A DNA stretch of 64,000 bases, from NCBI GenBank assembly GCA_964431805.1, contig CAYSKV010000001.1:61698-125697 (forward strand). The letters run 5' to 3'. The notes under the pieces were generated by a model. The model saw only the letters and a program-made list of their open reading frames with translations. It was not told the origin of the DNA and ran no database searches. Within the stretch, counting starts at the first letter, position 1, and the number at the start of each line of letters is the position of its first letter. Origin of the DNA: an uncultured Gammaproteobacteria bacterium. Lineage in GTDB: Bacteria > Patescibacteriota > Patescibacteriia > Patescibacteriales > GWC2-42-12. Both the position numbers and the translations under genes were made by a program. Shown piece by piece: positions 1 through 64,000 of the stretch.

Positions 1-1
1 G

Positions 2-487
2 AATCGAAGCATAAATTATCAAACTATAGAAGGCTCTAACGGGTTATTTTCTAAATTAACTATTAATTACGCTCATAATGGTAAAGTTGATTGGAAAACC
101 AGCGCTTATAAAAGTTATACTAGAGTTTATGTTCCTTTAGGCAGCCAATTAATAAAAATTAGCGGTTATGAAAATAAAAATATAGATGTCGGAGATGAGC
201 TAGGTAAAACTTGGTTTGGCTTTTATTTAGTCGTAGAACCAGGAAAAATCAGTAATATTACGCTTGAATATAAGCTGCCGTCATCAGTTATGTCAAATAA
301 TAATTATAGCCTTTATATCCAGAAGCAGCCGGGCAAAGAATTAGATAATCTTTCGGTTGACTTAAGCTTTAAAAATGGTATAAAATCATATAGTCCAGCG
401 AGCTTGTCTATGAAAAAAATAAACCCAACCAGAATGAAATGGTCAGGGGATTTAGGCATAGATCGGGATTTTGAAATCAAGTTTTGA
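2..487 (+). CDS. DUF4012 domain-containing protein, C-terminal part (5' end outside window)
   Basis: Frame 2 is open from the window edge to TGA 485-487. The tail (..GFYLVVEPGKISNITLEYKLP..YSLYIQKQPG..) parallels the C-terminal region of the 912-aa paralogue at 19318-22056 (..IEIKIKYKLPF..YSLLVQKQPG..). The ATG at 290 in the ORF track is internal. Confidence 0.7.
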   Translation, partial: NRSINYQTIEGSNGLFSKLTINYAHNGKVDWKTSAYKSYTRVYVPLGSQLIKISGYENKNIDVGDELGKTWFGFYLVVEPGKISNITLEYKLPSSVMSNNNYSLYIQKQPGKELDNLSVDLSFKNGIKSYSPASLSMKKINPTRMKWSGDLGIDRDFEIKF

Positions 488-625
488 TTAATTATCAATT
501 TTCAATAACCAATTATCAATAAATGATCAATTATTAAATTTTCAATTGCTTGTCCTGCTTAGGCAGGGAAAATTAATGCATTGAAAATTGTTTGAAAATT
601 GAGAATTGATAATTGAAAATTTCAT
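488..625. repeat. Dyad-symmetric array of about ten WTCAAT / ATTGAW boxes around a short GC hairpin (CCTGC-TTAG-GCAGG, 554-567)
   Basis: Left arm: ATTATCAAT, TTTTCAAT, ATTATCAAT, ATGATCAAT, TTTTCAAT. Right arm carries the reverse complements: ATTGAAAA, TTTGAAAA, ATTGATAA, ATTGAAAA. AATTTTCAATTGC (538-550) pairs with GCATTGAAAATT (577-588). Confidence 0.6.
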
Positions 626-633
626 TATATATT

Positions 634-1641
634 ATGTTTATAAAACGGATCGGTATAGATCTTGGTACAGCTTACACTTTAGTGCATTTGCCAAAAAGGG
701 GCATTATTATTAATGAGCCAAGCGTAGTGGCGATTTCTTTAATTGATAAAAAGATTTTAGCCGTGGGCAATGAAGCTAAAGACATGTTAGGCAGAACGCC
801 TGACACTATTGTCGCGATTAAACCTTTAAAAGACGGCGTCATCGCTGATTATCATACAACTGAAGCTATGCTTAGATATTTCATTAATAAAGCTTTAGGC
901 GGTATTAGATTATTTAGGCCGGAAGTTATGGTGGCCGTTCCGGCGGGAATTACCTCGACCGAACGCAGAGCGGTAATTGACGCGACTATAGCGGCCGGAG
1001 CCAGAGCCGCTTATATTATTAAAGAACCGATTGCCGCGGCGATTGGCGCCGATATTCCGATCGGTTCGGCTTCCGGACATATGATTATTGATATTGGCGG
1101 CGGTACGGCGGAAATGGCGGTAATTTCTTTGGGCGGAGTCGTTACTTCGACCTCGGTTAGAATCGGCGGTAATAAATTCGACGCGGCGATTCAGGAATTT
1201 ATTAGGCGAAAATATAATTTAGCTATCGGCGAAAGAACGGCCGAAGAAATTAAAATTAAAATAGGCAGCGCTCTGTATTTAGAAGATAAATTAACTATGG
1301 AGATAAGGGGCCGCGATATGATTACCGGTTTACCGAGAAATATTACGGTTAATTCGGATGACGTTACCGAAGCGGTGCAAAATGAATTAGAAGCTATTAT
1401 TAATGCGGCGAAAAGAGTGCTCCAGGATACTCCGCCGGAATTAGCCGCGGATATTATGGATAAAGGCATGGTTTTATCCGGCGGAAGTTCGCTACTTAGA
1501 AATATTGATCAATTACTTTCCCGCACAACAGATGTGCCGGCCTACGTTGCCGATGATGCTTTGCTTTGCGTTGCTAAAGGAACCGGCATTGCTTTAGAAA
1601 ATTTGGACTCATATAAGAGAAGTATTTTTGCGACGAAATAA
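634..1641 (+). CDS. mreB: Rod shape-determining protein MreB
   Basis: Actin-fold motifs IGIDLGTAYTLV, DIGGGTAEMAV, VLSGGSSLLRNID over the full length. ATG 634 is preferred over the upstream TTG 613 of the ORF track. Confidence 0.95.
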   Translation: MFIKRIGIDLGTAYTLVHLPKRGIIINEPSVVAISLIDKKILAVGNEAKDMLGRTPDTIVAIKPLKDGVIADYHTTEAMLRYFINKALGGIRLFRPEVMVAVPAGITSTERRAVIDATIAAGARAAYIIKEPIAAAIGADIPIGSASGHMIIDIGGGTAEMAVISLGGVVTSTSVRIGGNKFDAAIQEFIRRKYNLAIGERTAEEIKIKIGSALYLEDKLTMEIRGRDMITGLPRNITVNSDDVTEAVQNELEAIINAAKRVLQDTPPELAADIMDKGMVLSGGSSLLRNIDQLLSRTTDVPAYVADDALLCVAKGTGIALENLDSYKRSIFATK

Positions 1642-1660
1642 AAAATAAAAGCCAATAAAT
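1632..1660. repeat. Left copy of a 29-bp perfect inverted repeat (GACGAAATAAAAAATAAAAGCCAATAAAT)
   Basis: Exact reverse complement of 2109-2137. Overlaps the last codons and stop of mreB. Confidence 0.9.
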
Positions 1661-1662
1661 AT

Positions 1663-2109
1663 ATGGAATTTAAAACTGTTTTTTTTACAGTTCTTTCAGG
1701 TGTATTGGTATATATTATCGGTCAAATCATTAATAAATTTTATATTGAACCTATACAAAGGCAAAAAGAAACTATAGGTAAAATATCAGATGCTTTAATT
1801 TATTATTCTAATTTATATACCTCACCAAAAATCTCAGCAACCCAAGAGTTTGATAGGCCTGAAAAACGAGAAAAAGCACATGAAGATTTCAGAAATTTAG
1901 CTTGCGAGCTAGTGTCCAGAACGCATCAAATACCGCATTATATATATTTATCATATTTAAAAATCGTACCAAAAGAAAAAATTATAATCATATCCAGAGG
2001 AAACTTGATTGGTCTGTCAAATGGTATGTGGCCAAGTTATGAAAGCATGCAACATAATATAAAATTTCAAAAAGAGCTTGAAACAAATTTAGATTTGCTT
2101 ACTGAATAA
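1663..2109 (+). CDS. Hypothetical membrane-anchored protein (148 aa)
   Basis: Intact ORF with one N-terminal hydrophobic helix (VFFTVLSGVLVYIIGQII). No family recognised. Bracketed by the 29-bp inverted repeat. Confidence 0.6.
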   Translation: MEFKTVFFTVLSGVLVYIIGQIINKFYIEPIQRQKETIGKISDALIYYSNLYTSPKISATQEFDRPEKREKAHEDFRNLACELVSRTHQIPHYIYLSYLKIVPKEKIIIISRGNLIGLSNGMWPSYESMQHNIKFQKELETNLDLLTE

Positions 2110-2137
2110 TTTATTGGCTTTTATTTTTTATTTCGTC
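2109..2137. repeat. Right copy of the 29-bp perfect inverted repeat (ATTTATTGGCTTTTATTTTTTATTTCGTC)
   Basis: Exact reverse complement of 1632-1660. Starts at the last base of the ORF's stop codon and abuts the GC hairpin repeat. Confidence 0.9.
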
Positions 2138-2167
2138 ATTCCGGCCTCCGAGCCGGAATCTAGGGGT
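2135..2167. repeat. GC-rich hairpin repeat GTCATTCCGGCCTCCGAGCCGGAATCTAGGGGT (left bracket of the R-M cassette)
   Basis: 8-bp stem ATTCCGGC/GCCGGAAT. Near-identical copy in inverted orientation at 4300-4331. Confidence 0.85.
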
Positions 2168-2254
2168 AAATAGAAAAATAGGTGTTTTTTCGCGGAGTTT
2201 ACCCCACTGAATAGCAGGGGTACAAAAATGATTTAATTAATTTTTAAAATACTT

Positions 2255-2962
2255 ATGCCGTATCTAAAATTTATATCCGACAAAAATTTAATTTCTGCCG
2301 TTGGAAAAGTAGTCAAAATAATAGAAATGACGGAACGTGAGGCGAGTAGTAATCTTCATAAAAATGTTATTGATCCTTTTTCAGCCTTGTTCCATGGCGT
2401 CACTCATTCAATAGCATACAAAGAATGGATAAAACAAGAAAAGGCCAGACAATCACAAAAAACAATGCAAAATGCCATAGGTGATTTTCATCAAGAAATA
2501 TTAGGTGCAATCCCTGGTTGGAAAAATCTCGGAGTTGGTGGAGGGTTGGATGTTGCAAACGATAAAATGAAAATTATTGCAGAAATAAAAAATAAATTTA
2601 ATACAACAAAAGGAAATCATAAGGTTGAAATATATAATGCCATAGAGTCAAAACTTAAATCAGAAAAATTTAATGGTTTTATTGGATATTATGTAGAAAT
2701 AATACCTCAGGCAAAAAGCATATACAACAAACCCTTTACCCCATCGGACAATAAGACCCACAAGAGAAAACCGAGCAAAAAAAATATCAGAGTAATTGAT
2801 GGTATAAGTTTTTATACTCTTGCAACCGGACGAAAATATGCCCTACAGGAACTATTTGAAGCGTTATCTCATATTTTAGTAGATGAATACAAATTTAAAT
2901 TAAGCAAAGAAGAAGCTAAAAAATATTTTGAATTATTTAAATTAGCCTTTTTAACTAAATAA
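2255..2962 (+). CDS. Putative type II restriction endonuclease (PD-(D/E)XK-like)
   Basis: 235-aa ORF directly upstream of a C5-methyltransferase. Candidate catalytic motif GLDV..(10 aa)..AEIKNK. Size and the NVIDPFSA region recall Eco47II-type enzymes from memory only (unverified). Confidence 0.55.
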   Translation: MPYLKFISDKNLISAVGKVVKIIEMTEREASSNLHKNVIDPFSALFHGVTHSIAYKEWIKQEKARQSQKTMQNAIGDFHQEILGAIPGWKNLGVGGGLDVANDKMKIIAEIKNKFNTTKGNHKVEIYNAIESKLKSEKFNGFIGYYVEIIPQAKSIYNKPFTPSDNKTHKRKPSKKNIRVIDGISFYTLATGRKYALQELFEALSHILVDEYKFKLSKEEAKKYFELFKLAFLTK

Positions 2963-2980
2963 CCATTGCCTAGGCAATGG
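2963..2980 (+). terminator. Perfect palindrome CCATTGCC-TA-GGCAATGG followed by TTATTT, between the R and M genes
   Basis: 8-bp GC-containing stem immediately after the stop codon, with a U-rich tail. Confidence 0.5.
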
Positions 2981-2985
2981 TTATT

Positions 2986-2994
2986 TGATATAAT
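2986..2994 (+). promoter_or_regulatory. Extended -10 promoter TGATATAAT for the methyltransferase gene
   Basis: TGnTATAAT match 29 nt upstream of ATG 3023. The same TGnTATAAT form recurs at other gene starts in this window. Confidence 0.5.
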
Positions 2995-2997
2995 TAT

Positions 2998-3016
2998 GAT
3001 AGATTATTAATCTATC
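2998..3016. promoter_or_regulatory. 19-bp perfect palindrome GATAGATTA-T-TAATCTATC (candidate operator)
   Basis: 9+1+9 perfect dyad lying between the -10 box and the start codon of the HTH-methyltransferase. Confidence 0.5.
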
Positions 3017-3022
3017 TTTTTT

Positions 3023-4276
3023 ATGAAAAAAAATCAATTTATAACCGCTGGAGAAGCCGCCCGTCGATTAGGTATTTCAATTGATACTATTAGAAGGTGG
3101 GACAAAAAAGGACTAATTAAATCTTTTAGAGATGAAAAAAACGATCGCATATTTAGTTTAGAAGAAATAAAAAGAATACAAAACAAAACTTACGGAGACA
3201 AAAAAAGTAAGTTTAAAATTTTAAAGAATAATAGAATGTCAAACTACACAGCGATCGAATTATTCGCTGGTGCGGGGGGCACTGCTTTAGGGATGGAAAA
3301 TGCAGGTATTGAGCATGTACTATTGAATGAGTATGACAAATATGCCTGCGAAACACTTCGGATTAATAAACCAAATTGGAATGTTGTCGAAAAAGATATA
3401 AGAGAACTAAAATTTTTTAATGGGCAAGCCGACATTGTTCAAGGAGGTTTTCCCTGCCAAACTTTTTCGCAAGCTGGTCGAAAAATGGGTTTTGAGGATA
3501 TACGAGGTACATTGTTTTTTGAGTTTGCGAGATGTGTTAAAGAAGTTAAGCCTAAAATTGCAATTGGAGAAAATGTCAAAGGATTGCTCAACCATGACAA
3601 TGGTAGAACAATTAAGACGATGGTGTCTGTTTTAGAAGAAATTGGATATCGAGTTAAATATAAAATTTTACGATCACAATATTTGGATGTTCCGCAAAAA
3701 AGAGAACGTCTTATAATTATTGGGGTTAGAAAAGATTTAAATATTCCTATTTCATTTCCAAAAGAAAAAGATTATATTATTCCTCTGCGCGAAGCATTCA
3801 GCAAATGTCCAAAATCTGAAGGCCAAAAATATCCAGAAAAAAAGAAAAAAATATTAGAATTAATTCCTCCTGGCGGATATTGGAGAGATCTTCCGGAAAA
3901 TCTTCAAAAAGAATACATGGGGGCAAGTTATTTCATGGGTGGCGGCAAAACTGGTATGGCAAGAAGATTGTCGTGGGACGAACCGTCTTTAACCTTGACT
4001 TGTAGCCCGGCTCAAAAACAAACTGAACGTTGTCATCCAAATGAAACACGTCCTTTGTCAGTGCGCGAATATGCACGAATTCAAACATTTCCAGATAGTT
4101 GGAAATTTTCAGGATCCGTTTCGCAGCAGTATAAACAAATAGGTAATGCTGTACCGGTAAACCTTGGATATCACATTGGCGACATGATAATTAAAATGCT
4201 TAACGGTGAAATTGAAGAAGAAAAAGATGAGGCGCTTATGTTTATTCAGCAAAAATTATTTGCTTTTGCTACGTAA
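3023..4276 (+). CDS. dcm: DNA (cytosine-5)-methyltransferase with N-terminal MerR/excisionase-type HTH domain
   Basis: C5-MTase motifs: I ELFAGAGG, IV GGFPCQTFS, VI GENVKGL, VIII QKRERLIIIG, X GNAVPV. The first ~70 aa carry ITAGEAARRLGISIDTIRRWDKKGLI, in the same frame with no intervening stop. Confidence 0.9.
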   Translation: MKKNQFITAGEAARRLGISIDTIRRWDKKGLIKSFRDEKNDRIFSLEEIKRIQNKTYGDKKSKFKILKNNRMSNYTAIELFAGAGGTALGMENAGIEHVLLNEYDKYACETLRINKPNWNVVEKDIRELKFFNGQADIVQGGFPCQTFSQAGRKMGFEDIRGTLFFEFARCVKEVKPKIAIGENVKGLLNHDNGRTIKTMVSVLEEIGYRVKYKILRSQYLDVPQKRERLIIIGVRKDLNIPISFPKEKDYIIPLREAFSKCPKSEGQKYPEKKKKILELIPPGGYWRDLPENLQKEYMGASYFMGGGKTGMARRLSWDEPSLTLTCSPAQKQTERCHPNETRPLSVREYARIQTFPDSWKFSGSVSQQYKQIGNAVPVNLGYHIGDMIIKMLNGEIEEEKDEALMFIQQKLFAFAT

Positions 4277-4299
4277 TAAAATTTTGACTTTAAGTATTC

Positions 4300-4331
4300 A
4301 CCCCTAGATTCCGGGTCAAGCCCGGAATGAC
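4300..4331. repeat. GC-rich hairpin repeat ACCCCTAGATTCCGGGTCAAGCCCGGAATGAC (right bracket, inverted)
   Basis: Its reverse complement GTCATTCCGGGCTTGACCCGGAATCTAGGGGT matches 2135-2167 except in the loop. Confidence 0.85.
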
Positions 4332-4356
4332 AAAAAAGATAATAATAATTTAATTT

Positions 4357-5613
4357 ATGCTCATCGGTATTGACGCCTCGCGCGCCAACAGACAATTTAA
4401 AGGCGGAACAGAATGGTATTCTTATTATTTAATAAGAGAACTGGCTAAAATTGATTCTAAAAATCAGTATATTTTATATACGGATAAGCCTTTAACCGGC
4501 GGTTTAGCCGATTTAACCGATGAAAATCATTCGGCTACGCCCGGTAAAATAGATAAACATGGCGAGCAGGAAGTTAAAAGTCCGTTCGGAAATTTTCGCG
4601 TTAAAATTTTAAGATGGCCGTTTATTTATTTTTGGACACAAATTAGATTATCTTATGAAATGTTCGTTCGTCCGGCGGACATTCTTTTTGTTCCGGCTCA
4701 TACTCTACCGGTTATTCATCCAAAAAAATCAATCGTTACGATTCATGATATAGGCTTTGAGCGTTTCGCTAAACTTTATAGCTCGGATAAAATCGGTCCG
4801 GCTTCTAGATCTATTAATTTTTTAATTAAATTATTTACTTTAGGCAAATTGCATCCTGACGTTATTAGCCATCATAGCTGGTCAACGAGATTCGCGCTTA
4901 AGCACGCTAAAATAATTATTTCGGTTTCAGAATTTACTAAAAAAGAAATGGTGGATTTTTATAAAGCTGATGCGGAAAAAATTAAAGTGGTTCATAATGG
5001 TTTTAATAACGAACTTTATCGCCCGATAAATGACAAGGAAAAGATAAAACAAGTTTTAGATAAGTATGATATTAAAACTCCTTATATTTTTTATGTCGGC
5101 CGTTTAGAAAAAAAGAAAAATACCGCTACCTTAGTTAACGCTTACGCGATTATGAGGCAAAAACATAAGGACATAAAACATAAATTAGTTTTAGTCGGTA
5201 AGTCCGGGCTTGGCTTTGATGAAGTTAAATATGTTATTAATGAATTTAATCTTGACGAAGAGGTGATTATAACCGGTTGGGCGCCGGAAGAAGATATGCC
5301 CTATATTCATAACGGCGCTGCTTTATTTGTTTTTCCTTCGCTTTACGAAGGCTTTGGCATACCGTTAGTTGAGGCTATGGCTTCGGGCGTACCAATCGCG
5401 GCTTCAAATATTGCATCCATCCCGGAAGTTGTTAAAGATTCGGCTTTGCTTTTTGACCCAAACGATAAAGAAGATATGGCGGAAAAAATGGCAAAGATAT
5501 TATTAGATAAGCGGCTAGCCGATGAATTAATTAATAAGGGATTTGAGCGGGCAAAAGATTTTAGCTTAACTAAATGCGCTCAGGAAATATTAGCGTTAAT
5601 GGAAAAGATGTGA
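4357..5613 (+). CDS. Glycosyltransferase family 1 (GT4-type)
   Basis: C-terminal E-x7-E region EGFGIPLVEAMASGVPIAASN; typical GT-B length. Confidence 0.85.
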   Translation: MLIGIDASRANRQFKGGTEWYSYYLIRELAKIDSKNQYILYTDKPLTGGLADLTDENHSATPGKIDKHGEQEVKSPFGNFRVKILRWPFIYFWTQIRLSYEMFVRPADILFVPAHTLPVIHPKKSIVTIHDIGFERFAKLYSSDKIGPASRSINFLIKLFTLGKLHPDVISHHSWSTRFALKHAKIIISVSEFTKKEMVDFYKADAEKIKVVHNGFNNELYRPINDKEKIKQVLDKYDIKTPYIFYVGRLEKKKNTATLVNAYAIMRQKHKDIKHKLVLVGKSGLGFDEVKYVINEFNLDEEVIITGWAPEEDMPYIHNGAALFVFPSLYEGFGIPLVEAMASGVPIAASNIASIPEVVKDSALLFDPNDKEDMAEKMAKILLDKRLADELINKGFERAKDFSLTKCAQEILALMEKM

Positions 5614-5615
5614 AT

Positions 5616-5645
5616 TTGAAAAAAACTCATAAGTTGTGTTATAAT
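5616..5645 (+). promoter_or_regulatory. Promoter TTGAAA-18 nt-TATAAT with TG extension
   Basis: TTGAAA 5616-5621, TGTTATAAT 5637-5645, upstream of the S8 protease gene. Confidence 0.55.
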
Positions 5646-5658
5646 AAAGATGTTATTT

Positions 5659-5759
5659 ACCCCGTTAAATAGCATCTTTATTCATAAATGGGGTAAGTTT
5701 TGCATTTGTATTTTTTTGTAAATTATTTATGATAAATTTTTTGTTTAGATTTAACGGGG
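5659..5759 (+). promoter_or_regulatory. Leader hairpin: ACCCCGTTAAAT (5659-5670) pairs with ATTTAACGGGG (5749-5759), enclosing the start codon at 5729
   Basis: 11-bp perfect complementarity. The 5' arm sits 13 nt after the -10 box. The same motif pair occurs at 55245-55345 and 59572-59629. Confidence 0.55.
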
Positions 5760-8056
5760 CGAGAAAGAAAACGACATCTTTTTTTAATATTTTTTTAATT
5801 GGAATAATTACGTTCCTAAGTTTTTTTATTTTTACTAATAGTAAGGCTTTTAGCGATACTAATAATGATTTTGCTTGCCCAGTTAAATCACAATTAGATA
5901 TTGGGGAGCGTAGTGTATTTAACAGGGTCGCCGATGAAATATTAGTAAAATTTAAAAATTCATCAAATCCGATAACTATAAAAATCGCTCAAGCGGGGGA
6001 TTTAAATGAGTTTTTAAATTACTATAATAATTTATCGGAAGTAGATTACGCCGAACCAAATTACATTTACAAAGCTTCTATAATTCCGTCTGATACGCTT
6101 TTTAATAATCAATGGTATTTACAAAAAATTAAAGCTGTTGAAGCATGGGATAATACAAGAGAAAGTTCTAATATTGTTATTGCTATTTTAGATTCAGGCG
6201 TGCAAATAAATCACCCCGATCTCGCTAGTAATATTTGGGTGAATAAAAAAGAGGTCGCTAATAATGGCATTGATGATGATAGAAATGGTTTTATTGATGA
6301 CGTTAATGGTTGGGATTTTGTTAATAATGTGCCTGACCCGGCGCCAAAATTTAAAACTGGATTTACTGAAGATGGAATTTTACATGGCACTATTATCGCC
6401 GGTATTGCGGCGGCTTCTGGCAATAACGCGGCTGGCATCGCTGGTATAACTTGGAAAGCGAAAATTATGCCGCTTAAAGTTTTAGATGATAAAGGCGATG
6501 GCAGCGCTTCAAAGGTTATAAAAGCCATTGATTACGCCATTGCTAATGGCGCCAATATTATTAATTTAAGTTTTGTTGGTTTTGGTTATAGTAAAGGTTT
6601 AGACGACGCGGTTAAACGCGCTTATGACGCTGGTTTAATCGTAGTAGCCGCCGGAGGCAACGAAGTCGGCCAGGGCGATGGTTATTATCTAGATGAAACT
6701 CCAATGTATCCAGCTTGCTTAGACGGCGCTAGTGGCGAAAATAGAGTAATCGGCGTAGCCGCAACCGATACCATGGATCAAAAAGCGACTTTTTCCAGTT
6801 TTGGCATTAAATGCATTGATATTGCCGCGCCAGGAGTTAGCGTTTTTAGCACAGTAGTTTATTCGCCGGATAATTATATAGGCGATCAACCATTTAATAA
6901 ATATTATGATGGTTATTGGTCTGGCACATCCGTCGCCGTGCCTATGGTAAGCGGCGCTTTAGCGTTAATCGAAGGCGCTAATCCAGCTTTAAATCGAGAA
7001 GAAATTTTAAAAGCCTTATTAGATAATGCTGATAATATTAGTCGAGTAAATCCAAATTATTTAGGTAAGCTTGGCAAAGGCAGATTAAATGTGGCTTCGT
7101 CGATTAATTACGCTAAAAGCATATTAAATAGTAAAATTGAAAAATTATTAATCGGTCCGAAAAGTGGCATGGCGAGTTTAGTAAAAATTACTGATCAAGA
7201 CGGAAAAAAGGATAACGAATTTTATGCTTATGGCGCTAGCTTTAAGGGCGGGGTTAATTTTTCTTCCGGAGATATAAATGGCGACGGCCAAGATGAAATT
7301 ATTACTGCGGCTGGTTTAGGCGGCGGACCGCACATTAGAATTTTTGACACTAAAGGAAAATTAGTGAGCCAGTTTTTTGCCTTTAGCAACACTTTCCGCG
7401 GCGGCGTGAATATTGCCAGCGCCGATATAAACAATGACGGTAAAGATGAAATTATCGCGGCTCAAGCTTCGGCAGGCAATTCAGAAATAAAAATTTTTAA
7501 TAATAAAGGGGGATTTTTAGGTTCATTTTACGCCTATGATAAATTTAAAGGCGGTATAAATATAGCTGCCGGCGATATTAATGGCGACGGGGAAGACGAA
7601 ATTATTACAGGTTTATCTGCTGGAAAAATTCCTGAAATAAAAATTTTTAATTCTAGCGGAGCTTTACGCGGTCAATTTTTGGCTTACGTTAAAACTTTTA
7701 CTGGCGGCGTAAGGGTAGCCGTAGCTAATGTTAGAAATTCTTCCGGTAGCCATAAATCAGATATTATTACGGCTCCGGAAAAAGGCGGCGGTCCGCATAT
7801 AAAAGTTTTTGATAGCAAAGGAAATTTATTTTCTCAATTTTTTGCTTTTAGCAGTACTTTTCGCGGTGGAGTTAATTTAGCTAAAGCCGACGTTGATAAT
7901 GACGGTTTTGACGAAATAATAACCGGCGCCGGTTCGGGAGGCGCGCCGCATGTCCGTGTTTTTAAAGCTAGCGGAAAACTTACTGGTTCATTTTACGCTT
8001 ATGAAGATAATTTTAGCGGAGGCGTTAGTGTTGGTAGCATAAAAATTAATAAATAA
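5729..8056 (+). CDS. Secreted subtilisin-like (S8) serine protease with C-terminal FG-GAP/VCBS-type repeats
   Basis: Catalytic contexts AILDSGV (Asp), HGTIIAG (His), GTSVAVPMVSG (Ser). N-terminal hydrophobic anchor. 6-7 repeats of GGVNxxxGDINGDGxDEIIT in the last ~300 aa. Confidence 0.9.
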   Translation: MINFLFRFNGARKKTTSFFNIFLIGIITFLSFFIFTNSKAFSDTNNDFACPVKSQLDIGERSVFNRVADEILVKFKNSSNPITIKIAQAGDLNEFLNYYNNLSEVDYAEPNYIYKASIIPSDTLFNNQWYLQKIKAVEAWDNTRESSNIVIAILDSGVQINHPDLASNIWVNKKEVANNGIDDDRNGFIDDVNGWDFVNNVPDPAPKFKTGFTEDGILHGTIIAGIAAASGNNAAGIAGITWKAKIMPLKVLDDKGDGSASKVIKAIDYAIANGANIINLSFVGFGYSKGLDDAVKRAYDAGLIVVAAGGNEVGQGDGYYLDETPMYPACLDGASGENRVIGVAATDTMDQKATFSSFGIKCIDIAAPGVSVFSTVVYSPDNYIGDQPFNKYYDGYWSGTSVAVPMVSGALALIEGANPALNREEILKALLDNADNISRVNPNYLGKLGKGRLNVASSINYAKSILNSKIEKLLIGPKSGMASLVKITDQDGKKDNEFYAYGASFKGGVNFSSGDINGDGQDEIITAAGLGGGPHIRIFDTKGKLVSQFFAFSNTFRGGVNIASADINNDGKDEIIAAQASAGNSEIKIFNNKGGFLGSFYAYDKFKGGINIAAGDINGDGEDEIITGLSAGKIPEIKIFNSSGALRGQFLAYVKTFTGGVRVAVANVRNSSGSHKSDIITAPEKGGGPHIKVFDSKGNLFSQFFAFSSTFRGGVNLAKADVDNDGFDEIITGAGSGGAPHVRVFKASGKLTGSFYAYEDNFSGGVSVGSIKINK

Positions 8057-8198
8057 CCTTTAAAAACTTTTTTAGAAAAAGTTTTTAATATTTTCAAAAA
8101 ATATAAAGTATCAAATAAAAATTTTATAGCGAGTAAAACTCTACGGCCATAAAATTTTAATTCGATAAATAATAAACTAATAAAATATTTATAATTAT
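8057..8198 (+). repeat. Two-hairpin intergenic module, copy A
   Basis: Hairpin 1: TTAAAAACTTTTT-TAG-AAAAAGTTTTTAA (8060-8088). Hairpin 2: 8109-8167 with loop AGCGAGTAAAACTCTACGGCC. Fills the whole spacer between stop and next start. Confidence 0.9.
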
Positions 8199-9212
8199 AT
8201 GAGCAAAAGAGCAATTTTTGACAAAAAAAATGTTTTAGTAATCGGCGGCGCTGGTTTCGTCGGTTCGCATTTATGCGACCGGCTAATTGAAAATAGCAAA
8301 GTAATTTGCCTTGATAATTTTTCAACCGGCGACGAAAGAAATATTGATCATTTACTTTCTGATCCTAATTTTGAGTTTATAAAACATGATATGGTTGAGC
8401 CGATTAATTTAGAAGCCTTGCCGGAATTGCAAAAATTTAAAATAGAATTTCAGGGTATCCAAGAAATTTATAATTTAGCTTGCCCGACCTCGCCGAAAGA
8501 TTTTGAAAAAAATAAAATCGCAACGGTTTTAGCTTCTTCTTATGCCGTAAAAAATGCTTTGGATTTAGCGGTTCGTTACCAGGCAAAAATTATGCATTTT
8601 TCTTCTTCGGTAGTTTACGGCCCAAGATTAGACGGCCAAACAAAAATTAAGGAAAGCGAAATTGGTAAAGTTGATTTTCTTTCTGAGAGAAGTTGCTACG
8701 ACGAAGGCAAAAGATTTTCCGAAACTATGGTAGAAAATTATCGCCGCGTTTATAATCTTGACGCGAAAGTGGCTCGCTTATTTAGAATTTATGGACCGAG
8801 GCTAAAACTAAACGAAGGCAATTTAATTCCTGATTTTATAAATAGCGCTTTGGAAAATTCTGATTTAACTATTCTTGGCGACGAAAATTTTTCTAGTTCG
8901 CTTTGTTATGTCAGCGATTGTGTTGATGCTTGTTTAAAATTAATGGAAAGTTCAGCAAATGGGCCGTTTAATATTGGATCTGATGTTGATATGAATTTAA
9001 CAAAAATTTGCGAGATGATTATTAAAATTTTAGATTCAAAATCGGCTATAACATATGCGGACAAACATTTATTTATTAGTGAATTATGTTTGCCTGACAT
9101 AACTAGAGCTAAGGAAGAGCTGGGTTGGATGCCGATTGTTACTTTGGAAAATGGTTTGAAAAAGACAATTGATGATTTACGAGCGAGCAAAGGTTTAAAA
9201 ACGGTAGTATAG
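8199..9212 (+). CDS. UDP-glucuronate decarboxylase-like NAD-dependent epimerase/dehydratase
   Basis: Rossmann motif VIGGAGFVGSHLCDRL, LACPTSP, and the catalytic YDEGKR block typical of UXS-type SDR enzymes. Confidence 0.8.
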   Translation: MSKRAIFDKKNVLVIGGAGFVGSHLCDRLIENSKVICLDNFSTGDERNIDHLLSDPNFEFIKHDMVEPINLEALPELQKFKIEFQGIQEIYNLACPTSPKDFEKNKIATVLASSYAVKNALDLAVRYQAKIMHFSSSVVYGPRLDGQTKIKESEIGKVDFLSERSCYDEGKRFSETMVENYRRVYNLDAKVARLFRIYGPRLKLNEGNLIPDFINSALENSDLTILGDENFSSSLCYVSDCVDACLKLMESSANGPFNIGSDVDMNLTKICEMIIKILDSKSAITYADKHLFISELCLPDITRAKEELGWMPIVTLENGLKKTIDDLRASKGLKTVV

Positions 9213-9338
9213 CCTTTAAAAACCTTTTTAAAAAAGGTTTTTAATATTTTCCAAAATATAAGGTATCAAATAAAAATTTTAAAGCGAGCGAAGCTCTACG
9301 GCCATAAATTTTTTTATTTGATTATTATAAGTTAATTT
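9213..9338 (+). repeat. Two-hairpin intergenic module, copy B
   Basis: Hairpin 1: TAAAAACCTTTTT-AAA-AAAAAGGTTTTTA (an extra C:G pair). Hairpin 2: ~9263-9323 with loop AGCGAGCGAAGCTCTACGGCC. Confidence 0.9.
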
Positions 9339-10007
9339 ATGAAAATTTTTTGCGTCATTCCGGCGTTTAATGAAGAAAAAAATATAGCAACGGTTATAGA
9401 CCAGGTAAAACCCCTGGTTGATACGGTTGTAGTGGTGGACGATAGTTCAAGCGATCAAACGGCTAGTTCTTCGGCTAAAACCGGCGTGGTTTTACTTAAG
9501 CATATAATAAATCGCGGGCAGGGCGCAGCTTTAAGAACGGGTACCGAGTATTGTTTAAAAAATGACGCTGATATAGTCGTTCATTTTGACGCCGACGGCC
9601 AATTTTTAAGTAAGGATATAGAAAAAGTTGTCGCGCCAATTAAAAATGGCGAGGCGCAAGTTGTTTTCGGCTCGCGTTTTTTAGATAGCGCTCATAGTTC
9701 GGAAATGCCGATATTTAAGAAATATTTTATTATGCCTTTAGCTAAAGCGGTAAATAAAATATTTTTTAATATTAATTTAACCGATCCACAAAGCGGTTTT
9801 AGAGCGATGTCGAGCGAGGCGGCGCGTAAAATTAATTGGCGACAAGACCGGATGGCGCATTGCTCGGAAATAATGTTTGAAGTTAAAAAAAATAATTTTA
9901 AAGTTAAAGAAATACCTATAAGAGTTATTTACCATAGTTTCGGACAAAGTTTTTCTGGCGGGTTAAAAATTTTAAAAGAATTATTTATTGCCATGCTGGT
10001 TAATTAA
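9339..10007 (+). CDS. Glycosyltransferase family 2 (polyprenol-phosphate sugar transferase-like)
   Basis: VIPAFNEEKNI, VVVDDSSSD, HFDADGQ (DxD) motifs; 222 aa. Confidence 0.85.
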   Translation: MKIFCVIPAFNEEKNIATVIDQVKPLVDTVVVVDDSSSDQTASSSAKTGVVLLKHIINRGQGAALRTGTEYCLKNDADIVVHFDADGQFLSKDIEKVVAPIKNGEAQVVFGSRFLDSAHSSEMPIFKKYFIMPLAKAVNKIFFNINLTDPQSGFRAMSSEAARKINWRQDRMAHCSEIMFEVKKNNFKVKEIPIRVIYHSFGQSFSGGLKILKELFIAMLVN

Positions 10008-10024
10008 AATATTATATTAACAAT

Positions 10025-10351
10025 ATGTTACAACAAACAATCGCTTTAATTATTATCGCTTTTATACTCGCTCGGCTTTTTCGGCAAAAGCAAAAGAATT
10101 ATATTAGCATGAATGAATTTTTATTTTGGCTTATTTTTTGGATTTTAGCCGCATGTCTAATAATTTCTTTAAAATTTATTGATGAATTAGTAGCCGGACT
10201 CGGTTTTAGCGGTTCAGGTATTGAAGTTTTACTATATTTAAGCGTAGCTATATTATTTTATTTTGTTTTTCGTTTAAGGTTAAAATTAGAAAAAATTGAA
10301 AAAGATATTACTAAAGTTGTGCAAAATATAGCTGTAAAAAATGGTAAATAA
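10025..10351 (+). CDS. Small membrane protein, DUF2304-like
   Basis: 108 aa with 3 predicted hydrophobic helices, immediately after a GT2 gene, which is the usual DUF2304 context. Family call is from memory. Confidence 0.55.
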   Translation: MLQQTIALIIIAFILARLFRQKQKNYISMNEFLFWLIFWILAACLIISLKFIDELVAGLGFSGSGIEVLLYLSVAILFYFVFRLRLKLEKIEKDITKVVQNIAVKNGK

Positions 10352-10485
10352 ACCTTTAAAAACTTTTTTAGAAAAAGTTTTCCCCTAAAGGGATAAATAA
10401 TATTTTCAAAAATATAAGGTATTAAGTAAAAATTTCATAGCGAGCAAAGCTCTACGGCTATAAAATTTTTACTTAATTATGATAA
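10352..10485 (+). repeat. Two-hairpin intergenic module, copy C (with extra CCCT-AA-AGGG mini-hairpin)
   Basis: Hairpin 1 as in copy A. Hairpin 2 at ~10419-10478 has an altered but still complementary stem (TTAAGTAAAAATTT / AAATTTTTACTTAA) and loop AGCGAGCAAAGCTCTACGGCT. Confidence 0.9.
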
Positions 10486-10494
10486 TTGATTATT

Positions 10495-11661
10495 ATGAAA
10501 ATTGCTCAAATAGTCTGTACTTTTCCGCCATACCGAGGCGGTATTGGTAATAGCGTTTATAATATTTCGGAAAGCTTGGCTGATTCAGGCCATGATGTAA
10601 CAGTTTTTACTCCAAATTATAATTATAAAATTGAAGAAGAGTTTAATTTACATGAAGGCAAATTTAAAGTTGAGCGCCTAAAGCCATTATTTAAATATGG
10701 CAATGCCGCTTTTATACCCCAGCTTTTATGGAAATTAAAAAACTTTGATATTATTCATTTGCATTACCCATTTTATGGTGCGCTTCAACCAGTGCTATTA
10801 AGAAAATTATTACTGGGGCGTAAAATGAGATTAATTTTGCATTATCATATGGATTCGAGGGCCGCTGGATTTAGGGGTGCTGTTTTTTATTTATATAATA
10901 TTTTAGTTTTACCAATTTTAGTTAGAGCGGCTACGATTATTACTTGCGCTTCGCTTGATTATGTAAAACATTCTGACTTAAGAGAATATTATTTAACTAA
11001 ACCGAAAAAATTTAGGCAAATATCATTTGGAGTAAACCTTGAACAATTTGTTACTTATCATGATGATTTAAATAAAAAACGAGAAAATAAAATTATTTTA
11101 TTTGTTGGCGCTTTAGATAAAGCCCATTATTTTAAAGGTTTAGAAAATTTACTTGAAGCTTTAGCTATAATTATTAAAGACCAGAAATTAAATGCGACTA
11201 TTTTAAAAGTGGTTGGACGGGGAAATTTATTATCTTATTATCAAAATTGCGTACTTAAATTAGGCTTAGGAAAAAATGTTAAATTTTATGAGCATGTTGA
11301 TGATAGCAAATTAGTTGATTTTTATAATTATTCTGATTGTTTAGTTTTACCGTCAATAAATAAAGGCGAAGCTTTTGGCTTAGTTTTACTTGAAGCTATG
11401 GCTTGCTCAAGGCCAGTTATAACTTCAAATTTGCCTGGCGTTAGAAGCGTTTTTAAAAGCGGCAGAGAAGGTTTGTTGGTTAAACCAAACGATATTAATG
11501 ATTTAGCCAATAAAATAAAAACTATTTTAAATGATAAAAAATTAGCCGAAAAAATGGGGTTAGCCGGCAGGGCGCTTGTAGAAAAAAAATATACTTGGTT
11601 TAAAGTTAGTAAAAGATTAGAATTTATTTATCATTATGTTAAATACACTTTTAAGCCATAA
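10495..11661 (+). CDS. Glycosyltransferase family 1
   Basis: GEAFGLVLLEAMACSRPVITSN E-x7-E region. ATG 10495 is preferred to TTG 10486. Confidence 0.85.
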   Translation: MKIAQIVCTFPPYRGGIGNSVYNISESLADSGHDVTVFTPNYNYKIEEEFNLHEGKFKVERLKPLFKYGNAAFIPQLLWKLKNFDIIHLHYPFYGALQPVLLRKLLLGRKMRLILHYHMDSRAAGFRGAVFYLYNILVLPILVRAATIITCASLDYVKHSDLREYYLTKPKKFRQISFGVNLEQFVTYHDDLNKKRENKIILFVGALDKAHYFKGLENLLEALAIIIKDQKLNATILKVVGRGNLLSYYQNCVLKLGLGKNVKFYEHVDDSKLVDFYNYSDCLVLPSINKGEAFGLVLLEAMACSRPVITSNLPGVRSVFKSGREGLLVKPNDINDLANKIKTILNDKKLAEKMGLAGRALVEKKYTWFKVSKRLEFIYHYVKYTFKP

Positions 11662-12819
11662 ATGATTATGAAAATTTGTTTAATAAATAACTTATATAAA
11701 CCATTTAACCGAGGCGGCGCGGAAAAGATAACCGAAACCATAGCGAACGGCTTAATAAAAGCCGGGTATGAAGTTTTTATAATTACTACTAAACCATGTG
11801 GTAAAAAATTGCCGACCACGAATTCTGGGCTAAAAATTTATTTTTTAGATTCTTGTTATTACAATTTAAATAAACTACCTAAATTTTTTAGATTTTTTTG
11901 GCAAATTTGGAACATGTTTAATTTTATAAATTATTTTAAAATAAAAAATATTTTACAAAAAGAAAAATGCCAGGCAGTTATTACTAATAATTTAATGGGC
12001 CTAGGATTTTTAACGTCATTAGCGATTAAAAATTTAAAAATTAGACATTTACATATTACGCATGACATTCAATTAATTCATCCGTCTGGTTTAATGTATT
12101 ACAGCGAGGAGGGGATAATAGAAAGTTTTTTTGCTAAAATTTATTCTGGTTTTTGCCGTCGTCTATTTAATTCGCCATCAGCAGTTATCTTTCCATCAAA
12201 TTGGTTAAAAGATTTATATATAGAAAGAAATTTTTTCGCTAAGTCAAAGATTAATATTTTGCCTAACCCAGTTGAAGATACGCCGGAGCAGGCGAGAGAA
12301 CAATCAGATAGTTTTAAATTTTTATTTTTAGGGCAAATTGAAAAACATAAAGGCATATTTTTATTAATAGACGCTTTTAATAAAATTAAAGATAAATATC
12401 CGGACGTTAAATTAATTATAGTTGGCGATGGTTCTAAAATTAAGCAGGCGCAAGAAAAAGCGGCAAGCAATAATAATATTAATTTTTTAGGCTGGCCGGG
12501 CGATGAAATAGCTAATAAATTGCTATTTTTAGCTAACTGCCTAATTTACCCCTCGTTAGTGTACGAGAACTGTCCTAACGCCATTCAGAGGGCTATAACG
12601 GCTAATTTACCGGTCTTAGCCAGCGATTTAGGAGGTATTCCTGAGTTATTAAATAAAAACGCCGGCATATTATTTAAGCCAGCGAATGTTAATGATTTAG
12701 CTGAAAAAATGGAGTGGATGATTAAAAATAAAAATAATTTACAAATTTCTAACCAAATTAATTTCAAAATTGAAATTTATATAAAAGAATTAGAAAAATT
12801 TATTTCCTCTCATATTTAA
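11662..12819 (+). CDS. Glycosyltransferase family 1
   Basis: GT-B layout with N-terminal GGAEK and C-terminal ENCPNAIQRAITANLPVLASD. Confidence 0.8.
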   Translation: MIMKICLINNLYKPFNRGGAEKITETIANGLIKAGYEVFIITTKPCGKKLPTTNSGLKIYFLDSCYYNLNKLPKFFRFFWQIWNMFNFINYFKIKNILQKEKCQAVITNNLMGLGFLTSLAIKNLKIRHLHITHDIQLIHPSGLMYYSEEGIIESFFAKIYSGFCRRLFNSPSAVIFPSNWLKDLYIERNFFAKSKINILPNPVEDTPEQAREQSDSFKFLFLGQIEKHKGIFLLIDAFNKIKDKYPDVKLIIVGDGSKIKQAQEKAASNNNINFLGWPGDEIANKLLFLANCLIYPSLVYENCPNAIQRAITANLPVLASDLGGIPELLNKNAGILFKPANVNDLAEKMEWMIKNKNNLQISNQINFKIEIYIKELEKFISSHI

Positions 12820-14725
12820 ACATATAAATTTGCCCATTATCAATCGCTTGCCAGCTATCGGCAGAAAATTTAGCTTCATCTAATATTTTAATAAACGCCC
12901 ACCAGTATTTATTTAAAACAAAATAACCAACATCTACGCCAGCCAAATCCATGGCCGCAAACATTGTTTCGCGGCTTGGTTTTTTATATACCATATCTAA
13001 ATAATATTGATAAAGCGGCGAGCTGGTAGGGATTGGGTAATAAAAAATTTGCTCGGCGCCGTAATATTTTTTAAAACCGAATTGGCTTAAAGCCGCGGCG
13101 CTAACTTGCTGATTAGCTAAAACAATATAATCCTTTTTAGCGTCTTTATTAATAAAGTCAACGGTTTTAATATCTGAATTTGAAACTGCGTAACCGCGGG
13201 TATTAAAATAATTGTCATAGCGCGGATAAGTTATGTATAAAGCAGAGGTAATTAATAAAGATAAAAATACAATAGAACTTATAATAATAAAATTATTTTT
13301 CTTAGCTATTTTTTCAAATAAGGCATAAATTAAAATTATAAAAAAAGGCAAAAGGAATAAACAGGCAATTAATAAAATTCTTTGCGGATAATCATCTCTT
13401 TCGTAGTTTATTAAAAAAGAAAATGGCAATTTAATAGTAATTAAATATGAAATAAATAAAGCAGATGCGACCCAGAAATAAAGCCATAAAATTTTACATT
13501 GTTCGCGGTGTTTCCAGGCGATAAAAATTCCACCTAAGGCGAGTAAAGCAATAATAATTTTTAGATTAAAGCCGTATAAATAAACAAAATTTAAGATAAA
13601 ATTTTCTTGCCCCGGGATATTAAATTGCAACAGGCTTATATCTTGCGGTAAATTGCTGCTTGAGTTGGTTGGCGCTATTTGCCTATTTAAAAAATAAAAT
13701 AAAATCGGCAAAACAAAAATAGTAATAATAGTTAAAAGGGGATAAAAATATTTTTTTATTTTAATTTTATCGCTGTGATAAACCGCTAAAAATGCGCTAA
13801 ACAGCAAAGCTGGGATACCTGCGATCGGCTGGGTTATGGCCGCGGCTAATGATAAAAGCAAGATAGTTAAAAAATCGTAGAAATTTTTGCAACATAAGCC
13901 TAATAAAATCGCCAAAATTAAAAAAAGATAAGCTAAATTTTGCGGCGTGGTAACGATTAAAAAGGAGAAACCTAAAGTCAATAAAGCTAAAATTAATATT
14001 AAGTTAAGACTTGCTGAATTAAACCAAGATTTTAAAATGCGCCATAAAGTAAGCGGTAAAAATAAAGCGGCTAAAACTGGTAGTAAAAATTTATCAAGCG
14101 AAACTATTGGTACAGCAGTTATTTTATGAAAAATCACTACCAAGGCGTATTGCCCTAAATAATAAAGCGGCTTAGGATCAACCGCGCCAGTTTTATCAAT
14201 TAAATCTTCCGTGGCTTGATGAATAAATGAATCATAACCGTAGCCGAGTTTATAAACTATTAGCGCGACCGAAAAAGACAAAAAATAATAAAGCATTACG
14301 AGCGGCAAAGCGAATTTTTTGTTAATTATAGAGTTACCGATTAAAATTATAGTTGTTAGGCAGTAAAGAATAAAAAAGTATTTCGGTACGACTTGCCAAG
14401 GAGAAATTATGGCGTTAACGGTTTGGTGGTTAAATAAAACGTAAAAGCAACTAAGTAAAAGTGCAAAACCTAAAACAAAAAGCGCAAAATTTATTAATCT
14501 AAATTTATCATTTTTAGGCTGCTCGGTTTTGGCGTATCTTGAAATTTTGCTTGCTAAAAGACTAAAATATTGTATAATAACAAAAGAAATAACCGCTAAA
14601 ATTAAGCTAATTATTACGCCTAAATTGTTAAGCGAATAGAAACGATAAACCAAGCCGCCCCAGATCGAAATCAGGCAGATTAATATTAAGAGTGAATTAA
14701 CGATATTCAATAGTTTATTATTCAT
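12800..14725 (-). CDS. Polytopic membrane protein of unknown function with C-terminal soluble domain
   Basis: 641-aa ORF with more than 12 hydrophobic segments. Embedded in a glycan locus; its stop overlaps the convergent GT1 gene by 20 nt. Confidence 0.75.
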   Translation of the reverse strand: MNNKLLNIVNSLLILICLISIWGGLVYRFYSLNNLGVIISLILAVISFVIIQYFSLLASKISRYAKTEQPKNDKFRLINFALFVLGFALLLSCFYVLFNHQTVNAIISPWQVVPKYFFILYCLTTIILIGNSIINKKFALPLVMLYYFLSFSVALIVYKLGYGYDSFIHQATEDLIDKTGAVDPKPLYYLGQYALVVIFHKITAVPIVSLDKFLLPVLAALFLPLTLWRILKSWFNSASLNLILILALLTLGFSFLIVTTPQNLAYLFLILAILLGLCCKNFYDFLTILLLSLAAAITQPIAGIPALLFSAFLAVYHSDKIKIKKYFYPLLTIITIFVLPILFYFLNRQIAPTNSSSNLPQDISLLQFNIPGQENFILNFVYLYGFNLKIIIALLALGGIFIAWKHREQCKILWLYFWVASALFISYLITIKLPFSFLINYERDDYPQRILLIACLFLLPFFIILIYALFEKIAKKNNFIIISSIVFLSLLITSALYITYPRYDNYFNTRGYAVSNSDIKTVDFINKDAKKDYIVLANQQVSAAALSQFGFKKYYGAEQIFYYPIPTSSPLYQYYLDMVYKKPSRETMFAAMDLAGVDVGYFVLNKYWWAFIKILDEAKFSADSWQAIDNGQIYMFKYERK

Positions 14726-14749
14726 TATGTTCTTATTTTACCACACTTT

Positions 14750-15292
14750 ATGATAATTTCCATTATCGCTTATGGATTAAGCATGATTTTTTTGTTGTTT
14801 ATTCTTATTTGTAGTTTTAATTTAATTTTTTCAGTTTTATCATTTGCCCCATGGGTGCCGAGCCGTAGCCGTGATTTTAAAAGAATTTTTAAATTAGCTG
14901 ATTTAAAGCCTGGACAAATTTTTTATGATTTAGGCTGTGGCGACGGTAGGGTCGTGATTTATGCGGCTAATAATTATAAAGTAAAAGCTATTGGCCTGGA
15001 AATTTCTTTGCCGTTATATTTAATTTGTAAATTAAGGCGACTTTTTAATACGAAAAGTAATATTGAGTTTAAATTTAAAAATTTATATAAAGAAAATTTA
15101 GCCGAAGCCGACGTAGTTTATTTTTTTGGCATCCCGCATGTTCTTAATGAAAAATTTTGTTTAAAACTTAAGCAAGAGTTAAAATCTGGCGCAAAAATTA
15201 TTTCTTATTCGTTTAAGCTAAATAGCATGGAGCCGAAAATAATAGATAATCCAGGCGGTAAGGGTTTGCCGATATATTTATATGAGATATAA
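14750..15292 (+). CDS. Class I SAM-dependent methyltransferase with N-terminal membrane anchor
   Basis: Motif I YDLGCGDGRVV; post-I acidic residue in GLEIS. Confidence 0.7.
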   Translation: MIISIIAYGLSMIFLLFILICSFNLIFSVLSFAPWVPSRSRDFKRIFKLADLKPGQIFYDLGCGDGRVVIYAANNYKVKAIGLEISLPLYLICKLRRLFNTKSNIEFKFKNLYKENLAEADVVYFFGIPHVLNEKFCLKLKQELKSGAKIISYSFKLNSMEPKIIDNPGGKGLPIYLYEI

Positions 15293-17033
15293 AATTAAAA
15301 ATTGGTTTAAAAAATATTGGCGCATAATTATTATAACTATAGCGGCCGCCTGTTTTTTTATTGGTACGGCTAGTTTTAATTATTTTACGCAATCAACCGA
15401 TTTTGTTAAATGGTTGTCGCCGGACGAATCGGCTAATTATAATTTTACAAAACTTTATACTCAGGAAGGCGAGCTAACGTTTTTTGAAAGATATAATATC
15501 TTAGCTCACGACATAATTCATCCCAGGAGTATTAGAAGTGATTTCGGTTATTTAAAACCGGTAAGTTTTCTCGGTATTATTTTAATCTATGGTAAAATCG
15601 CTAGTTTAACAACTTATAAAATTATACCTTATTTAACTCCGCTTTTCGCCGCTATCGGAATTATTTTTTATTATTTATTAGTTAAAATGATTTTTGGCAA
15701 ACGTAACGCTTTAATTTCAGCTTTAATTTTAAGCGTTTTCCCGCCTTTGGTTTATTATAGCGCTCGTAGCATGTTCCATAACGTATTATTCATTGTTTTA
15801 CTTATAATCAGCCTTTATTTCGCTTGTTTATCGGTTAAAAAGAAAGAAAAAACATCAAATATAAGTAAAGCTAAGGCTGTATTTATAGATATTTTACCGG
15901 ATTTATTCGCCGGCTTAAGCGGCATTTTTTTAGGCTTAACCATCATAACTCGTTCATCAGAATTAATTTGGTTAGCCCCGGTTTTCTTAATTATTTGGTT
16001 GTTTAATATTAAAAAGTTTGGCTTTATTAAGCCGCTAATTTTTATTGCTTGTTTATTTTTTGCTCTTACTCCCGCCATGTATTGGAATAAAATATTATAT
16101 CAATCGTATTGGCGCGGCGGTTATAACGAAATGAACCAGTCTATTATAAATATTGCTGGTGCTAGTTCAAACATTTTAAAAAGCGGGGTGGTAAATTCCG
16201 AAGCGATAAAAAATAGTTTAGTAGAAATAAAAAATAATTTTTTTCATTTTGGTTGGCAACCGTATAAAAGTTTAAAGATGCTTTATTTTTATTTCGTTAA
16301 AATGTTTTATTGGATTTTTTGGCCGGCTCTTTTTGGCTTTTTGCTTTTATTTTCAAAAATAAAAAAGTGGCGCGCTAAGCATTATGTTTATTTAATTGCT
16401 TTATTTACCGCCGCGGCCATTTTAATATCTTATTATGGCAGTTGGGATTTTCATGACAACCCAGATCCTAAAAGCCGCACTATCGGTAATTCTTATACTC
16501 GTTATTGGCTGCCGATTTACCTGGGCGCTATTCCTTTGGCTGTTATTTTTCTAGTTAAACTATCAAATTTATTTAGGAAAAAAATATTAATTTATAGTTT
16601 TCGCGTCTTAATGATTTTATTGGTATTTTTTATTTCCATTAGATTTGTTTTAATCGGCTCCGAAGAGGGTTTAATAAAAACGGCTAAAAAACAACTAACG
16701 GTTCGCGCTGAATATGAACAAGTATTAAAATTAACCGAGAATAACAGCGTTATCGTTACCCAATATCACGATAAGTTTTTATTTCCAGCCAGAAAAGTTA
16801 TTGTTGGCTTATTTGATGATCCTAATATGACGAAAGAATATGCGGTTTTAGCTAAAAAATTACCGGTTTATTACTATAATTTTACTTTCCCGGAAAAAGA
16901 TATTAATTATTTAAATAATAAAAAATTACCTGAGTTTAGTTTAAAGATAGAGGCCGTGGAAAAAGTTACTAAAGATTTTACGCTATATCGCTTATTGCCG
17001 GTAATCGCGACAACAACGCAAGCGATAAAATAG
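15282..17033 (+). CDS. GT-C type (ArnT/PMT-like) membrane glycosyltransferase
   Basis: 583 aa, polytopic. Acidic first-loop motif (SPDESANY) and a C-terminal soluble domain. Family-level call only. Confidence 0.5.
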   Translation: MRYKIKNWFKKYWRIIIITIAAACFFIGTASFNYFTQSTDFVKWLSPDESANYNFTKLYTQEGELTFFERYNILAHDIIHPRSIRSDFGYLKPVSFLGIILIYGKIASLTTYKIIPYLTPLFAAIGIIFYYLLVKMIFGKRNALISALILSVFPPLVYYSARSMFHNVLFIVLLIISLYFACLSVKKKEKTSNISKAKAVFIDILPDLFAGLSGIFLGLTIITRSSELIWLAPVFLIIWLFNIKKFGFIKPLIFIACLFFALTPAMYWNKILYQSYWRGGYNEMNQSIINIAGASSNILKSGVVNSEAIKNSLVEIKNNFFHFGWQPYKSLKMLYFYFVKMFYWIFWPALFGFLLLFSKIKKWRAKHYVYLIALFTAAAILISYYGSWDFHDNPDPKSRTIGNSYTRYWLPIYLGAIPLAVIFLVKLSNLFRKKILIYSFRVLMILLVFFISIRFVLIGSEEGLIKTAKKQLTVRAEYEQVLKLTENNSVIVTQYHDKFLFPARKVIVGLFDDPNMTKEYAVLAKKLPVYYYNFTFPEKDINYLNNKKLPEFSLKIEAVEKVTKDFTLYRLLPVIATTTQAIK

Positions 17034-17050
17034 ATTTTATAAATATTTTT

Positions 17051-18181
17051 ATGGAAAACACAAAAAAAATAAATCGTATTGGCATAGACGCTCGGTTTTA
17101 CGGCCCAATAGGCAAGGGGTTGGGTAGATATACCCAGGAAGTTGTTGATAACATAATAAAGCTTGATCAAAAAAATAAGTACATTATATTTTTGCGTAAA
17201 GAAAATTTTTCTGATTTTAAATGTGATGACGTAAGAATAAAGAAAGTATTGGCTAATATAAAATGGTACGGTTTAAGCGAACAGATAATTTTTCCTTTTT
17301 ACATTCTTCGCGAGCGGTTAGATCTAATGCATTTTCCGCATTTTAATGTACCGATTTTTTGCCCGGTTAAATTTATTGTCACTATTCACGATTTAATTTT
17401 AATAAAATTTCCGACTTTGCGCGCCACTACTTTAGGGCCGGTCGTTTATAAAATAAAAAATTTAGCTTATAAAATTGTGATTTCATTAGCGGTTAAGCGA
17501 GCTATGAAAATTTTAGCGGTTTCAGAATATACAAAAAAGGCTGTTGTCGAACAATTTAAAGTTGATTCTAAGAAGGTCGTTGTAACTTATGAAGGCGTAG
17601 CCGAATTTTTAAAAACCCCTTTTAGTAAAGACAAAGAAAGTAATTTTAATAATAAACCTTATTTATTATATGTCGGCAATGGTTACCCGCATAAAAACTT
17701 AGAAGGTTTAATAAAAGTTTTTTCCGAAATAAATAAAACTAGACCAGAATTAAAATTAGTTTTAGTCGGCAAAGAAGATTATTTTTATAGTCGATTAAAA
17801 CAATACGCTAAAAATTTTTCTAATAACATTATTTTCCCTGGTTATGTTTCTGATGATAAGTTAAAAGAGTTATACGCTAACGCGGCTCTTTATATTTTCC
17901 CATCGTTTTATGAAGGCTTTGGCTTGCCGCCGCTTGAAGCTATGGCGCATGGCTTAACGGTTGTAAGTTCGGATAAAACTTGCTTACCGGAAATACTCGG
18001 TGAAGCTGCTTTATATTTTAACCCTGACGATGAAATGGATATGAAAAATAAAATTGAGCAAGCGTTGGCTAATGAAAAATTGCGTGAGAATTTAATAAAT
18101 AGGGGATATGAGCAGATAAAAAAATATAGTTGGAAAGATTGTGCGGAGAAAACATTAGAGGTTTATAAAAATAGTTTATAA
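17051..18181 (+). CDS. Glycosyltransferase family 1
   Basis: EGFGLPPLEAMAHGLTVVSSD; GT4-like N-terminal region. Confidence 0.85.
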   Translation: MENTKKINRIGIDARFYGPIGKGLGRYTQEVVDNIIKLDQKNKYIIFLRKENFSDFKCDDVRIKKVLANIKWYGLSEQIIFPFYILRERLDLMHFPHFNVPIFCPVKFIVTIHDLILIKFPTLRATTLGPVVYKIKNLAYKIVISLAVKRAMKILAVSEYTKKAVVEQFKVDSKKVVVTYEGVAEFLKTPFSKDKESNFNNKPYLLYVGNGYPHKNLEGLIKVFSEINKTRPELKLVLVGKEDYFYSRLKQYAKNFSNNIIFPGYVSDDKLKELYANAALYIFPSFYEGFGLPPLEAMAHGLTVVSSDKTCLPEILGEAALYFNPDDEMDMKNKIEQALANEKLRENLINRGYEQIKKYSWKDCAEKTLEVYKNSL

Positions 18182-18186
18182 TAATT

Positions 18187-18227
18187 TAAAAAAAGAGAAC
18201 CGAGTCGTATAGACCTCGGTTCTTTTA
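18187..18227. terminator. Bidirectional rho-independent terminator
   Basis: AGAACCGAG (18196-18204) pairs with CTCGGTTCT (18215-18223). An A-run lies upstream and a T-run downstream, between convergent genes. Confidence 0.8.
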
Positions 18228-18260
18228 ATTGTTACCTCCTAATTTTGCCAGCGGGTGATT

Positions 18261-19100
18261 TCACCCTACGGCCGATAATTTTTCGATTCGGAAGACTTTC
18301 TCAACCCCTATTGCCTCCAATTTGAAGGAAGTGGTTTTCTCGCCTTCGTTGAGATGGGGGATGGTCAAGTTTTTATATTTGACGATTTCTCCCTTCTCGA
18401 ACGTAACCCATTCATGCTGGACGACGAGATTTCTTCTGTGAAATCTGGCGATGCCGGTAGCCGTAGCCAGCGCGCCGATACCGTTTGCCTCGTTCCACCA
18501 GATTACCCGACCTTGCTTTGTTACCAAACCTTCAGTCGTAATAGCCGGTTTAGGTTCATAACTTTTCGTCGATGCGAGATAGCTGGGCTTAATCAACCCT
18601 TGCAGGATTTTTCTCAGTGATTCCCAAGCCGGCATAGCAGGAACCACAACCTTATTCCCCTTACGAAATGCATATTCGTCCCATACGGGTTGCGTGGAAA
18701 GATAAAATACTCCTCCACGCTTGGTAATGGCTATCTCCCAGATCCGGAAATGGCCAGTTACTAAAATCTCCAGCAACTTGAAATGATTATCCGGATACTT
18801 CGTGTATGGGCCTTTGGTGCCGCCATCAAACACCGGAATATTGCGGATGTATATTTTGATATTATCTTCTTCTGAGTGGTCACGTTTTAAAGTGACATCC
18901 AGCTGCCCGACTCTTTCCAAACCGTAAAATTTGCCGAAAGAACAAGCGGCCTGGTTAATGGTTAGTGTAACAGCGATTGTGCCCGGCGTTAAAACGCCGA
19001 GATATCCGTTTTCCAGAACTTTGATTTCTCTTCCTTTCTTATCCCTCAAAATAATTTCCACACCTTTACCAATTTCTTCAATAATCCTTGAGTCAATCAT
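18261..19100 (-). CDS. Hypothetical protein, GC-rich foreign-looking gene with possible C-terminal cold-shock-like OB fold
   Basis: 279-aa ORF. Sample lines give 40-57% GC against ~30% background. Strong SD (GGAGGA, 5-nt spacer). The C-terminal GRVIWWNEANGIGAL..ARFHRRNLV..FEKGEIVKY resembles the CSD pattern. Confidence 0.7.
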   Translation of the reverse strand: MIDSRIIEEIGKGVEIILRDKKGREIKVLENGYLGVLTPGTIAVTLTINQAACSFGKFYGLERVGQLDVTLKRDHSEEDNIKIYIRNIPVFDGGTKGPYTKYPDNHFKLLEILVTGHFRIWEIAITKRGGVFYLSTQPVWDEYAFRKGNKVVVPAMPAWESLRKILQGLIKPSYLASTKSYEPKPAITTEGLVTKQGRVIWWNEANGIGALATATGIARFHRRNLVVQHEWVTFEKGEIVKYKNLTIPHLNEGEKTTSFKLEAIGVEKVFRIEKLSAVG

Positions 19101-19242
19101 AGAGTTCCTCCGAAAAATAGTTATCCTGCTTGGGTTGGTTATTTGGTTAACGTTTTATTTACTTTGCAAAAGAACAATTGTAACTTTTTATAATAACATA
19201 TTGTATCAAATATGTCAATAATTGTAAAATAAATAAATATAT

Positions 19243-19272
19243 TTGTCTGAAAATATTTATTTATGTTATAAT
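19243..19272 (+). promoter_or_regulatory. Promoter TTGTCT-18 nt-TATAAT with TG extension (TGTTATAAT)
   Basis: Located about 45 nt upstream of ATG 19318. Confidence 0.45.
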
Positions 19273-19317
19273 AATGTTGATAACTGAACCAAAATTTTTT
19301 TTGTTTTAAGAAATTAA

Positions 19318-22056
19318 ATGTCTTCAAATAAATTCCAAAATTTAAAAGTTAATTCGGACGTAAAATCGTCTCGTTTTGTTATAGATTTAAAGAAAGATTT
19401 AGAGCAAAATAACAACATTAAAGAAGTAAAAAAACGAAGTATAGAAACAAGGGTAGAGGAGAGGCTCGAGAAAATAGCTGAAATTGATTACAAAGGAGCT
19501 TTAAAAAAGGGGAAAGATAAAAGTGGGGCTTATTTTTCTAGTATAAAGAAAACCTTAAAATCAGAAATTTTTTCATTGCCAAAAATCTCTCTCAACGTTA
19601 AAAAAGATCATGAAAAAAAGAGTAAACTTTCCGCATCGCCAGTCGCGCATAGCAATAGTTATTTAATTTTCTTATCAAATCAACTAACGCTTATTGGTTT
19701 AGGAAAATTATTATATATTGTTTTAAAAAAAGTCTTTATTCTATTTTATAAAATTTGTTACGCGGCTGGTTGGGTAATAATGTTTATTTTAAGATTAGTT
19801 TACTTTTTTGTTTTAGCTATAATTAAACCGATTATTAAAATCGTAAAACCTTTATTTTTTAAATCCCAAGTCGCTCTTTCCGGAACTTTACATGCTTTAC
19901 CAACCGGCTACCATTTAACGCAATCCGTTACTTTAGCCGCATCTGCAAAATTATTACATGGATTTAAAACGCGAGCAAAAGAAAAAAGAGAGAATACCGA
20001 ATCATTCAGAACAGAACCGATATATAACACTAAGTTTGCTTTATTAAAGCCAGTTTTAGTCTTCGCCGGCATATTATTAATTATAATTTTACCGGTTAAA
20101 GCGTTTACTTATTATAAAGTTATTGATGATGCTAAGGGTAAAGTTTTAGGCGCTAGCGAAAGCGCTATAGATGATTTAATTTCTGCAGGACAATCGGCGT
20201 TAGGTTTAAATTTTAATCAAGCCGGGCAAGGCTTTGAAAACGCCAGCAATAATTTTTTAAACGCGCAAAATGAACTCGAAAAAATTAATGGTTTAATATT
20301 TTCTATAGCTTCAATTTTACCTGACAAAAATATGCAGCTAGCCGCCGCCAGTAAAAATATTTTGCGCGCCGGCGAAGCGAGCGCTAATGCGGGTAAAAAT
20401 TTAAGCTTAGCCATGGAAAGTATTTTTAGTTATAAAGAAAATAGCACTAATAGTATTTTAGAAAATTTAAGTTTACATGGACATAACGCCATAAATAATT
20501 TAACTGAGTTAGACGAGGCATTAAATCAAATAGATAGCGAAGTCATTCCGGAAGATTACCAAAACCAATTTATTTTATTAAAACAAAAAACCGGCGAACT
20601 TAAACGCGGCTTAGCGGAATTTATTAACTTAACTGATAGCTTGGGCGATTTTTTAGGCGCCAGCATGGATAAGCGTTATTTATTAGTCTTCCAAAATAAT
20701 TCTGAACTGCGCGCTTCGGGCGGCTTTATCGGCAGTTTTGCTTTAATAGATTTTTCTAAAGGCGAGATTAAAAATATAGAAGTGCCGGGCGGCGGCAGTT
20801 ATGATACCGAAGCGGGTTTCTTAAAAAAAATAAAAGCGCCAGAACCTTTAGGATTAGTTAGAGCTGATTGGCATTTCTGGGACGCTAACTGGTGGCCTGA
20901 TTGGCCGACTTCGGCGTCTAAATTGGCTTGGTTTTATGAAAATTCCGACGGCTCAACGGTTGATGGCGTGATTAGCTTTACACCTACAGTAATTGAAAAT
21001 TTATTAAAAATAATTGGCCCGATAGATTTAAAAGATAAATATGGTTTAGTTATTGATGCAGATAATTTTTGGCTAGAAACGCAAAAATTAGCCGAGCAAA
21101 AACCAGACATAACTAAAGAGCCTAAAAAGATAATCGGCGATTTAATGAATAAAATTATTGAGGAGTTGCCTAAACGATTAAATAAAGATAATCTAGTGCC
21201 TTTATTTAAAACGATTGAAAAATCGTTAGCTAGTAAAAACATTTTATTTTATTTTACGGACGAAAGCTTAGAGGCTAAAGTTGATGATTTAGGTTGGAGC
21301 GGTAGAATCAAAAACACAACCGGTGATTATTTAAATGTGATTAATTCTAATATTGCTGGCGGTAAGAGCGATCGAAAAGTTAAACAACAAATTATTCATC
21401 AAGCCGAGGTTCAGCTGGATGGCTCAATTATAGATAATTTAATTATTAGACGCGCTCATGAAGCAGTAAATCGCGAGCTATTTTCTGGCGTTAGAAACGT
21501 TGATTGGTTAAGAATTTATGTGCCGCTCGGATCCGAGTTACTAGAAGTTAGCGGTTTTAAACCGGTAGATAAAATATTTTTTGATAAAGAAATCGCTGGC
21601 CTAACCGACGACCCGGAAGTTTTAGCTAGCGAAGGCCAGGCGCAAACCGACGAATCGAGCGGTACAAAAATTTACAACGAGTTTAATAAAACCGTTTTTG
21701 CTAATTGGTCGCAACTAGACCCAGGAGAAACTATTGAAATTAAAATAAAATATAAATTACCTTTTAAATTAACCGATAAAAAACAACCAGCCAGTCAAGA
21801 ATTTGCAAATCAGTTACTTGAAAAATTTGGTTCAATTTTAAATCCAAGGGAGAAAAATTTATATTCATATTCTTTGCTAGTGCAAAAACAACCAGGCATG
21901 AATTCGTCGACTATAGAGAGCGAGCTAAGATTAGGCGATAACTTTAAATCAATCTGGAAATACCCGAATAATTTAAATTCTAATTTAAATGGCTGGTCAA
22001 TAACCGAAGATTTAAACCAAGACGAAATAATGGCTATAATGGCAGAGGAAAAATAA
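19318..22056 (+). CDS. DUF4012 domain-containing membrane protein
   Basis: FQNNSELRASGGFIGSFALIDFSKGEI core motif. N-terminal hydrophobic segments. Paralogue of the fragment at 2-487. Confidence 0.8.
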   Translation: MSSNKFQNLKVNSDVKSSRFVIDLKKDLEQNNNIKEVKKRSIETRVEERLEKIAEIDYKGALKKGKDKSGAYFSSIKKTLKSEIFSLPKISLNVKKDHEKKSKLSASPVAHSNSYLIFLSNQLTLIGLGKLLYIVLKKVFILFYKICYAAGWVIMFILRLVYFFVLAIIKPIIKIVKPLFFKSQVALSGTLHALPTGYHLTQSVTLAASAKLLHGFKTRAKEKRENTESFRTEPIYNTKFALLKPVLVFAGILLIIILPVKAFTYYKVIDDAKGKVLGASESAIDDLISAGQSALGLNFNQAGQGFENASNNFLNAQNELEKINGLIFSIASILPDKNMQLAAASKNILRAGEASANAGKNLSLAMESIFSYKENSTNSILENLSLHGHNAINNLTELDEALNQIDSEVIPEDYQNQFILLKQKTGELKRGLAEFINLTDSLGDFLGASMDKRYLLVFQNNSELRASGGFIGSFALIDFSKGEIKNIEVPGGGSYDTEAGFLKKIKAPEPLGLVRADWHFWDANWWPDWPTSASKLAWFYENSDGSTVDGVISFTPTVIENLLKIIGPIDLKDKYGLVIDADNFWLETQKLAEQKPDITKEPKKIIGDLMNKIIEELPKRLNKDNLVPLFKTIEKSLASKNILFYFTDESLEAKVDDLGWSGRIKNTTGDYLNVINSNIAGGKSDRKVKQQIIHQAEVQLDGSIIDNLIIRRAHEAVNRELFSGVRNVDWLRIYVPLGSELLEVSGFKPVDKIFFDKEIAGLTDDPEVLASEGQAQTDESSGTKIYNEFNKTVFANWSQLDPGETIEIKIKYKLPFKLTDKKQPASQEFANQLLEKFGSILNPREKNLYSYSLLVQKQPGMNSSTIESELRLGDNFKSIWKYPNNLNSNLNGWSITEDLNQDEIMAIMAEEK

Positions 22057-22203
22057 AGCCTTTGAAAACTTTTTCAAAAAAAGTTTTCAATACTTTCCCC
22101 GCCTAAGCGGGATAAACAAAAAATATAACGTATCAAATTAAAATTTAATGGCCGTAGAGTTCTACTCGCTATTAAATTTTAATTTGATTATAATAAATAT
22201 TAT
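22057..22203 (+). repeat. Two-hairpin intergenic module, copy D (loop of hairpin 2 inverted; extra CCCGC-CTAA-GCGGG mini-hairpin)
   Basis: Hairpin 1: TTGAAAACTTTTT / AAAAAGTTTTCAA. The hairpin 2 (22130-22189) loop ATGGCCGTAGAGTTCTACTCGCTAT is the exact reverse complement of the copy E loop. Confidence 0.9.
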
Positions 22204-24225
22204 ATGAAAAACAACGAAATAAAAATAAAACAAGGTTCATCGAGTTTATCAGAATTTGTGCAACGACCAATTGCTTCTGATGAAGAAGTTGAAGCTTTTG
22301 ATGAATATGCCGAAAACGAAGCGAAAGAAGAGGAAATAAAAGAAAGCCTAACGAAAATTTACCAAGATGATGACGGTAATAGAGTTGATGTTAAAAAGAT
22401 GATAATTAAGCAAAAGCGCGGTTTACTCTTTAACTTATTTACCTTTTTAGTTGTTTTATTTGTTTTCGCCGGCGCAATTTACGGCGCTTATAACTATATT
22501 TATTTAAAAATTATTAACAGCAAATTATCGGCCACACTTGAGTTTGAAGCTAAAAAAGAAGTAGTTGCTGGCGAAGAATTTTATTATAACCTTAACTATA
22601 AAAATGAAGATAAGGTTAGCTTTGGGAAAATTGAAATAAAAGTTCAATACCCGGATAATTTTATATTTTTAAGTAGCGAACCAGCGCCGACAAAAAATAA
22701 TAATATTTGGGAAATAGCTAATCTTGATCCGCATCGCAGCGATGTCATACGCATAAAAGGCAAATTGGCCGGACCGCTAGACTCAACTAATATTATTTTA
22801 GCTGATATGACCTATACGCCGCAAAATTTTTCTAGCGAATTTAAAAAATCAACTAGTTTTGAAACTAAAATAAATGACACTGGGCTTGATTTTTCATTTA
22901 CTAATTCTTCAAGCGCCGTAGTTAACGAAACTAATGAAATTATAGTAAAATTTAAACCTAAAACTGAAAATTATATTGATAATTTCCGTTTAAACATTGA
23001 ATACCAGGAAGAAGTGGAAATAATTAATACTGAATCAACTAGCCAGGCCAGCGCTCAAACAGCTTCAAGTTCACCCGCCGGCCAAGTAAATCCTCCGGTT
23101 GGTTTAATAATAGCTTCAAGTAGCCCAAACACTTGGCTTTTAAGCAACTTTAATAAGGACAGTAATGAATTTAAAATTAAGTTTAAAATTAAAGAAAAAA
23201 AACAGCCGAGCCTTAATATTAAGCTAAAATTTGAATTACCGGAACAAACTTCTAATTCATTAGGCGAGCAGGCAAACTTACCAATAAAATATCATTCTTT
23301 TTTTGAAAAAGATTTTATTTATGACGTGATAAAAGGGGATTTAAATATAAATTTAATAATTAATGGTTCGCCGCTTGACCAGGGCACAGATTTCGGCAAA
23401 ACTTTAAATTACTCTATTAATTATGCTAATAAGGGAGACACCGCCATGAAAGATGTTTTATTAATGGTGATTTTAGAAAGTGATTTTCTTGATTGGCAAA
23501 CTTTAAGCGATCAAAGTAAAGGAACATTAAGCGGCAATACTATTAGTTGGAGCAAGCAAGAGATCCCAGTTTTAGCTGAATTGGCCAGCGGCGCTGAAGG
23601 CGTGATTGATTTCTCAATAAAATTAAAAAACCAATCAGAAATTGATTTAAGCAAAGCCTACCAAGTTAAAAGTTATGTGCAATATAGTATCGGAGGTAAA
23701 AGCGTTTCAGCCGATAGCCAAAGCAATACTATAATTAATAAAATCAACAGCGATTTAAATTTATCGGAACAAGTAAGATATTTTAATGATGATAATATTG
23801 CGGTTGGCTCAGGACCTTTACCGCCTAAAGTTGGGCAAAGCACTAGTTTAAAAGTTTATTGGTCAATTAATAATAATTTACATGAATTAAATGATTTGCA
23901 AGTTAGAGTAACCTTGCCAGCCAATGTAAGATGGGATAATAAAAATAGAACGTCCTATGGATTATTAAATTATGATAGCCAAGCCAATCAAGTTGTTTGG
24001 CAATTAGGCCGTCTGCCGACTACGGTTTATAAAGCTGACGCCGAATTTAATATAAGCGTTAACCCGATTGAATCTGACAGAAATAAAATTATGATAATTT
24101 TACCCGGCACTAATATAACTGCTATAGATACTGAAACCGGCGTGCAAATTAATAAAACCTTAAAAGCTAAAACTACTAAGCTAGAAGATGATAACATGGC
24201 CAGTAGCGACGGCATTATAGAATAA
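22204..24225 (+). CDS. Membrane-anchored surface protein with DUF11/CARDB-like repeat domains
   Basis: One N-terminal TM (LLFNLFTFLVVLFVFAGAIYGAY). Repeat signature LNYSINYANKGDTAMKDVLLMVIL. Family call is tentative. Confidence 0.55.
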   Translation: MKNNEIKIKQGSSSLSEFVQRPIASDEEVEAFDEYAENEAKEEEIKESLTKIYQDDDGNRVDVKKMIIKQKRGLLFNLFTFLVVLFVFAGAIYGAYNYIYLKIINSKLSATLEFEAKKEVVAGEEFYYNLNYKNEDKVSFGKIEIKVQYPDNFIFLSSEPAPTKNNNIWEIANLDPHRSDVIRIKGKLAGPLDSTNIILADMTYTPQNFSSEFKKSTSFETKINDTGLDFSFTNSSSAVVNETNEIIVKFKPKTENYIDNFRLNIEYQEEVEIINTESTSQASAQTASSSPAGQVNPPVGLIIASSSPNTWLLSNFNKDSNEFKIKFKIKEKKQPSLNIKLKFELPEQTSNSLGEQANLPIKYHSFFEKDFIYDVIKGDLNINLIINGSPLDQGTDFGKTLNYSINYANKGDTAMKDVLLMVILESDFLDWQTLSDQSKGTLSGNTISWSKQEIPVLAELASGAEGVIDFSIKLKNQSEIDLSKAYQVKSYVQYSIGGKSVSADSQSNTIINKINSDLNLSEQVRYFNDDNIAVGSGPLPPKVGQSTSLKVYWSINNNLHELNDLQVRVTLPANVRWDNKNRTSYGLLNYDSQANQVVWQLGRLPTTVYKADAEFNISVNPIESDRNKIMIILPGTNITAIDTETGVQINKTLKAKTTKLEDDNMASSDGIIE

Positions 24226-24238
24226 AGATGATTTTAGT

Positions 24239-25372
24239 ATGTTTAAAATAGTAAAAAAATCTAAAATTTCTAAAGCTAGACTCGGCATCATACAAACTCC
24301 ACACGGTAAAATTGAAACACCTATTTTTATGCCAGACGCCACTAGGGGAGTAATAAAGCATTTAAGCATTCAGGATTTAAATAATTTAGGTTTAGAATGT
24401 TTAGTGGCTAATACTTTCCATTTATTTTTACGCCCCGGCACTAAGTTAATTAAAAAAACTAAAGGCTTACATAATTTTATAAATTGGCAAAAACCGATTT
24501 TAACCGACAGCGGCGGCTATCAAGTTTTTTCTTTAATTCATAAAAACGGCTCGCAAGGTTTAATTAATGATAATGGAGCGATTTTTAAATCTCCGCTTGA
24601 TGGCGCTAAATTAAAAATGACGCCAGAACTATCCATCAAAACGCAGTTTGAATTAGGCGTTGATATGATAGTTTGCTTTGATGATTGTCCGCCTAATAAT
24701 TATAGCGATAAAATGATAACTATTGCCGTTGAACGAACGATAAAATGGGCAAAACGATGCAAGCATGAATACGATAAGCAAATTAAATTATTAAAAAATA
24801 AAAAAAACAAACCATTATTATTCGCGGTTATTCAAGGCGGAAATAATTTAAAACTAAGAAAATATTGTGCTGATGAACTTAATAAAATTGGTTTTGATGG
24901 TTTTGGTTTCGGCGCAAGACATATTGATGAATCAGGAAACTTTTTAACCGAAGCTTTAGAATATACCGCCGAACAAATTCCAGAAAATAAATTACGTTTT
25001 GGTTTAGGTATTGGCACGCCAGAAGATATTTTAAAATCCATTAAGCTAGGTTGGGATATGTTTGATTGCGTCATTCCGACAAGAGAAGGCAGGCACGGTA
25101 AACTTTTTTTAAAAAAAGGATTAATAAGTAAAAATAATAATAAGTTTTATAGCACCATAAATATCACCAATGCTAAATTCATTAAAGATTTTTCGCCAAT
25201 TAATAAAAATAGTAAATTAGTTGAATTACGACAATATTCTAAGGCTTACCTCAATTACTTATTTAAAATTAACGAACCGCTGGCTTTAAGATTGGCCAGC
25301 TTGAATAATCTTGAATTTTATCTTAATATTATAAATGAAGTTAAGGGTTTAATAAAACAAAATAAAATTTAA
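24239..25372 (+). CDS. tgt: Queuine tRNA-ribosyltransferase (tRNA-guanine transglycosylase) homologue
   Basis: ARLGIIQTPHGKIETPIFMPDAT, LTDSGGYQVFSL, GIGTPEDIL..GWDMFDCVIPTR. The zinc-ligand positions are substituted (see findings). Confidence 0.85.
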   Translation: MFKIVKKSKISKARLGIIQTPHGKIETPIFMPDATRGVIKHLSIQDLNNLGLECLVANTFHLFLRPGTKLIKKTKGLHNFINWQKPILTDSGGYQVFSLIHKNGSQGLINDNGAIFKSPLDGAKLKMTPELSIKTQFELGVDMIVCFDDCPPNNYSDKMITIAVERTIKWAKRCKHEYDKQIKLLKNKKNKPLLFAVIQGGNNLKLRKYCADELNKIGFDGFGFGARHIDESGNFLTEALEYTAEQIPENKLRFGLGIGTPEDILKSIKLGWDMFDCVIPTREGRHGKLFLKKGLISKNNNKFYSTINITNAKFIKDFSPINKNSKLVELRQYSKAYLNYLFKINEPLALRLASLNNLEFYLNIINEVKGLIKQNKI

Positions 25373-25442
25373 TATAAAATAATTTAATTTACAAATTAAA
25401 CTAATTAAATTAAAAAGAGGATTTAATTAGGCGCAAACATCT

Positions 25443-27857
25443 ATGGAAGAAAAAAAGATTATCCCCAAACATCAAGTGGTAACCACTAAAAGTTTGGACT
25501 TTATTATTGTCGGCACGATTTTTTTAGTATTTTTTCTCTGCCCATTATTTTTTACCGGCATGGTAGCTCAAAATATCGGCTTTGAAAAAATAATGTTATT
25601 TTATTTCCTAGTCTTATTAGGCGCGGTTGCCTGGGTGACTAAGGCCGTTGTCGTTGGCGAACTTAACATTAAAAGAACGCCGCTTGATTGGCCAATCGCC
25701 GGTCTTTTAATTATTTTTATCACTTCCACCGTTTTATCAATTAGCCAAAAAGATAGTTTATTAGGGACTTACGGTAATCAATCAAGAAGTCTAGCCGCTA
25801 TTTTAATCTTCGTGCTCTTTTATTATTTAGTAATAAATAATATTGACCAAAAAAGAATTAAATTATTATTTTGGGGAATAATCGGCTCTACTTCTTTAAT
25901 AACAATTTTTTCCCTTTTACAGCTTTTCGGAAAATTTATTCTACCGATCGCTTCTACTAAGGGCGCTAGTTTTAATCCTCTAGGATCTTTATCTGGCTTA
26001 ACTATGTATTTAGTTATGACTTTGCCGATATTAGTAATTGGTATGGCGCAACTAGCGGAAATTCATCCCGGCTTAACAAATAAAGTCGTTAAGATAGCTA
26101 CAAAAGTATTTTTAGGCGTAATGATTTTATTGTCGTTATTAGTTTTAACACTTCTTAATGGTTTTACGTTTTGGCCGGCGGCTATTGTTGGCATAGTCAT
26201 TGTTCTAATGTTTTTACTTTCAAAAATTATTAAAATTTCCAACTCAAACATTGTAATACCTATTGCCACCTTTTTACTTTTAATCATTCTTCTGGTTTTA
26301 GGAAATTTTAATATAATGAGTTTAAATTTGCCGGTTGAAGTAAGTTTGTCTAGACAAATTTCTTTTAATATTGCTAAAGCCAGTTTAAAAGATAATCCGT
26401 TATTAGGCTCAGGCCCGTCAACTTTTTATTATAGTTTTGATAAATACAAAAGCGCTGACTTTAATGCTTCACCTTTATGGAGCACAAAATTTAATAACGC
26501 TTCAGGTTATTTATTCGAAACAGCGGCCACGGTTGGCAGTTTAGGCGTTCTAGCAATTATAATTATAGCTTTAGTCGCTTTATCAATTTGCTTTTTAACT
26601 TTAATTAAAGTGCAAAAAAATGATACTCAATCAATCCTCTTGTCGTTATTTTCAAGTTTCATCATGGTTATCATTTTTGGTTTATTATTCTCAATTGATA
26701 ATTCGCTAGTTTTAATTTCAACTTTAATTTCGATTTTAGCTGTGTCAATGGCGATCGTTAATTACCCGGAGAAATTTAAAACTTTAAATTTGTCTTTTAG
26801 AGCCTCTCCTAAATATGCCTTAGCGCTAGCCGCTATTTTCTTAAGCTTAAGCGCCGGCGTAGTTATTTTATTTACTATGGGTTTAAAAATGTATTTAGCG
26901 GATTTTTATGTCATGCAATCAGTTAACGCTTCCGATATTAATCAAAAAATAGAAAAAATTAATAAAGCTATTACTTTAGCGCCTTATCAAGATATTTATT
27001 ATATTAATCTAGCTAACTACTATATGGCTTTAGCCAATCAGGAAGCTACCGGCGCTAAAAATCAAACTATAATAGAAAATAGCTTGGCCTCAGCGATTGA
27101 TATGGGTAAAAAAGCTTTAGCTTTATCACCTAATAGCACTAGCAATACTGAATCTATGGCTTTAATTTATGAAAATGCTTCTTTTTATGTTCAAGGAGCG
27201 CTAGAATGGGCGGAAAATTTATATAATAAATCCATAGAATTATCACCAGATAGTCCAATGCCTTATCTTAGAATGGCTTTAATAAATATGGCTCGAGCCA
27301 ATGCGGAAAAGGATAAAACTCAACAAGAATATTATATAAATGAAGCCATTAAAAAATATGATTTAGCTTTAGCTAAAAAATCAGATTTAAGCGCGGCTAA
27401 CTATGGCAAGGGTATAGCTTATGAAAAGTTAAATAATATAGAGGGCGCGATAGAAGAATTAAAAAAAGCGGTTATTTCGACCAATGACAATATTGACTAT
27501 CGATTTGAATTAGGTAGGCTTTATTTTAATCGTGGCGCCGCTAATCCTGGCATAGCTCAAACTGCGCCAGAAAATATAACCGAAGGCAGTGAAGCTAATC
27601 AAGACTTAAGCGTTTCTGGTCAAACCGGCGGCACAATTAAGAAAAATGATGATATAGCGACTGCTGAACAGCTATTTTTAAGTATTCTACAAGCTAATCC
27701 GAATCATGCTAACGCGCTTTATAGTCTAGCTATGATTTATCAGAAAACCGGAGAAACTGATAATGCTAAAGCAGTTGTTAAACAATTATTAACAGTAGTG
27801 GCCTCAGATCAGGCGTCGGTTGATATTGTTAAAAAACAATTTTCTGGATTATATTAA
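25443..27857 (+). CDS. O-antigen ligase/polymerase-like polytopic membrane protein with C-terminal TPR repeats
   Basis: More than 10 hydrophobic helices over ~480 aa, then TPR-like repeats (ANALYSLAMIYQKTGETDNAKAV). Confidence 0.65.
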   Translation: MEEKKIIPKHQVVTTKSLDFIIVGTIFLVFFLCPLFFTGMVAQNIGFEKIMLFYFLVLLGAVAWVTKAVVVGELNIKRTPLDWPIAGLLIIFITSTVLSISQKDSLLGTYGNQSRSLAAILIFVLFYYLVINNIDQKRIKLLFWGIIGSTSLITIFSLLQLFGKFILPIASTKGASFNPLGSLSGLTMYLVMTLPILVIGMAQLAEIHPGLTNKVVKIATKVFLGVMILLSLLVLTLLNGFTFWPAAIVGIVIVLMFLLSKIIKISNSNIVIPIATFLLLIILLVLGNFNIMSLNLPVEVSLSRQISFNIAKASLKDNPLLGSGPSTFYYSFDKYKSADFNASPLWSTKFNNASGYLFETAATVGSLGVLAIIIIALVALSICFLTLIKVQKNDTQSILLSLFSSFIMVIIFGLLFSIDNSLVLISTLISILAVSMAIVNYPEKFKTLNLSFRASPKYALALAAIFLSLSAGVVILFTMGLKMYLADFYVMQSVNASDINQKIEKINKAITLAPYQDIYYINLANYYMALANQEATGAKNQTIIENSLASAIDMGKKALALSPNSTSNTESMALIYENASFYVQGALEWAENLYNKSIELSPDSPMPYLRMALINMARANAEKDKTQQEYYINEAIKKYDLALAKKSDLSAANYGKGIAYEKLNNIEGAIEELKKAVISTNDNIDYRFELGRLYFNRGAANPGIAQTAPENITEGSEANQDLSVSGQTGGTIKKNDDIATAEQLFLSILQANPNHANALYSLAMIYQKTGETDNAKAVVKQLLTVVASDQASVDIVKKQFSGLY

Positions 27858-27878
27858 TTAGATAATAAATTATAAAAA

Positions 27879-27910
27879 AGCTGGACTTCGCGGTTCAGCT
27901 TTTTTGTTTT
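27879..27910 (+). terminator. Rho-independent terminator
   Basis: AGCTGGA..TTCAGCT stem (one G:U pair) followed by TTTTTTGTTTTTTT. Confidence 0.7.
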
Positions 27911-27953
27911 TTTAAATTTGCTTTTTTGTTTTTTTTATACTATAAATTAAATT

Positions 27954-29033
27954 ATGGTTAAAATAAAAACTAAAAAAATTGTCGTAGCTATGTCTGGGGG
28001 CGTTGATTCGTCAGTCGCGGCAAAATTATTAAAAGACCAAGGACATGAAGTCGTCGGTATTTTTTTACATTTTTGGAAAGAACTAGGGGATAATGGCAAT
28101 TTTGAGAATAAATGTTGTTCGGCTGAAGCTTTATTAGACGCTCGTAGGGTAGCGACTAAAATTGGCATACCGCTTTATACTTTAAATTTTGCAAAAATAT
28201 TTAAAAAGCAAATAGTCAATAATTTTTTAGATGAATATAAAAAAGGTAAAACGCCAAATCCTTGCGTTAGATGCAATAAATTAGTTAAACTAGGCTTTTT
28301 AATAAAACAAGCTAAAAAATTAGGTTTTGATTTTGTGGCGAGCGGTCATTATGTTAATTTAAAAGAAAAAAATAAAAAATTTATTATGCGGGCGGCTAAA
28401 GATAAAACTAAAGATCAGTCATATTTTTTATATACTTTTAATCAAAAAGAATTGGCTCATTTATTATTTCCTTTAGGCGGCTACACTAAAAAACAAGTTA
28501 GACAATTAGCAAAAAAATTTAAGTTGCCAGTGGCTGAAAAAAAGGAAAGCCAGGAAATTTGTTTTATCCCTGATAAAAATCACAATGAATTTTTAAAACG
28601 ACATATAAAGCTAACTCCTGGAAAAATAAAAACCATAAATGGAAAAATTGTCGGTTCACATTTTGGTTTACCGCTTTATACAATCGGACAAAGAAAGGGG
28701 ATAGAAATTGGCGGCACCGGCCCTTATTACGCGGCTAAAATGGATTATAAAAAAAATATTTTGTATGTTGTTAACGACGGTAATGATAAAATTTTGTATA
28801 GCAATAAATTAATTGCTAAAAATGTGAATTGGCTTTTAGGTGATGAGCCAAAATTTCCACTAAAATGCCAGTCAGTAATACGTTATCGACATAAACCAGC
28901 AGAATGCGTAATTACCAAAAGTAAAACTAATTATCAGGTTAAATTTAAAGAACCGCAAAGGGCTGTCACGCCCGGGCAAAGCGTGGTATTCTATAAGAAA
29001 GACGAGGTGTTGGGTGGTGGCATTATAATTTAG
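27954..29033 (+). CDS. mnmA: tRNA 2-thiouridine(34) synthase MnmA
   Basis: PP-loop VAMSGGVDSSVAA; catalytic cysteine contexts PNPCVRCN and QEICFI. Confidence 0.92.
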   Translation: MVKIKTKKIVVAMSGGVDSSVAAKLLKDQGHEVVGIFLHFWKELGDNGNFENKCCSAEALLDARRVATKIGIPLYTLNFAKIFKKQIVNNFLDEYKKGKTPNPCVRCNKLVKLGFLIKQAKKLGFDFVASGHYVNLKEKNKKFIMRAAKDKTKDQSYFLYTFNQKELAHLLFPLGGYTKKQVRQLAKKFKLPVAEKKESQEICFIPDKNHNEFLKRHIKLTPGKIKTINGKIVGSHFGLPLYTIGQRKGIEIGGTGPYYAAKMDYKKNILYVVNDGNDKILYSNKLIAKNVNWLLGDEPKFPLKCQSVIRYRHKPAECVITKSKTNYQVKFKEPQRAVTPGQSVVFYKKDEVLGGGIII

Positions 29034-29034
29034 T

Positions 29035-29063
29035 TTGACGAAAACTAAAATTAATAATATATT
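29035..29063 (+). promoter_or_regulatory. Promoter TTGACG-17 nt-TATATT
   Basis: Upstream of the receiver-domain gene. Confidence 0.45.
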
Positions 29064-29126
29064 TATTAGTTCCTTGTAGTGTGATAAAAAATAAAAATAA
29101 ATTATTTTTTCTGGAGGAGGGGTAGA

Positions 29127-29525
29127 ATGAAAAAAATTATTTTAGCTGTTGATGATAACGGAAACGATCAAGAATTGCTAGAGTTGCATTTGGAATATTC
29201 TTTTAGAAAATGCTCATTCTCGAAAAAAAATATGCCGTTGGTTATAATAGCAAAAGACGGTGAGGAGGCGTGGAATATTCTCACCGAAGAAAAAGTTACA
29301 CCGCACGTAATGATAGTTGACTATAAAATGCCAAAAATTGACGGGATTGAACTGATAAAAAAAATCACGAAAGAACTTGTAATTCATCCAATGTTCGTGA
29401 TTCACAGTGACCACGGTTTGGCAGAGGATGAAGCCAAAAAAATAAATTGCAGATTTATACCAAAAGGAGAGAGAAATAAATTTTTTCAACTAACCGAAGA
29501 AATTGGTCTTTTTAGCCCTCTTTAA
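29127..29525 (+). CDS. Stand-alone response regulator receiver domain (CheY-like)
   Basis: Acidic pocket VDDNG, phospho-acceptor D in MIVDYKMP, conserved K in FIPKG. Strong SD GGAGGAGGGG at 29113-29122. No output domain and no kinase nearby. Confidence 0.8.
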   Translation: MKKIILAVDDNGNDQELLELHLEYSFRKCSFSKKNMPLVIIAKDGEEAWNILTEEKVTPHVMIVDYKMPKIDGIELIKKITKELVIHPMFVIHSDHGLAEDEAKKINCRFIPKGERNKFFQLTEEIGLFSPL

Positions 29526-29547
29526 CGGTTAATAACTGTACTATTTT

Positions 29548-29577
29548 AAGCGCTTAAATTATTAAGCGCTTTTTTTA
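29548..29577 (+). terminator. Rho-independent terminator
   Basis: AAGCGCTTAA-ATTA-TTAAGCGCTT (10-bp stem) followed by TTTTTT. Confidence 0.8.
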
Positions 29578-29616
29578 TTTGCCAAAATTAAACATTTTTT
29601 ATATACTAAAAACATT

Positions 29617-31398
29617 ATGACTTCTAACGAACTACGACAAAAATATTTAGATTTTTTTAAAGAGCGTGGGCATGCAATTATCCCGAGCGCTTCTTTAATT
29701 CCTGATAATGACCCAACAGTTTTATTTACTACGGCCGGTATGCACCCCTTAGTACCTTATTTAATGGGCGAAAAGCATCCGTCTGGAGCTCGTTTAACTG
29801 ACGCGCAAAAATGTATTCGTACTAGCGATATTGATGAAGTTGGCGATTCAACGCACCATACTTTTTTTGAAATGCTTGGTAATTGGTCGCTAGGCGATTA
29901 TTTTAAAGAAGAAGCTATAAAGATGAGCTGGGAATTTTTAACTTCGCCTAAGTGGTTAAATCTTGATAAAAATCGTTTGGCGGTTTCGGTTTTTGCCGGA
30001 GATGATGATGCGCCGTTTGATCAAGAAGCTTTTGATATCTGGAAAAAATTAGGTATGCCAGAAGAACGCATTGCAAAATTACCTAAAAAAAATAATTGGT
30101 GGGGGCCGGCCGGAATAACTGGGCCATGCGGACCAGACACAGAAATGTTTTATTGGGTAGGCGATCCTGAAAAAGTGCCAACCAGTTTTAATGATGATAA
30201 TTCGCTTTGGGTAGAAATTTGGAATGATGTTTTTATGCAATACAACAAAACAACGGACGGAACCTACGAGCCATTAAAGCAAAAAAATGTTGACACTGGC
30301 ATGGGGCTAGAAAGAGTTTTAACTGTTATAAACGGTTTTGATGATAATTATAAAACTGAATTATTTAAAAATTTAATTTTCAGAATAGAAAATTTATCAG
30401 GCAAAAATTATGACGATTCGCCGGAAATAAAAAAGGCTATGCGCATTATTGCCGACCATCTAAAAGCCGCGACTTTTATTATGGGTGACGATAAGGGAAT
30501 TGGACCGTCTAACACTGATCGAGGCTACATTGTCCGCCGTTTAATTAGACGCGCCATAAGATATGGTCGCCAATTAGGCATCGCTGAATCGCCATGGACT
30601 AAAGAAATCGCTAAAATTGTTGCCCATGATTACGCGAATGTTTATCCAGAATTACAAAAAAATATAAATAGAATAATTGATCAATTTAAAGAAGAAGAAA
30701 TAAAATTTGGAAAAACATTAGAGCAAGGTTTAAAAGAATTTGAAAAATTAAGTGGCCAAAAACAAATCACGGGCAAACAAGCTTTTGATTTATATCAAAC
30801 CTATGGTTTTCCACTTGAAATTACAGAAGAATTGGCTTCAGAAAAAAAACAGGCTGTTGATAAGTTTGAATTTAAAAATGAGTTAAAAAAACACCAAAAC
30901 CTTTCCCGCACGGCTTCAGCCGGAATGTTTAAGGGCGGATTAGCCGACGCGAGCGAAGCTACGATTAAATATCATACAACCGCCCATTTATTACTCGCGG
31001 CTTTAAGAAAAGTTTTGGGCGATCATGTTATTCAAAAGGGAAGTAATATTACAGCCGAACGCTTACGCTTTGATTTCGCGCATCAAGAAAAAATGACTGA
31101 TGAGGAAAAGCAAAAAGTTGAAGATATGGTAAACCAGGCAATAAAAGATAAATTAAATGTCAGATGCGAAGAAATGACTCTTGATGAAGCTAGAGAGAAA
31201 GGTGCTCATGGAATTTTTGACGCTAAATATGGAGAAAAAGTAAGTATTTATACAATCGGCGATGAAAAATTATATTTCAGTAAAGAAATTTGTGGTGGTC
31301 CACATGTTAAAAATACTGCAGAGTTAGGACAATTTAAAATACAAAAGGAAGAAAGCTCAAGCTCAGGAGTAAGAAGAGTTAAGGCGATTTTACAATAA
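29617..31398 (+). CDS. alaS: Alanine--tRNA ligase, short form lacking the C-Ala domain
   Basis: FTTAGMHPLVPY, HHTFFEMLGNWS, editing-domain HTTAHLL and CGGPH. Only 593 aa. Confidence 0.9.
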   Translation: MTSNELRQKYLDFFKERGHAIIPSASLIPDNDPTVLFTTAGMHPLVPYLMGEKHPSGARLTDAQKCIRTSDIDEVGDSTHHTFFEMLGNWSLGDYFKEEAIKMSWEFLTSPKWLNLDKNRLAVSVFAGDDDAPFDQEAFDIWKKLGMPEERIAKLPKKNNWWGPAGITGPCGPDTEMFYWVGDPEKVPTSFNDDNSLWVEIWNDVFMQYNKTTDGTYEPLKQKNVDTGMGLERVLTVINGFDDNYKTELFKNLIFRIENLSGKNYDDSPEIKKAMRIIADHLKAATFIMGDDKGIGPSNTDRGYIVRRLIRRAIRYGRQLGIAESPWTKEIAKIVAHDYANVYPELQKNINRIIDQFKEEEIKFGKTLEQGLKEFEKLSGQKQITGKQAFDLYQTYGFPLEITEELASEKKQAVDKFEFKNELKKHQNLSRTASAGMFKGGLADASEATIKYHTTAHLLLAALRKVLGDHVIQKGSNITAERLRFDFAHQEKMTDEEKQKVEDMVNQAIKDKLNVRCEEMTLDEAREKGAHGIFDAKYGEKVSIYTIGDEKLYFSKEICGGPHVKNTAELGQFKIQKEESSSSGVRRVKAILQ

Positions 31399-31464
31399 AA
31401 TTTAGCTAATATTAAATTAAATATTGAAAAAAATCACTAAATTTAATTTTAAGATAGATAACTC

Positions 31465-31493
31465 TTGACAGCTACATAAATAAACTATATAAT
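31465..31493 (+). promoter_or_regulatory. Consensus sigma-70-type promoter TTGACA-17 nt-TATAAT
   Basis: TTGACA 31465-31470 and TATAAT 31488-31493, upstream of the infA / ribosomal protein cluster. Confidence 0.7.
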
Positions 31494-31588
31494 TATTTTA
31501 CAGTAAATAAACAGTAAATAAAGTTTTGGCATCTCGCCTAGGGCGAGTAATTTTTTGCCAAAGCTATTTTTGTTTTAAAACGTATTTA

Positions 31589-31828
31589 ATGCAAGAACAA
31601 AGCAACAAAACAATTAGTTCCAAAGATTTTATTGAAATGCAGGGCGAGGTAGTAGAATTAATGCCGGCCGCCAGTTTTAAAGTTATGCTGGAAAACGGCC
31701 ATGAGATTTTAACGCATCTTTCCGGTAAAATGAGAATGAATAAAATTAGACTTTTGCCAGGAGATAAAGTTAAAGTTCAAATCAGCCCTTACGATTTAAC
31801 TAAAGGCAGAATAACTTACAGGCTCTAA
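31589..31828 (+). CDS. infA: Translation initiation factor IF-1
   Basis: S1-like OB sequence [67 protein letters not shown] 31589 is preferred to the TTG-extended ORF start 31526. Confidence 0.9.
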
Positions 31829-31955
31829 AAAGCTTTAAAGACTTTTTCAAAAAAAGTTTTTAATATTTTCAAAAATATAACGTATCAATTTAAAATTTAA
31901 TAGCGAGTAGAACTCTACGGCCATTAAATTTTAAATTGATACAATAAAGATAATT
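31829..31955 (+). repeat. Two-hairpin intergenic module, copy E
   Basis: Hairpin 1: TTAAAGACTTTTT / AAAAAGTTTTTAA. Hairpin 2 (31882-31942) has a perfect 20-bp stem GTATCAATTTAAAATTTAAT and loop AGCGAGTAGAACTCTACGGCC. Confidence 0.9.
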
Positions 31956-32069
31956 ATGAAAGTAAGAAGCAGCGTAAAAAAAATTTGTAAAGATTGTAAA
32001 ATAATTAGACGCAACGGTCGAGTATGCGTTATTTGTAAAACCCCAAAACATAAACAGAGACAAGGTTAA
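31956..32069 (+). CDS. rpmJ: 50S ribosomal protein L36
   Basis: Hand translation gives [37 protein letters not shown] (37 aa). It is below the ORF-track length cut-off and sits in the canonical infA-rpmJ-rpsM position. Confidence 0.92.
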
Positions 32070-32087
32070 TTTTAATAATTTCATTTT

Positions 32088-32480
32088 ATGTCTATAAGAA
32101 TTGCAGGCGTAACTATACCAAACGAAAAAAGAGTTGAAATCGCTTTAACTTATATTTATGGCATTGGTAATTCAAAATCCAAAGCCATTTTAAAATTGGC
32201 AAAAATTGACCCTAATATTAGAGTTAAGGATTTAGATGATGAGCAGGCAAATAAATTAAGAAGTTTAATTGAAAAATATAATAAAGTTGAAGGTGATTTA
32301 AAACGGGACGTTTTTGCTAATATAAAAAGATTAAAAGAAATAAATAGTTATCGCGGTTCTAGACATGCTAAAGGTTTACCATGCAGAGGCCAACGCACTA
32401 AAACTAATAATCGCACAGTTCGCGGCAATGTTAGAAAAACCGCTACTTCCGGCAAAAAACCAGCCGCGCAAAAAACTTAA
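32088..32480 (+). CDS. rpsM: 30S ribosomal protein S13
   Basis: [45 protein letters not shown]. Confidence 0.95.
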
Positions 32481-32507
32481 AATTAAAGTAAAAGAACGAT
32501 ATTATAT

Positions 32508-33065
32508 ATGACAGAAGAAAAAAAACAACAAGATAACGAAATAAAAGAGGAAGAAAAAATACAATCCATAACTGAAATGGATGAGCCGATTGTTAACACC
32601 GGCAATCCTTTAAATATGGCCGAGGAATTACCAGAAGAAATTAGAAAAAAATTAGAAAAAAGCAAAGAAGATAGAAAAACTAACAAGAAAAAAGGGCGAA
32701 AAAAGAAAGTTGATAAAAAGGTCCCGGTAGGCGTTGCTCACGTTAAAGCGACTTATAATAATACAATCGTTGCTTTATCAGATCTAAGCGGCAATATTAT
32801 ATCATGGGCTTCAGCTGGTATGGCTGGTTTCAAGGGGCCAAAAAAATCAACTCCTTATGCCGCTCAGATAATTACTAGAATCGCCGTGGAAAAAGCTAAA
32901 GAATTTGGCTTAAATGAAGTAAGCGTTATGGTAAAAGGCGTGGGTACTGGCCGCGAGTCAGCGATCAGGGCTTTAAATGCTAACGGTTTAATTATTACTT
33001 CAATTAAAGATATTACACCTATACCTCATAATGGTTGTAGGCCTAAAAAACCAAGAAGAGTATAA
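32508..33065 (+). CDS. rpsK: 30S ribosomal protein S11 with charged N-terminal extension
   Basis: Core [37 protein letters not shown]. About 55 extra N-terminal residues if ATG 32508 is used; internal Met codons are possible alternative starts. Confidence 0.9.
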
Positions 33066-33076
33066 AATAAATAAAT

Positions 33077-33706
33077 ATGGCAAAATACATAGGAGCAAAA
33101 TGCAAATTGTGCCGCAGAGAAGGTGATAAATTAATGTTAAAAGGGGAAAGATGCAGTACGGCTAAATGCGCGATAGTTAAAAGAAACTATCCGCCTGGTC
33201 TTCATGGTCCAAAAGGACGAGCCAGACAAAGCGGCTACAACATGCAATTAAGGGAAAAGCAAAAAGCTAAGAGAATTTATAATTTAATGGAAAAGCAATT
33301 TGCTTTAAGTTTTTCCAAAGCGATTAAGCAAAAAGGCGAAGCTGGAGAAAATTTAATGAAAATATTGGAAACCAGACTAGATAATGTTATTTATCGTTTA
33401 GGTTTTGCCACTTCAAGAGCAGAGGCTAGAGTTTTAACTAATCATGGTCATTTTACGGTTAATGATGTTAAAGTAAATATTCCTTCATTCAACGTAAAAA
33501 CTGGCGATATTATAAAAATTAAGAAAGCGAGCCGCACTAGCAAAAAGTTTGCTAATTTGCCGGAAAAACTTAAAAAAGTAGAAATTCCTGGCTGGCTTAA
33601 CCTTGATGTTAAAGATTTAAGCGCTAAAGTTTTAGGTCAACCGACTAAAGAAAATTTTGAATCAAAAATTAACAGCCAAATGATTGTTGAATTCTATTCT
33701 AAATAA
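33077..33706 (+). CDS. rpsD: 30S ribosomal protein S4
   Basis: MAKYIGAKCKLCRREG..; S4 RNA-binding domain LDNVIYRLGFATSRAEARVLTNHGHFTVN. Confidence 0.95.
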   Translation: MAKYIGAKCKLCRREGDKLMLKGERCSTAKCAIVKRNYPPGLHGPKGRARQSGYNMQLREKQKAKRIYNLMEKQFALSFSKAIKQKGEAGENLMKILETRLDNVIYRLGFATSRAEARVLTNHGHFTVNDVKVNIPSFNVKTGDIIKIKKASRTSKKFANLPEKLKKVEIPGWLNLDVKDLSAKVLGQPTKENFESKINSQMIVEFYSK

Positions 33707-33727
33707 TAATATTTTAAAATAAACAAT

Positions 33728-34537
33728 ATGGAAAAAATAGCCTTGCCTCAAAAAATAGAATTTGTTAAAGGTTCGGGAGCGAACAATAAACAAATTATTA
33801 TTGAGCCATGTTATCCAGGTTATGGCGCGACTATCGGCAACGCTTTAAGGAGGGTATTGTTATCTTCTTTGCCCGGAGCCGCTGTTGTTGGCGTAAAAAT
33901 TAAAGACGCTAACCACGAGTTTATGACTTTGCCACATGTTAAGGAAGATATTTTAGAACTTGTTTTAAATTTAAAAAAATTGCGCTTAAAAGTTTTTAGC
34001 GATGAAATCGTAAGAATTGAACTTGATGCTAGGGGAGAAAAAGAAGTTAAAGCTTCTGATATAAAGAAAAATAGTTTAGTTGAAATAGCTAATCCTGATT
34101 TAGTCTTAGGCCATATTACCGATATGGCCGGTAGCCTAAGTATGGAAATTTTCGTTTCTCAAGGTTCAGGCTATGTAACTGTTGAAAGTAGAGAAGGCGC
34201 TAAAAATGAAATCGGCTACATTGAAATGGATTCAATTTTTTCTCCGATTTTAGCGGTTGGCGTAAATATTGAAAATGTTCGTATCGGAAAAATGACAAAC
34301 TGGGATAAATTAGTTTTAGATTTAACCACTGACGGCACCATAACTCCCGAAGAAGCTTTTTATAAATCAGTTGATATTTTGATAGGCCAATTTAATGCTT
34401 TAGTTAAAAAAACTGACAAAAAAGAAGTGGTGGAAGAAAAAGAAGAAAAAACCGAAGTTGAAGAGGTTGAGGAAGAGACAGAAGAAGCTGAAGAAGACAA
34501 AAAATCTAAAAAAAGAGGTAGACCAAAGAAAAATTAA
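33728..34537 (+). CDS. rpoA: DNA-directed RNA polymerase alpha subunit, N-terminal domain only, with acidic tail and AT-hook
   Basis: The alpha-NTD sequence (GYGATIGNALRRVLLSSLPGAAV..) ends near aa 226. The last 43 aa are KKTDKKEVVEEKEEKTEVEEVEEETEEAEEDKKSKKRGRPKKN. Confidence 0.9.
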   Translation: MEKIALPQKIEFVKGSGANNKQIIIEPCYPGYGATIGNALRRVLLSSLPGAAVVGVKIKDANHEFMTLPHVKEDILELVLNLKKLRLKVFSDEIVRIELDARGEKEVKASDIKKNSLVEIANPDLVLGHITDMAGSLSMEIFVSQGSGYVTVESREGAKNEIGYIEMDSIFSPILAVGVNIENVRIGKMTNWDKLVLDLTTDGTITPEEAFYKSVDILIGQFNALVKKTDKKEVVEEKEEKTEVEEVEEETEEAEEDKKSKKRGRPKKN

Positions 34538-34550
34538 TTAGATTCAATAT

Positions 34551-34901
34551 ATGAGACATAGAGTAAAAGGAAAAAAATTAGATAGAAAAAAAGCGCCGAG
34601 AGAAGCCATGTTAAAAAATCTAGCTTCAAGTATTATTATTTATGAAAAAGTTAAAACTACCGAAGCTAAAGCCAAGGCGGTAAAACCGCTGCTTGAAAAA
34701 GTTATTACTACGGCGATAAAGGGTGATTTAGCCAGCCGACGCGAATTAATAAAAATTCTACCCCAAAAAATGGCAATAAAAAAGGTTATGGAAATTTTAG
34801 CTGTTAGATATAAGGCAAGGCATGGCGGTTATTCAAGAATTGTAAAATTAGGCAAAAGAATTGGCGATAACGCGAGTGTGGTACAAATTGAATTAGTCTA
34901 A
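34551..34901 (+). CDS. rplQ: 50S ribosomal protein L17
   Basis: MRHRVKGKKLDRKKAPREAMLKNLASSII..GGYSRIVKLG. Confidence 0.93.
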   Translation: MRHRVKGKKLDRKKAPREAMLKNLASSIIIYEKVKTTEAKAKAVKPLLEKVITTAIKGDLASRRELIKILPQKMAIKKVMEILAVRYKARHGGYSRIVKLGKRIGDNASVVQIELV

Positions 34902-34927
34902 AGTCCTTAAAAACTTTTAAAAATACT

Positions 34928-35275
34928 ATGATAAAAATAGAAAGAAAACTTCATAAAATTGACGCCAAAGATAAATCTATTGGTAGATTAGCTACGCAAA
35001 TAGCTTTAATTTTACGAGGCAAAAATAAAGCTGAGTATTTACCTCATTTAGATATGGGCGATATGGTTCAAGTAGTAAATATAGATAAAATTAAATTCAC
35101 CGGTAAAAAAATTGAACAAAAAAAGTATTATAAATATTCTGGTTACCCGGGCGGTTTAAAAACTAAAAAAATAATTGATTTAAAACCGGCTGATGTTTTA
35201 AAAAGAGCGGTTAGAGATATGCTACCGCCAACTAAACATAGAGTAAACATGCTAAAAAGATTAATCATAAATTAA
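34928..35275 (+). CDS. rplM: 50S ribosomal protein L13 (short)
   Basis: DAKDKSIGRLATQIALILRGKNK..YSGYPGGLK..MLP; sits in the rplM-rpsI pair. Confidence 0.88.
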   Translation: MIKIERKLHKIDAKDKSIGRLATQIALILRGKNKAEYLPHLDMGDMVQVVNIDKIKFTGKKIEQKKYYKYSGYPGGLKTKKIIDLKPADVLKRAVRDMLPPTKHRVNMLKRLIIN

Positions 35276-35276
35276 T

Positions 35277-35696
35277 ATGACAGCAACAGAAGCTACAAAA
35301 TTTAAAGGAAAATTTACTAACACAATCGGCCGAAGAAAAACTTCAACCGCTCGAGTTAGGCTTTATAAAAACGGCGAGGGTTTAATTATTGTTAATGGGA
35401 TGGAAGCTAATAAATATTTTTCAGAAGAAGACTTATTTTCGATCATTAACCAACCGTTAAAATTAGCTGGCTTAACTAAAGATTTTAATATATCAATTAA
35501 TATCGCTGGCGGCGGTAAAAAAGGCCAAGCCGAAGCTGTACGACATGGTATTGCTCGCGCTTTGCTTGAATTTAACCCTGAATTAAGGGCCTCGTTTAAA
35601 GTAAAAGGCTGGATTATGAGAGACGCCAGAAAAAAAGAGAGAAAGAAACCGGGCCTGAAGAAAGCTCGCCGAGCGCCGCAATGGGCAAAGAGATAA
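35277..35696 (+). CDS. rpsI: 30S ribosomal protein S9
   Basis: GRRKTSTARVRL..GGGKKGQAEAVRHGIARAL..DARKKERKKPGLKKARRAPQWAKR. Confidence 0.95.
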   Translation: MTATEATKFKGKFTNTIGRRKTSTARVRLYKNGEGLIIVNGMEANKYFSEEDLFSIINQPLKLAGLTKDFNISINIAGGGKKGQAEAVRHGIARALLEFNPELRASFKVKGWIMRDARKKERKKPGLKKARRAPQWAKR

Positions 35697-35721
35697 AATT
35701 ATTATAGATATCACATTAATA

Positions 35722-35753
35722 AAACTCCGAAAATCATCGGAGTTTTATTTTTT
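35722..35753 (+). terminator. Rho-independent terminator of the ribosomal protein cluster
   Basis: AAACTCCGA-AAATCA-TCGGAGTTT followed by TATTTTTT. Confidence 0.8.
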
Positions 35754-35851
35754 ATTAAAAATAAGCTATAATATACACATAATTTACCCGCACACTTACG
35801 ATAATTATTGATTTTATTGTGCGGAAGATTTATTAATAAGTGCGCCGGTTT

Positions 35852-37297
35852 ATGACTGAAAAAATTACTAACATTGCTAAAAATACTTCTTATTTTACTT
35901 TAGCTTTGGTGCTACAAAAAATAATATCTTTTACTTATTTTGTTTTAATCGCTCGCGCTATCGGCCCGGCTGATTTAGGCAAATACTATTTTGCGATTTC
36001 TTTTACTTCTATCTTCGGAATTTTTATTGATATCGGCCAATCTAATGTTTTAACTAGGGAAGTGGCTAAACATCCGGATGACACCGGGAAACTCCTTAGC
36101 TCAGTTTTTTTAATTAAACTGCCCTTAGCCTTAGTTTCAATTTTGGCAGTTTTTGGCATTATTCATTTTTCTTCTTATCCCGAAATAACTCGCCAATTGG
36201 TTTATCTCTCAATGTTTTGCATGGCGTTAGACTCTTTTACTTTAACTTTTTTTGCAGTCAGCCGAGGTTTTCATAATTTAAAATATGAAAGCATTTCTTC
36301 CATTATTTTTCAATCAATCGTTTTTATTGTAGTTTTAGCTGTTTTAAAATTTGACTTAGGGTTAGTTTGGTTAATGATGTCTTTAGTTTTAGCAAGCCTG
36401 TACAATTTTGTCTTTTCATTTTACATTTTAAAAAAGAAATGGGGGCTTAAAATTAATTGGCGACCAGACAAGATATTAATAAAAAATATATTGCTACTAT
36501 CTTTGCCTTTCGCCGTTTATGCGATTTTCCAAAGAGTTTATATGTACCTTGATTCGGTTTTATTGTCATTTTTGGCCGGCGATCATCAAGTCGGCGTTTA
36601 TCAAATCCCTTTTAAAATTATTTTTGCTTTGCAATTTTTACCCTTAGCTTTTGTAGCTTCGCTTTTCCCAGCCTTAAGTTCTTATTGGCATAATAACCGC
36701 GAGCAGCTTTCTATAACTTTTGAACGCGCCATGAATTATTTAATTATTATTTCATTGCCGGTTTCGGTCGGCGGTATAATTTTAGCTGATAAAATAATTA
36801 TCATTTTTAAAAGCGGTTTTTCTGACGCGATTTTACCTTTGCAAATAACTATGGCGGCGGCTATTTTTATGTTTTTAAATTTTCCGGTCGGCTCTTTATT
36901 GAATGCCTGTGATCGTCAAAATAGAAATACTATAAATATGGGCTTGACTCTAGTCGCGAGCGTTATCCTAAACTTAATTTTAATACCCCGCTATCAGGCG
37001 GTCGGCGCCAGTCTAACCGCGCTATTAACTAATTTATTTATGTTTATTTTAGGTATGATAGTAGTGCCGCAAATTTCTAAATATGACTATAAAAAAATAA
37101 TAATCATGTTATTTAAATCTTTCTTGGCGGTAGTGGTTATGGGTTTAGTTGGTTATTATTTAAAAAATCAAATAAATCTTATTTTAACAATTTTATTAGC
37201 CGGCATTAGTTATTTTATCGCTTTATATATTTTTAAAGGTTTTAATAAATCTGATATTTTAAGTATTTATCAATCTTTTAGTAAAAACAAGGCATGA
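35852..37297 (+). CDS. Polysaccharide flippase (Wzx/MOP superfamily)
   Basis: ~480 aa with 12-14 hydrophobic helices, at the head of a glycosyltransferase locus. ATG 35852 is preferred to GTG 35840. Confidence 0.7.
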   Translation: MTEKITNIAKNTSYFTLALVLQKIISFTYFVLIARAIGPADLGKYYFAISFTSIFGIFIDIGQSNVLTREVAKHPDDTGKLLSSVFLIKLPLALVSILAVFGIIHFSSYPEITRQLVYLSMFCMALDSFTLTFFAVSRGFHNLKYESISSIIFQSIVFIVVLAVLKFDLGLVWLMMSLVLASLYNFVFSFYILKKKWGLKINWRPDKILIKNILLLSLPFAVYAIFQRVYMYLDSVLLSFLAGDHQVGVYQIPFKIIFALQFLPLAFVASLFPALSSYWHNNREQLSITFERAMNYLIIISLPVSVGGIILADKIIIIFKSGFSDAILPLQITMAAAIFMFLNFPVGSLLNACDRQNRNTINMGLTLVASVILNLILIPRYQAVGASLTALLTNLFMFILGMIVVPQISKYDYKKIIIMLFKSFLAVVVMGLVGYYLKNQINLILTILLAGISYFIALYIFKGFNKSDILSIYQSFSKNKA

Positions 37298-38358
37298 AAA
37301 CTCTACTTTTTACATTAGAATATCCGCCTTTCCATGGCGGCGTTGCTAATTACTACGGTAATTTAGTTAAATATTGGCCTAAGCCTAATGAAATTTTTGT
37401 GCTTAATAATAGCGACGGTCGTTTAGTTAATGAAAAGTTCCCGTTACTTAAATGGTCGCCGGCATGTTTTTCTTTGCGCAAAAAAATAAGACAAGAAAAA
37501 ATTGACCATGTTTTAATCGGTCAAATTTTACCTTTAGGGACGGCTGCATTAATTTACTCAAAATTTTATAAAATAAAATATTCTATTTTTCTTCATGGCA
37601 TGGATTTATCTTGCGCCGTTAAAAGCCCAAGAAAAAAATGGCTAACCGGAAAAATTCTAAAAAACGCTAACAAAATAATTTGCGTTAATAGTTATGTGGC
37701 CGATTTAGCTAGACAAATTTTTCCCGATATAAAATATAAAATTATCGTAGTTAACCCAGGCATAAATACCGACGCCAAAGATAACGCGCAACAAACTATA
37801 CAACTAAAAGAAAAATATCATTTAGAAAATAAAATGGTTTTATTATCCGTCGGCAGATTAGTTAAACGCAAAGGTTTTGATATGGTGGTTGATTGTTTGC
37901 CAAAAATATTAGAAAAAATTCCTAATTTAATTTATGTGATGATTGGCGATGGGCCTGAATTAAAAAATTATCAATCAAAAAATAATGTTTTAATTATTAA
38001 TAATGCATCCGACCAAGAAAGAGATTCATGGTATAATTTATGTGACATTTTCATTATGCCATCAAGAAATATCAACGGAGATTTTGAAGGCTTTGGCATT
38101 GTTTATTTAGAGGCTAACTTAGCCGGTAAACCGGTAATCGCTGGTAAAAGCGGAGGAATTAGCGATGCTGTAATAGATGGTTTAAATGGTTTATTAGTTG
38201 ATCCTTTAAGTTCTGACCAAATTGTCTCAGCTATTATTAAGCTAGCCCAAGACCAAGCTTTAAGGCAAAAATTGGGCGGGCAAGGCAAAGCGCGCGCAAT
38301 CGATGATTTTAATTGGCCTAAGCAAACTAACAAAATATATAATTTTCTTATTTTATGA
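37294..38358 (+). CDS. Glycosyltransferase family 1
   Basis: EGFGIVYLEANLAGKPVIAGKSGG; 4-nt overlap with its neighbours. Confidence 0.85.
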   Translation: MKTLLFTLEYPPFHGGVANYYGNLVKYWPKPNEIFVLNNSDGRLVNEKFPLLKWSPACFSLRKKIRQEKIDHVLIGQILPLGTAALIYSKFYKIKYSIFLHGMDLSCAVKSPRKKWLTGKILKNANKIICVNSYVADLARQIFPDIKYKIIVVNPGINTDAKDNAQQTIQLKEKYHLENKMVLLSVGRLVKRKGFDMVVDCLPKILEKIPNLIYVMIGDGPELKNYQSKNNVLIINNASDQERDSWYNLCDIFIMPSRNINGDFEGFGIVYLEANLAGKPVIAGKSGGISDAVIDGLNGLLVDPLSSDQIVSAIIKLAQDQALRQKLGGQGKARAIDDFNWPKQTNKIYNFLIL

Positions 38359-39047
38359 TAAGCATTATCATACCTACCTACAATCAAGCCGAACATTTAG
38401 CTAATTGTTTAGCTAGTATTAAAAAACAAACCCACGATAATTATGAAATTATTATAATTAACGACGGCTCAACAGATAATATTATAAAAATAATTGAAAA
38501 ATTTAAAAAGATTTTCGGCTTAAAATTATCTTATTTTGAGCAAGAAAACAGGGGAGCTAATGCGGCCAGAAATAGGGGCGCTAAACTAGCTAAAGGAGAG
38601 TACATAATTTTTTGCGATGCTGATGTTGTTATGGAATCGACTATGCTTGAGTTAATGTTAAAAACTTTAAAAGATAATCCGAACGCTAGTTTTTGCTATT
38701 CATCATTTTTTTGGGGTCATAAAAAATTTAAACTCTGGCCTTATGATACATCACGACTTAAACAAATGCCATGCATTAACATTAACTCTTTAATAAAAAA
38801 GGGGCATTTCCCCGGCTTTGATGAAACTTTAAAAAAATTTCAAGAGTGGGATCTTTGGCTTACCATGCTTAGAGAAAATCATACTGGCGTTTGGGTTGAC
38901 AAAACATTATATAGAGTTGCCGTCGGCGGCACGCAGACTATGAGCAACTGGCTGCCATCTTTCGCTTATAGATTATTTCCCTTTTTGCCAGCAGTAAAAA
39001 AATATAATCAAGCCATGGGCATAATTAAAAAAAAGCATAACTTATAA
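38355..39047 (+). CDS. Glycosyltransferase family 2
   Basis: SIIIPTYNQAEHL, IIINDGSTD, FCDADV motifs. Confidence 0.85.
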   Translation: MISIIIPTYNQAEHLANCLASIKKQTHDNYEIIIINDGSTDNIIKIIEKFKKIFGLKLSYFEQENRGANAARNRGAKLAKGEYIIFCDADVVMESTMLELMLKTLKDNPNASFCYSSFFWGHKKFKLWPYDTSRLKQMPCININSLIKKGHFPGFDETLKKFQEWDLWLTMLRENHTGVWVDKTLYRVAVGGTQTMSNWLPSFAYRLFPFLPAVKKYNQAMGIIKKKHNL

Positions 39048-39050
39048 ATC

Positions 39051-40550
39051 ATGCTTAACCAATTAATAAATAATAAAATTATTAGAAATACATTTTTATT
39101 TATAATTTTAGCCGAAGCGCTATCGTTTTTAGGTTACTATTATCAAATAATTAATTCTATCGCATTTTTTGCTATAGCAATTTTAGTTCTAGTTTTATCA
39201 TTATACCGCTTGGAATATGGCCTGTTTGTTCTTTTAACCGAACTTTTAATCGGCTCTTTTGGTTATTTACTTTATTTTGAAACCGGCGGTTTAAAAATTT
39301 CTATTCGCATCGCGCTTTGGCTAATTATTATGTCGGTTTGGTTAGCTAAAGAAACTATTAAATTTATAAAAACTAAAAAGATAGAATTAGATTTTTTCCG
39401 TTCGTCTTATTTATTTTATTTTTTAGCTTTATTTATTTTTATCGTTTTTGGCATGATAAACGGATTTTTAAAAAATAACTCCCTAAATAACATCTTCTTT
39501 GATTCTAACAACTGGCTTTATTTTTCGCTGATTTTTCCAGTTTTCTCTGTTTTAAAAAACGACGATAATATAAAAACCGTTAAACAAATATTTTTAGTAT
39601 CTATAAGTTGGCTTAGCATAAAAACGATTATTTTAGCCTATATTTTTTCACATAGCTTTAATTTCTTTATTTTAGATCTTTATCTCTGGGTGCGCCGTAG
39701 CGGAGTAGGGGAAATAACTCAAGTTATCCCGGGGTTTAGCCGAATATTTATGCAATCTCATATTTTTATTTTAATGGGATTTTTTATTTTACTGTTTTAT
39801 TTATTAAAAAATTTAAAAGAAAAGCCAGCTACTTTAAATAAGGAAAATTTTGCCTTAATTGGATTTAGCACTTTACTTTTGTCAACTATTATAATTAGTT
39901 TTTCCAGAAGTTTTTGGCTAGGGCTGGTGACTGGAGCAATATTTATCTTACTGATAGTTATTACAAAATTAAAAATCGGTTTTAAAAAATTTATTGTTTT
40001 TAATTCGATAATCGCGCTGACTATTATTTTAAGTTTGATTTTAACTCTATTAATTATAAAATTTCCTTACCCAAAACCGGCAGGTAATTTTGACGCCGCT
40101 AATTTACTAAGTGAAAGAGCCACTCAAATTACTAATGAAGCTGGCGCTTCTTCAAGGTGGCAACTACTGCCTGAGCTATGGCAAAAAATTAAACTTGGGC
40201 CGATTTTAGGACGAGGCTTCGGCGCTACCGTAACTTACAAAAGTAATGACCCCAGAGTTTTAGCGACGAATTATGGAGGCGAATATACGACTTATGCCTT
40301 TGAATGGGGTTGGTTTGATATTTGGCTAAAACTTGGAATTTTAGGTTTATTAGGATATCTAATTTTACTTACTAAAATTATTTTTGATAGTTTAAAAATT
40401 AATTCTTATCTTTCTTTATCGCTCGCCACAGGTTTAATTTTAATATTGTCAGTTAACATGTTTAGTCCATATGCCAATCATCCTTTAGGCATAGGCTATT
40501 TAATAATCGCGGCAGTAATGATGGAAAATTTAAAAACACCCTTGCGCTAA
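39051..40550 (+). CDS. O-antigen ligase/polymerase (Wzy)-like membrane protein
   Basis: 499 aa with more than 10 hydrophobic helices and a periplasmic-type loop (NEAGASSRWQLLPELWQKI..GRGFG). Confidence 0.6.
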   Translation: MLNQLINNKIIRNTFLFIILAEALSFLGYYYQIINSIAFFAIAILVLVLSLYRLEYGLFVLLTELLIGSFGYLLYFETGGLKISIRIALWLIIMSVWLAKETIKFIKTKKIELDFFRSSYLFYFLALFIFIVFGMINGFLKNNSLNNIFFDSNNWLYFSLIFPVFSVLKNDDNIKTVKQIFLVSISWLSIKTIILAYIFSHSFNFFILDLYLWVRRSGVGEITQVIPGFSRIFMQSHIFILMGFFILLFYLLKNLKEKPATLNKENFALIGFSTLLLSTIIISFSRSFWLGLVTGAIFILLIVITKLKIGFKKFIVFNSIIALTIILSLILTLLIIKFPYPKPAGNFDAANLLSERATQITNEAGASSRWQLLPELWQKIKLGPILGRGFGATVTYKSNDPRVLATNYGGEYTTYAFEWGWFDIWLKLGILGLLGYLILLTKIIFDSLKINSYLSLSLATGLILILSVNMFSPYANHPLGIGYLIIAAVMMENLKTPLR

Positions 40551-40634
40551 TTTTAAATATCCTGTATATTATAGATTATGTAAATTTAATAAATCTTCGC
40601 GACTTTTTAAAAACGCGACGATAAATAAAAAATT

Positions 40635-41093
40635 ATGCCTGATCAAATTATCTCCCAAGAAGGCTATGATAAATTAAAAAAAGAACTTGACGATAGAATT
40701 AATATCAAAAGATTAGAAATTGCCAGCCGCATTGAAACGGCCAAAGAACTCGGCGATTTAAGCGAAAACGCCGAATATGCCGAAGCTAAAGATGAACAAG
40801 CTTTTAACGACGGGAGAATAGGCGAGCTAACGGCTTTATTAAAAAATGTTACAGTAGTACAAAATAATGGCGATAAGCATAAAATCGGCATGGGTTCAAA
40901 AGTAACCGCTGTGGCCGAAGGCAAAACCAAAGAATTCACAATTGTAAGTTTTAATGAAGCTAACCCGACCGAAGGTAAAATCTCTAATGAATCGCCTCTA
41001 GGCGTAGCTTTTATCGGAAAAAAGAAAGGCGAAAAAATAACGGTTACTACCCCTCGCGGTAACATAATTTACGAGATTTTAAGCGTTAAATAA
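40635..41093 (+). CDS. greA: Transcription elongation factor GreA
   Basis: ELGDLSENAEYAEAKDEQ acidic tip and a C-terminal FKBP-like domain; 152 aa. Confidence 0.92.
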   Translation: MPDQIISQEGYDKLKKELDDRINIKRLEIASRIETAKELGDLSENAEYAEAKDEQAFNDGRIGELTALLKNVTVVQNNGDKHKIGMGSKVTAVAEGKTKEFTIVSFNEANPTEGKISNESPLGVAFIGKKKGEKITVTTPRGNIIYEILSVK

Positions 41094-41109
41094 AAATATA
41101 GTGCTCTAA

Positions 41110-41139
41110 AATAAGCTTTAAAATAAGCTTATTTTTTTA
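41110..41139 (+). terminator. Rho-independent terminator
   Basis: AATAAGCTT-TAAAAT-AAGCTTATT followed by TTTTTT. Confidence 0.7.
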
Positions 41140-41173
41140 TTCCCATATTTAACTTCTAAGTATGGGATAAATT

Positions 41174-41202
41174 TTGACTTTTAGCTTAAATTGGGGTAAA
41201 AT
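41174..41202 (+). promoter_or_regulatory. Promoter TTGACT-17 nt-TAAAAT
   Basis: Upstream of lysS. Confidence 0.5.
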
Positions 41203-41237
41203 ATTATCATTAATCAAAAAATAAATTAAAGCATAAT

Positions 41238-42701
41238 ATGACTGAAAAAATAAATGAACGTGAAGATCGACTTAAAAAATTAGCGGAATTAAAAAAAATA
41301 AATATTAATCCTTATCCGGCAAAAACAGAAAAAAGCGATTCTATAAATAAAACGCTAACTGACTTTGAAAAATTACAGAAAAATAATACTGAATTAAAAA
41401 TAGCTGGCAGGTTAAGAAGTTTAAGAGCCCATGGCAACCTAACTTTTTCTAACCTAGAAGATGGCAGCGGTAAAATTCAACTAGCGTTTTCTAAAAAGGA
41501 GATTGGCGCCGATAGTTATAAACTTTTTTCTAAATATATTGATATCGGGGATTTTATCCAAATTTCCGGTACAGTTTTTTTAACCCACAACGGCGAAAAA
41601 AGTATTATGGTTAAAAATTGGAAAATACTAACTAAAGCCATTAGGCCTTTGCCGGAAAAATGGCACGGCTTAGCCGACGAAGAAGAATCGTTAAGAAAAC
41701 GCTATTTAGATATTTTATTTAATGACGAAGTAAGGGAAACGTTTATAAAACGCGCTAAATTTTGGCAAGCCACGCGCGATTTTTTAATTAAACATAATTT
41801 TTTAGAAGTTGAAACGCCGGTCTTAGAAAATACTACCGGCGGAGCTGACGCTAAACCTTTTACAACTCATCATAACGCGCTTAACCTAGATGTTTATTTA
41901 AGAATTTCTATGGGTGAACTATGGCAAAAAAGATTAATGGTCGCTGGCTTCGAAAAAACTTTTGAAATCGGTCGACAATTTAGAAACGAAGGTATGGACG
42001 CTGAGCATTTACAAGATTACACACAAATGGAATTTTATTGGGCTTACGCCGATTATGAGGCTGGCATGAAATTAGTAGAAGAATTATTTAAATATATTGC
42101 AGAAAAAACCTTCGGCACGCTTAAATTTAAAATTAAGAAATTTGAAGTTGATTTAAGCAAAAAATGGGAACGTTATGATTATCGAGAGACTGTAAAAAAA
42201 TATACGAATATTGATATTTTAGATACTGATATAAAAAAAATTGAAGCAAAACTTAAAGAGTTAAAAGTGGAATATGATAAAAAGGGCTTTAATAAAACTC
42301 GCGCTATAGATAATTTATGGAAATATTGCCGAAAGCAAATTTGCGGTCCAGGCTTTTTAGTCGGCGTACCGGTTGAGGTTTCTCCGCTAGCTAAAAGAGA
42401 TGAAGCGCATCCTGAATTAAGCCAAAGATTTCAAGTAATTATCGCCGGTTCGGAATTAGGTAATGGTTATAGCGAATTAAACGATCCGCTTGATCAAGCT
42501 GAAAGATTTAAAGAACAGGTTAAATTAAGAGAAGCCGGCGATGAAGAAGCGCAAATGTTTGATCAAGAATTCGTTGAAGCTTTAGAATATGGCATGCCGC
42601 CGACCTGTGGCTTTGGTTTTAGCGAACGCGTATTTTCTTATTTAATGGATAAACCAGCGCGCGAATGCCAAATTTTCCCATTAATGAAACCAAAAAATTA
42701 A
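41238..42701 (+). CDS. lysS: Lysine--tRNA ligase (class II)
   Basis: OB anticodon-binding domain followed by class II motifs (FRNEGMD.., GFGFSERV). Confidence 0.93.
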   Translation: MTEKINEREDRLKKLAELKKININPYPAKTEKSDSINKTLTDFEKLQKNNTELKIAGRLRSLRAHGNLTFSNLEDGSGKIQLAFSKKEIGADSYKLFSKYIDIGDFIQISGTVFLTHNGEKSIMVKNWKILTKAIRPLPEKWHGLADEEESLRKRYLDILFNDEVRETFIKRAKFWQATRDFLIKHNFLEVETPVLENTTGGADAKPFTTHHNALNLDVYLRISMGELWQKRLMVAGFEKTFEIGRQFRNEGMDAEHLQDYTQMEFYWAYADYEAGMKLVEELFKYIAEKTFGTLKFKIKKFEVDLSKKWERYDYRETVKKYTNIDILDTDIKKIEAKLKELKVEYDKKGFNKTRAIDNLWKYCRKQICGPGFLVGVPVEVSPLAKRDEAHPELSQRFQVIIAGSELGNGYSELNDPLDQAERFKEQVKLREAGDEEAQMFDQEFVEALEYGMPPTCGFGFSERVFSYLMDKPARECQIFPLMKPKN

Positions 42702-42716
42702 TAACATAAAAAATTT

Positions 42717-43076
42717 ATGGACTTAGAAAGATTAGAGCCAGACTATACCCTGGAACCAATAGATCAAAAAACACCTGCACAAAAAAAATTAGACAAAATC
42801 AAAGGGTTAATGCCGTCCGGCGATATTGCCTATGATGTAAACAATTTTTTTGAAATAACGAACAGGAAAGATTTATATAGAAAAATTCACGCCGACAAAA
42901 ACCCTCGCACAGTTTTAGATACACTGAATATGATTAAGAAAGCTTGCCAAGAAATAATTAAAGATCCAGAAAATTTAACTTTTGTCAGCGAGGAAAAAAA
43001 ACAAGCGGAAATTGAAGCCATTGAAAGATTGATAGATTTTTATTCAAAAGAGTCTCCAGAAGAACAGAAAAAATAA
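42717..43076 (+). CDS. Hypothetical protein with degenerate J-domain-like segment
   Basis: DLYRKIHADKNP resembles the J-domain YRKLA..HPDKNP block but has HAD in place of HPD. Confidence 0.5.
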   Translation: MDLERLEPDYTLEPIDQKTPAQKKLDKIKGLMPSGDIAYDVNNFFEITNRKDLYRKIHADKNPRTVLDTLNMIKKACQEIIKDPENLTFVSEEKKQAEIEAIERLIDFYSKESPEEQKK

Positions 43077-43088
43077 CAATATAAAAAT

Positions 43089-43481
43089 ATGAAAACCGTC
43101 ATGGCTTTTGGAACTTTTGATATTTTACATCCCGGACATATTAATTTTTTAAAACAAGCAAATAAATACGGTAGCCTGATTGCAGTTATAGCGCGCGATA
43201 AGACGGCTAGAGAGGTTAAGGGTAAATTACCCAAATATAGAGAGAAAGAGCGCCTAAAAGCCATTTTAAGCCTAAATTTAACCAACAAAACGATATTAGG
43301 GAGCTTAAAAGACAAATATGCAGCTATAAAGAAATATAAACCAGACGTAATTGCTTTAGGTTATGACCAAACGCATTTTACTGAACAACTAGGAATTAAA
43401 CTAAAGGAATTAAATTTAAAAACAAAAATCGTTAGATTAAAACCCTACAAACCGGAAATTTACAAATCTTCTAAATTATGA
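43089..43481 (+). CDS. Cytidylyltransferase-family nucleotidyltransferase (RibL/TagD-like)
   Basis: MAFGTFDILHPGHINFLKQA (the (T/H)xGH motif); 130 aa. Confidence 0.7.
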   Translation: MKTVMAFGTFDILHPGHINFLKQANKYGSLIAVIARDKTAREVKGKLPKYREKERLKAILSLNLTNKTILGSLKDKYAAIKKYKPDVIALGYDQTHFTEQLGIKLKELNLKTKIVRLKPYKPEIYKSSKL

Positions 43482-43897
43482 AAATAACTATTTGCGGCAG
43501 TATTTCCAACGCGAAAAAAATTTACGAAATTATTAATGATCTTAAAAATAGGGGACATGAATTTTTTTCCCATGAATTAATGAAGCAATACGCCGAAGGC
43601 GACGAAAAAGTTATAGATAAAGTAAAAGCGGAGCATGCCAAACTTAAAATAGAAAACGATACTTTTAAATGGTATTATAATGCCATAAAAAATTCCGATG
43701 CCATATTAGTTTGCAATTTTGAAAAAAATAACATACCTGGCTATATCGGCGGCTCGGCTTTAATGGAAATAGGCTATGCTCATGTTTTAGATAAAAAAAT
43801 ATTTTTTCTTTACCCAGTCCCAGAAATTTCTTATAAAGAAGAATTAATTGCGGCTCAGCCGATTATTTTAAACGGTGATTTAAATAAAATAATTTAA
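43478..43897 (+). CDS. Nucleoside 2-deoxyribosyltransferase-like protein
   Basis: ICGSIS N-terminus and GGSALMEIGYAHVLDKKIFFL resemble the family pattern. Tentative. Confidence 0.45.
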   Translation: MKITICGSISNAKKIYEIINDLKNRGHEFFSHELMKQYAEGDEKVIDKVKAEHAKLKIENDTFKWYYNAIKNSDAILVCNFEKNNIPGYIGGSALMEIGYAHVLDKKIFFLYPVPEISYKEELIAAQPIILNGDLNKII

Positions 43898-43910
43898 ATA
43901 CAAAATAAAT

Positions 43911-45188
43911 ATGTTAGACATTAAATTTATCCGTGAGAACAAAGAACTTATTAAGCAAAACAGCAAAAATCGATTATCAGGGATTGATGCTGATAATTTT
44001 TTTGAGTTGGATGAAAAACGAAGAAAATTAGAAGCTGAAATTGATGAACTGCGGGCTAAACGCAATCGCGTTTCAAAAACAAAACCCGGACCAGAAGAAA
44101 TCGCGGAAATGAAAAAATTAGGAGAAAGTTTAAAAAGTTTAGAAGAAAAACATAATTCTGTTTATGTTAAATTTGACGAGATACTTCATCAAATTCCTAA
44201 TTTAACTCATCCCGATGTGGTGGTGTGTGATGATGAGGATAATAATCCAGTTTTAGAAACTTTTGGCAAAAAAACAAAATTTAATTTTACTCCGCTTGAT
44301 CATGCTGAGTTAGCTGAAAAATTAGACTTAATTGATTTTGATAGAGCTACTAAAATTAGCGGCGCTAAATTTTATTATTTAAAAAATGAGGCTGTTTTAT
44401 TAGAATTGGCTTTAATCCAATACGCGCTAGACACTGCCATGAAACATGGCTATACGCCATTTACTACGCCCGACTTAGCTAAACAAGAGGTTTTATCAGG
44501 CTTAGGCTTTAACCCCAGAGGAGAATCTACCCAAATTTATAATATAGAAAATACTGATTTAAGTTTAATCGGTACAGCCGAAATTACTATGGGTGGCTAT
44601 CATATGAATGAAACTTTAGAGGAGAGTGAATTGCCTAAAAAATATGTGGCTGTATCGCATTGTTTCCGCACTGAAGCCGGTAGTTATTCAAAATTTTCTA
44701 AAGGCATTTTTCGCGTGCACCAATTTACTAAAATAGAAATGTTCCAATATGTTTTACCTGAACAAAGCGAAACCGCTCATCAAGAACTTCTAAAAATTGA
44801 AAAGGAAATATTTAAAGGTTTAGAAATTCCTTTTAGGGTAATTGACCATTGCACGGCTGATTTAGGCGCGCCATCTTATCGAACGTTTGATCTTGAAGCT
44901 TGGCTACCCGGTAAACCGAATAAGCAAGGTGAAATGGGGGATTGGGCGGAAATTACCTCAACGTCAAACTGTACTGATTATCAAGCCAGGGGACTTAGCA
45001 TTAAATACAAAGATAAAAATGGCGAAAAAAATTATGTCCATACTTTAAACGGTACAGCCATCGCCATTAGCCGCGCCATAATCGCCATTATGGAAAATTT
45101 TCAACAAGCCGACGGCTCAATTAAAATTCCAAAAGTTTTACGAAAGTATTTGCCGGGGAAATTAAAAATAATTAAAAAGAAAAAATAA
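43911..45188 (+). CDS. serS: Serine--tRNA ligase
   Basis: N-terminal coiled coil; class II core (FRTEAGS.., TLNGTAIAISRAIIAIMEN). Confidence 0.93.
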   Translation: MLDIKFIRENKELIKQNSKNRLSGIDADNFFELDEKRRKLEAEIDELRAKRNRVSKTKPGPEEIAEMKKLGESLKSLEEKHNSVYVKFDEILHQIPNLTHPDVVVCDDEDNNPVLETFGKKTKFNFTPLDHAELAEKLDLIDFDRATKISGAKFYYLKNEAVLLELALIQYALDTAMKHGYTPFTTPDLAKQEVLSGLGFNPRGESTQIYNIENTDLSLIGTAEITMGGYHMNETLEESELPKKYVAVSHCFRTEAGSYSKFSKGIFRVHQFTKIEMFQYVLPEQSETAHQELLKIEKEIFKGLEIPFRVIDHCTADLGAPSYRTFDLEAWLPGKPNKQGEMGDWAEITSTSNCTDYQARGLSIKYKDKNGEKNYVHTLNGTAIAISRAIIAIMENFQQADGSIKIPKVLRKYLPGKLKIIKKKK

Positions 45189-45192
45189 TATC

Positions 45193-45906
45193 ATGTTAAA
45201 ACCGCAACTTGTTATTTTGCCTGGTTGGGATGGCACTAAAAAAACTTGGGAAAATTTTATAAATTTAGCGCAAAAAGATTTTGAAGTATATTGCCTTGAA
45301 TTACCATGTTTCGGCGACGAGCCTTGCCCGAATGAAATTTGGGGCGTAGAAAATTACGCTGAGTTTGTTAAACAAAAAATAAAAGAATTAAATTTAAATA
45401 AACCTATACTTTTAGGCCATTCGTTTGGCGGACAAGTTGCCGTTTATTTAGCCGCGACTTCGCCAGAATTAATAAGCCAACTAATTTTAAGTGGCGCTGC
45501 GGCCATTAGACCAAAATTAAGTTTAAAAAGATTTATTTTTGGTTCATTAGCTAAAATTGGAAAAATATTTTTTAGCTTACCATTAATTAAAAATTTAGGC
45601 GCGCCGGCAAGAAAATTATTATATAAATTAGCTGATTCACCTGACTTTGGACAAATTTCTGGTATAAAAAGAGAAATATGCAAAAAAGTTGTCCGCCAAG
45701 ACTTAACGAAAAATCTAAAAAAAATTAAAACCCCGACTTTAGTTGTCTGGGGCAATTTAGATAGTTATGTGCCGCTTTCGTCAGGTAAAAAAATAGCTGC
45801 TCTAATCCCAGGTTCTCGCCTAGAGATTGTCTCTGGCGGTAAGCATGGTTTACATTTACAAATTCCGGAAAAATTATACGATATCGTGAAAAATTTTATT
45901 GATTAA
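45193..45906 (+). CDS. Alpha/beta hydrolase
   Basis: Nucleophile elbow GHSFGG; C-terminal GGKHGLH. Confidence 0.75.
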   Translation: MLKPQLVILPGWDGTKKTWENFINLAQKDFEVYCLELPCFGDEPCPNEIWGVENYAEFVKQKIKELNLNKPILLGHSFGGQVAVYLAATSPELISQLILSGAAAIRPKLSLKRFIFGSLAKIGKIFFSLPLIKNLGAPARKLLYKLADSPDFGQISGIKREICKKVVRQDLTKNLKKIKTPTLVVWGNLDSYVPLSSGKKIAALIPGSRLEIVSGGKHGLHLQIPEKLYDIVKNFID

Positions 45907-45907
45907 A

Positions 45908-47485
45908 ATGCCTATCTTATATCTTAACATTACAATTGCTATTCTCTGGTTTTTAAGCGCTTTGGCCGACTTCGGCCAATTTTGCTATGTTTGGCAATTT
46001 AAAGAATATCGTTTTGACCGGCTCGGCGATTATATTTCAACTTTAAGCGGAAAAAAATTTTTTCATGGCTGGCGCGTTTTTAAACGACCGTCAGTTTATC
46101 TTATTTTATTTTTAATACTGCCAATTAATTTTAAATCATTAAATTACGCCATAATCACGATTTTATTTATTGATTTAATTTATAACTTTTGGGCGATTGC
46201 TAGGCATAATTTACTGCGTCCTAAATTAACAGCTAAATCAGCAATATTAATTATTTTGGCATTACTAATTGAGGGCATATTATTTTTTAGTTTTTTTAAC
46301 TCTCATATAATTTTTATAATTTTAGCTTTGCGCTGGTTTACTTTTTCCGCCTTAGCCATATTAGCTAAACTTCCAACCGCCTTAGCCAAAATAATTTATT
46401 TAAAAATTGCTAAAAATAAACTTTTAAAATTTAATAAACTAATTATTATCGGCGTAACCGGCAGTTATGGTAAAACCACAGTAAAAAATTTCTTAGCGCA
46501 AATGTTAGGCGAAAAATATAAAGTTATCATGACGCCAGCTAACATTAATACTGAAATCGGCATAGCTAAATTTATTATTAAAAATAATTTTTTAGATTAC
46601 GATATATTTGTAGTTGAAATGGGCACATATAAAATAGGAGAAATCGCCACTATCTGCAAAATGGTTAAGCCTAAAATCGGTATTTTAACCGTAATTAACG
46701 AACAACATTTATCATTACTAAAAACCATAAAAAATACACAAACCGCTAAGTATGAACTTTTACGCAGCCTGCCGACCGACGGTTTAGCTATAACTAATTC
46801 TGATAATGAATACTGCCGAGAATTTTTAAATGAACTTAAATGCAAAGTCGAAACCTTCGGCTTAAAAAATGAATATAATCCAGATTGTTTAATTAAAAAT
46901 GTTTCAGCCGATGAAAAGGGAATAAATTTTATTGCGGAAATTAAAAATAACACTGAATTAAAAATTTCTGCGCCGATTTTAGGCGGGCATAACGCTTTAA
47001 ATATTGCGCCAATAATACTAACGAGCTTATTTTTAAATTTAAACGCTGATGAAATTATTAAACGTTCAAGCCAATTACAGCTGCCGCCTAAAGTACTGCA
47101 AACTTATAATTATGGTAAAAGTTTAATTTTAGATGATAGTTATAACGCTAACCCCGACGGTTTTTTAGCCGCCTTAAATGTTTTAGCTAACTATAAAGAA
47201 CGCAAAAAAATAGTAGTAACACGCGGCATGCTAGAGCTCGGATCAGTTAGTAAAAATTTGCATGAAACAATAGGCAGAGAAATTGGAAGAATCGCCGATG
47301 AATTAATAATTATTTCCGAAGATTCAGCCGTTGATTTAAAAAACGGCGCCGGCAATATAAAAACAACGATTGAAACTAACTCAGATAAATTACTGGAAAT
47401 TTTTAAAAATTTAAAAAACCAAGATTGCGTTATTTTAATAGAAAATCGTCTTTCGGGAAAAATTTATCAAGAAATAAAACATTAG
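45908..47485 (+). CDS. murF: MurF-like Mur ligase with N-terminal polytopic membrane domain
   Basis: P-loop GVTGSYGKTT and the DDSYNANPDG signature. The first ~175 aa are hydrophobic helices in place of the usual N-terminal domain. Confidence 0.75.
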   Translation: MPILYLNITIAILWFLSALADFGQFCYVWQFKEYRFDRLGDYISTLSGKKFFHGWRVFKRPSVYLILFLILPINFKSLNYAIITILFIDLIYNFWAIARHNLLRPKLTAKSAILIILALLIEGILFFSFFNSHIIFIILALRWFTFSALAILAKLPTALAKIIYLKIAKNKLLKFNKLIIIGVTGSYGKTTVKNFLAQMLGEKYKVIMTPANINTEIGIAKFIIKNNFLDYDIFVVEMGTYKIGEIATICKMVKPKIGILTVINEQHLSLLKTIKNTQTAKYELLRSLPTDGLAITNSDNEYCREFLNELKCKVETFGLKNEYNPDCLIKNVSADEKGINFIAEIKNNTELKISAPILGGHNALNIAPIILTSLFLNLNADEIIKRSSQLQLPPKVLQTYNYGKSLILDDSYNANPDGFLAALNVLANYKERKKIVVTRGMLELGSVSKNLHETIGREIGRIADELIIISEDSAVDLKNGAGNIKTTIETNSDKLLEIFKNLKNQDCVILIENRLSGKIYQEIKH

Positions 47486-47494
47486 AAGTATACC

Positions 47495-47602
47495 TGTCAT
47501 TGCGAGGAGCGTCAGCGACGAAGCAATCTAACGGACAACAATTTTTTATCCAAACTTGCCATTAGTGAGATTGCTTCGCTCCCGCTGTTCGCTCGCAATG
47601 AC
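47495..47602. repeat. Inverted pair of GC-rich hairpin repeats
   Basis: 47495-47528 is GTCATTGCGAGGAGCGTCAGCGACGAAGCAATCT. The reverse complement of 47567-47602 is GTCATTGCGAGCGAACAGCGGGAGCGAAGCAATCT. A 38-nt spacer separates them. Confidence 0.85.
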
Positions 47603-47612
47603 AAATATAATT

Positions 47613-48878
47613 ATGTCAATATTCAAAAAAACAATTTTTACCGGCTTTGCGCCTAACTTAACCGGCCGCGATACAGGGCTAGCGTTAAGTTATTTATTAT
47701 TGCCTTGGCGTTGGTTAAAAATTTCTTCAGGTGAGTATACTGTAATGGCCGAAAAAAAATTACGAGAATATTTTAATATAAAACATGCTTATGTTTTTGA
47801 TAGCGGTCGCTCGGCTCTTTATTATGCTTTAAAAGCTTTAGGAGCAGGGGAAGGCGATGAAGTTTTAGTGCAAGCCTATACTTGCGTGGTAGTAGTTAAT
47901 GCTATTAAATTTACTGGAGCTAAACCGATTTTTATTGACATCAATAATACTTTTAATATTGACCAGGCCGGTTTAGAAAAACTAATCACGCCTAAAACAA
48001 AAATTTTAATTATCCAACACACTTTCGGGCTACCAGCAAATTTAGATCTTCTTTTAGTCATCGCCGCCAAGCATAATATAAAAATCATTGAAGATTGCGC
48101 TCACTCATTAGGTATAAAATATAATAACCAACTAGTTGGCACCTTCGGTCATATCGGCATGCTAAGCTTTGGTTCGGATAAAATTATTTCTTGCGCACGC
48201 GGCGGAGCATTAATTACGAACGATAATGAGATAGGGGATAAAATTAAACAACTATCTTCAGAATTACCTAAACCAAAATTAGAAAAAACACTACAACATT
48301 TAATGCATTATCCAATTTTTTACATTTCTAAACCGATTTATCACTTATTTATTGGTAAATTTATATTAATATTAGCTAAAAAACTCAATATTTTTAATAA
48401 AATAATCTATAAAAAAGAAAAAACAGGGGATAAAGTAAGCTTTTATCCAGCTAAATTAGCCAATAGTTTAGCGAATATTTTATGCAATCAGATAAACGAA
48501 ATAGATATAATCGTTAAACATCAACAAAAAATTTCTGAAATATACAACCAAAAAATAAATAATTCTAAAATAAATTTACCTTGGCGCGAAGCTGAACTTA
48601 ATGGTGGAGCTTGTCTAAGATACCCACTGCTAACTAAAAATCCAAAAAAACTTTTAGCCTACGCTAAAAAACAGGGGGTAATTTTAGGTGATTGGTATAG
48701 TTGCGTAATCGCACCGTGCGATAGTGATATAAATAAAACCGGTTATCATGACGGCGATTGCCCGAACGCTGAACGCTTAGCCACCGAGTCAGTTAATTTA
48801 CCAACTGATAGGCATATTACGAAAAAACAAGCTGACAAAATTATAAAAATTATTAATTCATATGTCGATAGAAATTAA
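47613..48878 (+). CDS. DegT/DnrJ/EryC1/StrS-family PLP-dependent aminotransferase
   Basis: IEDCAHSLG, and SFGSDKIISCARGG carrying the PLP lysine. ATG 47613 is preferred because the 19 upstream codons of the ORF track read through the hairpin repeat. Confidence 0.8.
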   Translation: MSIFKKTIFTGFAPNLTGRDTGLALSYLLLPWRWLKISSGEYTVMAEKKLREYFNIKHAYVFDSGRSALYYALKALGAGEGDEVLVQAYTCVVVVNAIKFTGAKPIFIDINNTFNIDQAGLEKLITPKTKILIIQHTFGLPANLDLLLVIAAKHNIKIIEDCAHSLGIKYNNQLVGTFGHIGMLSFGSDKIISCARGGALITNDNEIGDKIKQLSSELPKPKLEKTLQHLMHYPIFYISKPIYHLFIGKFILILAKKLNIFNKIIYKKEKTGDKVSFYPAKLANSLANILCNQINEIDIIVKHQQKISEIYNQKINNSKINLPWREAELNGGACLRYPLLTKNPKKLLAYAKKQGVILGDWYSCVIAPCDSDINKTGYHDGDCPNAERLATESVNLPTDRHITKKQADKIIKIINSYVDRN

Positions 48879-49887
48879 AACAATTGAATCCATAATTGAG
48901 TGGCGCGAAGCCGAAGTTTTATTTAAACCACATACATTTTTACAATCGTGGGAATGGGGCGCATCACAAGAAGCTTTAGGCCAAAAAATTTTTCGCCTAG
49001 GAATATTTAAAGACGATAAAATAATCGGTTTAGCTTTTTTCTATTTTATAAAAGCTAGGCGCGGTTCATTTCTTTTTTGTCCGCATGGTCCGATTATTGA
49101 CTGGAATAAAGCTAACGAAATAATGCCGGCGTTATTAGATTATTTAATTAAGCTTGGTAAAGGAATAAAAACTGATTTTATTAGAATTAGTCCTTTAACC
49201 GAAAATTCAACCGCTAATCAAAAAATTGTTAAAAATTTAGGCTTTAAACCGGCTCCAGTTCATATGATGCACCCGGAATTATCATGGATGATTGATTTAA
49301 CGCCAGGAGAAGATACTATTTTAAGCAACATGGAAAAACGCACGCGTTATTCAATCCGCAAAGCCGAAAAAGATGGCGTTGAAGTAATTTCTTCTACTGA
49401 CCAAAACGATCTTGATAAATTTTATGAAATTTATAAACAAACCGCTGACCGCCAAGGTTTCGTGCCTTATACTAAAGAATATTTAAAAAAAGAGCTGCAA
49501 TCATTTTTACAAAATAACAAAATAAAAATTTACTTCGCTTATTATCAAAAAGAATTAATAGCTACCGCCATGATTGTTTATGCTAATAATTCAGCCTTTT
49601 ATCATCACGGCGCTTCTATCAGAAAATATTCTAATATTACGGCTTCAGAGTTATTGCAATGGACCGCCATTAAAGAAGCAAAACAAAACGGCCTGTCTTA
49701 TTATAATTTTTGGGGAATTGTTAACGAAAAAGAAAAAAAGCATCCATGGGCTGGATTAAGTAAATTTAAGAAAGGTTTTGGCGGATTCGAAGAAGAATAT
49801 CTGCATGCCCAAGACTATGTTTTATCAACAAAATATTGGTTAAATTATTTAATTGAAAAAATAAGAAAAATAAAACGCGGATATTAA
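48862..49887 (+). CDS. FemAB-family peptidoglycan bridge-forming aminoacyltransferase
   Basis: FLQSWEWG N-terminal motif; two GNAT-like halves; 341 aa. Confidence 0.8.
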   Translation: MSIEIKTIESIIEWREAEVLFKPHTFLQSWEWGASQEALGQKIFRLGIFKDDKIIGLAFFYFIKARRGSFLFCPHGPIIDWNKANEIMPALLDYLIKLGKGIKTDFIRISPLTENSTANQKIVKNLGFKPAPVHMMHPELSWMIDLTPGEDTILSNMEKRTRYSIRKAEKDGVEVISSTDQNDLDKFYEIYKQTADRQGFVPYTKEYLKKELQSFLQNNKIKIYFAYYQKELIATAMIVYANNSAFYHHGASIRKYSNITASELLQWTAIKEAKQNGLSYYNFWGIVNEKEKKHPWAGLSKFKKGFGGFEEEYLHAQDYVLSTKYWLNYLIEKIRKIKRGY

Positions 49888-49889
49888 AT

Positions 49890-50774
49890 ATGATGATGTT
49901 TAATAATAGAAACAACTTTAATAAAATAACCAGAGTCGGTAGAAACCGCAAGAAATTTATCTATACAAAAAAAACCTATGCTAATCCGTTTTTCCGCCAT
50001 AAAAATACACGAAAGGTTGAAACCGGACTGCTTTCTAATAAAATTAAACTTTCTATTTTCGCCGCCATTGTAACGATTGCGATTTTAGTTTGGCTTTTAT
50101 TTTTTTCTACGCTTTTCAAAATAAATAATATTCTAGTTTCTGGCGTAAATGATAATATGGCTAAAGATGTTGAAAACATAGCCCGCGACCTAGCGGAGAA
50201 TAGAATAGTCGGAAAAAATAATTTGCTACTTTATAATAAAGATGACTTAAATAAGACTTTAAATGAAAAATATTATCTAAGCAATCTAACTATTAAAAGA
50301 AAATTTTTGCATACTTTGGCTATAAATTTAAGCGAAAAACAGCAATCAGCGGTTTGGCGCGAAGATGATCTATACTATTATATAGACGGGGAGGGGAATA
50401 TTATAAATCAAGTTGACGCCCTAAACATAAATGGCAACGACTACCCAATAATAGAAAATTTAACTGATATAAAAATAGTTGAACGAAAAGCTAATATAAA
50501 TAAAGAGGTGATAGATTATATTTTAAATTTATTTAATGAATTTAAGGAAAAAAAACATAATTTTGAAATCGAAAAATTTATTGTTGATAAAGACGCCAAC
50601 ACGGTAAAAATGGCGGTTATATCAGGACCAAAAATTTATTTTAACATTAAAACGTCAGTGGCTGAGCAAGCAGCTAAACTTGACTTAATAATAAAGGACA
50701 AGCTAAAAAACGACTTTACTGGCGTAAAAGAATATATTGATCTAAGATACGCTAATAATGTTTATATGAAATAA
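49890..50774 (+). CDS. FtsQ/DivIB-like cell division protein (single TM + POTRA-like region)
   Basis: Basic N-terminus, one TM (LSIFAAIVTIAILVWLLFFSTLF), then INNILVSGVN. Gene context is murF/femAB. Confidence 0.5.
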   Translation: MMMFNNRNNFNKITRVGRNRKKFIYTKKTYANPFFRHKNTRKVETGLLSNKIKLSIFAAIVTIAILVWLLFFSTLFKINNILVSGVNDNMAKDVENIARDLAENRIVGKNNLLLYNKDDLNKTLNEKYYLSNLTIKRKFLHTLAINLSEKQQSAVWREDDLYYYIDGEGNIINQVDALNINGNDYPIIENLTDIKIVERKANINKEVIDYILNLFNEFKEKKHNFEIEKFIVDKDANTVKMAVISGPKIYFNIKTSVAEQAAKLDLIIKDKLKNDFTGVKEYIDLRYANNVYMK

Positions 50775-50842
50775 TTTGTCTATTAATATTTTGCGACACA
50801 TAGACTTATACAACATCCATAATTATAAAAAAGGCGTTTATG

Positions 50843-50851
50843 TGCTATAAT
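50843..50851 (+). promoter_or_regulatory. Extended -10 promoter TGCTATAAT
   Basis: TGnTATAAT match about 150 nt upstream of the small ORF at 51005. Confidence 0.4.
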
Positions 50852-50933
50852 GTAAAATAGAGTTAAGAGAGGTAGTAAATATCTAAAATTTTTAGACTAG
50901 CAACAAGAAAATAAATTTATTTTGAATAAACCC

Positions 50934-50990
50934 ACTAAAATTTAAATCAAAAAAGGTATATACATACCAATGAACGGTTTAAATTTTAGT
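50934..50990 (+). promoter_or_regulatory. Nested leader structure upstream of the 49-aa ORF
   Basis: 13-bp perfect stem ACTAAAATTTAAA / TTTAAATTTTAGT enclosing GGTAT-ATAC-ATACC. It ends 14 nt before ATG 51005. Confidence 0.5.
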
Positions 50991-51004
50991 CCGTAAATAA
51001 CCTT

Positions 51005-51154
51005 ATGCAAGGAATTTTTAAAACATTGTTTGTTTTGGGAGTAATAGTATTTTGTATAGTAGTTATTGCTTTATTTTTGCTTTTATTAAAACTTATACTA
51101 TTATTTAATCCAGAAATAAACATCTTCGGCATGTTAATCCAACCAATGCAATAA
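51005..51154 (+). CDS. Small hydrophobic peptide (49 aa), type-I-toxin-like
   Basis: Hand translation: MQGIFKTLFVLGVIVFCIVVIALFLLLLKLILLFNPEINIFGMLIQPMQ. Followed by a terminator. Below the ORF-track cut-off. Confidence 0.45.
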   Translation: MQGIFKTLFVLGVIVFCIVVIALFLLLLKLILLFNPEINIFGMLIQPMQ

Positions 51155-51178
51155 AGTTTTACTTCAAAATACTACCCA

Positions 51179-51217
51179 AGCGTCGCATAAGTTATATTGT
51201 GCGACGCTATTATATTT
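51179..51217 (+). terminator. Rho-independent terminator (plus strand)
   Basis: AGCGTCGCA (51179-51187) pairs with TGCGACGCT (51200-51208), followed by an A/T-rich tail. Confidence 0.65.
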
Positions 51218-51242
51218 AAAAAGTATAGTGTTAGCTATACTT
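51217..51242 (-). terminator. Rho-independent terminator (minus strand) of the SprT-like/NERD operon
   Basis: Minus strand reads AGTATAG-CTAACA-CTATACT followed by TTTTT. It lies back-to-back with the plus-strand terminator. Confidence 0.6.
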
Positions 51243-51270
51243 CTCTATCAACTTATAACGTTACTAAACT

Positions 51271-51378
51271 TTATTTCTCATTTAATATATCTAAAGCTTT
51301 CTTATAAAATGGTTTAGATATTTTTTGCGCCTTAGATGATGAGATTCTGTTAAAATAATATTTTAATCTTTTTATCAT
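51271..51378 (-). CDS. Possible 35-aa basic mini-protein
   Basis: Hand translation: MIKRLKYYFNRISSSKAQKISKPFYKKALDILNEK. GAGGGGAG lies 10 nt upstream of the ATG. It starts 20 nt after the NERD stop. Confidence 0.3.
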   Translation of the reverse strand: MIKRLKYYFNRISSSKAQKISKPFYKKALDILNEK

Positions 51379-51398
51379 TTCTTTGCTTCTCCCCTCTT

Positions 51399-52022
51399 TT
51401 ACCTTCTTAACTCCCTTGCGCCTTGATTATGTAATTCGCGCATATCTTTATCTAAAATATTTGCATTAGTTAATATTCCATAAATTTCATCTCTCTCGGT
51501 ATCGGAAAAAATGACATTACTAAAACTTTCGATTTTGTTTACGACTTCGAATGTATGTCCAACCGAATCGGTTCCAGATATTTTTAATTTATCAGCATCC
51601 GGAAAAGCTACTAATGAAAAAATGCGCACATTAGAATATTTTAATTTTAATAGTTCTTCAACTGCTTTTATGTGGGCATAATTTTGTCGTAAGGGGTTAT
51701 AAAATCTTTCTTTGTGATGATATATAACCTGCGTCCAATATTCTTGATTAGCATCTCCAAAAATCCACCCTTGATATGACTTGGTTTCAATACAAAAAAT
51801 ACCATAATTTGAAACAACAATGTGATCAATCTGAGTTGTGTTAAGCCTACCATTGGACGGCAATAAAAGATCGTTCAAAACTTTATAATGAGCTACATCA
51901 AGTTGGAGTAATTTTTTAGCAACAAATTTTTCTCCTCTTTGCCCTATCAAATACGGCGACTTCTCAATAACGGAAATTACTAGAGCTACTACAATAATTA
52001 AGAAAATAATAAAATAAATCAT
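51399..52022 (-). CDS. NERD (nuclease-related domain) protein with N-terminal membrane anchor
   Basis: GQRGEKFVAKKL..TQIDHIVVSNYGIFCIETKSYQGWIFG..WTQ..NPLRQNYAH matches the NERD pattern. N-terminal helix IYFIIFLIIVVALVISVI. Confidence 0.75.
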   Translation of the reverse strand: MIYFIIFLIIVVALVISVIEKSPYLIGQRGEKFVAKKLLQLDVAHYKVLNDLLLPSNGRLNTTQIDHIVVSNYGIFCIETKSYQGWIFGDANQEYWTQVIYHHKERFYNPLRQNYAHIKAVEELLKLKYSNVRIFSLVAFPDADKLKISGTDSVGHTFEVVNKIESFSNVIFSDTERDEIYGILTNANILDKDMRELHNQGARELRR

Positions 52023-52033
52023 AAAATTTTATG

Positions 52034-52420
52034 TTATTCAAAATACTCCCCCAATATTTTATCTTTTTTAAATTTATTTATATTTCTCGTTACCTGTTTA
52101 TAAAAAATCGGGTAATGAATTCTTGTTATAATTCTACCCTTAAACCGCGAACGATAAGGCATCTTCTGATGATGCGCGGCTTCATGAGCTAAAGTTCTTA
52201 AAATAGAAGAAATTTTTTTAGGCTTTCTAAATTTTGGAGTAAAAATATCAATCGTAATAAGTCCGGTCTTTAAATTTGTCCTACCAATTATAAAACCGCG
52301 CCTGGTATTAACCTGATCGTCTTTTCGTCGCATCGGCCTAAATTTTAACCTACTAAAGTCAAGTAAATTTAAAGCGTGGTTGCAAAGATCTTGCACTTTT
52401 TGTTCAAAAAAAATTTCCAT
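52034..52420 (-). CDS. SprT-like / HExxH zinc-metallopeptidase-like protein
   Basis: 128 aa. LRTLAHEAAHH carries HExxH, preceded by RRGFIIGRTNLKTGLITIDI as in SprT-like domains. Confidence 0.45.
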   Translation of the reverse strand: MEIFFEQKVQDLCNHALNLLDFSRLKFRPMRRKDDQVNTRRGFIIGRTNLKTGLITIDIFTPKFRKPKKISSILRTLAHEAAHHQKMPYRSRFKGRIITRIHYPIFYKQVTRNINKFKKDKILGEYFE

Positions 52421-52426
52421 TATTTT

Positions 52427-52456
52427 ATTTTACCATTTATTTTTCAATATCGTCAA
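52427..52456 (-). promoter_or_regulatory. Promoter TTGACG-18 nt-TAAAAT placed for a leaderless or near-leaderless transcript
   Basis: On the minus strand the -35 box is at 52451-52456 and the -10 box at 52427-52432. The ATG at 52420 begins 6 nt after the -10 box. Confidence 0.45.
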
Positions 52457-52489
52457 AATAAAAAACCCGAGGTAAATTGTACCTCGGGG
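52457..52489 (-). terminator. Rho-independent terminator after glnA
   Basis: Minus strand reads CCCGAGGTA-CAATT-TACCTCGGG followed by TTTTTTATTTT. Confidence 0.85.
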
Positions 52490-52506
52490 CTATTATAAAT
52501 TTCTCA

Positions 52507-53901
52507 TTAAAAATAATTTTTAATATCTTCTGCCGTAATTTCTCTGCAGAATCTTCTCCATTCTTCGTCGCCGAGCTTCAGTAAAGCATTAATAATAAAG
52601 TTTCCCAAACTTGACCTGAGCATCTTGCTGCCCTTCATAAGCAATAAAGCTTCAAGTAAATTACCGGGCAAGCTTAGCACACCTTCATGATCTTTATAAA
52701 GATTGCGCTTACGACGGCAAGATTTTAGGCGCAGTTTTTCTTTAATGCCCGCTAACCCAGCAGCCAGCATAGCGGCGAACGCTAAATAAGGATTGCAGGT
52801 CGGATCAGGCGCTCGATACTCAACCCTTATCTTATTTGTTCCTTCCGAATGGCCCCTGGCTAAAGCAGTCCTATTAAGCCAATCGAAATACACATAAGTA
52901 GGCGCTTCTGCATCCGGCACAAGCCGCTTATAAGATATGGGTAAACGATTGGTTATAGCAGTAATATCCCTGGCATATTTTAACAGCCCGGCAATATAGC
53001 TCTCGCCCAACATCGACAGACAGTTCTTCCTTCTTTTGTCAAAGAAAATGTTCTTTGTTTCTTCGATTAACTCACCTTTTACTACCCGGCTGATAACTGC
53101 AGCGAGATTCTGATGCACATGCATACCGCTGCCATTTACATCTGCTTTAAATTTAGGTATAAAAGAAACTCGAAAACCATACTTTTTGGCAATGGCTTCG
53201 ACAACATACTTTATAGTCATCACACCATCAGCAATAGCCATAATATCCCCATGGCCAAAACCAATCTCATGCTGAAAGTCGGTCACTTCAGTATGGTATT
53301 TTTCTTTCTTCAAACCCATTACGCCCAGAAATTCAAGCATTTCCTTTAAAGCTTTATCTTCTCTTTCTTTAGGAGAAATGAAATAATGATTATTCTTTAT
53401 TAGTGGGTCAAGATAAATTTTTAAATAATCATATTCTTCAGGCACAAGCAAAAATTCAACTTCCGGCGCAAAATGAGCTTTTATTTTCTTGACGGTGGCT
53501 TTAGGATAGCGCCGCTGAACTTCTTTTTTCAGCGTTTTATTCATCTTTTTTGTCAGGCTTCTTAATACACCCCTAGGACATGCCTCAAAAGGTTCTAGAG
53601 GTGCTCCTTGTTTCTTCGGGGGGTAATAAATGTCGCATATTACCCTAGCAGTATCGGGAAGCCAAGGGATAGGGCAAAATGTAGAAAGATCTGGTACCAA
53701 AACCATATCGCTTTCGGTCGGCGGTATGATCTTACCAAAAACTGATGATCCATCGACGCTGGTTGTTCCTGTACCCAACAATTGTTCCGCCGTTACTGTA
53801 ACTTCCCTAATATTACCCTGGATATCCGTAAATTGACATTTAATAAATCTAATTTGCGGATATTTTATTAAAATCTCTGCCAAATTAATTTTTTGTGCCA
53901 T
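52507..53901 (-). CDS. glnA: Glutamine synthetase family protein (type I-like)
   Basis: NGSGMHVHQNL, SYKRLVPDAEAP, RAPDPTCNPYLAFAAML. Sample lines give ~40-52% GC. Strong SD AAGGAGGAAAAGGGGGATT before the ATG. Confidence 0.8.
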   Translation of the reverse strand: MAQKINLAEILIKYPQIRFIKCQFTDIQGNIREVTVTAEQLLGTGTTSVDGSSVFGKIIPPTESDMVLVPDLSTFCPIPWLPDTARVICDIYYPPKKQGAPLEPFEACPRGVLRSLTKKMNKTLKKEVQRRYPKATVKKIKAHFAPEVEFLLVPEEYDYLKIYLDPLIKNNHYFISPKEREDKALKEMLEFLGVMGLKKEKYHTEVTDFQHEIGFGHGDIMAIADGVMTIKYVVEAIAKKYGFRVSFIPKFKADVNGSGMHVHQNLAAVISRVVKGELIEETKNIFFDKRRKNCLSMLGESYIAGLLKYARDITAITNRLPISYKRLVPDAEAPTYVYFDWLNRTALARGHSEGTNKIRVEYRAPDPTCNPYLAFAAMLAAGLAGIKEKLRLKSCRRKRNLYKDHEGVLSLPGNLLEALLLMKGSKMLRSSLGNFIINALLKLGDEEWRRFCREITAEDIKNYF

Positions 53902-54022
53902 AATCCCCCTTTTCCTCCTTATCCGGAATCTAATATTTTTATTAATATTTATTGTTTTAAAAGATCACTCATCCTCCAAAGCACGACCCTTAATCTTACT
54001 ATATATTTTAAAAAAGTAAAGC

Positions 54023-55270
54023 TTACGGCAAATACTCTAATGGATTAACCGGAATGCCGTTTAAACGAACTTCAAAGTGCAAATGAGGCCCGGTTGTGAG
54101 AGAACCAGCTCCGTTTGTGCCCGGCATACCACCTGAAAGGCCGATAGTTTGCCCTTGGACGACATATTCGTCTGGTTGTACATATATTTTAGATACATGG
54201 CCGTAAACCGTGGCCAAACCGTCGCCGTGGACTATCATAATATAGCTATAACCTTTACCAGCATTTTTAGCTATAGCGACATAGCCCGAAGCCGCGGCTC
54301 TTAAAGTACTGCCTTGAGCCGCTCTAATATCAATGGCCGGATGTTCAAAAATATAACGATAAGGATAGTCGGGATCATGAAAAGTCGCCATGACCATATT
54401 TTTTGTTACCGGCCAAATAAAACCAGCGTCATTAAATTCTAACTTTTCTCCAGAAAGTTTTGATAATTTAGCTCTCATGGCCCTCTCTAAGCTTACAATA
54501 TTAGACTCGGCTTGCTGTTGTTCTTGTTTAGCTAATTTTAATAATCTTTGATACTCTCTTTCCGAAGATCTCGTCTGATCTAAAAGATATGATTTATTTT
54601 CCTGCTCTGAAGCTAAACCAACTTTTTTATTTTCAAGATCTACTTTTAGCCCGGATAACTCCCTTTTCTTTTCAGTTAAACTTTTTTGCTGATCTTCTAA
54701 ATCTTTTTTATATTGTTTTATAGTTTCAAGGCTAGAAGCTATTTCTTTATTTATATCTTCTAAATATTTAACTTGGCTGACAAAATCATTTAGGGTGCCA
54801 TTAATCAGTAATATTTCTAAAGTAGATTTATTGTCTTGCTCTTGCATTAATCTAAGGACTGAGGAAATATGCTCTTTTTGTTTTAAAATTTGCTCATCCT
54901 TAGTTTTTATTTCAAGATTGACTTTATCTATTTCTAAATTAGTTCGATCAATTTCAATTTGCGCGCTTTCAATATCTAAAGCGGCTTTAGCTAAACGATT
55001 TTCCAAAATAGCTAATTGATTATTTAAACTGGCTTTTTCACTCTGCTTTTGCTTAATCAAACCCTCATAAACAGCTTGCTGTTCTTGTATCTTCTTTATT
55101 CTGTCTTGCTGAGCTTGAATATCTTGATTTATCTGCTTAATCTCATCATTATTATCAATCACAACCTGCCCATAAGAAAAATTAGACGCATTTAAAAATA
55201 GGCCTAAAAATAATATAGGTATGATTAACTTAATAATTTTCTTTACCCCATTAAATTTTATATTTTCCAT
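54023..55270 (-). CDS. M23-family peptidoglycan endopeptidase with N-terminal coiled coil
   Basis: C-terminal HGDGLATVYGH..GPHLHFEVRLNGIPVNP. A long Q/E/K-rich coiled coil and a signal anchor. Alternative start at 55294. Confidence 0.88.
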   Translation of the reverse strand: MENIKFNGVKKIIKLIIPILFLGLFLNASNFSYGQVVIDNNDEIKQINQDIQAQQDRIKKIQEQQAVYEGLIKQKQSEKASLNNQLAILENRLAKAALDIESAQIEIDRTNLEIDKVNLEIKTKDEQILKQKEHISSVLRLMQEQDNKSTLEILLINGTLNDFVSQVKYLEDINKEIASSLETIKQYKKDLEDQQKSLTEKKRELSGLKVDLENKKVGLASEQENKSYLLDQTRSSEREYQRLLKLAKQEQQQAESNIVSLERAMRAKLSKLSGEKLEFNDAGFIWPVTKNMVMATFHDPDYPYRYIFEHPAIDIRAAQGSTLRAAASGYVAIAKNAGKGYSYIMIVHGDGLATVYGHVSKIYVQPDEYVVQGQTIGLSGGMPGTNGAGSLTTGPHLHFEVRLNGIPVNPLEYLP

Positions 55271-55364
55271 AATTTTAAACCCGCTAAATAACATATGTGG
55301 ACTATTACTATTTTAACTAATTAAATTAGTAATTATTTAACGGGGTGAATAATATTATTATAAC
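55245..55364 (-). promoter_or_regulatory. TGTTATAAT promoter plus leader hairpin ACCCCGTTAAAT / ATTTAATGGGGT enclosing the M23 start codon
   Basis: On the minus strand the -10 box is at 55356-55364, the 5' arm at 55334-55345, and the 3' arm at 55245-55256 inside codons KFNGV. One G:U pair; 77-nt loop. Confidence 0.5.
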
Positions 55365-55379
55365 ATTTTTTATACAATT

Positions 55380-55406
55380 TAAAAAGCGGTGTAAAAAACC
55401 CGCTTT
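55380..55406 (-). terminator. Rho-independent terminator after gltX
   Basis: AAAGCGG (55382-55388) pairs with CCGCTTT (55399-55405), with T/A runs on both sides. Confidence 0.65.
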
Positions 55407-55427
55407 TAAAAACTACTGTATAATAAA

Positions 55428-56921
55428 CTATAACTTTTTTATGGCCTGATTAATTCTTTTTAAGCTTTCTGGCTTGCCTAAAACTTCGGCGACTTCAAAC
55501 GGCCCGGGGCTAGCCTGAAGCCCGGTTAAAGCTACGCGCGTCGGCCAAAGATAATCACCTACTTTTAATTCTTTTTCTTTTAAATAATCTATAATATCTT
55601 TTTCAATATTTTCTTTAAGCCAATCGCTATCCGAAATTTTTTCTAATAAATCATAAACAACTTGTAAATTTTCTTTAACCTGTTTTTCGTCTAACTTTTT
55701 CCAAATTAACAATTTTTTTTCATAATCCAATTCGTCCACAAAGAAAAATTTGGTTGACTCCCCTATTTCTGATAATTTTTTTAATCTTTCCTGTTCTAGT
55801 CCTATAGCTTTTTCTATAAAATCAATGGATTGTTTTTTATTATTTTTTGCTAACTTTAAATTTTCGCCCATAAACGGCAAACATAATTTAGCTAATTTTT
55901 CTATCGATATTTGCCTAATATAATAACCGTTAAAATAATCTAATTTTTCTATGTCGAAAATCGCTGGGCTAATCCCCATGTCTTTATAATCAAAATATTC
56001 AACCATTTGTTCAAGGCTTAATATTTCATCTTTTTTATCTTTCGGAGCTTTAGCTGAAGCCGACGGATGCCAACCTTGCAAAACGCAAAAATTTAATAAA
56101 GCTTCTGGTAAGTAACCTTTGGCGCGATAATCTTCAACTGCCACATCGCCCTGACGCTTGCTTAATTTACCACCTTCTTTGTTTAGAGTAAGCGGTAAAT
56201 GAATAAATTTAGGCGCTTCCCAACCAAAAGCCTGATATAATAAAATATTTTTAGGAAAACTAGACAACCATTCATCGCCGCGTAAAACATGGCTTATTTT
56301 CATTAAATGATCATCAACTACGTTAGCGAACTGATAAGTCGGCATGCCGTCTGATTTTATTAAAACTTGATCTTCTAAATCGGCTACTGCGAATTTAATA
56401 TCACCGCGTAGTTCATCGTGAACTATAACTTCACCATCTAGCGGCATTTTTTGCCTAATAACAAATTTTTCTCCAGCCTTAATTCTCTTTTCAACTTCTT
56501 CTCTACTGAGCTCACGACAAGCGCGATCGTAGCGCGGAGGTCTCTTTTCGGCCTGTTGCGCTTCTCTCATCTTAGTTAATCTTTCCGGGGTGCAAAAACA
56601 ATGATAAGCTTCGCCTTTTTTTAGAAGAATTTCCGTATATTCTTTATAAATTTCAATTCTTTCTGATTGAGTATATGGCCCGAATTCTCCGCCAATATGG
56701 GGCCCTTCGTCAAATTTTATGCCTATCCAATCTAAAATATTTATTAAACCCTCAACCGCGCCTTCCACTTCTCTTTTTTGATCAGTATCTTCAATTCTTA
56801 AAATTAATTTTCCACACAAAGTTTTAGCTATTAAATAATCAAACAAAACAGTTCTTAAACTACCGATATGCAAAAAACCGGTTGGTGATGGCGCAAAACG
56901 TAAACGAATATTTGTTGACAT
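55428..56921 (-). CDS. gltX: Glutamate--tRNA ligase
   Basis: RFAPSPTGFLHIGSLRT (HIGH motif), KLSKR (KMSKS motif); 497 aa. Confidence 0.93.
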   Translation of the reverse strand: MSTNIRLRFAPSPTGFLHIGSLRTVLFDYLIAKTLCGKLILRIEDTDQKREVEGAVEGLINILDWIGIKFDEGPHIGGEFGPYTQSERIEIYKEYTEILLKKGEAYHCFCTPERLTKMREAQQAEKRPPRYDRACRELSREEVEKRIKAGEKFVIRQKMPLDGEVIVHDELRGDIKFAVADLEDQVLIKSDGMPTYQFANVVDDHLMKISHVLRGDEWLSSFPKNILLYQAFGWEAPKFIHLPLTLNKEGGKLSKRQGDVAVEDYRAKGYLPEALLNFCVLQGWHPSASAKAPKDKKDEILSLEQMVEYFDYKDMGISPAIFDIEKLDYFNGYYIRQISIEKLAKLCLPFMGENLKLAKNNKKQSIDFIEKAIGLEQERLKKLSEIGESTKFFFVDELDYEKKLLIWKKLDEKQVKENLQVVYDLLEKISDSDWLKENIEKDIIDYLKEKELKVGDYLWPTRVALTGLQASPGPFEVAEVLGKPESLKRINQAIKKL

Positions 56922-56927
56922 ATGTAT

Positions 56928-57698
56928 TTATCTTATCATTTCCGCAAAAATGCTTTTAATTTTTTGATCATGCGACCAGCCAATTACTCTTTTTAAAAGC
57001 ACTTCGCGACCATTACGGTAATTTTTATTAAGTTCTTTACCGACCCTAATAATAGACTTTTCTAAATTTTTATCTTTTATCTTAGCTTGATTATATAAGT
57101 TTGACAGAAAATAGCAACGGTTAGCGCTAATAAGCGGCCTACCTTTAGAATTAATTTTATAGCCTACCCAAGCTTTAATACTTTTCTGATTTTTCGTTAA
57201 AGATAATAAAGTGCGTCTCATGCCGTCAAAAACTCTAAAATTATCGCCTACTTTATAAACTAAAATCGGAAAATTGTCCCTTTCTTTGTGCGCGCCAAAA
57301 CCGGTTTTAATAAAATCCTCTCGCATGGCTTTATTAATTTTCCAAGCCTTAGCGAAAGCTAACGGATTACGGTTAAATTTTTTTATAATATACTTATCAA
57401 TTACCGGCGACATACCGGTTAAGTAAATTTTTTCTAATGGGATATTTTTTAGTTTCCATTGATATTTATCATCAGACAAAACAGCAAAAACCTGCTTTAA
57501 TTTCCAACCTTCGGAAATCGCGGCCAGTAAATTCCAAAACGACGTCTCCCCTTCCCTTATATTTAAATTATCAATTGACTTATCAATTTTTTTATAAAAT
57601 TTTTCATCTTTAATATCGGAAAAAATTTTTCTAAATTCATTCTTTAAGTATTGCTTAGCGATTATTAAAGAATTTTTTGAAGGGGTATATTTTAACAT
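56928..57698 (-). CDS. Hypothetical protein with weak ParB/Srx-like motif
   Basis: FPILVYKVGDNFRVFDGMRRTLLSL resembles the ParB N-terminal P-x-V..DGxHR block, but with DGMRR. Confidence 0.4.
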   Translation of the reverse strand: MLKYTPSKNSLIIAKQYLKNEFRKIFSDIKDEKFYKKIDKSIDNLNIREGETSFWNLLAAISEGWKLKQVFAVLSDDKYQWKLKNIPLEKIYLTGMSPVIDKYIIKKFNRNPLAFAKAWKINKAMREDFIKTGFGAHKERDNFPILVYKVGDNFRVFDGMRRTLLSLTKNQKSIKAWVGYKINSKGRPLISANRCYFLSNLYNQAKIKDKNLEKSIIRVGKELNKNYRNGREVLLKRVIGWSHDQKIKSIFAEMIR

Positions 57699-57726
57699 AT
57701 GATTAAAATTTATTTTTAAATTTTAA

Positions 57727-57984
57727 CTACTTTATGAATAGCCCACAATAACATCTACCGTCTTTTTTAATTTCTTCTTTATGATAAGCGCAAGGGCAAA
57801 CTTTTTTTAAATCTTCTTCTTCGTCTCCGCTTAACCTTCTGCAAGGGCAATATTTTTTGCCATTTTTCTTTTCGTTAGCTAATAATCCATTTATTACTCT
57901 TTCGACGGTCTTTCTATCCGGGTTTAGCTGAAAACCATTTTGTTTAGCATATTCTGAATAATTTTTTATCATTTCTTCCATCAT
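57727..57984 (-). CDS. Ferredoxin:thioredoxin reductase catalytic subunit-like protein
   Basis: CPC-x16-CPC-x(n)-CYC pattern: KYCPCRRLSGDEEEDLKKVCPCAYHKEEIKKDGRCYCGLF. Confidence 0.7.
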   Translation of the reverse strand: MMEEMIKNYSEYAKQNGFQLNPDRKTVERVINGLLANEKKNGKKYCPCRRLSGDEEEDLKKVCPCAYHKEEIKKDGRCYCGLFIK

Positions 57985-57985
57985 A

Positions 57986-58306
57986 TTAATTCAAATTTTT
58001 TTCTAGCCATTCCTTAATGCTAGCTTCGGGCATAAAACCAGTAAAATTACTTACCGGTTTGCCATCTTTAAATAAAACTACCATCGGAATGCGATCAACT
58101 TGAAACTTTCCGGCGTTTATTTGATTATCATCAACGTTAGCTTTTAATAGAACAATTTTTTCTTTAAATTCTTTTTCTAATTTTTCTAAAATCGGAGCGA
58201 GCATTAAACAGGGCTCGCACCAAGTCGCATAAAAATCAACTAAAGCCATTTTATCCGTTATTTGAATTTCTTTTTCAAAATTTTCATCAGTTAAAATAAT
58301 AGGCAT
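57986..58306 (-). CDS. trxA: Thioredoxin (active site WCEPC)
   Basis: FYATWCEPCLMLAPIL; 106 aa thioredoxin-fold length. Stop is 1 nt from the FTR-like start. Confidence 0.88.
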   Translation of the reverse strand: MPIILTDENFEKEIQITDKMALVDFYATWCEPCLMLAPILEKLEKEFKEKIVLLKANVDDNQINAGKFQVDRIPMVVLFKDGKPVSNFTGFMPEASIKEWLEKNLN

Positions 58307-58308
58307 AT

Positions 58309-59550
58309 TTATTTTTTAATTATTTCGTTAAATTTTTCTATAAATATTTTAGTCGCCGGCCGGCGGACAGGATGCACTGATTCAACTAATTTTTCCGCAT
58401 TAACCCAACGCCAAGCGCTATGTTCGTAAGAATTAATTTTAATATCATTGTCAGAACCTAAAAATTCAGCAATAAATAAACCCTGTTTTTGCCCTTTATA
58501 ACCCAAGGCCTTTTTAGATAAAACACCAAATTTTGATAATTTATCGCCAAATTCATAAATATGCAATTTGGAGAAAATTGCAATCGGTTTAAATTTATTA
58601 TTATTCAATTCTTCACTTAATTCGCGCTGCCCGGCTTTCATTAAATCCTCTCCATCCGTACCGCCTTGAGGCAATTGCCAGTGGCCAGGTTGATGAGACC
58701 TTTCAACAATTAGTATTTTATATTCGCCGGTTGCCTGATCTTTTTTATAAAGCAAGCAAACTACGTTAGGGCGATAACAGAATGGCAAAATAAATCGCCA
58801 AACTAAAAATTTATAAGGAAAAACGATAACCGCATGATAAATTCTTTTCCAACGGTTTAATCGATCAGCTTTATTCTTGCCTTTATGAAAAATTAAACGC
58901 CACAACCATTCTAGGCCGATCACTCTAAATATTTTTGGCGCTCGATTAATTCGACCGGTTAAAAAATCAAAGGATCCGCCAATACCCATACCGATTTTTA
59001 CTGACGGCATTTTAGCTAAATTATGAAAAATAAATTTTTCTTGATAAGGCGCGCCTAAGGTGCAAAAAATTATTTCTGGCTGAAATTCTTTAATCTTTAA
59101 TAATTTTTCTTCTAATAAAGATACTTGCCTTTCAATATCAATTGTTAAAATTTGCAAATTAGGATATTTATCATTTAAGGCTTTATTTATATCTTTAGCG
59201 CTTGATAATCCGCTTTGCCAATTTAAAATAGCTATTCGCCTATTTCCGGATTCAGCTATTTTTAGAACATCTTTTATAAAATCAGCGCCGGTGATTCTCG
59301 AAAAATTTACGCCCATTAGCCAAGCCGATATTTTTAAACCCACGCCGTCAGGTAAAGACAAATCAGCTTTATTTAATAAACAAAAAAATTCTTCGTCTGG
59401 CTTAATAGCTGCTAAAATAATTTCCGGGTTAGGCGTAACTACAAAATGCTGTTTGCCATCAACTAAAAAATCCTGGATTTTATCCAGAGTTTGTTTTTTA
59501 GTAAAAGTATCAACATTAATTCCTAATATATTTATTTTTTTGTTTGTCAT
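58309..59550 (-). CDS. WecG/TagA/CpsF (GT26) glycosyltransferase fused to a C-terminal Nudix hydrolase domain
   Basis: N-terminal ILGINVDTFT..VVTPNPEIIL..LPDGVGL..GAPYQEKF. C-terminal Nudix box GGTDGEDLMKAGQRELSEEL. Confidence 0.8.
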   Translation of the reverse strand: MTNKKINILGINVDTFTKKQTLDKIQDFLVDGKQHFVVTPNPEIILAAIKPDEEFFCLLNKADLSLPDGVGLKISAWLMGVNFSRITGADFIKDVLKIAESGNRRIAILNWQSGLSSAKDINKALNDKYPNLQILTIDIERQVSLLEEKLLKIKEFQPEIIFCTLGAPYQEKFIFHNLAKMPSVKIGMGIGGSFDFLTGRINRAPKIFRVIGLEWLWRLIFHKGKNKADRLNRWKRIYHAVIVFPYKFLVWRFILPFCYRPNVVCLLYKKDQATGEYKILIVERSHQPGHWQLPQGGTDGEDLMKAGQRELSEELNNNKFKPIAIFSKLHIYEFGDKLSKFGVLSKKALGYKGQKQGLFIAEFLGSDNDIKINSYEHSAWRWVNAEKLVESVHPVRRPATKIFIEKFNEIIKK

Positions 59551-59571
59551 TCTGAATTGGCGTTTATATAA

Positions 59572-59629
59572 ACCCCGTTAAATAGTGTTTAGCGCTAATT
59601 TTGTTAAAAACAAAATTATTTAACAGGGG
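59572..59629 (-). promoter_or_regulatory. Leader hairpin ACCCCGTTAAATA / TATTTAACAGGGG with inner 9-bp hairpin, upstream of the GT26-Nudix gene
   Basis: Arms at 59572-59584 and 59617-59629. Inner hairpin AATTTTGTT-AAA-AACAAAATT at 59597-59617. Putative -10 TATTAT (minus strand) at 59638-59643. Confidence 0.5.
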
Positions 59630-59648
59630 CAAACATGATAATATCTTT

Positions 59649-60509
59649 TTATTCGGTGGAAGTACTCTCGCCCGCCCCATCCCCCGCTGTAGCCTCTTGA
59701 TTGGTTGTGTCTGGCAATTCAATTATATCAACACTGGTTGGTTCGGTGATGGTTGGAGTTTCTGGGGTGGCTGGAGTTTCTGGTTCGGTGATGGTTGGTT
59801 CTGGTTCGGTTTGGGTTGTAGGATTAGGGGTTTCGGTTGTCTCGGTTGAAGTTGAGGTTTCGAATATCTCTGGATGGGTAGCTACATAATCATTATAGAT
59901 TTGGGTTAAATTGTCTACCCCGTTAGTTGTTGATGGATTAGTTGTGGTTTCCGGTAGGTTAAAATTATCTGGTGTGGGAAGTTCTTTTTTTACTACTGGT
60001 TCATAGCCGGGAAAAACCGTGGAAGCTAAGTCTAGAGTTAAACCGACTAAACCGCTGTATTCAGTAACTTCAACTCTGGTGGTTTGACCTTGGGCTTGAG
60101 CTAATTTTTGTTCTTCGGTTAGTTCTCTGATTCTAGCTTCATGATGTTTGACTAGAAATTTAGCCATATATTCGCCAATGTCTTGTTTGATCCTTTTACT
60201 GACTTTCTGGGTGTTTTGGTTTAATTGATATTGCCAGGCATTATCAATGATTACAATATCTAGATAGCTATAGGTGACATAATAGTATTTTTCGTCTTGT
60301 TCAATAGTTTCAATTTTAAAATCCATGTTGAAGGTAGCTAAATCAACTGAGAGTAGCAGTGTATTATCTATACCCTCTATACTAGTTTGTTTCTGGCCGA
60401 TATTTTCCGGACCGGCGGCTAATGCTCCCCCGCCCACGACAAGAATAACCGCCAAAATAATTACAGCCGCATTATTATATTTTACAAAATTAATTATTTT
60501 TTGAAACAT
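59649..60509 (-). CDS. Membrane-anchored hypothetical protein with Thr/Pro/Glu-rich C-terminal tail
   Basis: N-terminal TM (AAVIILAVILVVGGGALAA). The tail TETPNPTTQTEPEPTITEPETPATPETPTITEP is encoded by short tandem DNA repeats at ~59740-59830. Confidence 0.75.
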   Translation of the reverse strand: MFQKIINFVKYNNAAVIILAVILVVGGGALAAGPENIGQKQTSIEGIDNTLLLSVDLATFNMDFKIETIEQDEKYYYVTYSYLDIVIIDNAWQYQLNQNTQKVSKRIKQDIGEYMAKFLVKHHEARIRELTEEQKLAQAQGQTTRVEVTEYSGLVGLTLDLASTVFPGYEPVVKKELPTPDNFNLPETTTNPSTTNGVDNLTQIYNDYVATHPEIFETSTSTETTETPNPTTQTEPEPTITEPETPATPETPTITEPTSVDIIELPDTTNQEATAGDGAGESTSTE

Positions 60510-60515
60510 AGGTTT

Positions 60516-60548
60516 AGTTCAAAGTTAAAAGTATAAAGTTATAAAGTT
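60516..60548. repeat. Left arm of an imperfect ~33-bp inverted repeat flanking the four-helix-bundle gene
   Basis: AGTTCAAAGTTAAAAGTATAAAGTTATAAAGTT compared with the reverse complement of 60884-60920, AGTTGAAAGTTAAAAAGTTCATAAAGTTGAAAGTTAT. Built from AAAGTT units. Confidence 0.6.
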
Positions 60549-60883
60549 TTTATTAACCCAGAAATCAATCTTGAAATTTCTACCGTTAAATTATAATCTA
60601 TTTTAAAATTGTCTTCCGAAATATATTTTAATTTAACTGCTAAATATAATATTGATCTTACTTCCCCGCACGAACCTTTAGCGATATAAAGAAAATTTAC
60701 AAATTCTTTATTAGTTCTTCTTTCAAACCCTTCAGCAATATTATTCATTATAGAAACAGTAGCTCTTTGAATTTGATCTCTAAAACCAAAATCTCTGCAA
60801 TCTTTAAATTCTTTATAAATATTTATTGTTAATTCTCCTGCCTTCTTCCAAGCTATTATATCTTCAAATTTTTCTATTTTCAT
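60539..60883 (-). CDS. Four-helix-bundle protein of the 23S rRNA-IVS / Avd family
   Basis: 114 aa. FEDIIAWKKAGELTINIY..FRDQIQRATVSIMNNIAEGFER..FLYIAKGSCGEVRS is the family signature as I remember it. Confidence 0.8.
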   Translation of the reverse strand: MKIEKFEDIIAWKKAGELTINIYKEFKDCRDFGFRDQIQRATVSIMNNIAEGFERRTNKEFVNFLYIAKGSCGEVRSILYLAVKLKYISEDNFKIDYNLTVEISRLISGLIKTL

Positions 60884-60920
60884 ATAACTTTCAACTTTAT
60901 GAACTTTTTAACTTTCAACT
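60884..60920. repeat. Right arm of the inverted repeat flanking the four-helix-bundle gene
   Basis: See 60516-60548. Confidence 0.6.
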
Positions 60921-60925
60921 ATTTA

Positions 60926-63900
60926 TTATTTCGCGCACCTAAAACCAATATTAGTTGATTGTTCGCTTGGCGAATGAGATAAATCAAGACCGTAAATTCC
61001 GGTCGAGCCGCGAACAAAAGCTTTTAAACCCGATGTTGAGCCAACATAAATTTTTCCTATATTATTATCTACGTCAGTTAAATAATAATCCGGCGCTATA
61101 TCTAAACCTTTATAATCGGATACATCGCTATATTCAAACCAATTATCTGCTAGCGGCGTTACCGGCAACCCAGCCACGGTTACATTTTTATTAGTCCACT
61201 CACCTACCTCACCCACTAAATTGTTAATTAAGTTATCATTGTTTAATTTGTAAGATATGGAAGTGGTGGCGAGTTGCATGCCAGCAATATTGGTATCGCT
61301 ATCATTGTCAGGATTTTGCAAAATATTTTCAGCGATAGTTAACCATTCATTTTCACCAATTAAGTGATAACCCGTGCCTAGAGTTTGGCAAGCGATTTGA
61401 GCTTCGCCCTGAGAGATATTAGTTTTGATTTGGTCTAATTCATCTTTCATTAAATCTGCTTGGACGCAGAAACCAGGCAAGGTGCCATATTTAGCTGAGC
61501 CAGGCACCCAGACAAAACCGTCTTCGCAATAACCCTCGAAAGCTCCGGCCACAACTTTGCCTTCAACGCCTAAATCAGCCATGGTTTCATCAACCGCTGA
61601 GTCTAGGGCGTTAGAGCAATAACCGCCGGCGCAGAGCATAATACGACCGTCAACTAACATTGAGCCTGCGACTTTAACTTCACCGCTTTGAGCTATATTC
61701 ATAATAGAGACGCCGTTAGCTTGAAAATCTGCGATATCGCCTGAACCTGATTGATTAACTATGAATGCGGTTTTAGTTGAGGAAGCGGTTATTTCGGTTA
61801 GTTCAACAATCTTAACTTCTGGCTCTTGGCCTGGTTCTGAGACTGAATCTTTACCGATTATGATGCTGCCGTTTTCATCAAACGACATTATATTCTCACC
61901 ATTCTGGTTTTGTAAAAATAGAGCTTGTGGAGTAATACCGCTGGCGGCTTCGGTAAAGCGGAAATTGTTGGCAAAAATTAAATCACCGACGTAGGAGTTA
62001 GTGGCGTGCAGAGTGCCTAAAACATCTAAATTACTGGCGATGGTTGAAGTACCGGTTCCGCCGACTTCGAGGAGGCCTGAGATATAGGCTGAATTATATT
62101 TATCGCCAGCGAGTAGATAGACCGGGGTGCTTGAACCAACCGTCAGAAGAGCTTGAGGAGAAGTTGTGCCGATGCCGACGTTGCCGCCTGCTTGAAAGGT
62201 GGTAACAACATCAGTAATATCAACATTATTATTATCATCCGCATTATCATTAAGAATATACATATCGCCTCGACCCCGAGTATTATCAGTTCGTTTAAAT
62301 GCAATTCCAGCCTTTGAATAATTAGCGCCTCCTCCCGTACCAAGATAACCCAACATTAAACCAGTCCATTGATTTTGCGTAATGTCTCCACCAATATGAG
62401 CCGCAAAAGAGTTGCCTGAAGTTGCCACAGTCAATTTATTTAATGGGGTCGTAATTCCGATGCCGACGTTAGTATTTTTTACTGTCAAAGTATCAGTAAA
62501 AGTGTTAGTCCCGGTTGGCGTAGCCAATGTTATTCTGGCTGATTGATAATTATTACTATCAAAAGTAGAATAGATGCGACCGCTATTATAAATTGTTCCT
62601 GGCCCGTTTGAAAGTTCACCCATAAAAACTATATCTTCTTGGGTAGATGCAGATCCTGATTTTTGCAAAGTTAAAAGGTTTTGCGCATTTGCCGTTCCAA
62701 TGCCTACATTACCATTTGCCAACACAGTCATTAAAGTTGAAGTTGATGTACCAGCCGTTGTTGAAGCTATAGTGAATAGAGGCGTGTTAACTGCTGTTGA
62801 TACAGAATTAGAAATAGATAACATAGAATAAGGCGAAGTCGTACCAACGCCCAATCTACCAGCTATAGCTGTATTAGGAATTGCCGAGTCATCAATAGTC
62901 AAAGCTGTACCCATTGTAGTTCTTAAATTTATTCCGGTCCAACCAAATAAATTTAAACCCGTCCCATTAGGACTGCTATTATTTATTTCTGCAAATGTCC
63001 CCATATCTATTTTATTGGCTGTAATAGTGCTTATAGATAATCCGCCTGTCATATGAACAGTGCCATCCCAAGTCATATACATAGATGCATTATTGCCAAA
63101 TGAATTGTCAAATCTAAAAATATCTTGACCGGCATTACCTGTTGGCGTGGTAACATAAAATTTAGCCGTAGGATTGGCAGCTCCAATTCCCACATTCCCA
63201 TTATTCGTTACCATTAAATATGTTGATGTCGCCACGCCGGCGGTTGAAGAAGCAATTATAAATAATGGAGTAGACCCGCCCAAAGTATTTTCTATTGATA
63301 ATTTTGCGTAAGGAGAAGAGGTGCCAATACCGACGTTGCCGTTAGTTAAAATAGAAATTCTTTCATTACCAGCGCCAGAAGCAGAGTCAAAGATGGATAA
63401 TCTTCCGTCATCAGAATTTTTGATAGACCAGGTTGAAGTGCCGATGTTTAGCGTACCGAACCAACCTTCGTTCCAACGATAAGTAGAAGTGCCGATGTTA
63501 TAGGTTAAATTAGCGCTTGGTAGAATATCTCCAGAAACTAATAATCCAGAACTAGTAATTGTTCCGGTAGCGGTTAGATTACCGGCAATATAGGCATCGC
63601 CGATTACAGATAGTTTAGTAAATGGTGAAGTTGTGCCGATGCCGACGTTGCCGCCTGCTTGAAAGGTGGTAACAACATCAGTAATATCAACATTATTATT
63701 ATCATCCGCATTATCATTAAGAATATACATATCGCCTCGACCCCGAGTATTATCAGTTCGTTTAAATGCAATTCCAGCCTTTGAATAATTAGCGCCTCCT
63801 CCCGTACCAAGATAACCCAACATTAAACCAGTCCATTGATTTTGCGTAATGTCTCCACCAATATGAGCCGCAAAAGAGTTGCCTGAAGTTGCCACAGTCA

Positions 63901-64000
63901 ATTTATTTAATGGGGTCGTAATTCCGATGCCGACGTTAGTATTTTTTACTGTCAAAGTATCAGTAAAAGTGTTAGTCCCGGTTGGCGTAGCCAATGTTAT
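60926..64000 (-). CDS. Giant repeat-rich surface protein (tail-fibre-like GNVGIGTxSP repeats) with C-terminal C-type-lectin/FGE-sulfatase-like domain; 5' end outside window
   Basis: The frame is open to the window edge, so the TTG start in the ORF track is an artefact. Recurrent NVGIGTTSPxxKLxV units. The C-terminal ~200 aa carry FVWVPG, GYHLIGENEW, VGEWTN and GFRCAK followed by the stop. Confidence 0.85.
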   Translation of the reverse strand: MTLATPTGTNTFTDTLTVKNTNVGIGITTPLNKLTVATSGNSFAAHIGGDITQNQWTGLMLGYLGTGGGANYSKAGIAFKRTDNTRGRGDMYILNDNADDNNNVDITDVVTTFQAGGNVGIGTTSPFTKLSVIGDAYIAGNLTATGTITSSGLLVSGDILPSANLTYNIGTSTYRWNEGWFGTLNIGTSTWSIKNSDDGRLSIFDSASGAGNERISILTNGNVGIGTSSPYAKLSIENTLGGSTPLFIIASSTAGVATSTYLMVTNNGNVGIGAANPTAKFYVTTPTGNAGQDIFRFDNSFGNNASMYMTWDGTVHMTGGLSISTITANKIDMGTFAEINNSSPNGTGLNLFGWTGINLRTTMGTALTIDDSAIPNTAIAGRLGVGTTSPYSMLSISNSVSTAVNTPLFTIASTTAGTSTSTLMTVLANGNVGIGTANAQNLLTLQKSGSASTQEDIVFMGELSNGPGTIYNSGRIYSTFDSNNYQSARITLATPTGTNTFTDTLTVKNTNVGIGITTPLNKLTVATSGNSFAAHIGGDITQNQWTGLMLGYLGTGGGANYSKAGIAFKRTDNTRGRGDMYILNDNADDNNNVDITDVVTTFQAGGNVGIGTTSPQALLTVGSSTPVYLLAGDKYNSAYISGLLEVGGTGTSTIASNLDVLGTLHATNSYVGDLIFANNFRFTEAASGITPQALFLQNQNGENIMSFDENGSIIIGKDSVSEPGQEPEVKIVELTEITASSTKTAFIVNQSGSGDIADFQANGVSIMNIAQSGEVKVAGSMLVDGRIMLCAGGYCSNALDSAVDETMADLGVEGKVVAGAFEGYCEDGFVWVPGSAKYGTLPGFCVQADLMKDELDQIKTNISQGEAQIACQTLGTGYHLIGENEWLTIAENILQNPDNDSDTNIAGMQLATTSISYKLNNDNLINNLVGEVGEWTNKNVTVAGLPVTPLADNWFEYSDVSDYKGLDIAPDYYLTDVDNNIGKIYVGSTSGLKAFVRGSTGIYGLDLSHSPSEQSTNIGFRCAK
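62160..62533. repeat. Perfect direct repeat, copy 1 (inside the giant gene)
   Basis: Identical base for base, as far as I compared, to 63627-64000. The offset of 1467 bp (489 codons) is in frame. Confidence 0.9.
63627..64000. repeat. Perfect direct repeat, copy 2 (truncated by the window edge)
   Basis: See 62160-62533. Identity continues to the last base of the window. Confidence 0.9.

Follow-up and report, generated by a model that had tools for sequence, protein, structure and literature searches.

What is a single GC-rich gene with a canonical Shine-Dalgarno (SD) sequence doing on the minus strand between a glycosyltransferase gene and a DUF4012 gene, where did it come from, and what may its product do? 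Patescibacteria (CPR) have tiny genomes, and their accessory genes are mostly dark matter. The gene, referred to here as gene X, lies in the 64-kb stretch of DNA that was analysed (the window), with a GT4 glycosyltransferase gene at 17051-18181 on one side and the DUF4012 gene at 19318-22056 on the other (Table 1). A literature search on DUF4012, on SD usage and horizontal gene transfer in Patescibacteria and on cold-shock domains in defence returned nothing specific to gene X.

Table 1. Positions in the window, strand and basis of the features at the gene X locus.
Feature	Position	Strand	Basis or remark
Bidirectional intrinsic terminator hairpin common to GT4 gene and gene X	18193..18226	.	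Host sequence; inverted repeat I6, fold with U-run, conserved in L014
Orphan AGGAGGT in gene X 3' UTR	18234..18240	-	20 nt past the stop codon; lies within a 13-nt indel in comparison with L014
Cargo-specific segment	18250..19173	.	No homology with relatives bearing other slot cargo
Small hairpin GGGUGAAAUCACCC across gene X stop codon	18253..18266	-	Predicted in minimum-free-energy and centroid folds
Gene X ORF	18261..19100	-	279 aa, ATG to TGA; new all-beta N-domain and cold-shock domain, unnamed family
Divergent cold-shock domain, ~aa 194-270	18291..18521	-	Family profile, PF00313 matches of members, Foldseek
N-terminal all-beta domain, ~aa 10-170	18591..19073	-	Domain model, pLDDT 93.8, pTM 0.87
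Predicted 5' leader of gene X, ~80 nt	19101..19183	-	Predicted -10 to ATG distance
Shine-Dalgarno GGAGGA of gene X	19106..19111	-	Sequence; 5 nt ahead of ATG
Gene X promoter: TTGACA, 17 nt, TATTAT, extended -10 TG	19190..19218	-	11/12 consensus positions matched (prediction)
Divergent DUF4012 gene promoter: TTGTCT, 18 nt, TATAAT	19243..19272	+	Kept in every relative, even at the empty site (L023)

Composition and codon usage of gene X

The GC-rich character of gene X amid AT-rich surroundings, which the original prediction had estimated by hand, was borne out by windowed GC and codon-usage analysis. Sliding GC was 0.42-0.505 within gene X and 0.19-0.35 in the adjoining windows, and the gene as a whole has a GC of 0.451 (GC1 0.489, GC2 0.379, GC3 0.486) against 0.333 for the whole window. 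In comparison to the 56 other window ORFs, each of at least 100 aa, gene X was found to be outlying in GC3 (z = +4.9; the other ORFs have 0.270 ± 0.044, maximum 0.385), in total GC (z = +3.4) and in synonymous-codon log-likelihood (z = -5.2). An equal GC over 840 bp is reached in the mreB region (~0.7 kb) and in a stretch at ~61.4 kb; total GC is not unique, and the true outlier is the third-position GC and codon usage of gene X. Expression-linked codon bias is ruled out as the source of this GC because AT-rich third positions (GC3 of just 0.20-0.31) are found in the window's genes for ribosomal proteins S13 and S9. Selection for mRNA structure in the window gene is unsupported, its folding z of -1.16 being like that of the mreB control (-1.13); the copy in L108 gave z = -7, from 20 shuffles only. 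A search of the window for structured RNA or tRNA found none. Composition and codon usage are thus atypical for the host, as in a horizontally acquired gene.

Soundness of the assembly

An abrupt GC shift at both ends of gene X and two contigs (L005 and L006) that end at 18250 could be taken as signs of a chimeric assembly joining the DNA of two organisms. In all, the locus recurs in more than 15 independent contigs. The gene X protein led to ten contigs that match the window with 99.8-100% identity; of these, eight extend across both junctions, and these eight are independent, come from different samples and assemblers, and are 100% identical there. Three more contigs (L114-L116), retrieved via the exact GT4 protein, run on into gene X as well. 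No alternative cargo was seen within the same population, as the contigs with the exact GT4 protein all continue into gene X. Moreover, a homologue in L011/L012 is arranged alike. A chimera is effectively refuted, and the gene X locus is no assembly artefact.

The GT4-DUF4012 slot among relatives

The gene order around the slot is conserved on both sides in 10 relatives, and these together with the window present at least 8 different slot contents, including an empty site. Gene X occupies the slot in the window, and a tRNA synthetase gene with X', a homologue of gene X, occupies it in L011. Among the contents of the slot in other relatives are genes for proteins of 337 and 222 aa (L013), 356 aa (L014), 339 and 213 aa (L017), 172 aa (L022), 177 aa (L020) and 466 and 255 aa (L021), and in L023 only 81 bp separate the GT4 and DUF4012 genes. 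The cargo falls in at least 6 unrelated orphan families, which are mostly GC-rich and SD-led. Searches of the cargo proteins against Pfam, PADLOC and PHROG gave no identity for them; a suspected resemblance of the L014 protein to MYG1/DHH was not supported by Pfam and PDB sequence searches. With conserved flanks, variable content and an empty site, the slot has the make-up of a hotspot.

By blastn, homology between the window and L014 extends on the left to 18226 (18249 by eye) and resumes on the right from 19174, and the corresponding breakpoints are 18179 and 19168 for L022 and 18181 and 19304 for L013. In L013, the closest GTDB relative, the flanking proteins are 82-97% identical and the slot holds other genes; no gene X homologue was found there or anywhere else among 80 sister loci, which supports the proposed horizontal acquisition. 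A same-locus orthologue of native composition would have spoken for a resident gene. A homologue at this locus does exist in L011, which is more distant than L013 and L014, but it is GC-rich (0.51-0.55 in the gene body against ~0.40 in its host) and only 41% identical to gene X in amino acids, against 72-79% for the flanks. The two copies differ by a dN of 0.50 against 0.14-0.18 for the flanks. Absence from the closest relatives and divergence discordant with the flanks are both marks of a horizontally acquired gene, and horizontal transfer is reported to be common among Patescibacteria (PMC12455944). No donor was identified. The window locus and its neighbours showed no integrase, no transposase, no att-like repeat and no duplicated target, the sole flanking repeat being a 10-nt AAAAATAGTT pair that may be due to chance.

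Expression signals of gene X

The canonical GGAGGA ahead of gene X is present as first described and is rare in the window, where an SD with a GGAG core precedes 3 of the 57 ORFs (gene X, 29127-29525 and 52507-53901). In the clade, SD-led genes make up 4.5% of genes and have a GC3 higher by 0.13 (p = 1e-5). The reading of this SD as the mark of a foreign donor needs correction, since the combination of strong promoter, long leader (60-110 nt) and SD characterises the family at large and precedes nearly all of its members. The promoter block of gene X is homologous in L014, L022 and L011 despite the different cargo in L014 and L022. Inverted repeats I1 and I4 mark it as an imperfect mirror copy of the promoter that serves the DUF4012 gene. 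The part of the leader downstream of ~19173 is specific to the gene X cargo, as homology with L014 and L022 ends at 19174 and 19168.

Behind the stop codon, a second AGGAGGT had been taken for the cut-off start of the next gene of a donor operon. This interpretation was not sustained. No ATG, GTG or TTG was found at a usable distance behind the motif, and the 13-nt GGAGGTAACAATT to which it belongs is an indel relative to L014. In L011, the X' copy has a terminator hairpin of its own (-26 kcal/mol, z = -5), whose 3' arm is formed by a GGAGGT at the equivalent place, and all family members seen are monocistronic units with their own promoter and terminator. AGGAGG is not enriched in the window (12 observed, 11.1 ± 3.4 expected), and only the position of the second AGGAGGT is notable, not the motif frequency. 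Rather than a gene start, the orphan motif is probably what is left of a terminator stem that belonged to the cassette itself.

The protein and its two domains

The product of gene X matched nothing in Pfam, NCBIfam, PHROGs or PADLOC, so it is correct that no curated library names its family. It does have a family, though an unnamed one, which is of considerable size (~295 clusters at 50% identity). The family became visible by exhaustive search, whereas a word-indexed search returned 2 proteins with the single sequence and 3 with a 60-sequence profile. The AlphaFold2 model of the product has a pLDDT of 93.8. As modelled, the N-terminal domain of ~170 aa is all-beta and previously undescribed, with no detectable relative of known structure. 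The best Foldseek match of its fold in the PDB had E = 0.045 and TM <= 0.30, a BFVD structure search with the whole chain and with the N-domain gave no match, and its profile matched no PDB sequence. Near-invariant residues are G32, G35, N105, G116, E122, F132, Q137, P154 and W159. No effector domain, catalytic motif or obvious catalytic residues were recognised in the product.

The cold-shock-like C-terminus suspected in the original prediction was supported. Searched against the PDB, the family profile found 35 distinct cold-shock domain (CSD) sequences at E <= 1e-3, the best being a Thermotoga Csp (3.4e-8), and 37 of 60 family members matched PF00313 at E <= 1 (best 2.1e-9). The gene X product alone has no Pfam match even at E up to 10. 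Its AlphaFold2 model contains a five-stranded barrel which superposes on solved CSDs, with 5xv9 as a Foldseek match (TMt 0.77, rmsd 2.9, probability 1.00) and 7f3l, 6kug and 5ytt as further ones. Canonical RNP1 and RNP2 are absent from gene X, which has NGIGAL and ARFHR at the places where the family consensus reads Q-G-x-G-A-I and A-R-V-H-W. The equivalents of W8, F9 and H29 are kept, F30 is kept in the family only, and F15, F17 and F27 are lost. The product probably binds single-stranded RNA or DNA. Such binding is not assured because RNP1/RNP2 are degenerate and the protein has no Pfam CSD score of its own.

Family members at other loci

At other loci, family genes were clearly GC-richer than their flanks in most contexts (L094, L099, L107, L108 and L109); in L095 and L103 the excess was modest, and in L097, L098 and L105 the genes had the GC level of the host. 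In no context seen was the offset negative; it was either zero or positive. The copy in L097/L098 has host composition, a normal evolutionary rate and stable vertical inheritance, and because of this composition and rate the family is not always foreign. Sister pairs have equal GC offsets, which persist even where flank dS is saturated; selection on composition and repeated import fit this equally well. In L107 and L108 the family gene has a GC3 of 0.88 and 0.90 in hosts at 0.42-0.47, and its dS is 0.48 against ~1.1 for the flanks, the latter from 89 codons only. Amino-acid change (dN) is 3-7 times that of the flanks, and dN stays lower than dS in other pairs of family genes (0.033 vs 0.127; 0.197 vs 0.480). 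tRNA genes adjoin the family gene in 3-4 of 7-8 contexts, a large serine recombinase adjoins it in L108, and a TGT gene and an RNase H-like gene are other neighbours.

Origin and function of gene X

The foreign composition of gene X, its compact self-contained form and the tRNA and serine-recombinase neighbours in L108 would suit a gene left behind by a prophage or plasmid, or carried on one as a moron. Such an origin is already disfavoured and we regard it as very unlikely. Searches of IMG/VR with three motif sets found no family relatives, tblastn found none in 50,697 phage records (INPHARED) or 72,556 plasmids (PLSDB), and there is neither a PHROG match nor a phage gene among the neighbours.

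It is also rather unlikely that gene X is native and long resident, its high GC upheld by selection or a biased process at work on the gene or its mRNA instead of dating from a recent transfer, with the window and L011 copies derived from one ancestral slot gene by fast protein evolution. These two copies do share slot, strand, promoter block and partly alignable UTRs, and they belong to the same subfamily by the motif WE[IV][GA]ITMR, which is common to just 5 of 151 proteins. The GC3 offset is +0.21 in both although their hosts differ (0.28 vs 0.43), the low dS in L107/L108 looks as if synonymous sites were constrained, and no negative offset occurs anywhere. However, vertical descent would need several replacements, because L013 and L014, which are closer than L011, lack gene X and carry other cargo. 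The GC effect is not specific to gene X since unrelated slot cargo is GC-rich too, the window mRNA is no more structured than the control, the L097/L098 gene is at host GC, and the flank dS in L107/L108 comes from very few codons. A further reading, speculative and on the improbable side, treats the slot as a dedicated expression site, an analogue of an integron platform with no recognisable integrase, where unrelated SD-led ORFs from a GC-richer pool would be swapped behind the resident mirror copy of the DUF4012 promoter and cargo GC would be kept above that of the host by selection on the gene or mRNA and not by mere recency.

As regards function, a single-gene anti-phage or other conflict factor whose CSD serves to sense or bind single-stranded nucleic acid of foreign origin is doubtful, yet a possibility to be taken into account. 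The hotspot between conserved genes with its unrelated orphan cargo and empty state, the fast amino-acid evolution, the patchy distribution, the gene's own strong predicted promoter and the tRNA genes and recombinase adjoining it elsewhere are in line with this. Against it, gene X had no match in PADLOC-DB 2.0 even with E allowed to reach 10, 10 other cargo proteins of the slot had none with a limit of E = 0.1, and with no PADLOC or PHROG match a defence role lacks direct support; moreover, no effector domain or catalytic motif is recognisable and no known defence gene occurs among the annotated neighbours. The strong promoter, long leader and SD resemble those of cspA-type genes. These features, shared by most of the family, together with the CSD homology, the stable inheritance in L097/L098 and the tRNA, TGT and RNase H-like neighbours, might point to a csp-like stress protein, that is, an RNA chaperone or translational regulator with a long regulatory leader, accessory, not related to conflict and possibly linked to tRNA metabolism. 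This too seems unlikely, as the canonical RNP1/RNP2 aromatics are largely lost in gene X, the gene is missing from nearly all close relatives, its protein evolves fast, and known Csp proteins have nothing that corresponds to its large additional N-domain.

Our preferred reading, held with moderate confidence, is that gene X is an intact, independently transcribed accessory gene, horizontally exchanged into the hypervariable GT4-DUF4012 slot, and that it may encode an RNA-level modulator, possibly a strain-variable adaptive or conflict factor. Horizontal exchange would have brought the gene in between conserved envelope-related genes. A strong sigma-70-type promoter, the mirror copy of the DUF4012 promoter, would produce a transcript in which a leader of ~80 nt and the canonical SD precede the ORF and the 3' UTR runs into the bidirectional terminator of the host. 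The product is a cytoplasmic two-domain protein with a helix and linker connecting the N-domain to the divergent CSD. The CSD may bind single-stranded RNA (or DNA) and the N-domain may give contact to a partner or ligand, which would make the protein an RNA-level modulator and not an enzyme. From its context, gene X looks more like a strain-variable factor for adaptation or conflict (e.g. anti-phage or symbiont-host) than like a housekeeping chaperone, because the gene lies in a hotspot among orphan cargo, is patchily distributed, changes fast in amino-acid sequence and has tRNA and recombinase neighbours elsewhere.

Significance and comparison with known systems

Gene X does not overturn current understanding. 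The data show that the gene is real, and they show its anatomy, family and fold, the variability of the slot, the foreign composition and the absence from the nearest relatives; nucleic-acid binding, strength of expression and biological role are what we infer. What is new is an unnamed family of ~300 clusters in which a confidently predicted N-domain of no known fold is fused to a divergent CSD, an architecture not described for bacteria in the libraries searched. Further, the slot is compact, well delimited and hypervariable, and lies beside an envelope/glycan locus. Orphan genes turn over in the slot between close relatives; it is a natural place to seek strain-specific symbiont-host or phage-interaction factors. 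The family genes are usually far GC-richer than their hosts and never poorer, and the persistence of this offset in two sister-lineage pairs bears on the speed at which foreign genes ameliorate and on possible selection on composition itself.

Among known systems, the bacterial Csp proteins (CspA/CspB, PF00313) resemble the C-terminal ~75 aa of gene X in their five-stranded OB-type barrel (TM 0.77 to 5xv9). The W-W/F-N, G-x-G and V-H-W positions are conserved in the gene X family, and a strong promoter, long leader and SD are further points of likeness. Whereas a Csp is a single domain of ~70 aa, the gene X product adds the ~170-aa N-terminal beta domain and a linker, and it has NGIGAL for the KGFGFI of RNP1 and ARFHR for the VFVHF of RNP2. 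In multidomain CSD proteins (eukaryotic Unr/CSDE1, Lin28 and Y-box proteins; the N-terminal CSDs of RNase R/II), a CSD and further domains are combined in one chain as in gene X, and CSD456 of Drosophila Unr (6y6e) is among its Foldseek matches with a probability of 0.63. The N-domain of gene X taken alone gives no CSD or OB match, and the protein, from a bacterial CPR lineage, differs from them in having no zinc knuckles, RNB or S1 domain or CSD repeats.

The slot itself can be compared with integron cassettes, in which single ORFs of foreign composition are also exchanged behind a fixed promoter at one site. In contrast to these, the slot has no cassette array. No IntI-type integrase was seen among its annotated neighbours; 3' of the gene X ORF there are only a hairpin of 5 bp across the stop codon and then the terminator of the host, with no attC-like element recognised, and family members at other loci bring their own promoters. 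As far as the cited accounts describe them, integration or defence hotspots between core genes, such as the core defence hotspots of E. coli and Pseudomonas (PMC10121019, PMC10250203), are similar to the slot in their conserved flanks, variable and unrelated cargo, empty state, atypical composition and orphans. To the extent of those accounts, the slot differs in that its cargo amounts to 0-3 small genes with no known defence domain and no integrase or mobile-element backbone, and in that several unrelated minus-strand cargos between GT4 and DUF4012 share one resident promoter block.

Gene X in the window

The subject of this part, gene X, has a GC content of 0.451 against 0.333 for the window, and the sliding GC was found to be 0.42-0.505 within the gene against 0.19-0.35 in the adjoining windows. 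The biggest shift lies at the third codon positions (GC3 0.486, compared to 0.270 ± 0.044 in the 56 other ORFs, z +4.9), and no other ORF of the window has so atypical a choice of synonymous codons (z -5.2). As mreB and a stretch near 61.4 kb equal X in total GC, codon usage is its true outlier feature. A GGAGGA Shine-Dalgarno sequence (SD) lies 5 nt upstream of the ATG, and such an SD is present in only 3 of 57 window ORFs. The GC-rich, SD-led, opposite-strand ORF of the original prediction has been reproduced in each of these respects. High-expression codon bias is rejected as the cause of this composition, since the S13 and S9 ribosomal protein genes lack an SD and lie at GC3 0.20-0.31. An assembly artefact is likewise rejected, because the window is matched at 99.8-100% by ten contigs, which derive from different samples and from two assembly sources; eight cross both junctions, and three more (L114-L116, found via the exact GT4 protein) run on into X. 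Two contigs stop at 18250, the same point where homology to a relative with other cargo ends.

The only two other SD-led genes of the window encode a receiver-domain protein, 68% identical to its orthologue in the closest relative (L013) where the neighbours are 86-100% identical, and a glutamine synthetase of raised GC (0.40, GC3 0.36); these two, too, may have been acquired or be evolving fast. An ORF of >1022 aa running past the window end is relatively GC-rich (0.41, locally 0.46) and has no Pfam match.

Gene X is genuine and forms a complete monocistronic unit, with a predicted leader of about 80 nt. Together with the DUF4012 promoter, the X promoter makes up an imperfect inverted repeat of 52 nt, which is 71% complementary and has a 13-nt core at 92%. 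The empty site of the relative L023 has the DUF4012 promoter alone; the X promoter looks as if it had arisen by mirror-image copying of its DUF4012 counterpart. The stop codon is followed by a small hairpin, an AGGAGGT and a GC-rich hairpin that carries U-runs on either strand and serves as terminator of the GT4 gene too. Searches of the window for Rfam families and tRNAs gave nothing. The 10-nt direct repeat AAAAATAGTT, which flanks the terminator, X and its SD, could be insertion microhomology or chance in AT-rich DNA.

The orphan AGGAGGT lies 20 nt 3' of the stop and is not followed by a start codon. Over the whole window, the AGGAGG hexamer shows no enrichment (12 copies, expectation 11.1). 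It had been taken for the cut-off start of a further donor-operon gene, and this is not supported. The relative L011 has GGAGGT at the corresponding place, where it makes up the 3' arm of a strong terminator hairpin (-26 kcal/mol, z = -5). The window has no matching 5' arm, and compared to L014 the 13-nt stretch GGAGGTAACAATT is an indel. For these reasons the motif may be better explained as a vestige of the cassette's own terminator than as a truncated downstream gene.

Features of the X locus and related loci
Feature	Sequence	Position	Strand	Remarks
X ORF	window	18261..19100	minus	279 aa
X promoter	window	19218-19190	minus	TTGACA-17 nt-TATTAT with TG; 11/12 consensus positions; predicted
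DUF4012 promoter	window	19243-19272		divergent from X promoter; predicted
Promoter inverted repeat	window	19192-19301		
Direct repeat	window	18167-18176; 19113-19122		
Homology breaks with L014	window	~18250; 19174		
641-aa protein gene	window	12800-14725	minus	
SD-led genes besides X	window	29127-29525; 52507-53901	plus; minus	
ORF past window end	window	60926-63994	minus	
Inverted repeat element pair	L011	2990-3180		
Cargo family 1	L013; L017; L041; L040	9058-9726; 9222-9863; 9144-9803; 8663-9118		151-222 aa
Cargo family 2	L014; L043; L028	8705-9775; 153-1205; 2429-3610		350-393 aa
tRNA-proximal X-family contexts	L103; L107; L108; L098	2062-3359; 2752-3624; 1920-1996; 7754-7828		
Serine recombinase gene	L108	397-2103		
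X-family copy	L108	2462-3262		
ORF beside X-family gene	L097	7170-7841		223 aa

A variable slot between GT4 and DUF4012

Eighty loci were collected via the DUF4012 protein from GTDB species representatives. Their titles name Patescibacteria, Parcubacteria or Falkowbacteria MAGs, and some read "uncultured Gammaproteobacteria", probably a labelling artefact. None of the 80 encodes an X homologue. The ten nearest relatives share the gene order on either side of the slot (641-aa protein, methyltransferase, PMT_2, GT4, slot, DUF4012, then 673-, 377- and 804-aa proteins), yet the slot content varies. X occupies it in the window, a tRNA synthetase and an X homologue (X') in L011, 337- and 222-aa proteins in L013 (flanks 82-97% identical), a 356-aa protein in L014, 339 + 213 aa in L017, 177 and 172 aa in L020 and L022, 466 + 255 aa in L021 and other contents in L018 and L019; in L023 it is empty (81 bp). 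X lies in a hypervariable slot, with foreign composition, and is absent in the nearest relatives. The cargo proteins belong to at least six unrelated families with no identity in Pfam, PADLOC, PHROG or PDB, and their genes are mostly SD-led with GC above the host. Clade-wide, 4.5% of genes are SD-led, with GC3 higher by 0.13 (p = 1e-5). In the window, L014, L022 and L011, the cargo on the minus strand is preceded by one homologous promoter block, and the same terminator lies downstream of the cargo in the window and L014. DUF4012 proteins are CPR-enriched and tied to capsule/exopolysaccharide loci (PMC6744442), which agrees with a slot at the edge of a surface-glycan locus.

Two orphan cargo families were also observed. 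Family 1, in the slot or adjoining the DUF4012 gene, has SD-like upstream sequence in 4/4 members, and its three longer members are GC-rich with a zinc-ribbon-like N-terminus. Family 2 has a Cys-rich C-terminus, is SD-led in 3/3 and matches nothing in Pfam, PADLOC, PHROG or the PDB sequences. The 641-aa protein, encoded on the opposite strand within the glycan locus, is 61-97% identical in 10/10 relatives and has no Pfam match.

X' has the same slot and strand as X, is SD-led and carries its own terminator. The two proteins are only 41% identical (dN 0.50) against 72-79% for the flanking proteins (dN 0.14-0.18). A same-locus orthologue of native composition would have contradicted the original prediction; X' is a homologue at that locus, but its composition is as foreign as that of X (gene body GC 0.51-0.55, L011 host about 0.40). 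X' and DUF4012 are separated by an enlarged intergenic region of 580 bp, which holds an inverted repeat element pair of the CATTGCGAG...GAAGCAATC type.

Protein family and predicted structure

X was unrecognised by curated libraries (Pfam, NCBIfam, PHROG, PADLOC), and a word-indexed search returned X itself and one 41%-identical protein only. An exhaustive search of 1.84 billion representatives gave 295 clusters at E <=1e-3 and 141 at <=1e-10, most of 255-280 aa. Alignment of 60 sequences revealed the conserved blocks YPxNNxRLL, WEIALISQxGxFFLTxQ, GRVLWWNxAQGxGAI and ARVHW, and no catalytic-type residue cluster. The cold-shock-like C-terminus noticed earlier is supported, as a search with the family profile retrieved solved cold-shock proteins (best E 3.4e-8), 37/60 members match PF00313, and the C-terminal part of the AlphaFold2 model (pLDDT 93.8, pTM 0.88) superposes on cold-shock domains with TM 0.77. 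The N-terminal 170 residues, modelled separately, form an all-beta domain (pLDDT 93.8) with no fold match in PDB and BFVD (best TM <=0.30) and no relative of its profile among PDB sequences. X belongs to an unnamed family combining a new beta domain with a divergent cold-shock domain. As RNP1 and RNP2 are largely replaced, nucleic-acid binding appears plausible, not assured.

The family in other contexts

The other family contexts are 17 metagenomic loci. In most, the GC of the family gene clearly exceeds that of its flanks, and in none does it fall below: 0.53 against 0.33 (L094), 0.42 against about 0.30 (L099), 0.62 against about 0.39 (L107; GC3 0.88 on the refined CDS), 0.66 against about 0.41 (L108; GC3 0.90) and 0.50 against about 0.33 (L109, partial at the contig end). 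The excess is modest in L095 (0.41, flanks 0.34-0.38) and L103 (0.43, flanks 0.37-0.40), and in L097, L098 and L105 the family gene matches its host. Every member is preceded by a leader of 60-110 nt and by a promoter that combines a perfect or near-perfect TTGACA at -35 with an extended -10; most are also SD-led. By contrast, many host genes have TATAAT about 10 nt or less from the start codon, and only about 5% of genes in the window and L013-L092 have an SD, which suggests that leaderless or very short-leader mRNAs are widespread in these Patescibacteria.

Neighbours are not conserved (Lgt, SdpI, PadR, glycosyltransferases, an RNase H-like protein, HtrA and TGT among them). Genes for tRNAs lie within 500 bp of the family gene in 3-4 of 7-8 independent contexts, against roughly 1-6% expected for a random gene. 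In L103 it is flanked by tRNA-Ala(GGC) and tRNA-Ala(UGC), upstream of TGT; in L108 a large serine recombinase of host GC (Resolvase, Recombinase and Zn-ribbon domains) adjoins tRNA-Pro and the family gene. The 223-aa ORF (GC 0.31) between tRNA-Val and the family gene of L097, also in L105 and absent from L098, is another small indel beside a family member. Searches of IMG/VR, INPHARED phages and PLSDB plasmids gave no relatives.

Origin and significance

The horizontal acquisition proposed in the original prediction is supported by the foreign composition, the absence from the 80 loci and the low identity to X' compared to the flanks. We infer that X was acquired or exchanged by horizontal transfer, the likely source being other Patescibacteria or some GC-richer pool; such transfer among Patescibacteria is documented (PMC12455944). 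In L097/L098 the family gene is syntenic, of host composition (GC3 0.46/0.42, flanks 0.40-0.52) and evolves normally (dN 0.033, dS 0.127; flanks 0.008-0.040 and 0.11-0.25). The L107/L108 copies are 74% identical (dN 0.197, dS 0.48; an 89-codon GT2 fragment has dN 0.029, dS about 1.1), and their GC3 stands against 0.42/0.47 in the GT2 flank. A GC offset persists in two sister pairs, and this would be compatible with selection on composition as well as with GC-rich donors from which the gene was imported repeatedly. The window X shows no excess of mRNA structure (z = -1.16, mreB -1.13); the very GC-rich L108 copy folds much more stably than its dinucleotide-shuffled versions (z = -7, from 20 shuffles only).

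The cold-shock domain may bind single-stranded nucleic acid, and the role of X may be accessory, possibly conflict-related. Our study has added the family definition, an N-terminal domain without known fold, the GT4-DUF4012 swap-slot and the family-wide GC offset. X itself is a cold-shock domain protein and a hotspot cargo gene, both of known kinds.

Follow-up and report, generated by a model that had tools for sequence, protein, structure and literature searches.

An inverted tip in one copy of a polar stem-loop repeat of Falkowbacteria-like Patescibacteria

'Minute inversions' in the hairpins of chloroplast non-coding DNA were reportedly described in 1996 by Kelchner and Wendel, and invertons or invertible promoters provide phase variation of the fimS type. 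Among intergenic repeats, Correia/NEMIS of Neisseria, BOX and RUP of Streptococcus, and ERIC are transcribed and modular, whereas the Rickettsia palindromic elements (RPE), said to have been presented by Ogata and colleagues in 2000, are palindromic repeats able to sit in frame in protein-coding genes.

In hairpins, among them those of bacterial rRNA, template switching produces compensatory changes in one step as well as inversions of the loop, the documented loop inversions being mostly of 4 nt and the longest of 7-8 nt (PMC8794818), and it keeps short inverted repeats perfect in bacteria (PMC5941160). Here we analyse an intergenic module present in five copies, A to E, in a 64-kb stretch of DNA (the window, meaning the whole stretch analysed), in one of which, copy D, the tip of a long hairpin is inverted.

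Copy D and its inverted tip

All five copies lie on the plus strand between plus-strand genes (Table 1), and no sixth copy was detected in the window with a covariance model derived from 88 canonical hairpins and scored on both strands. The module is made up of hairpin 1 (AAAAACTTTTTT-AG-AAAAAGTTTTT), AATATTTTC, the spacer AAAAATATAAnGTAT and hairpin 2, with a small GC hairpin in some copies. Copy D follows a DUF4012 gene (stop codon at 22054-22056) and precedes a TATAAT box and the start codon (22204) of a gene for a DUF11 surface protein.

Table 1. Copies of the module in the window and component parts of copy D.
Feature	Position	Strand	Sequence or context	Basis or comparison
Module copy A	8057..8168	+	canonical tip 8128-8148	alignment of copies, covariance model
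Module copy B	9212..9324	+	canonical tip 9283-9303	alignment, covariance model
Module copy C	10353..10479	+	canonical tip 10439-10459; A-T instead of A.C mismatch	alignment, covariance model
Module copy D	22058..22188	+		alignment with A-E and L123, L131 and L220; bounds from orthologous gaps in relatives
Module copy E	31832..31942	+	infA to rpmJ gap; canonical tip 31902-31922	covariance model
Hairpin 1 of D	22064..22088	+	GAAAACTTTTT-CAA-AAAAAGTTTTC	common orientation
Optional small GC hairpin of D	22098..22111	+	CCCGC-CTAA-GCGGG	subtype marker, also in L123 and L131
Conserved spacer of D	22118..22133	+	AAAAAATATAACGTAT (consensus AAAAATATAAnGTAT)	common orientation
Left arm, hairpin 2 of D	22132..22149	+	ATCAAATTAAAATTTAAT	
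Inverted tip of D	22150..22170	+	GGCC-GTA-GAGT-TCT-ACTC-GCT	reverse complement of family tip AGC-GAGT-AGA-ACTC-TACG-GCC
Right arm, hairpin 2 of D	22171..22188	+	ATTAAATTTTAATTTGAT	18/18 complementary to left arm

The structure of hairpin 2 was deduced from an alignment of 88 distinct canonical hairpins, drawn from the matches listed in the metagenome scan described below. An AT-rich stem of ~19 bp is followed upwards by an A.C mismatch, a G-C and a C-G pair and then a 4-bp mini-helix, GAGY/RCTC, which is capped by a purine triloop (AAA, AGA or GAA), with a 4-nt bulge, TACG, on the 3' side. The asymmetric features were near-invariant, as the A.C mismatch was present in 86/88 hairpins and the TACG bulge in 88/88. 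The mini-helix itself covaried (T-A vs. C-G in 36 vs. 50 copies, and also A-T vs. G-C). Across the 88 hairpins, 97.6% of the pair cells were paired and 17/25 pairs showed double-sided changes (211 cells), with shuffles and slid registers giving values far below. Against these doubly changed cells, 4 G.T and 11 A.C cells were counted on the sense strand inside the stem, and enrichment in G-U on the sense strand of the stems was absent from the 88 hairpins.

The 25-mer ATGGCCGTAGAGTTCTACTCGCTAT was found on the plus strand at 22148-22172 and on the minus strand at 31900-31924 without any mismatch and at 8126-8150 with a single one, the number of matches expected by chance being 0. The preliminary description had the loop of copy D as the exact reverse complement of that of copy E, with the rest of the module in the common orientation, and both statements were borne out: the match was 25/25 on opposite strands, and in the five-copy alignment hairpin 1, the spacer and both arms were collinear with the other copies. 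The identity between copy D and the reverse complement of copy E extended over 44 nt across the tip and the inner arms. The minimal inverted segment was 21 nt, and in its inverted state the bulge is moved to the 5' side and the triloop becomes TCT. The flip of the 'loop' was real but the loop was not an open one, since the inverted region is a structured, asymmetric tip. As also stated in that description, a flip of the tip and a flip of the whole hairpin are indistinguishable in copy D because its arms are perfectly complementary.

The covariance model gave 70-86 bits on the plus strand and 20-45 bits on the minus strand for copies A, B, C and E; for copy D the scores were 76.4 bits on the minus strand and 47.6 bits on the plus strand. 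On its sense strand, copy D cannot display the tip sequence that is usual in the family.

An assembly error is an improbable source of the flip. The palindrome could have been crossed in the wrong direction in a de Bruijn graph, given that the repeat has palindromic arms and that a Logan contig is broken inside it, although such a break is expected from the 44 bases shared by copy D and the reverse complement of copy E. The arms are of just 18-21 bp, and the final k-mers usually employed by assemblers are longer than this. Furthermore, the broken contig (L239, run SRR12447080) begins inside the tip and reads CGTAGAGTTCTACTCGCTAT followed by the right arm and the unique flank of the downstream gene, so that the flipped tip is linked to unique sequence. 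L239 is the same flipped junction as that of copy D, in a separate assembly from a sample that is possibly the window's own; therefore, the flip was present in the reads of SRR12447080 and was no quirk of the window's assembler. In addition, the second flipped locus described below was identical in two separately deposited assemblies (L126 and L178). We give next to no credence to a wrongly crossed palindrome.

The repeat family and its polarity

When metagenomes were scanned with a 23-nt degenerate pattern of the tip, at least 120 contigs were matched, with ~100 distinct AT-flanked copies carrying the same module among the matches listed; a profile with 14 specified bases, run over genome contigs, yielded 2 true matches (L018 and L101) among 118 loci returned. 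The homologues of the DUF11 protein encoded downstream of copy D carry Patescibacteria source names, which assign the window to this group, the most specific recurring label being Candidatus Falkowbacteria, and the module is an abundant repeat of Falkowbacteria-like Patescibacteria. Among the matches listed, all AT-rich copies were intergenic, with the hairpin at a median of ~10 nt upstream of the start codon.

The tip was conserved across lineages of 33% and 63% GC. Two contigs of 63% GC (L130 and L215) carried an identical tip, AGCGAGCAAAGCTCTACGGCC, on GC-rich stems in which the A.C mismatch and the bulge were retained. In L130, Uhrbacteria-like by its GyrA, a hairpin with the identical tip (13493-13605, minus strand) is followed 13 nt downstream by a tRNA-Gly gene, which argues that the element is not tied to translation starts. 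In the Uhrbacteria-like L215 (1093-2316), two identical GC-rich elements of ~160 nt, at ~1165-1322 and 2030-2187, lie in frame in fmt, the gene for methionyl-tRNA formyltransferase, whose product has ~55 additional residues after residue ~24 and ~53 between residues 267 and 272 when compared with Fmt of E. coli. In this double in-frame insertion the GC-rich variant resembles the Rickettsia palindromic elements, from which the family differs in its unrelated sequence and lineage and in the intergenic position of the AT-rich copies so close to start codons.

No match to Rfam 15 at the gathering score was obtained for the whole window, and when copy E was scanned by E-value the best matches were generic hairpins of plant and animal miRNA precursors, all far below their gathering scores. 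No description of the module was found in literature searches, and the repeat family is apparently undescribed. By inspection, the tip was a poor fit to a K-turn, a bulge-helix-bulge, boxA/boxB, an integron attC, an uptake signal or an anti-SD site, and a search for it in viral contigs gave no match.

The module is gained and lost at orthologous sites. The infA-rpmJ gap, filled in the window by copy E, is empty in L126, and at the gap orthologous to that of copy D the module was absent from relatives with 89% and 85% identity in the downstream protein, whereas a canonical module of another subtype was present in a relative at 79%. This presence and absence, together with the GC-rich form being twice in frame in fmt, indicates that the element behaves as mobile DNA. 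The empty orthologous gap of L241 was considered as a decayed flipped hairpin and rejected, as its fold was no better than those of shuffles (z -0.42). In the relative with a 96% identical downstream protein, the orthologous gap is occupied by another repeat, bounded by terminal inverted repeats GTCATTGCGAG.

The repeat that fills this last gap belongs to a second, unrelated family of ~80-140 nt with terminal inverted repeats TGTCATTGCGAG...CTCGCAATGACA, found also at 47495-47603 of the window, at L240:1355-1468 and at 14 other loci. In contrast to this second family and to class II MITEs, the module has no terminal inverted repeats, its ends (GCCTTTAAAAAC... and ...TTGAT) not being inverted repeats of each other, and no target site duplication was visible when filled and empty sites were compared.

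With Correia/NEMIS, BOX, RUP and ERIC the module shares its modularity, its intergenic position within operons, its long stable stem-loops and its presence or absence between relatives. It differs from them in the same lack of recognised terminal inverted repeats and target duplications, in a polarity that almost always follows the local genes, and in a 21-nt tip conserved at both extremes of GC content. The REP/BIME (REPIN) sequences are, like the module, high-copy intergenic imperfect palindromes in which asymmetric features make the hairpin polar, and the antisense strand of the tip has a GTAG adjoining a small hairpin, which recalls the GTAG tag as outlined for REP (PMC3733652). However, REP sequences are of 20-40 nt and the hairpin of the module is of ~60 nt; their GTAG or CGTC tag is at the 5' end, whereas the GTAG of the module is internal and restricted to the antisense strand of the tip; and REPINs are inverted pairs, whereas the module copies are single and co-oriented with genes. 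No RAYT or IS200-type TnpA was detected by phmmer in the window plus 0.86 Mb of module-bearing contigs, in what was a weak search, the queries being sequences of IS608 TnpA and of a RAYT from E. coli.

Several modules were located in ribosomal protein clusters, before putative rplF (L159, L161, L190, L226 and L228), before rpmJ (L167, L212 and copy E) and before putative rplX (L207 and L236), the gene names being assigned from the first codons except for rpmJ in the window. These modules occupied recurring junctions in different genomes and were always canonical, and such recurrence suggests either long retention or insertion hot spots.

As for the orientation of the tip, tabulation over copies and relatives, proposed in the preliminary description as a check, revealed a single polarity with few exceptions. 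Relative to the spacer, the tip was inverted in 2 of the ~100 distinct copies among the matches listed, these being copy D and L126:2631-2689. The flipped sequence of L126 is the same as that of L178, which comes from another deposit and is flipped as well. Copy D and L126 differ in tip/stem subtype and in locus, and thus represent independent flip events. A regular-expression search also returned apparent flips in L129, L147 and L206, which were the same canonical loci read on the other strand. At 11 hairpin loci, each seen in two or three contigs, there were 0 disagreements in orientation.

Relative to the flanking genes, the tip was sense wherever it could be called among the listed copies, with copy D as the sole clear exception; an antisense call on both sides was also made for L154, with weak evidence for its open frames. 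In L126:2446-2746 (= L178), the spacer and hairpin 1 run against alaS and infA, but the tip keeps the sense orientation. Two modules of L186, separated by 2 kb, run in opposite directions, one before a putative L31 (rpmE) gene and the other surrounded by minus-strand ORFs; both share the orientation of their respective neighbours, and thus polarity tracks transcription and not one replication direction. The loop of hairpin 1 was polar as well, TTTTTAGAAAAA being found 30 times and its reverse complement 0 times. In L181 (minus strand, ~7247 of the reverse complement) this loop reads TTTTTTGAAAAA, similar to the common TTTTCAAAAAA(A) form in reverse complement, and it may represent a loop flip in hairpin 1 too (1/~80 copies).

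Origin of the inversion in copy D

Hairpin 1, the GC mini-hairpin, the spacer and the arms of copy D were nearly identical to those of L123, L131 and L220, all of them with the tip in the canonical orientation; apart from the flip, they differed in one compensatory pair of the stem and in two bases of the hairpin-1 loop, and the tip variant of copy D was present in canonical orientation in L123 and L220. Therefore, copy D is a derived copy of a canonical subtype. The ancestral state at the locus itself would be the one suggested by these paralogous copies, the gap of the closest relative holding a different element.

The preliminary description had regarded hairpin 2 as an orientation-independent DNA unit, possibly inserted independently. 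If such a unit were mobile by itself and had been inserted backwards into a canonical module, the perfect arms would make the reversal of the whole hairpin look like a flip of the tip, and the family is indeed mobile, as judged by its presence or absence at orthologous sites. However, the orientation relative to the spacer was 98:2 among the copies listed and not ~50:50, and relative to the genes it was sense save in copy D and, weakly, in L154. Moreover, none of the ~100 AT-rich copies listed had a hairpin 2 that lacked the conserved spacer, and the arms of copy D match those of its near-identical canonical relatives at the same position of the module. Neither part of the proposal could be maintained, and a separate backward insertion is very improbable.

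The inversion in copy D is exact and length-preserving and has 18-bp perfect inverted repeats at its borders, and thus it points to an inversion between the arms. The breakpoints would be the two perfectly complementary arms of its own hairpin: during replication, the nascent strand would switch to the opposite arm as template, copy across the hairpin and return, leaving an inverted tip. The same outcome could come from recombination or gene conversion, whether between the arms or with another copy aligned in antiparallel. For an exact flip between near-perfect inverted repeats, a template switch within the quasi-palindrome, already one of the routes put forward in the preliminary description, was still the most economical mechanism. 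The strict Watson-Crick covariation of the stems, with few G.T or A.C intermediates, fits with one arm being copied from the other at the DNA level, and such a footprint of double-sided compensatory changes with almost no G-U intermediates would be an indirect, sequence-based sign of a replicative origin of the flip.

As in the chloroplast 'minute inversions', a segment between inverted repeats has been replaced in copy D by its reverse complement. The template-switch inversions of rRNA hairpins (PMC8794818) likewise consist of the exact reverse complement between inverted repeats with the length kept, and they are, as here, rare, recurrent and accompanied by one-step Watson-Crick compensatory changes in the stem. 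In contrast to those cases, which are mostly of 4 nt and never above 7-8 nt and affect a single-copy RNA gene, the inverted piece of copy D is of 21 nt, comprises a mini-helix plus a bulge and belongs to a multi-copy mobile repeat. This size and internal structure count against a template switch, and the sense tip within the inverted module of L126 hints at selection on flips instead of purely neutral mutation. With these reservations, we consider it probable that copy D is a member of a polar repeat whose 21-nt tip was inverted by a rare event between its own arms, a template switch being the likeliest, and that the inversion is fixed and derived and not a programmed switch.

Ectopic gene conversion, in which the tip of copy D would have been overwritten from another copy of the same genome, such as copy E, in an antiparallel register made possible by the palindromic arms, would account for the exact reverse complementarity of both tips, AGA triloop included, and for the 44-nt shared stretch. 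However, GAGT-AGA-ACTC is the second commonest tip variant (19 distinct copies among the matches listed) and is carried by L123 and L220, the closest relatives of copy D, so that no donor beyond its own ancestor is needed. The outcome would in any case be indistinguishable from that of a switch within the hairpin, and we regard the involvement of a second copy as unlikely.

The position of copy D before a gene for a putative surface protein recalls the invertons, in which a segment between inverted repeats is also found in inverted state upstream of such genes, and it might suggest a programmed or frequent reversible flipping with phase-variation-like control of the DUF11 gene; the sense tip in the inverted module of L126 could likewise mean that flips are selected. 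Against this, the invertible segment is of merely 21 nt and has no internal promoter, and no recombinase, transposase or invertase was detected by a Pfam scan of 30 proteins from positions 1-41 kb of the window (the remaining genes at 32-35 kb and those at 41-64 kb being outside the scan). Furthermore, just 2% of the listed copies were flipped, and no heterogeneity in orientation was seen between contigs either at copy D or at the 11 multiply sampled loci. Judging from these loci, from L126/L178 and from the junction of copy D in L239, the assembled contigs give no sign of ongoing switching, and a programmed switch appears extremely improbable. A single inversion between the arms is thus retained as the preferred origin.

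Possible role of the tip

Conservation of the A.C mismatch and the TACG bulge in nearly all the canonical hairpins, and also on the GC-rich stems of Uhrbacteria-like contigs, speaks in favour of the tip having a strand-specific role in the family, and together with the rarity of flips (~2% of the listed copies) it suggests that the tip is read strand-specifically. The flip had been taken as an argument against a loop-sequence-specific RNA function; this holds for copy D but does not extend to the family, where the asymmetric features are conserved even on GC-rich stems. As a result of the flip, the conserved tip sequence is antisense to the downstream gene, and if the tip acts strand-specifically, as the polarity of the family suggests, copy D would be a disabled or neutral copy.

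Any role of the tip is constrained by its conservation across the GC range, its sense polarity, and its location ~10 nt before start codons and, in one case, 13 nt before a tRNA gene. Tentatively, it may be a putative transcribed stem-loop, of the leader or intercistronic type, recognised by a lineage-conserved factor; the alternative would be recognition of the hairpin as single-stranded DNA by a candidate mobilising enzyme. No -35/-10 pair of the sigma-70 type was found in the module, where a simple scan gave background-level matches, and hairpin 1 plus AATATTTTC may be a candidate weak terminator. Promoters used in the lineage are TTGACA-17-TATAAT, found in its canonical form at L126:2524-2552 just upstream of the module, and TGnTATAAT, found at ~5630-5642 of the window.

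A bolder reading, which we hold to be quite unlikely, is that the tip is a cis element of at least two Patescibacteria lineages, Falkowbacteria-like and Uhrbacteria-like, read in sense as RNA or single-stranded DNA by a putative conserved factor, with template-switch flips acting as a heritable on/off toggle for each copy. If so, copy D would have been switched off upstream of a surface-protein gene, and in L126, whose module would have arrived the wrong way round, a flip would then have restored the sense tip.

By itself, the flip is an ordinary mutation of the textbook type, an inversion between inverted repeats, and of modest interest despite its unusually large size. Its value is rather that of a marker for a highly polar and apparently undescribed stem-loop repeat, the more interesting object, which is common in Falkowbacteria-like genomes and has an identical 21-nt tip in Uhrbacteria-like genomes of twice the GC content. 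The scarcity of G-U intermediates in its stems also makes the family a clean natural data set on the maintenance of hairpins by template switching in bacteria with tiny genomes.

Other features of the window were also recorded. The orientation of the genes turns from plus to minus at ~50.8-51.4 kb, and the minus-strand part (51-64 kb) is free of any of the five modules. At 2255-4276, a gene for an Eco47II-type restriction endonuclease precedes one for a C5 cytosine methyltransferase that has a MerR/HTH domain at its N terminus. Upstream of a subtilase gene, at 5630-5685, an extended -10-like box (TGTTATAAT) is followed by an unrelated 44-nt hairpin (AAAGATG...CATCTTT), which received a weak score of 25.6 bits with the covariance model.

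Follow-up and report, generated by a model that had tools for sequence, protein, structure and literature searches.

A closely packed p128-NERD gene pair beside a dif-like site in a Patescibacteria genome, probably compacted by deletions

Genes and features of the locus

The locus was analyzed within a 64-kb stretch of DNA, in the following called the window. It contains three ORFs on the minus strand, which an earlier note on this DNA had described as tightly packed. This is the case, the gaps being 11 nt between the p128 and NERD ORFs and 20 nt between the NERD and p35 ORFs. The features of the locus and its surroundings are, in the order of their coordinates:

51005..51154, plus strand: p49, a hydrophobic protein of 49 aa, encoded after the ftsQ-like gene and convergent with the unit
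51180..51207, no strand: dif-like site GCGTCGCATAA-GTTATA-TTGTGCGACGC, 11-6-11 layout with near-palindromic arms; the hairpin spans 51179-51208
51271-51378, minus strand: 35-aa ORF (p35)
51271..51396, minus strand: relic of an HD/DUF4202 gene, 3' part, recognized by homology to the intact gene in L056/L057
51399-52022, minus strand: 207-aa ORF, NERD nuclease
52034-52420, minus strand: 128-aa ORF (p128)
52427..52456, minus strand: sigma-70-like promoter TTGACG-18-TAAAAT with a TG-extended -10 region, in front of p128
52466-52488: terminator of the glutamine-synthetase gene
52507..53901, minus strand: glutamine-synthetase gene (glnA), assigned by Pfam, between the M23 gene and p128
54023..55294, minus strand: M23 peptidase with coiled coil and LytM domain, assigned by Pfam

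The real genes among the three ORFs are those of 128 and 207 codons, for which 291 and 625 homologues were found, respectively. They have one common promoter without a terminator between them, and in this genome they are probably transcribed together. An Rfam scan of the entire window at gathering thresholds gave zero matches.

The promoter-like site comes after the glnA terminator, ends 6 nt before the ATG of p128, and is kept in the relatives L006 and L015. Such sites are not enriched in the AT-rich stretch, where 10 were found and 10.0 were expected from shuffled sequences. The site is present as originally described, and it may well function as a promoter. The leaderless layout that had been deduced from it does not hold in general, because in L006 and L015 the stretch from the -10 region to the ATG is longer by 25 nt; the leaderless arrangement is hence peculiar to this genome, in which a 25-nt deletion moved the promoter up to the start codon of p128.

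It had also been stated that neither ftsA nor ftsZ follows the ftsQ-like gene. This is correct for the window. The clade as a whole has kept the same convergent arrangement: in L001-L009, and likewise in 29 of the 40 loci from GTDB species representatives, gltX-M23-p128 run towards p49-ftsQ. The small protein p49 has a hydrophobic core and was recovered in most relatives with tblastn identities of 44-100%. A glutamine-synthetase gene is found at p128 loci only in L006, in L015, where the protein is merely 49% identical, and in the window strain's contig L058.

The products of the two genes and the possible role of p128

The protein p128 is soluble and very basic, with a pI of 10.6 and 29 lysine and arginine residues in 128 aa. 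Its unannotated family is confined to a few Patescibacteria lineages. It comprises 291 close homologues, yet at 50% identity a set of 1.84 billion representatives contains only 16 clusters of it; the identities are 65-93% among the close homologues listed. Neither the close homologues nor the best 120 of the 607 distant profile matches carry a name or a Pfam domain. For p128 itself, the sole family match was to the Pfam SprT-like profile (13.1 bits versus a cut-off of 25.6, E 0.09); there was no NCBIfam match, and the profile and sequence search of the PDB came back empty. In a Foldseek search the AF2 model (pLDDT 84.9) matched Wss1 (5xbv; probability 1.0, TM 0.58, rmsd 3.2, 115 columns) and selecase (4qhj; probability 0.99), the range for selecase and Wss1 being 0.94-1.0, at E-values of merely about 0.01-0.05 for the solved-structure matches. 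Viral proteins of the SprT-family and IrrE-like types were matched as well.

The motif LAHEAAHH was confirmed in p128, and its HExxH sits on the helix formed by residues 70-85 of the model. All 36 sequences of the close alignment A2 have H79, E80, H83 and H102. E80 is also invariant across the distant alignment A3, where the three histidines are conserved to at least 90%; H84 varies among distant members. The presumed zinc ligands are H79, H83 and H102, with E80 as the presumed catalytic base. As modelled, p128 is a minimal zincin with a SprT/Wss1/selecase-like fold, and the SprT/WLM-type HExxH metalloprotease proposed on the basis of the motif has gained the support of the Foldseek matches, which do find a metalloprotease fold.

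The 207-aa protein matches the Pfam domain NERD (PF08378) with an E-value of 5.2e-34 and 117.5 bits versus a cut-off of 22.1, over profile positions 2-111 of 111. Residues E31, D66, E79 and K81 are invariant among 31 sequences, residues 1-19 form a transmembrane helix, and the AF2 model (pLDDT 91.7) has fold matches to AF1548, Bax1, the R2 endonuclease, SduA, McrC, Can2 and Hjc (PD-(D/E)xK). A PDB sequence and profile search yielded only a spurious transketolase stretch. Pfam match, invariant residues, fold matches and transmembrane helix agree with the earlier assignment: to judge from sequence and model, this is a membrane-anchored PD-(D/E)xK nuclease with intact catalytic residues. Anchored at its N-terminus, the protein would face the cytoplasm, and it would most likely work by itself, with nucleic acid near the membrane as its substrate. 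Its homologues elsewhere lie in unrelated and variable neighbourhoods without p128, some of them near restriction-modification, toxin-antitoxin or Cas4-like genes. PADLOC, applied to the neighbours of NERD genes in other genomes, returned matches only for L055 (Cas4-like and PDC-M30A), which are too few for calling a defence island. Among the possible roles of the NERD protein, one in defence is the most probable. Its gene is an accessory one, which even closely related strains may have or lack. A stand-alone subfamily of NERD proteins with a transmembrane helix is widespread in Patescibacteria, and there is no sign of a new mechanism here.

In 29 of the 40 loci p128 is preceded by the M23 gene on its own strand, often at a distance of up to 25 nt or with an overlap, and the order mreBCD-PBP2-p128-mnmA was found in L041, L043 and L050-L053. 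These two contexts, M23 or mreBCD-PBP2, come from two distant clades. The p128 gene is a clade-specific core gene, which in relatives would usually be co-transcribed with an operon of the peptidoglycan machinery (M23 or mreB-mreC-mreD-PBP2). The protein would be a cytoplasmic zinc peptidase acting on a partner tied to cell-wall growth or division; M23 and PBP2 are extracytoplasmic, and the tie of p128 to both is one of gene neighbourhood. Taken further, p128 could be a Patescibacteria-specific, dedicated component of the machinery for peptidoglycan growth and division, for example a protease or regulator that controls cell-wall enzymes from inside. The M23 partner would then be EnvC-like in Falkowbacteria-type genomes, and mreBCD-PBP2 would be the partner in Paceibacterota-type genomes. 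As a separate part of this proposal, the hairpin would be the dif site, served by a single Xer recombinase. We offer this extended proposal tentatively and consider it rather improbable. If true, p128 would be a previously unrecognized player in the cell-envelope biology of the CPR; what makes it of interest is that an unannotated, narrow mini-zincin family stays with cell-wall operons in two Patescibacteria clades.

The best structure matches of p128 are Wss1 and SprT-family proteins, and WLM, SprT and minigluzincins have one structural organization in common (PMC4559962). Together with the pI of 10.6, which fits a nucleic-acid binder, and with the dif-like site that adjoins the p128 gene in this clade, this would also suit a bacterial SprT/Wss1 protease for DNA-protein crosslinks such as trapped topoisomerases or Xer, to which the cell-wall neighbours would be incidental. 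However, the neighbours that have been kept in two distant clades are M23 or mreBCD-PBP2 and not repair genes, no dif-like site was detected near p128 in the distant clade, and p128 stays under the SprT-like Pfam threshold. SprT and Spartan carry extra zinc-ribbon or DNA-binding domains, and p128 has none of these. A crosslink protease is thus an unlikely identity for p128.

The gene relic, the dif-like site and the origin of the close packing

The third ORF had been listed as a possible basic peptide of 35 aa. In another strain (L056/L057), the order of elements is p128, a 345-nt insert, the NERD gene, an intact HD/DUF4202 gene of 185 codons (PF13875, PF01966) at the position of p35, and the dif-like site. 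The translation of p35 is 86% identical to residues 151-185 of the intact HD/DUF4202 protein, the DUF4202 profile match extends into the relic segment, and the start codon of p35 corresponds to an internal Met of the former gene. The ORF represents the last 35 codons of an HD/DUF4202 gene and is therefore a deletion relic, not an independent gene. A conserved micro-protein was considered and rejected, because p35 is homologous to the C-terminus of HD/DUF4202, lacks a start codon in L006, and is absent beyond the closest relatives. The gene callers of all sources passed over this ORF.

The hairpin behind the unit, which had been taken for its terminator, is present, yet it behaves as a conserved dif-like DNA site. 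It occurs as a single copy in the window, versus 0 expected, at the switch of the GC skew, where the genes converge. All 29 nt are identical at the loci of 15 fetched relatives, which include diverged ones and belong to more than one lineage. Three further loci have one to three changes, and the surrounding spacers are otherwise unalignable. The changes are uncompensated and lie in the outer arm, while the loop and the central 12 nt are invariant, and this pattern speaks for a site in the DNA and against an RNA stem. An ordinary intrinsic terminator was rejected on the grounds of the invariant loop, the uncompensated stem changes, and the lack of a U-tract on the minus-strand RNA. The hairpin may nevertheless terminate the two convergent transcription units. 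In 19 fetched relatives, this spacer also harbours genes for Xer-like tyrosine recombinases (Phage_integrase plus SAM-like N-domain), and a related site adjoins Xer-like genes in L025, L033 and L040. The hairpin is a probable dif site of the chromosome terminus, at which chromosome dimers would be resolved. As a candidate marker of dif and terminus it could help to orient and close Falkowbacteria-type genomes, and it could explain why variable genes gather in this spacer.

The combination of an HExxH protein with a NERD nuclease had suggested a defence, abortive-infection or toxin-antitoxin-like pairing to the earlier note. In such a two-gene module the zincin would control or neutralize the membrane nuclease, with the basic peptide as a third component. 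Its close packing under a common promoter, without a terminator between the genes, would fit this idea, and so would the repetition of the gene order in L056 and L057, the presence of NERD domains in the defence proteins PglW, MADS6 and ZwsA, and the restriction-modification, toxin-antitoxin and Cas4-like genes near some NERD homologues. The linkage was judged from neighbourhoods of about 6 kb, and there a NERD gene accompanies p128 in none of the 40 loci of GTDB species representatives and is equally missing from L001-L010 and from five further lineages, just as p128 is missing from the five other NERD neighbourhoods inspected (L011-L014 and L055). Elsewhere the two genes are thus essentially unlinked, their adjacency being confined to the window strain (L058-L061) and L056/L057, the NERD protein of which is 81% identical to that of the window. 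Because the adjacency recurs in this second lineage, an older linkage within the sub-clade is possible. In addition, p128 is syntenic with housekeeping cell-wall genes and 65-93% identical among the matches listed, unlike a mobile module, and it is only the NERD gene that is missing in close relatives. A search of PADLOC-DB 2.0 gave no matches for p128 and p35, and for the NERD protein only domain-level matches, in which PglW was covered just in its N-terminal NERD portion (E 4e-6); a partial match to the NERD part of MADS6 stayed below the threshold (35.6 bits versus a cut-off of 460). No defence system was called, and partner genes of defence systems were not found near the trio in the window. 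With the supposed peptide being a gene relic, a dedicated module is highly improbable, the neighbourhood data having gone most of the way to refuting it.

The question is then how the packing arose, by loss or by gain of the NERD gene. L015, L006 and L017 lack exactly the segment from about 51399 to 52033 of the window, i.e., the NERD gene, as a precise indel. The p128 of L015 is 97% identical and L017 is more distant, and since these three NERD-less relatives have the same junction, a simple tree would speak for the window lineage having gained the gene. A recent insertion of this single gene into the spacer between p128 and dif, by recombination with a relative or via a dif hot spot, would also be in agreement with the hypervariability of the spacer, which in relatives of the clade contains pilins, an Xer-like gene and other ORFs, and with dif regions being known integration sites of Xer-exploiting elements, as described in PMC6744903. 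However, neither a second dif-like site nor flanking direct repeats were found around the NERD gene, and an Xer-exploiting element carrying it was rejected for the same reason. Moreover, the NERD genes of the window and of L056 have 82% nt identity, a divergence similar to that of the flanks (86-90%), and the NERD gene is followed immediately by the HD relic in the window and, in L056, by HD in its intact form. Because of this order, common descent followed by deletions is the easiest account. A gain thus seems possible but on the unlikely side, and a loss of the NERD gene appears preferable.

The structural logic would favour an older, eroding array p128-NERD-HD-dif, in which HD became truncated in the window and NERD together with the 5' part of HD went missing in L006, L015 and L017. 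Transcription from the p128 promoter through the NERD gene would be a by-product of the packing. With a probability of roughly 0.75, we regard the unit as a fortuitous, deletion-compacted transcription unit in a hypervariable spacer that extends from a conserved gene to a probable dif site, and not as a co-evolved one. The components of the trio are ordinary, and they lie in a terminus region that is hypervariable and has been compacted by deletions. Deletions can bring about close packing and a common promoter in a CPR genome that is reduced and AT-rich, and no functional system is needed for their explanation.

Comparison with known systems

The 11-6-11 layout of the dif-like site is common to Xer/dif sites, including the single-recombinase systems XerH/difH and XerS/difSL and the archaeal XerA/dif. 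Its left arm GCGTCGCATAA and the arm GGTGCGCATAA of the E. coli dif site (PMC3325230) agree at 8 of 11 positions. In contrast to the known Xer/dif systems, the two arms of the site hardly differ, which points to a single recombinase, and no xer gene is present in the 64-kb window. Compared to HD/DUF4202 proteins, merely the last 35-49 codons or so are left at this locus; the catalytic HD part is gone, and the 35-aa ORF is therefore a relic and not a member of the DUF4202 family.

The NERD protein has a full-length NERD match and an intact E...D...ExK signature in common with stand-alone NERD proteins and with PglW, MADS6 and ZwsA. The NERD domain of ZwsA has been reported as a defence endonuclease, and the 207-aa protein shares this module, whereas kinase, helicase and S4 domains are missing from it. 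In its architecture it resembles SmdA of Staphylococcus aureus, in which a transmembrane helix at the N-terminus precedes a NERD domain in the cytoplasm (PMC9040797). However, SmdA lacks several conserved NERD residues (PMC9040797) and is a conserved core protein, whereas the NERD gene of the window is strain-variable.

The protein p128 resembles Wss1, SprT/Spartan and the minigluzincins selecase and abylysin in its size, which lies in the range of about 110-130 aa, and in its modelled architecture, with an N-terminal helix, a small beta-sheet, the HExxH helix and a C-terminal helix. Significant sequence similarity to these proteins is missing. The putative third ligand H102 follows 19 residues after H83, beyond a beta-hairpin, and the corresponding spacing is shorter in Wss1 and Spartan. 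Unlike Wss1 and SprT, p128 has no SUMO, ubiquitin, zinc-ribbon or DNA-binding accessory domains. It also differs from Wss1, SprT and the minigluzincins in its neighbours, which are cell-wall genes, and in its distribution over a few lineages of Patescibacteria.

Layout and history of the locus

Re-examination of the window bore out the sequence description in the earlier note, which comprised three tightly packed open reading frames (gaps of 11 nt and 20 nt), a promoter-like site and a hairpin. The features discussed here are:

52507-53901, minus strand: glutamine-synthetase gene, between the M23 peptidase gene and p128
52466-52488: strong terminator of this upstream gene; the promoter-like site lies just past it
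52456-52427, minus strand: promoter-like site TTGACG-18-TAAAAT with TG-extended -10, 6 nt ahead of the p128 ATG
52034-52420, minus strand: p128, HExxH protein of 128 aa
51399-52022, minus strand: NERD protein of 207 aa
51271-51378, minus strand: p35, reading frame of 35 aa
51179-51208: hairpin with 12-bp stem, dif-like site at 51180-51207
51005-51154, plus strand: p49, very hydrophobic reading frame of 49 aa directly downstream of the ftsQ-like gene

The G+C content of the window is about 33%, and the homologues stem from Patescibacteria, mostly Falkowbacteria; their loci are designated by L numbers. The p128 and NERD genes, which had been proposed to form a new defence or toxin-antitoxin-like system, turned out not to be linked in nearly all other loci compared. 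A NERD homologue within about 6 kb of p128 was found in 0 of 40 species loci and in none of the loci L001-L010. The closest relatives by p128, L015 (97% identical) and L006 (91%), and the more distant L017 match the window in both flanks but are devoid of exactly the NERD gene (about 51399-52033). Loci L058-L061, with an identical NERD protein, represent the same strain and have the same layout. A single independent case is formed by L056 and L057 together, in which NERD is 81% identical and p128, as far as it is present, 96%. The pairing is thus confined to one small sub-clade, which is the outcome that the earlier note, in the first half of its refutation test, had named as speaking against a system. 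The order in L056/L057 is p128, a 345-nt insert, a degenerate p128 3'-end copy, NERD, an intact HD/DUF4202 gene (185 aa), the hairpin, p49 and ftsQ. In L056 (202-572) the insert carries a 60-aa Cys-rich reading frame on the opposite strand, and the degenerate duplicate after it comprises the last 30 nt or so of p128. In the window strain both genes would be read from the p128 promoter, and this only because deletions removed everything between them.

The supposed basic-peptide gene p35 is a fragment of the HD/DUF4202 gene. It shares 86% identity with residues 151-185 of the L056 protein, the DUF4202 profile match reaches into this segment, and compared to L056 the window is missing 436 nt, which are the first 144 or so codons of the gene. 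The relic directly follows p128 in L006, L015 and L017, has no start codon in L006, and p35 was called by none of the source gene callers. Judged from these alignments, p35 is a deletion remnant, and its ATG was a Met codon inside the former gene. The proposed system is absent, and its parts are a new family, a NERD member, a pseudogene fragment and a dif-like site.

NERD is immediately followed by the intact HD gene in L056 and by the HD relic in the window, and thus the simplest structural series is a progressive deletion, which would have led from p128-NERD-HD via p128-NERD-relic (window) to p128-relic (L006, L015, L017). The distribution among the relatives, on a simple tree, favours instead a gain of NERD in the window lineage over its loss in the relatives. 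We hold neither history as firm and regard a gain as the less likely of the two. The spacer between p128 and the dif-like site is hypervariable in the clade, which fits a terminus hot spot where accessory genes such as NERD and HD come and go. Spacers after p128 in L009, L016, L018 and L023 contain G+C-rich repeat-like segments (e.g., GTCATTGCGAG...CTCGCAATGAC), which are absent from the window and may be small repeated elements.

The promoter-like site is kept in the closest relatives. Such sites are no more common in the window than in shuffled sequence (10 found versus 10.0 expected), so the site is plausible, not statistically compelling. The 6-nt spacing to the ATG, from which a leaderless mRNA had been deduced, is correct, but it is not a general feature. 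In L006 and L015 the distance is 25 nt longer, and the comparison indicates that the window lost these 25 nt between TAAAATAAA repeats, which makes the leaderless geometry a local accident.

The two protein families

The match of p128 to the Pfam SprT-like profile is sub-threshold (E 0.09, 13.1 bits versus a cut-off of 25.6), and no match was obtained in NCBIfam, PADLOC or a PDB profile search. AlphaFold gave a confident model (pLDDT 84.9, pTM 0.78), in which an N-terminal helix and a small sheet precede the active-site helix 70-85, followed by a hairpin and a helix at the C-terminus. A Foldseek search with this model retrieved selecase (probability 0.99) and Wss1 (probability 1.0, TM 0.58, rmsd 3.2 over 115 columns), and thus the metalloprotease fold expected in the earlier note; the matching viral models are SprT-family and IrrE-like metallopeptidases. 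WLM, SprT and minigluzincins share one structural organisation (PMC4559962). The designation as SprT-like therefore holds at the fold level, but not for sequence-profile membership, and p128 is a new, unannotated family inside a known fold class. The close alignment shows no variation at H79, E80, H83 and H102. E80 stays fully constant in the distant alignment as well; there H79, H83 and H102 each reach at least 90% conservation, and H84 is not kept. The family is narrow and clade-specific: the 291 close homologues (65-93% identity among the matches listed) are all unnamed, HMMER, run over all 1.84 billion representatives, yielded only 16 clusters, and the matches listed from a profile search include no annotated relative.

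The 207-aa protein is an ordinary NERD family member, with a full-length match to the Pfam profile (E 5e-34). Residues 1-19 are a predicted transmembrane helix, and the positive charges that follow place the catalytic domain presumably in the cytoplasm. In 31 homologues E31, D66, E79, K81 and an NPLxQN motif do not vary, and the model (pLDDT 91.7) matches the PD-(D/E)xK nucleases AF1548, Bax1, R2 endonuclease, SduA, McrC, Can2 and Hjc. With 625 matches, homologues 207-240 aa long are widespread in Patescibacteria. Their neighbourhoods differ from each other, with a type ISP restriction-modification-like gene (L011), toxin-antitoxin pairs (L012), an RHS toxin (L013), a ResIII helicase (L014), or a Cas4-like gene and PDC-M30A (L055), and p128 was found in none of these five loci. 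The function of NERD proteins is known from few cases, e.g., SmdA, which has a transmembrane helix and a degenerate NERD domain and acts in staphylococcal division (PMC9040797), and ZwsA, an RNA endonuclease against RNA phages. The protein of the window is probably a membrane-tethered Mg-dependent nuclease acting alone, most likely on foreign nucleic acid.

Genomic company of p128

In L001-L009 (five lineages, exact protein look-up) the gene order is gltX, M23 peptidase, p128, faced by convergent ftsQ-like, FemAB, DegT and Mur ligase genes. In 29 of 40 loci of GTDB species representatives the M23 gene precedes p128 on its strand; the two often overlap or lie no more than 25 nt apart, which implies co-transcription. 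The remotest members (44-52% identity; L041, L043, L050-L053) follow mreB-mreC-mreD-PBP2 and precede mnmA. Hence, two different clades have p128 joined to operons of the peptidoglycan machinery, which is a modest lead. The protein, soluble and with a very basic pI of 10.6, presumably acts as a cytoplasmic zinc peptidase tied to cell-wall growth or division; the main alternative is a role on DNA-bound proteins like that of its structural match Wss1.

Among p128 loci, the window, L006, L015 and L058 are the only ones with the glutamine-synthetase gene between M23 and p128. The L015 protein (4506-5861) is 49% identical to the window copy amid flanks with 84-94% DNA identity, which suggests allelic replacement or independent insertion at the same spot. 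In L021, L022, L026, L027, L029, L037 and L047 the M23-p128 junction contains one to four type IV pilin-like genes sharing an N-terminal GFTLIELLVVISIIG motif. This junction is a second insertion hot spot. On the other side, p49 is 44-100% identical in most relatives and probably represents a genuine small membrane protein, recognised by no family library.

The hairpin as a candidate dif site

The hairpin (GCGTCGCATAA-GTTATA-TTGTGCGACGC, an 11-6-11 dif-like arrangement) occurs once in the window, where chance would give none. All of its 29 nt are identical in 15 fetched relative loci, with one to three changes in three more, while the spacers around it are otherwise unalignable. The 12 central bases never vary, and the few changes are uncompensated and in one outer arm only, which argues for a protein-binding DNA site and not an RNA stem. 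The supposed terminator thus behaves as a dif-like site, although it may also stop both convergent transcripts. It lies at the cumulative GC skew peak, where gene blocks converge, and is probably the dif site for chromosome dimer resolution of these genomes, marking the replication terminus.

In more distant relatives (L005, L019, L024-L028, L030-L036, L038, L040, L046, L047 and L049) a conserved gene for a Xer-like tyrosine recombinase of about 320 aa fills the p128-p49 spacer downstream of p128; in L025, L033 and L040 this gene adjoins a related site, ACTTCGCATAA-TGTAGA-TTAAGCGAAGT. Loci with the window-type site have no recombinase gene in this spacer. The site is probably served by a single recombinase. 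This candidate is likewise a modest lead; the dif site of E. coli, GGTGCGCATAA-TGTATA-TTATGTTAAAT (PMC3325230), resembles the hairpin in its layout and left arm.
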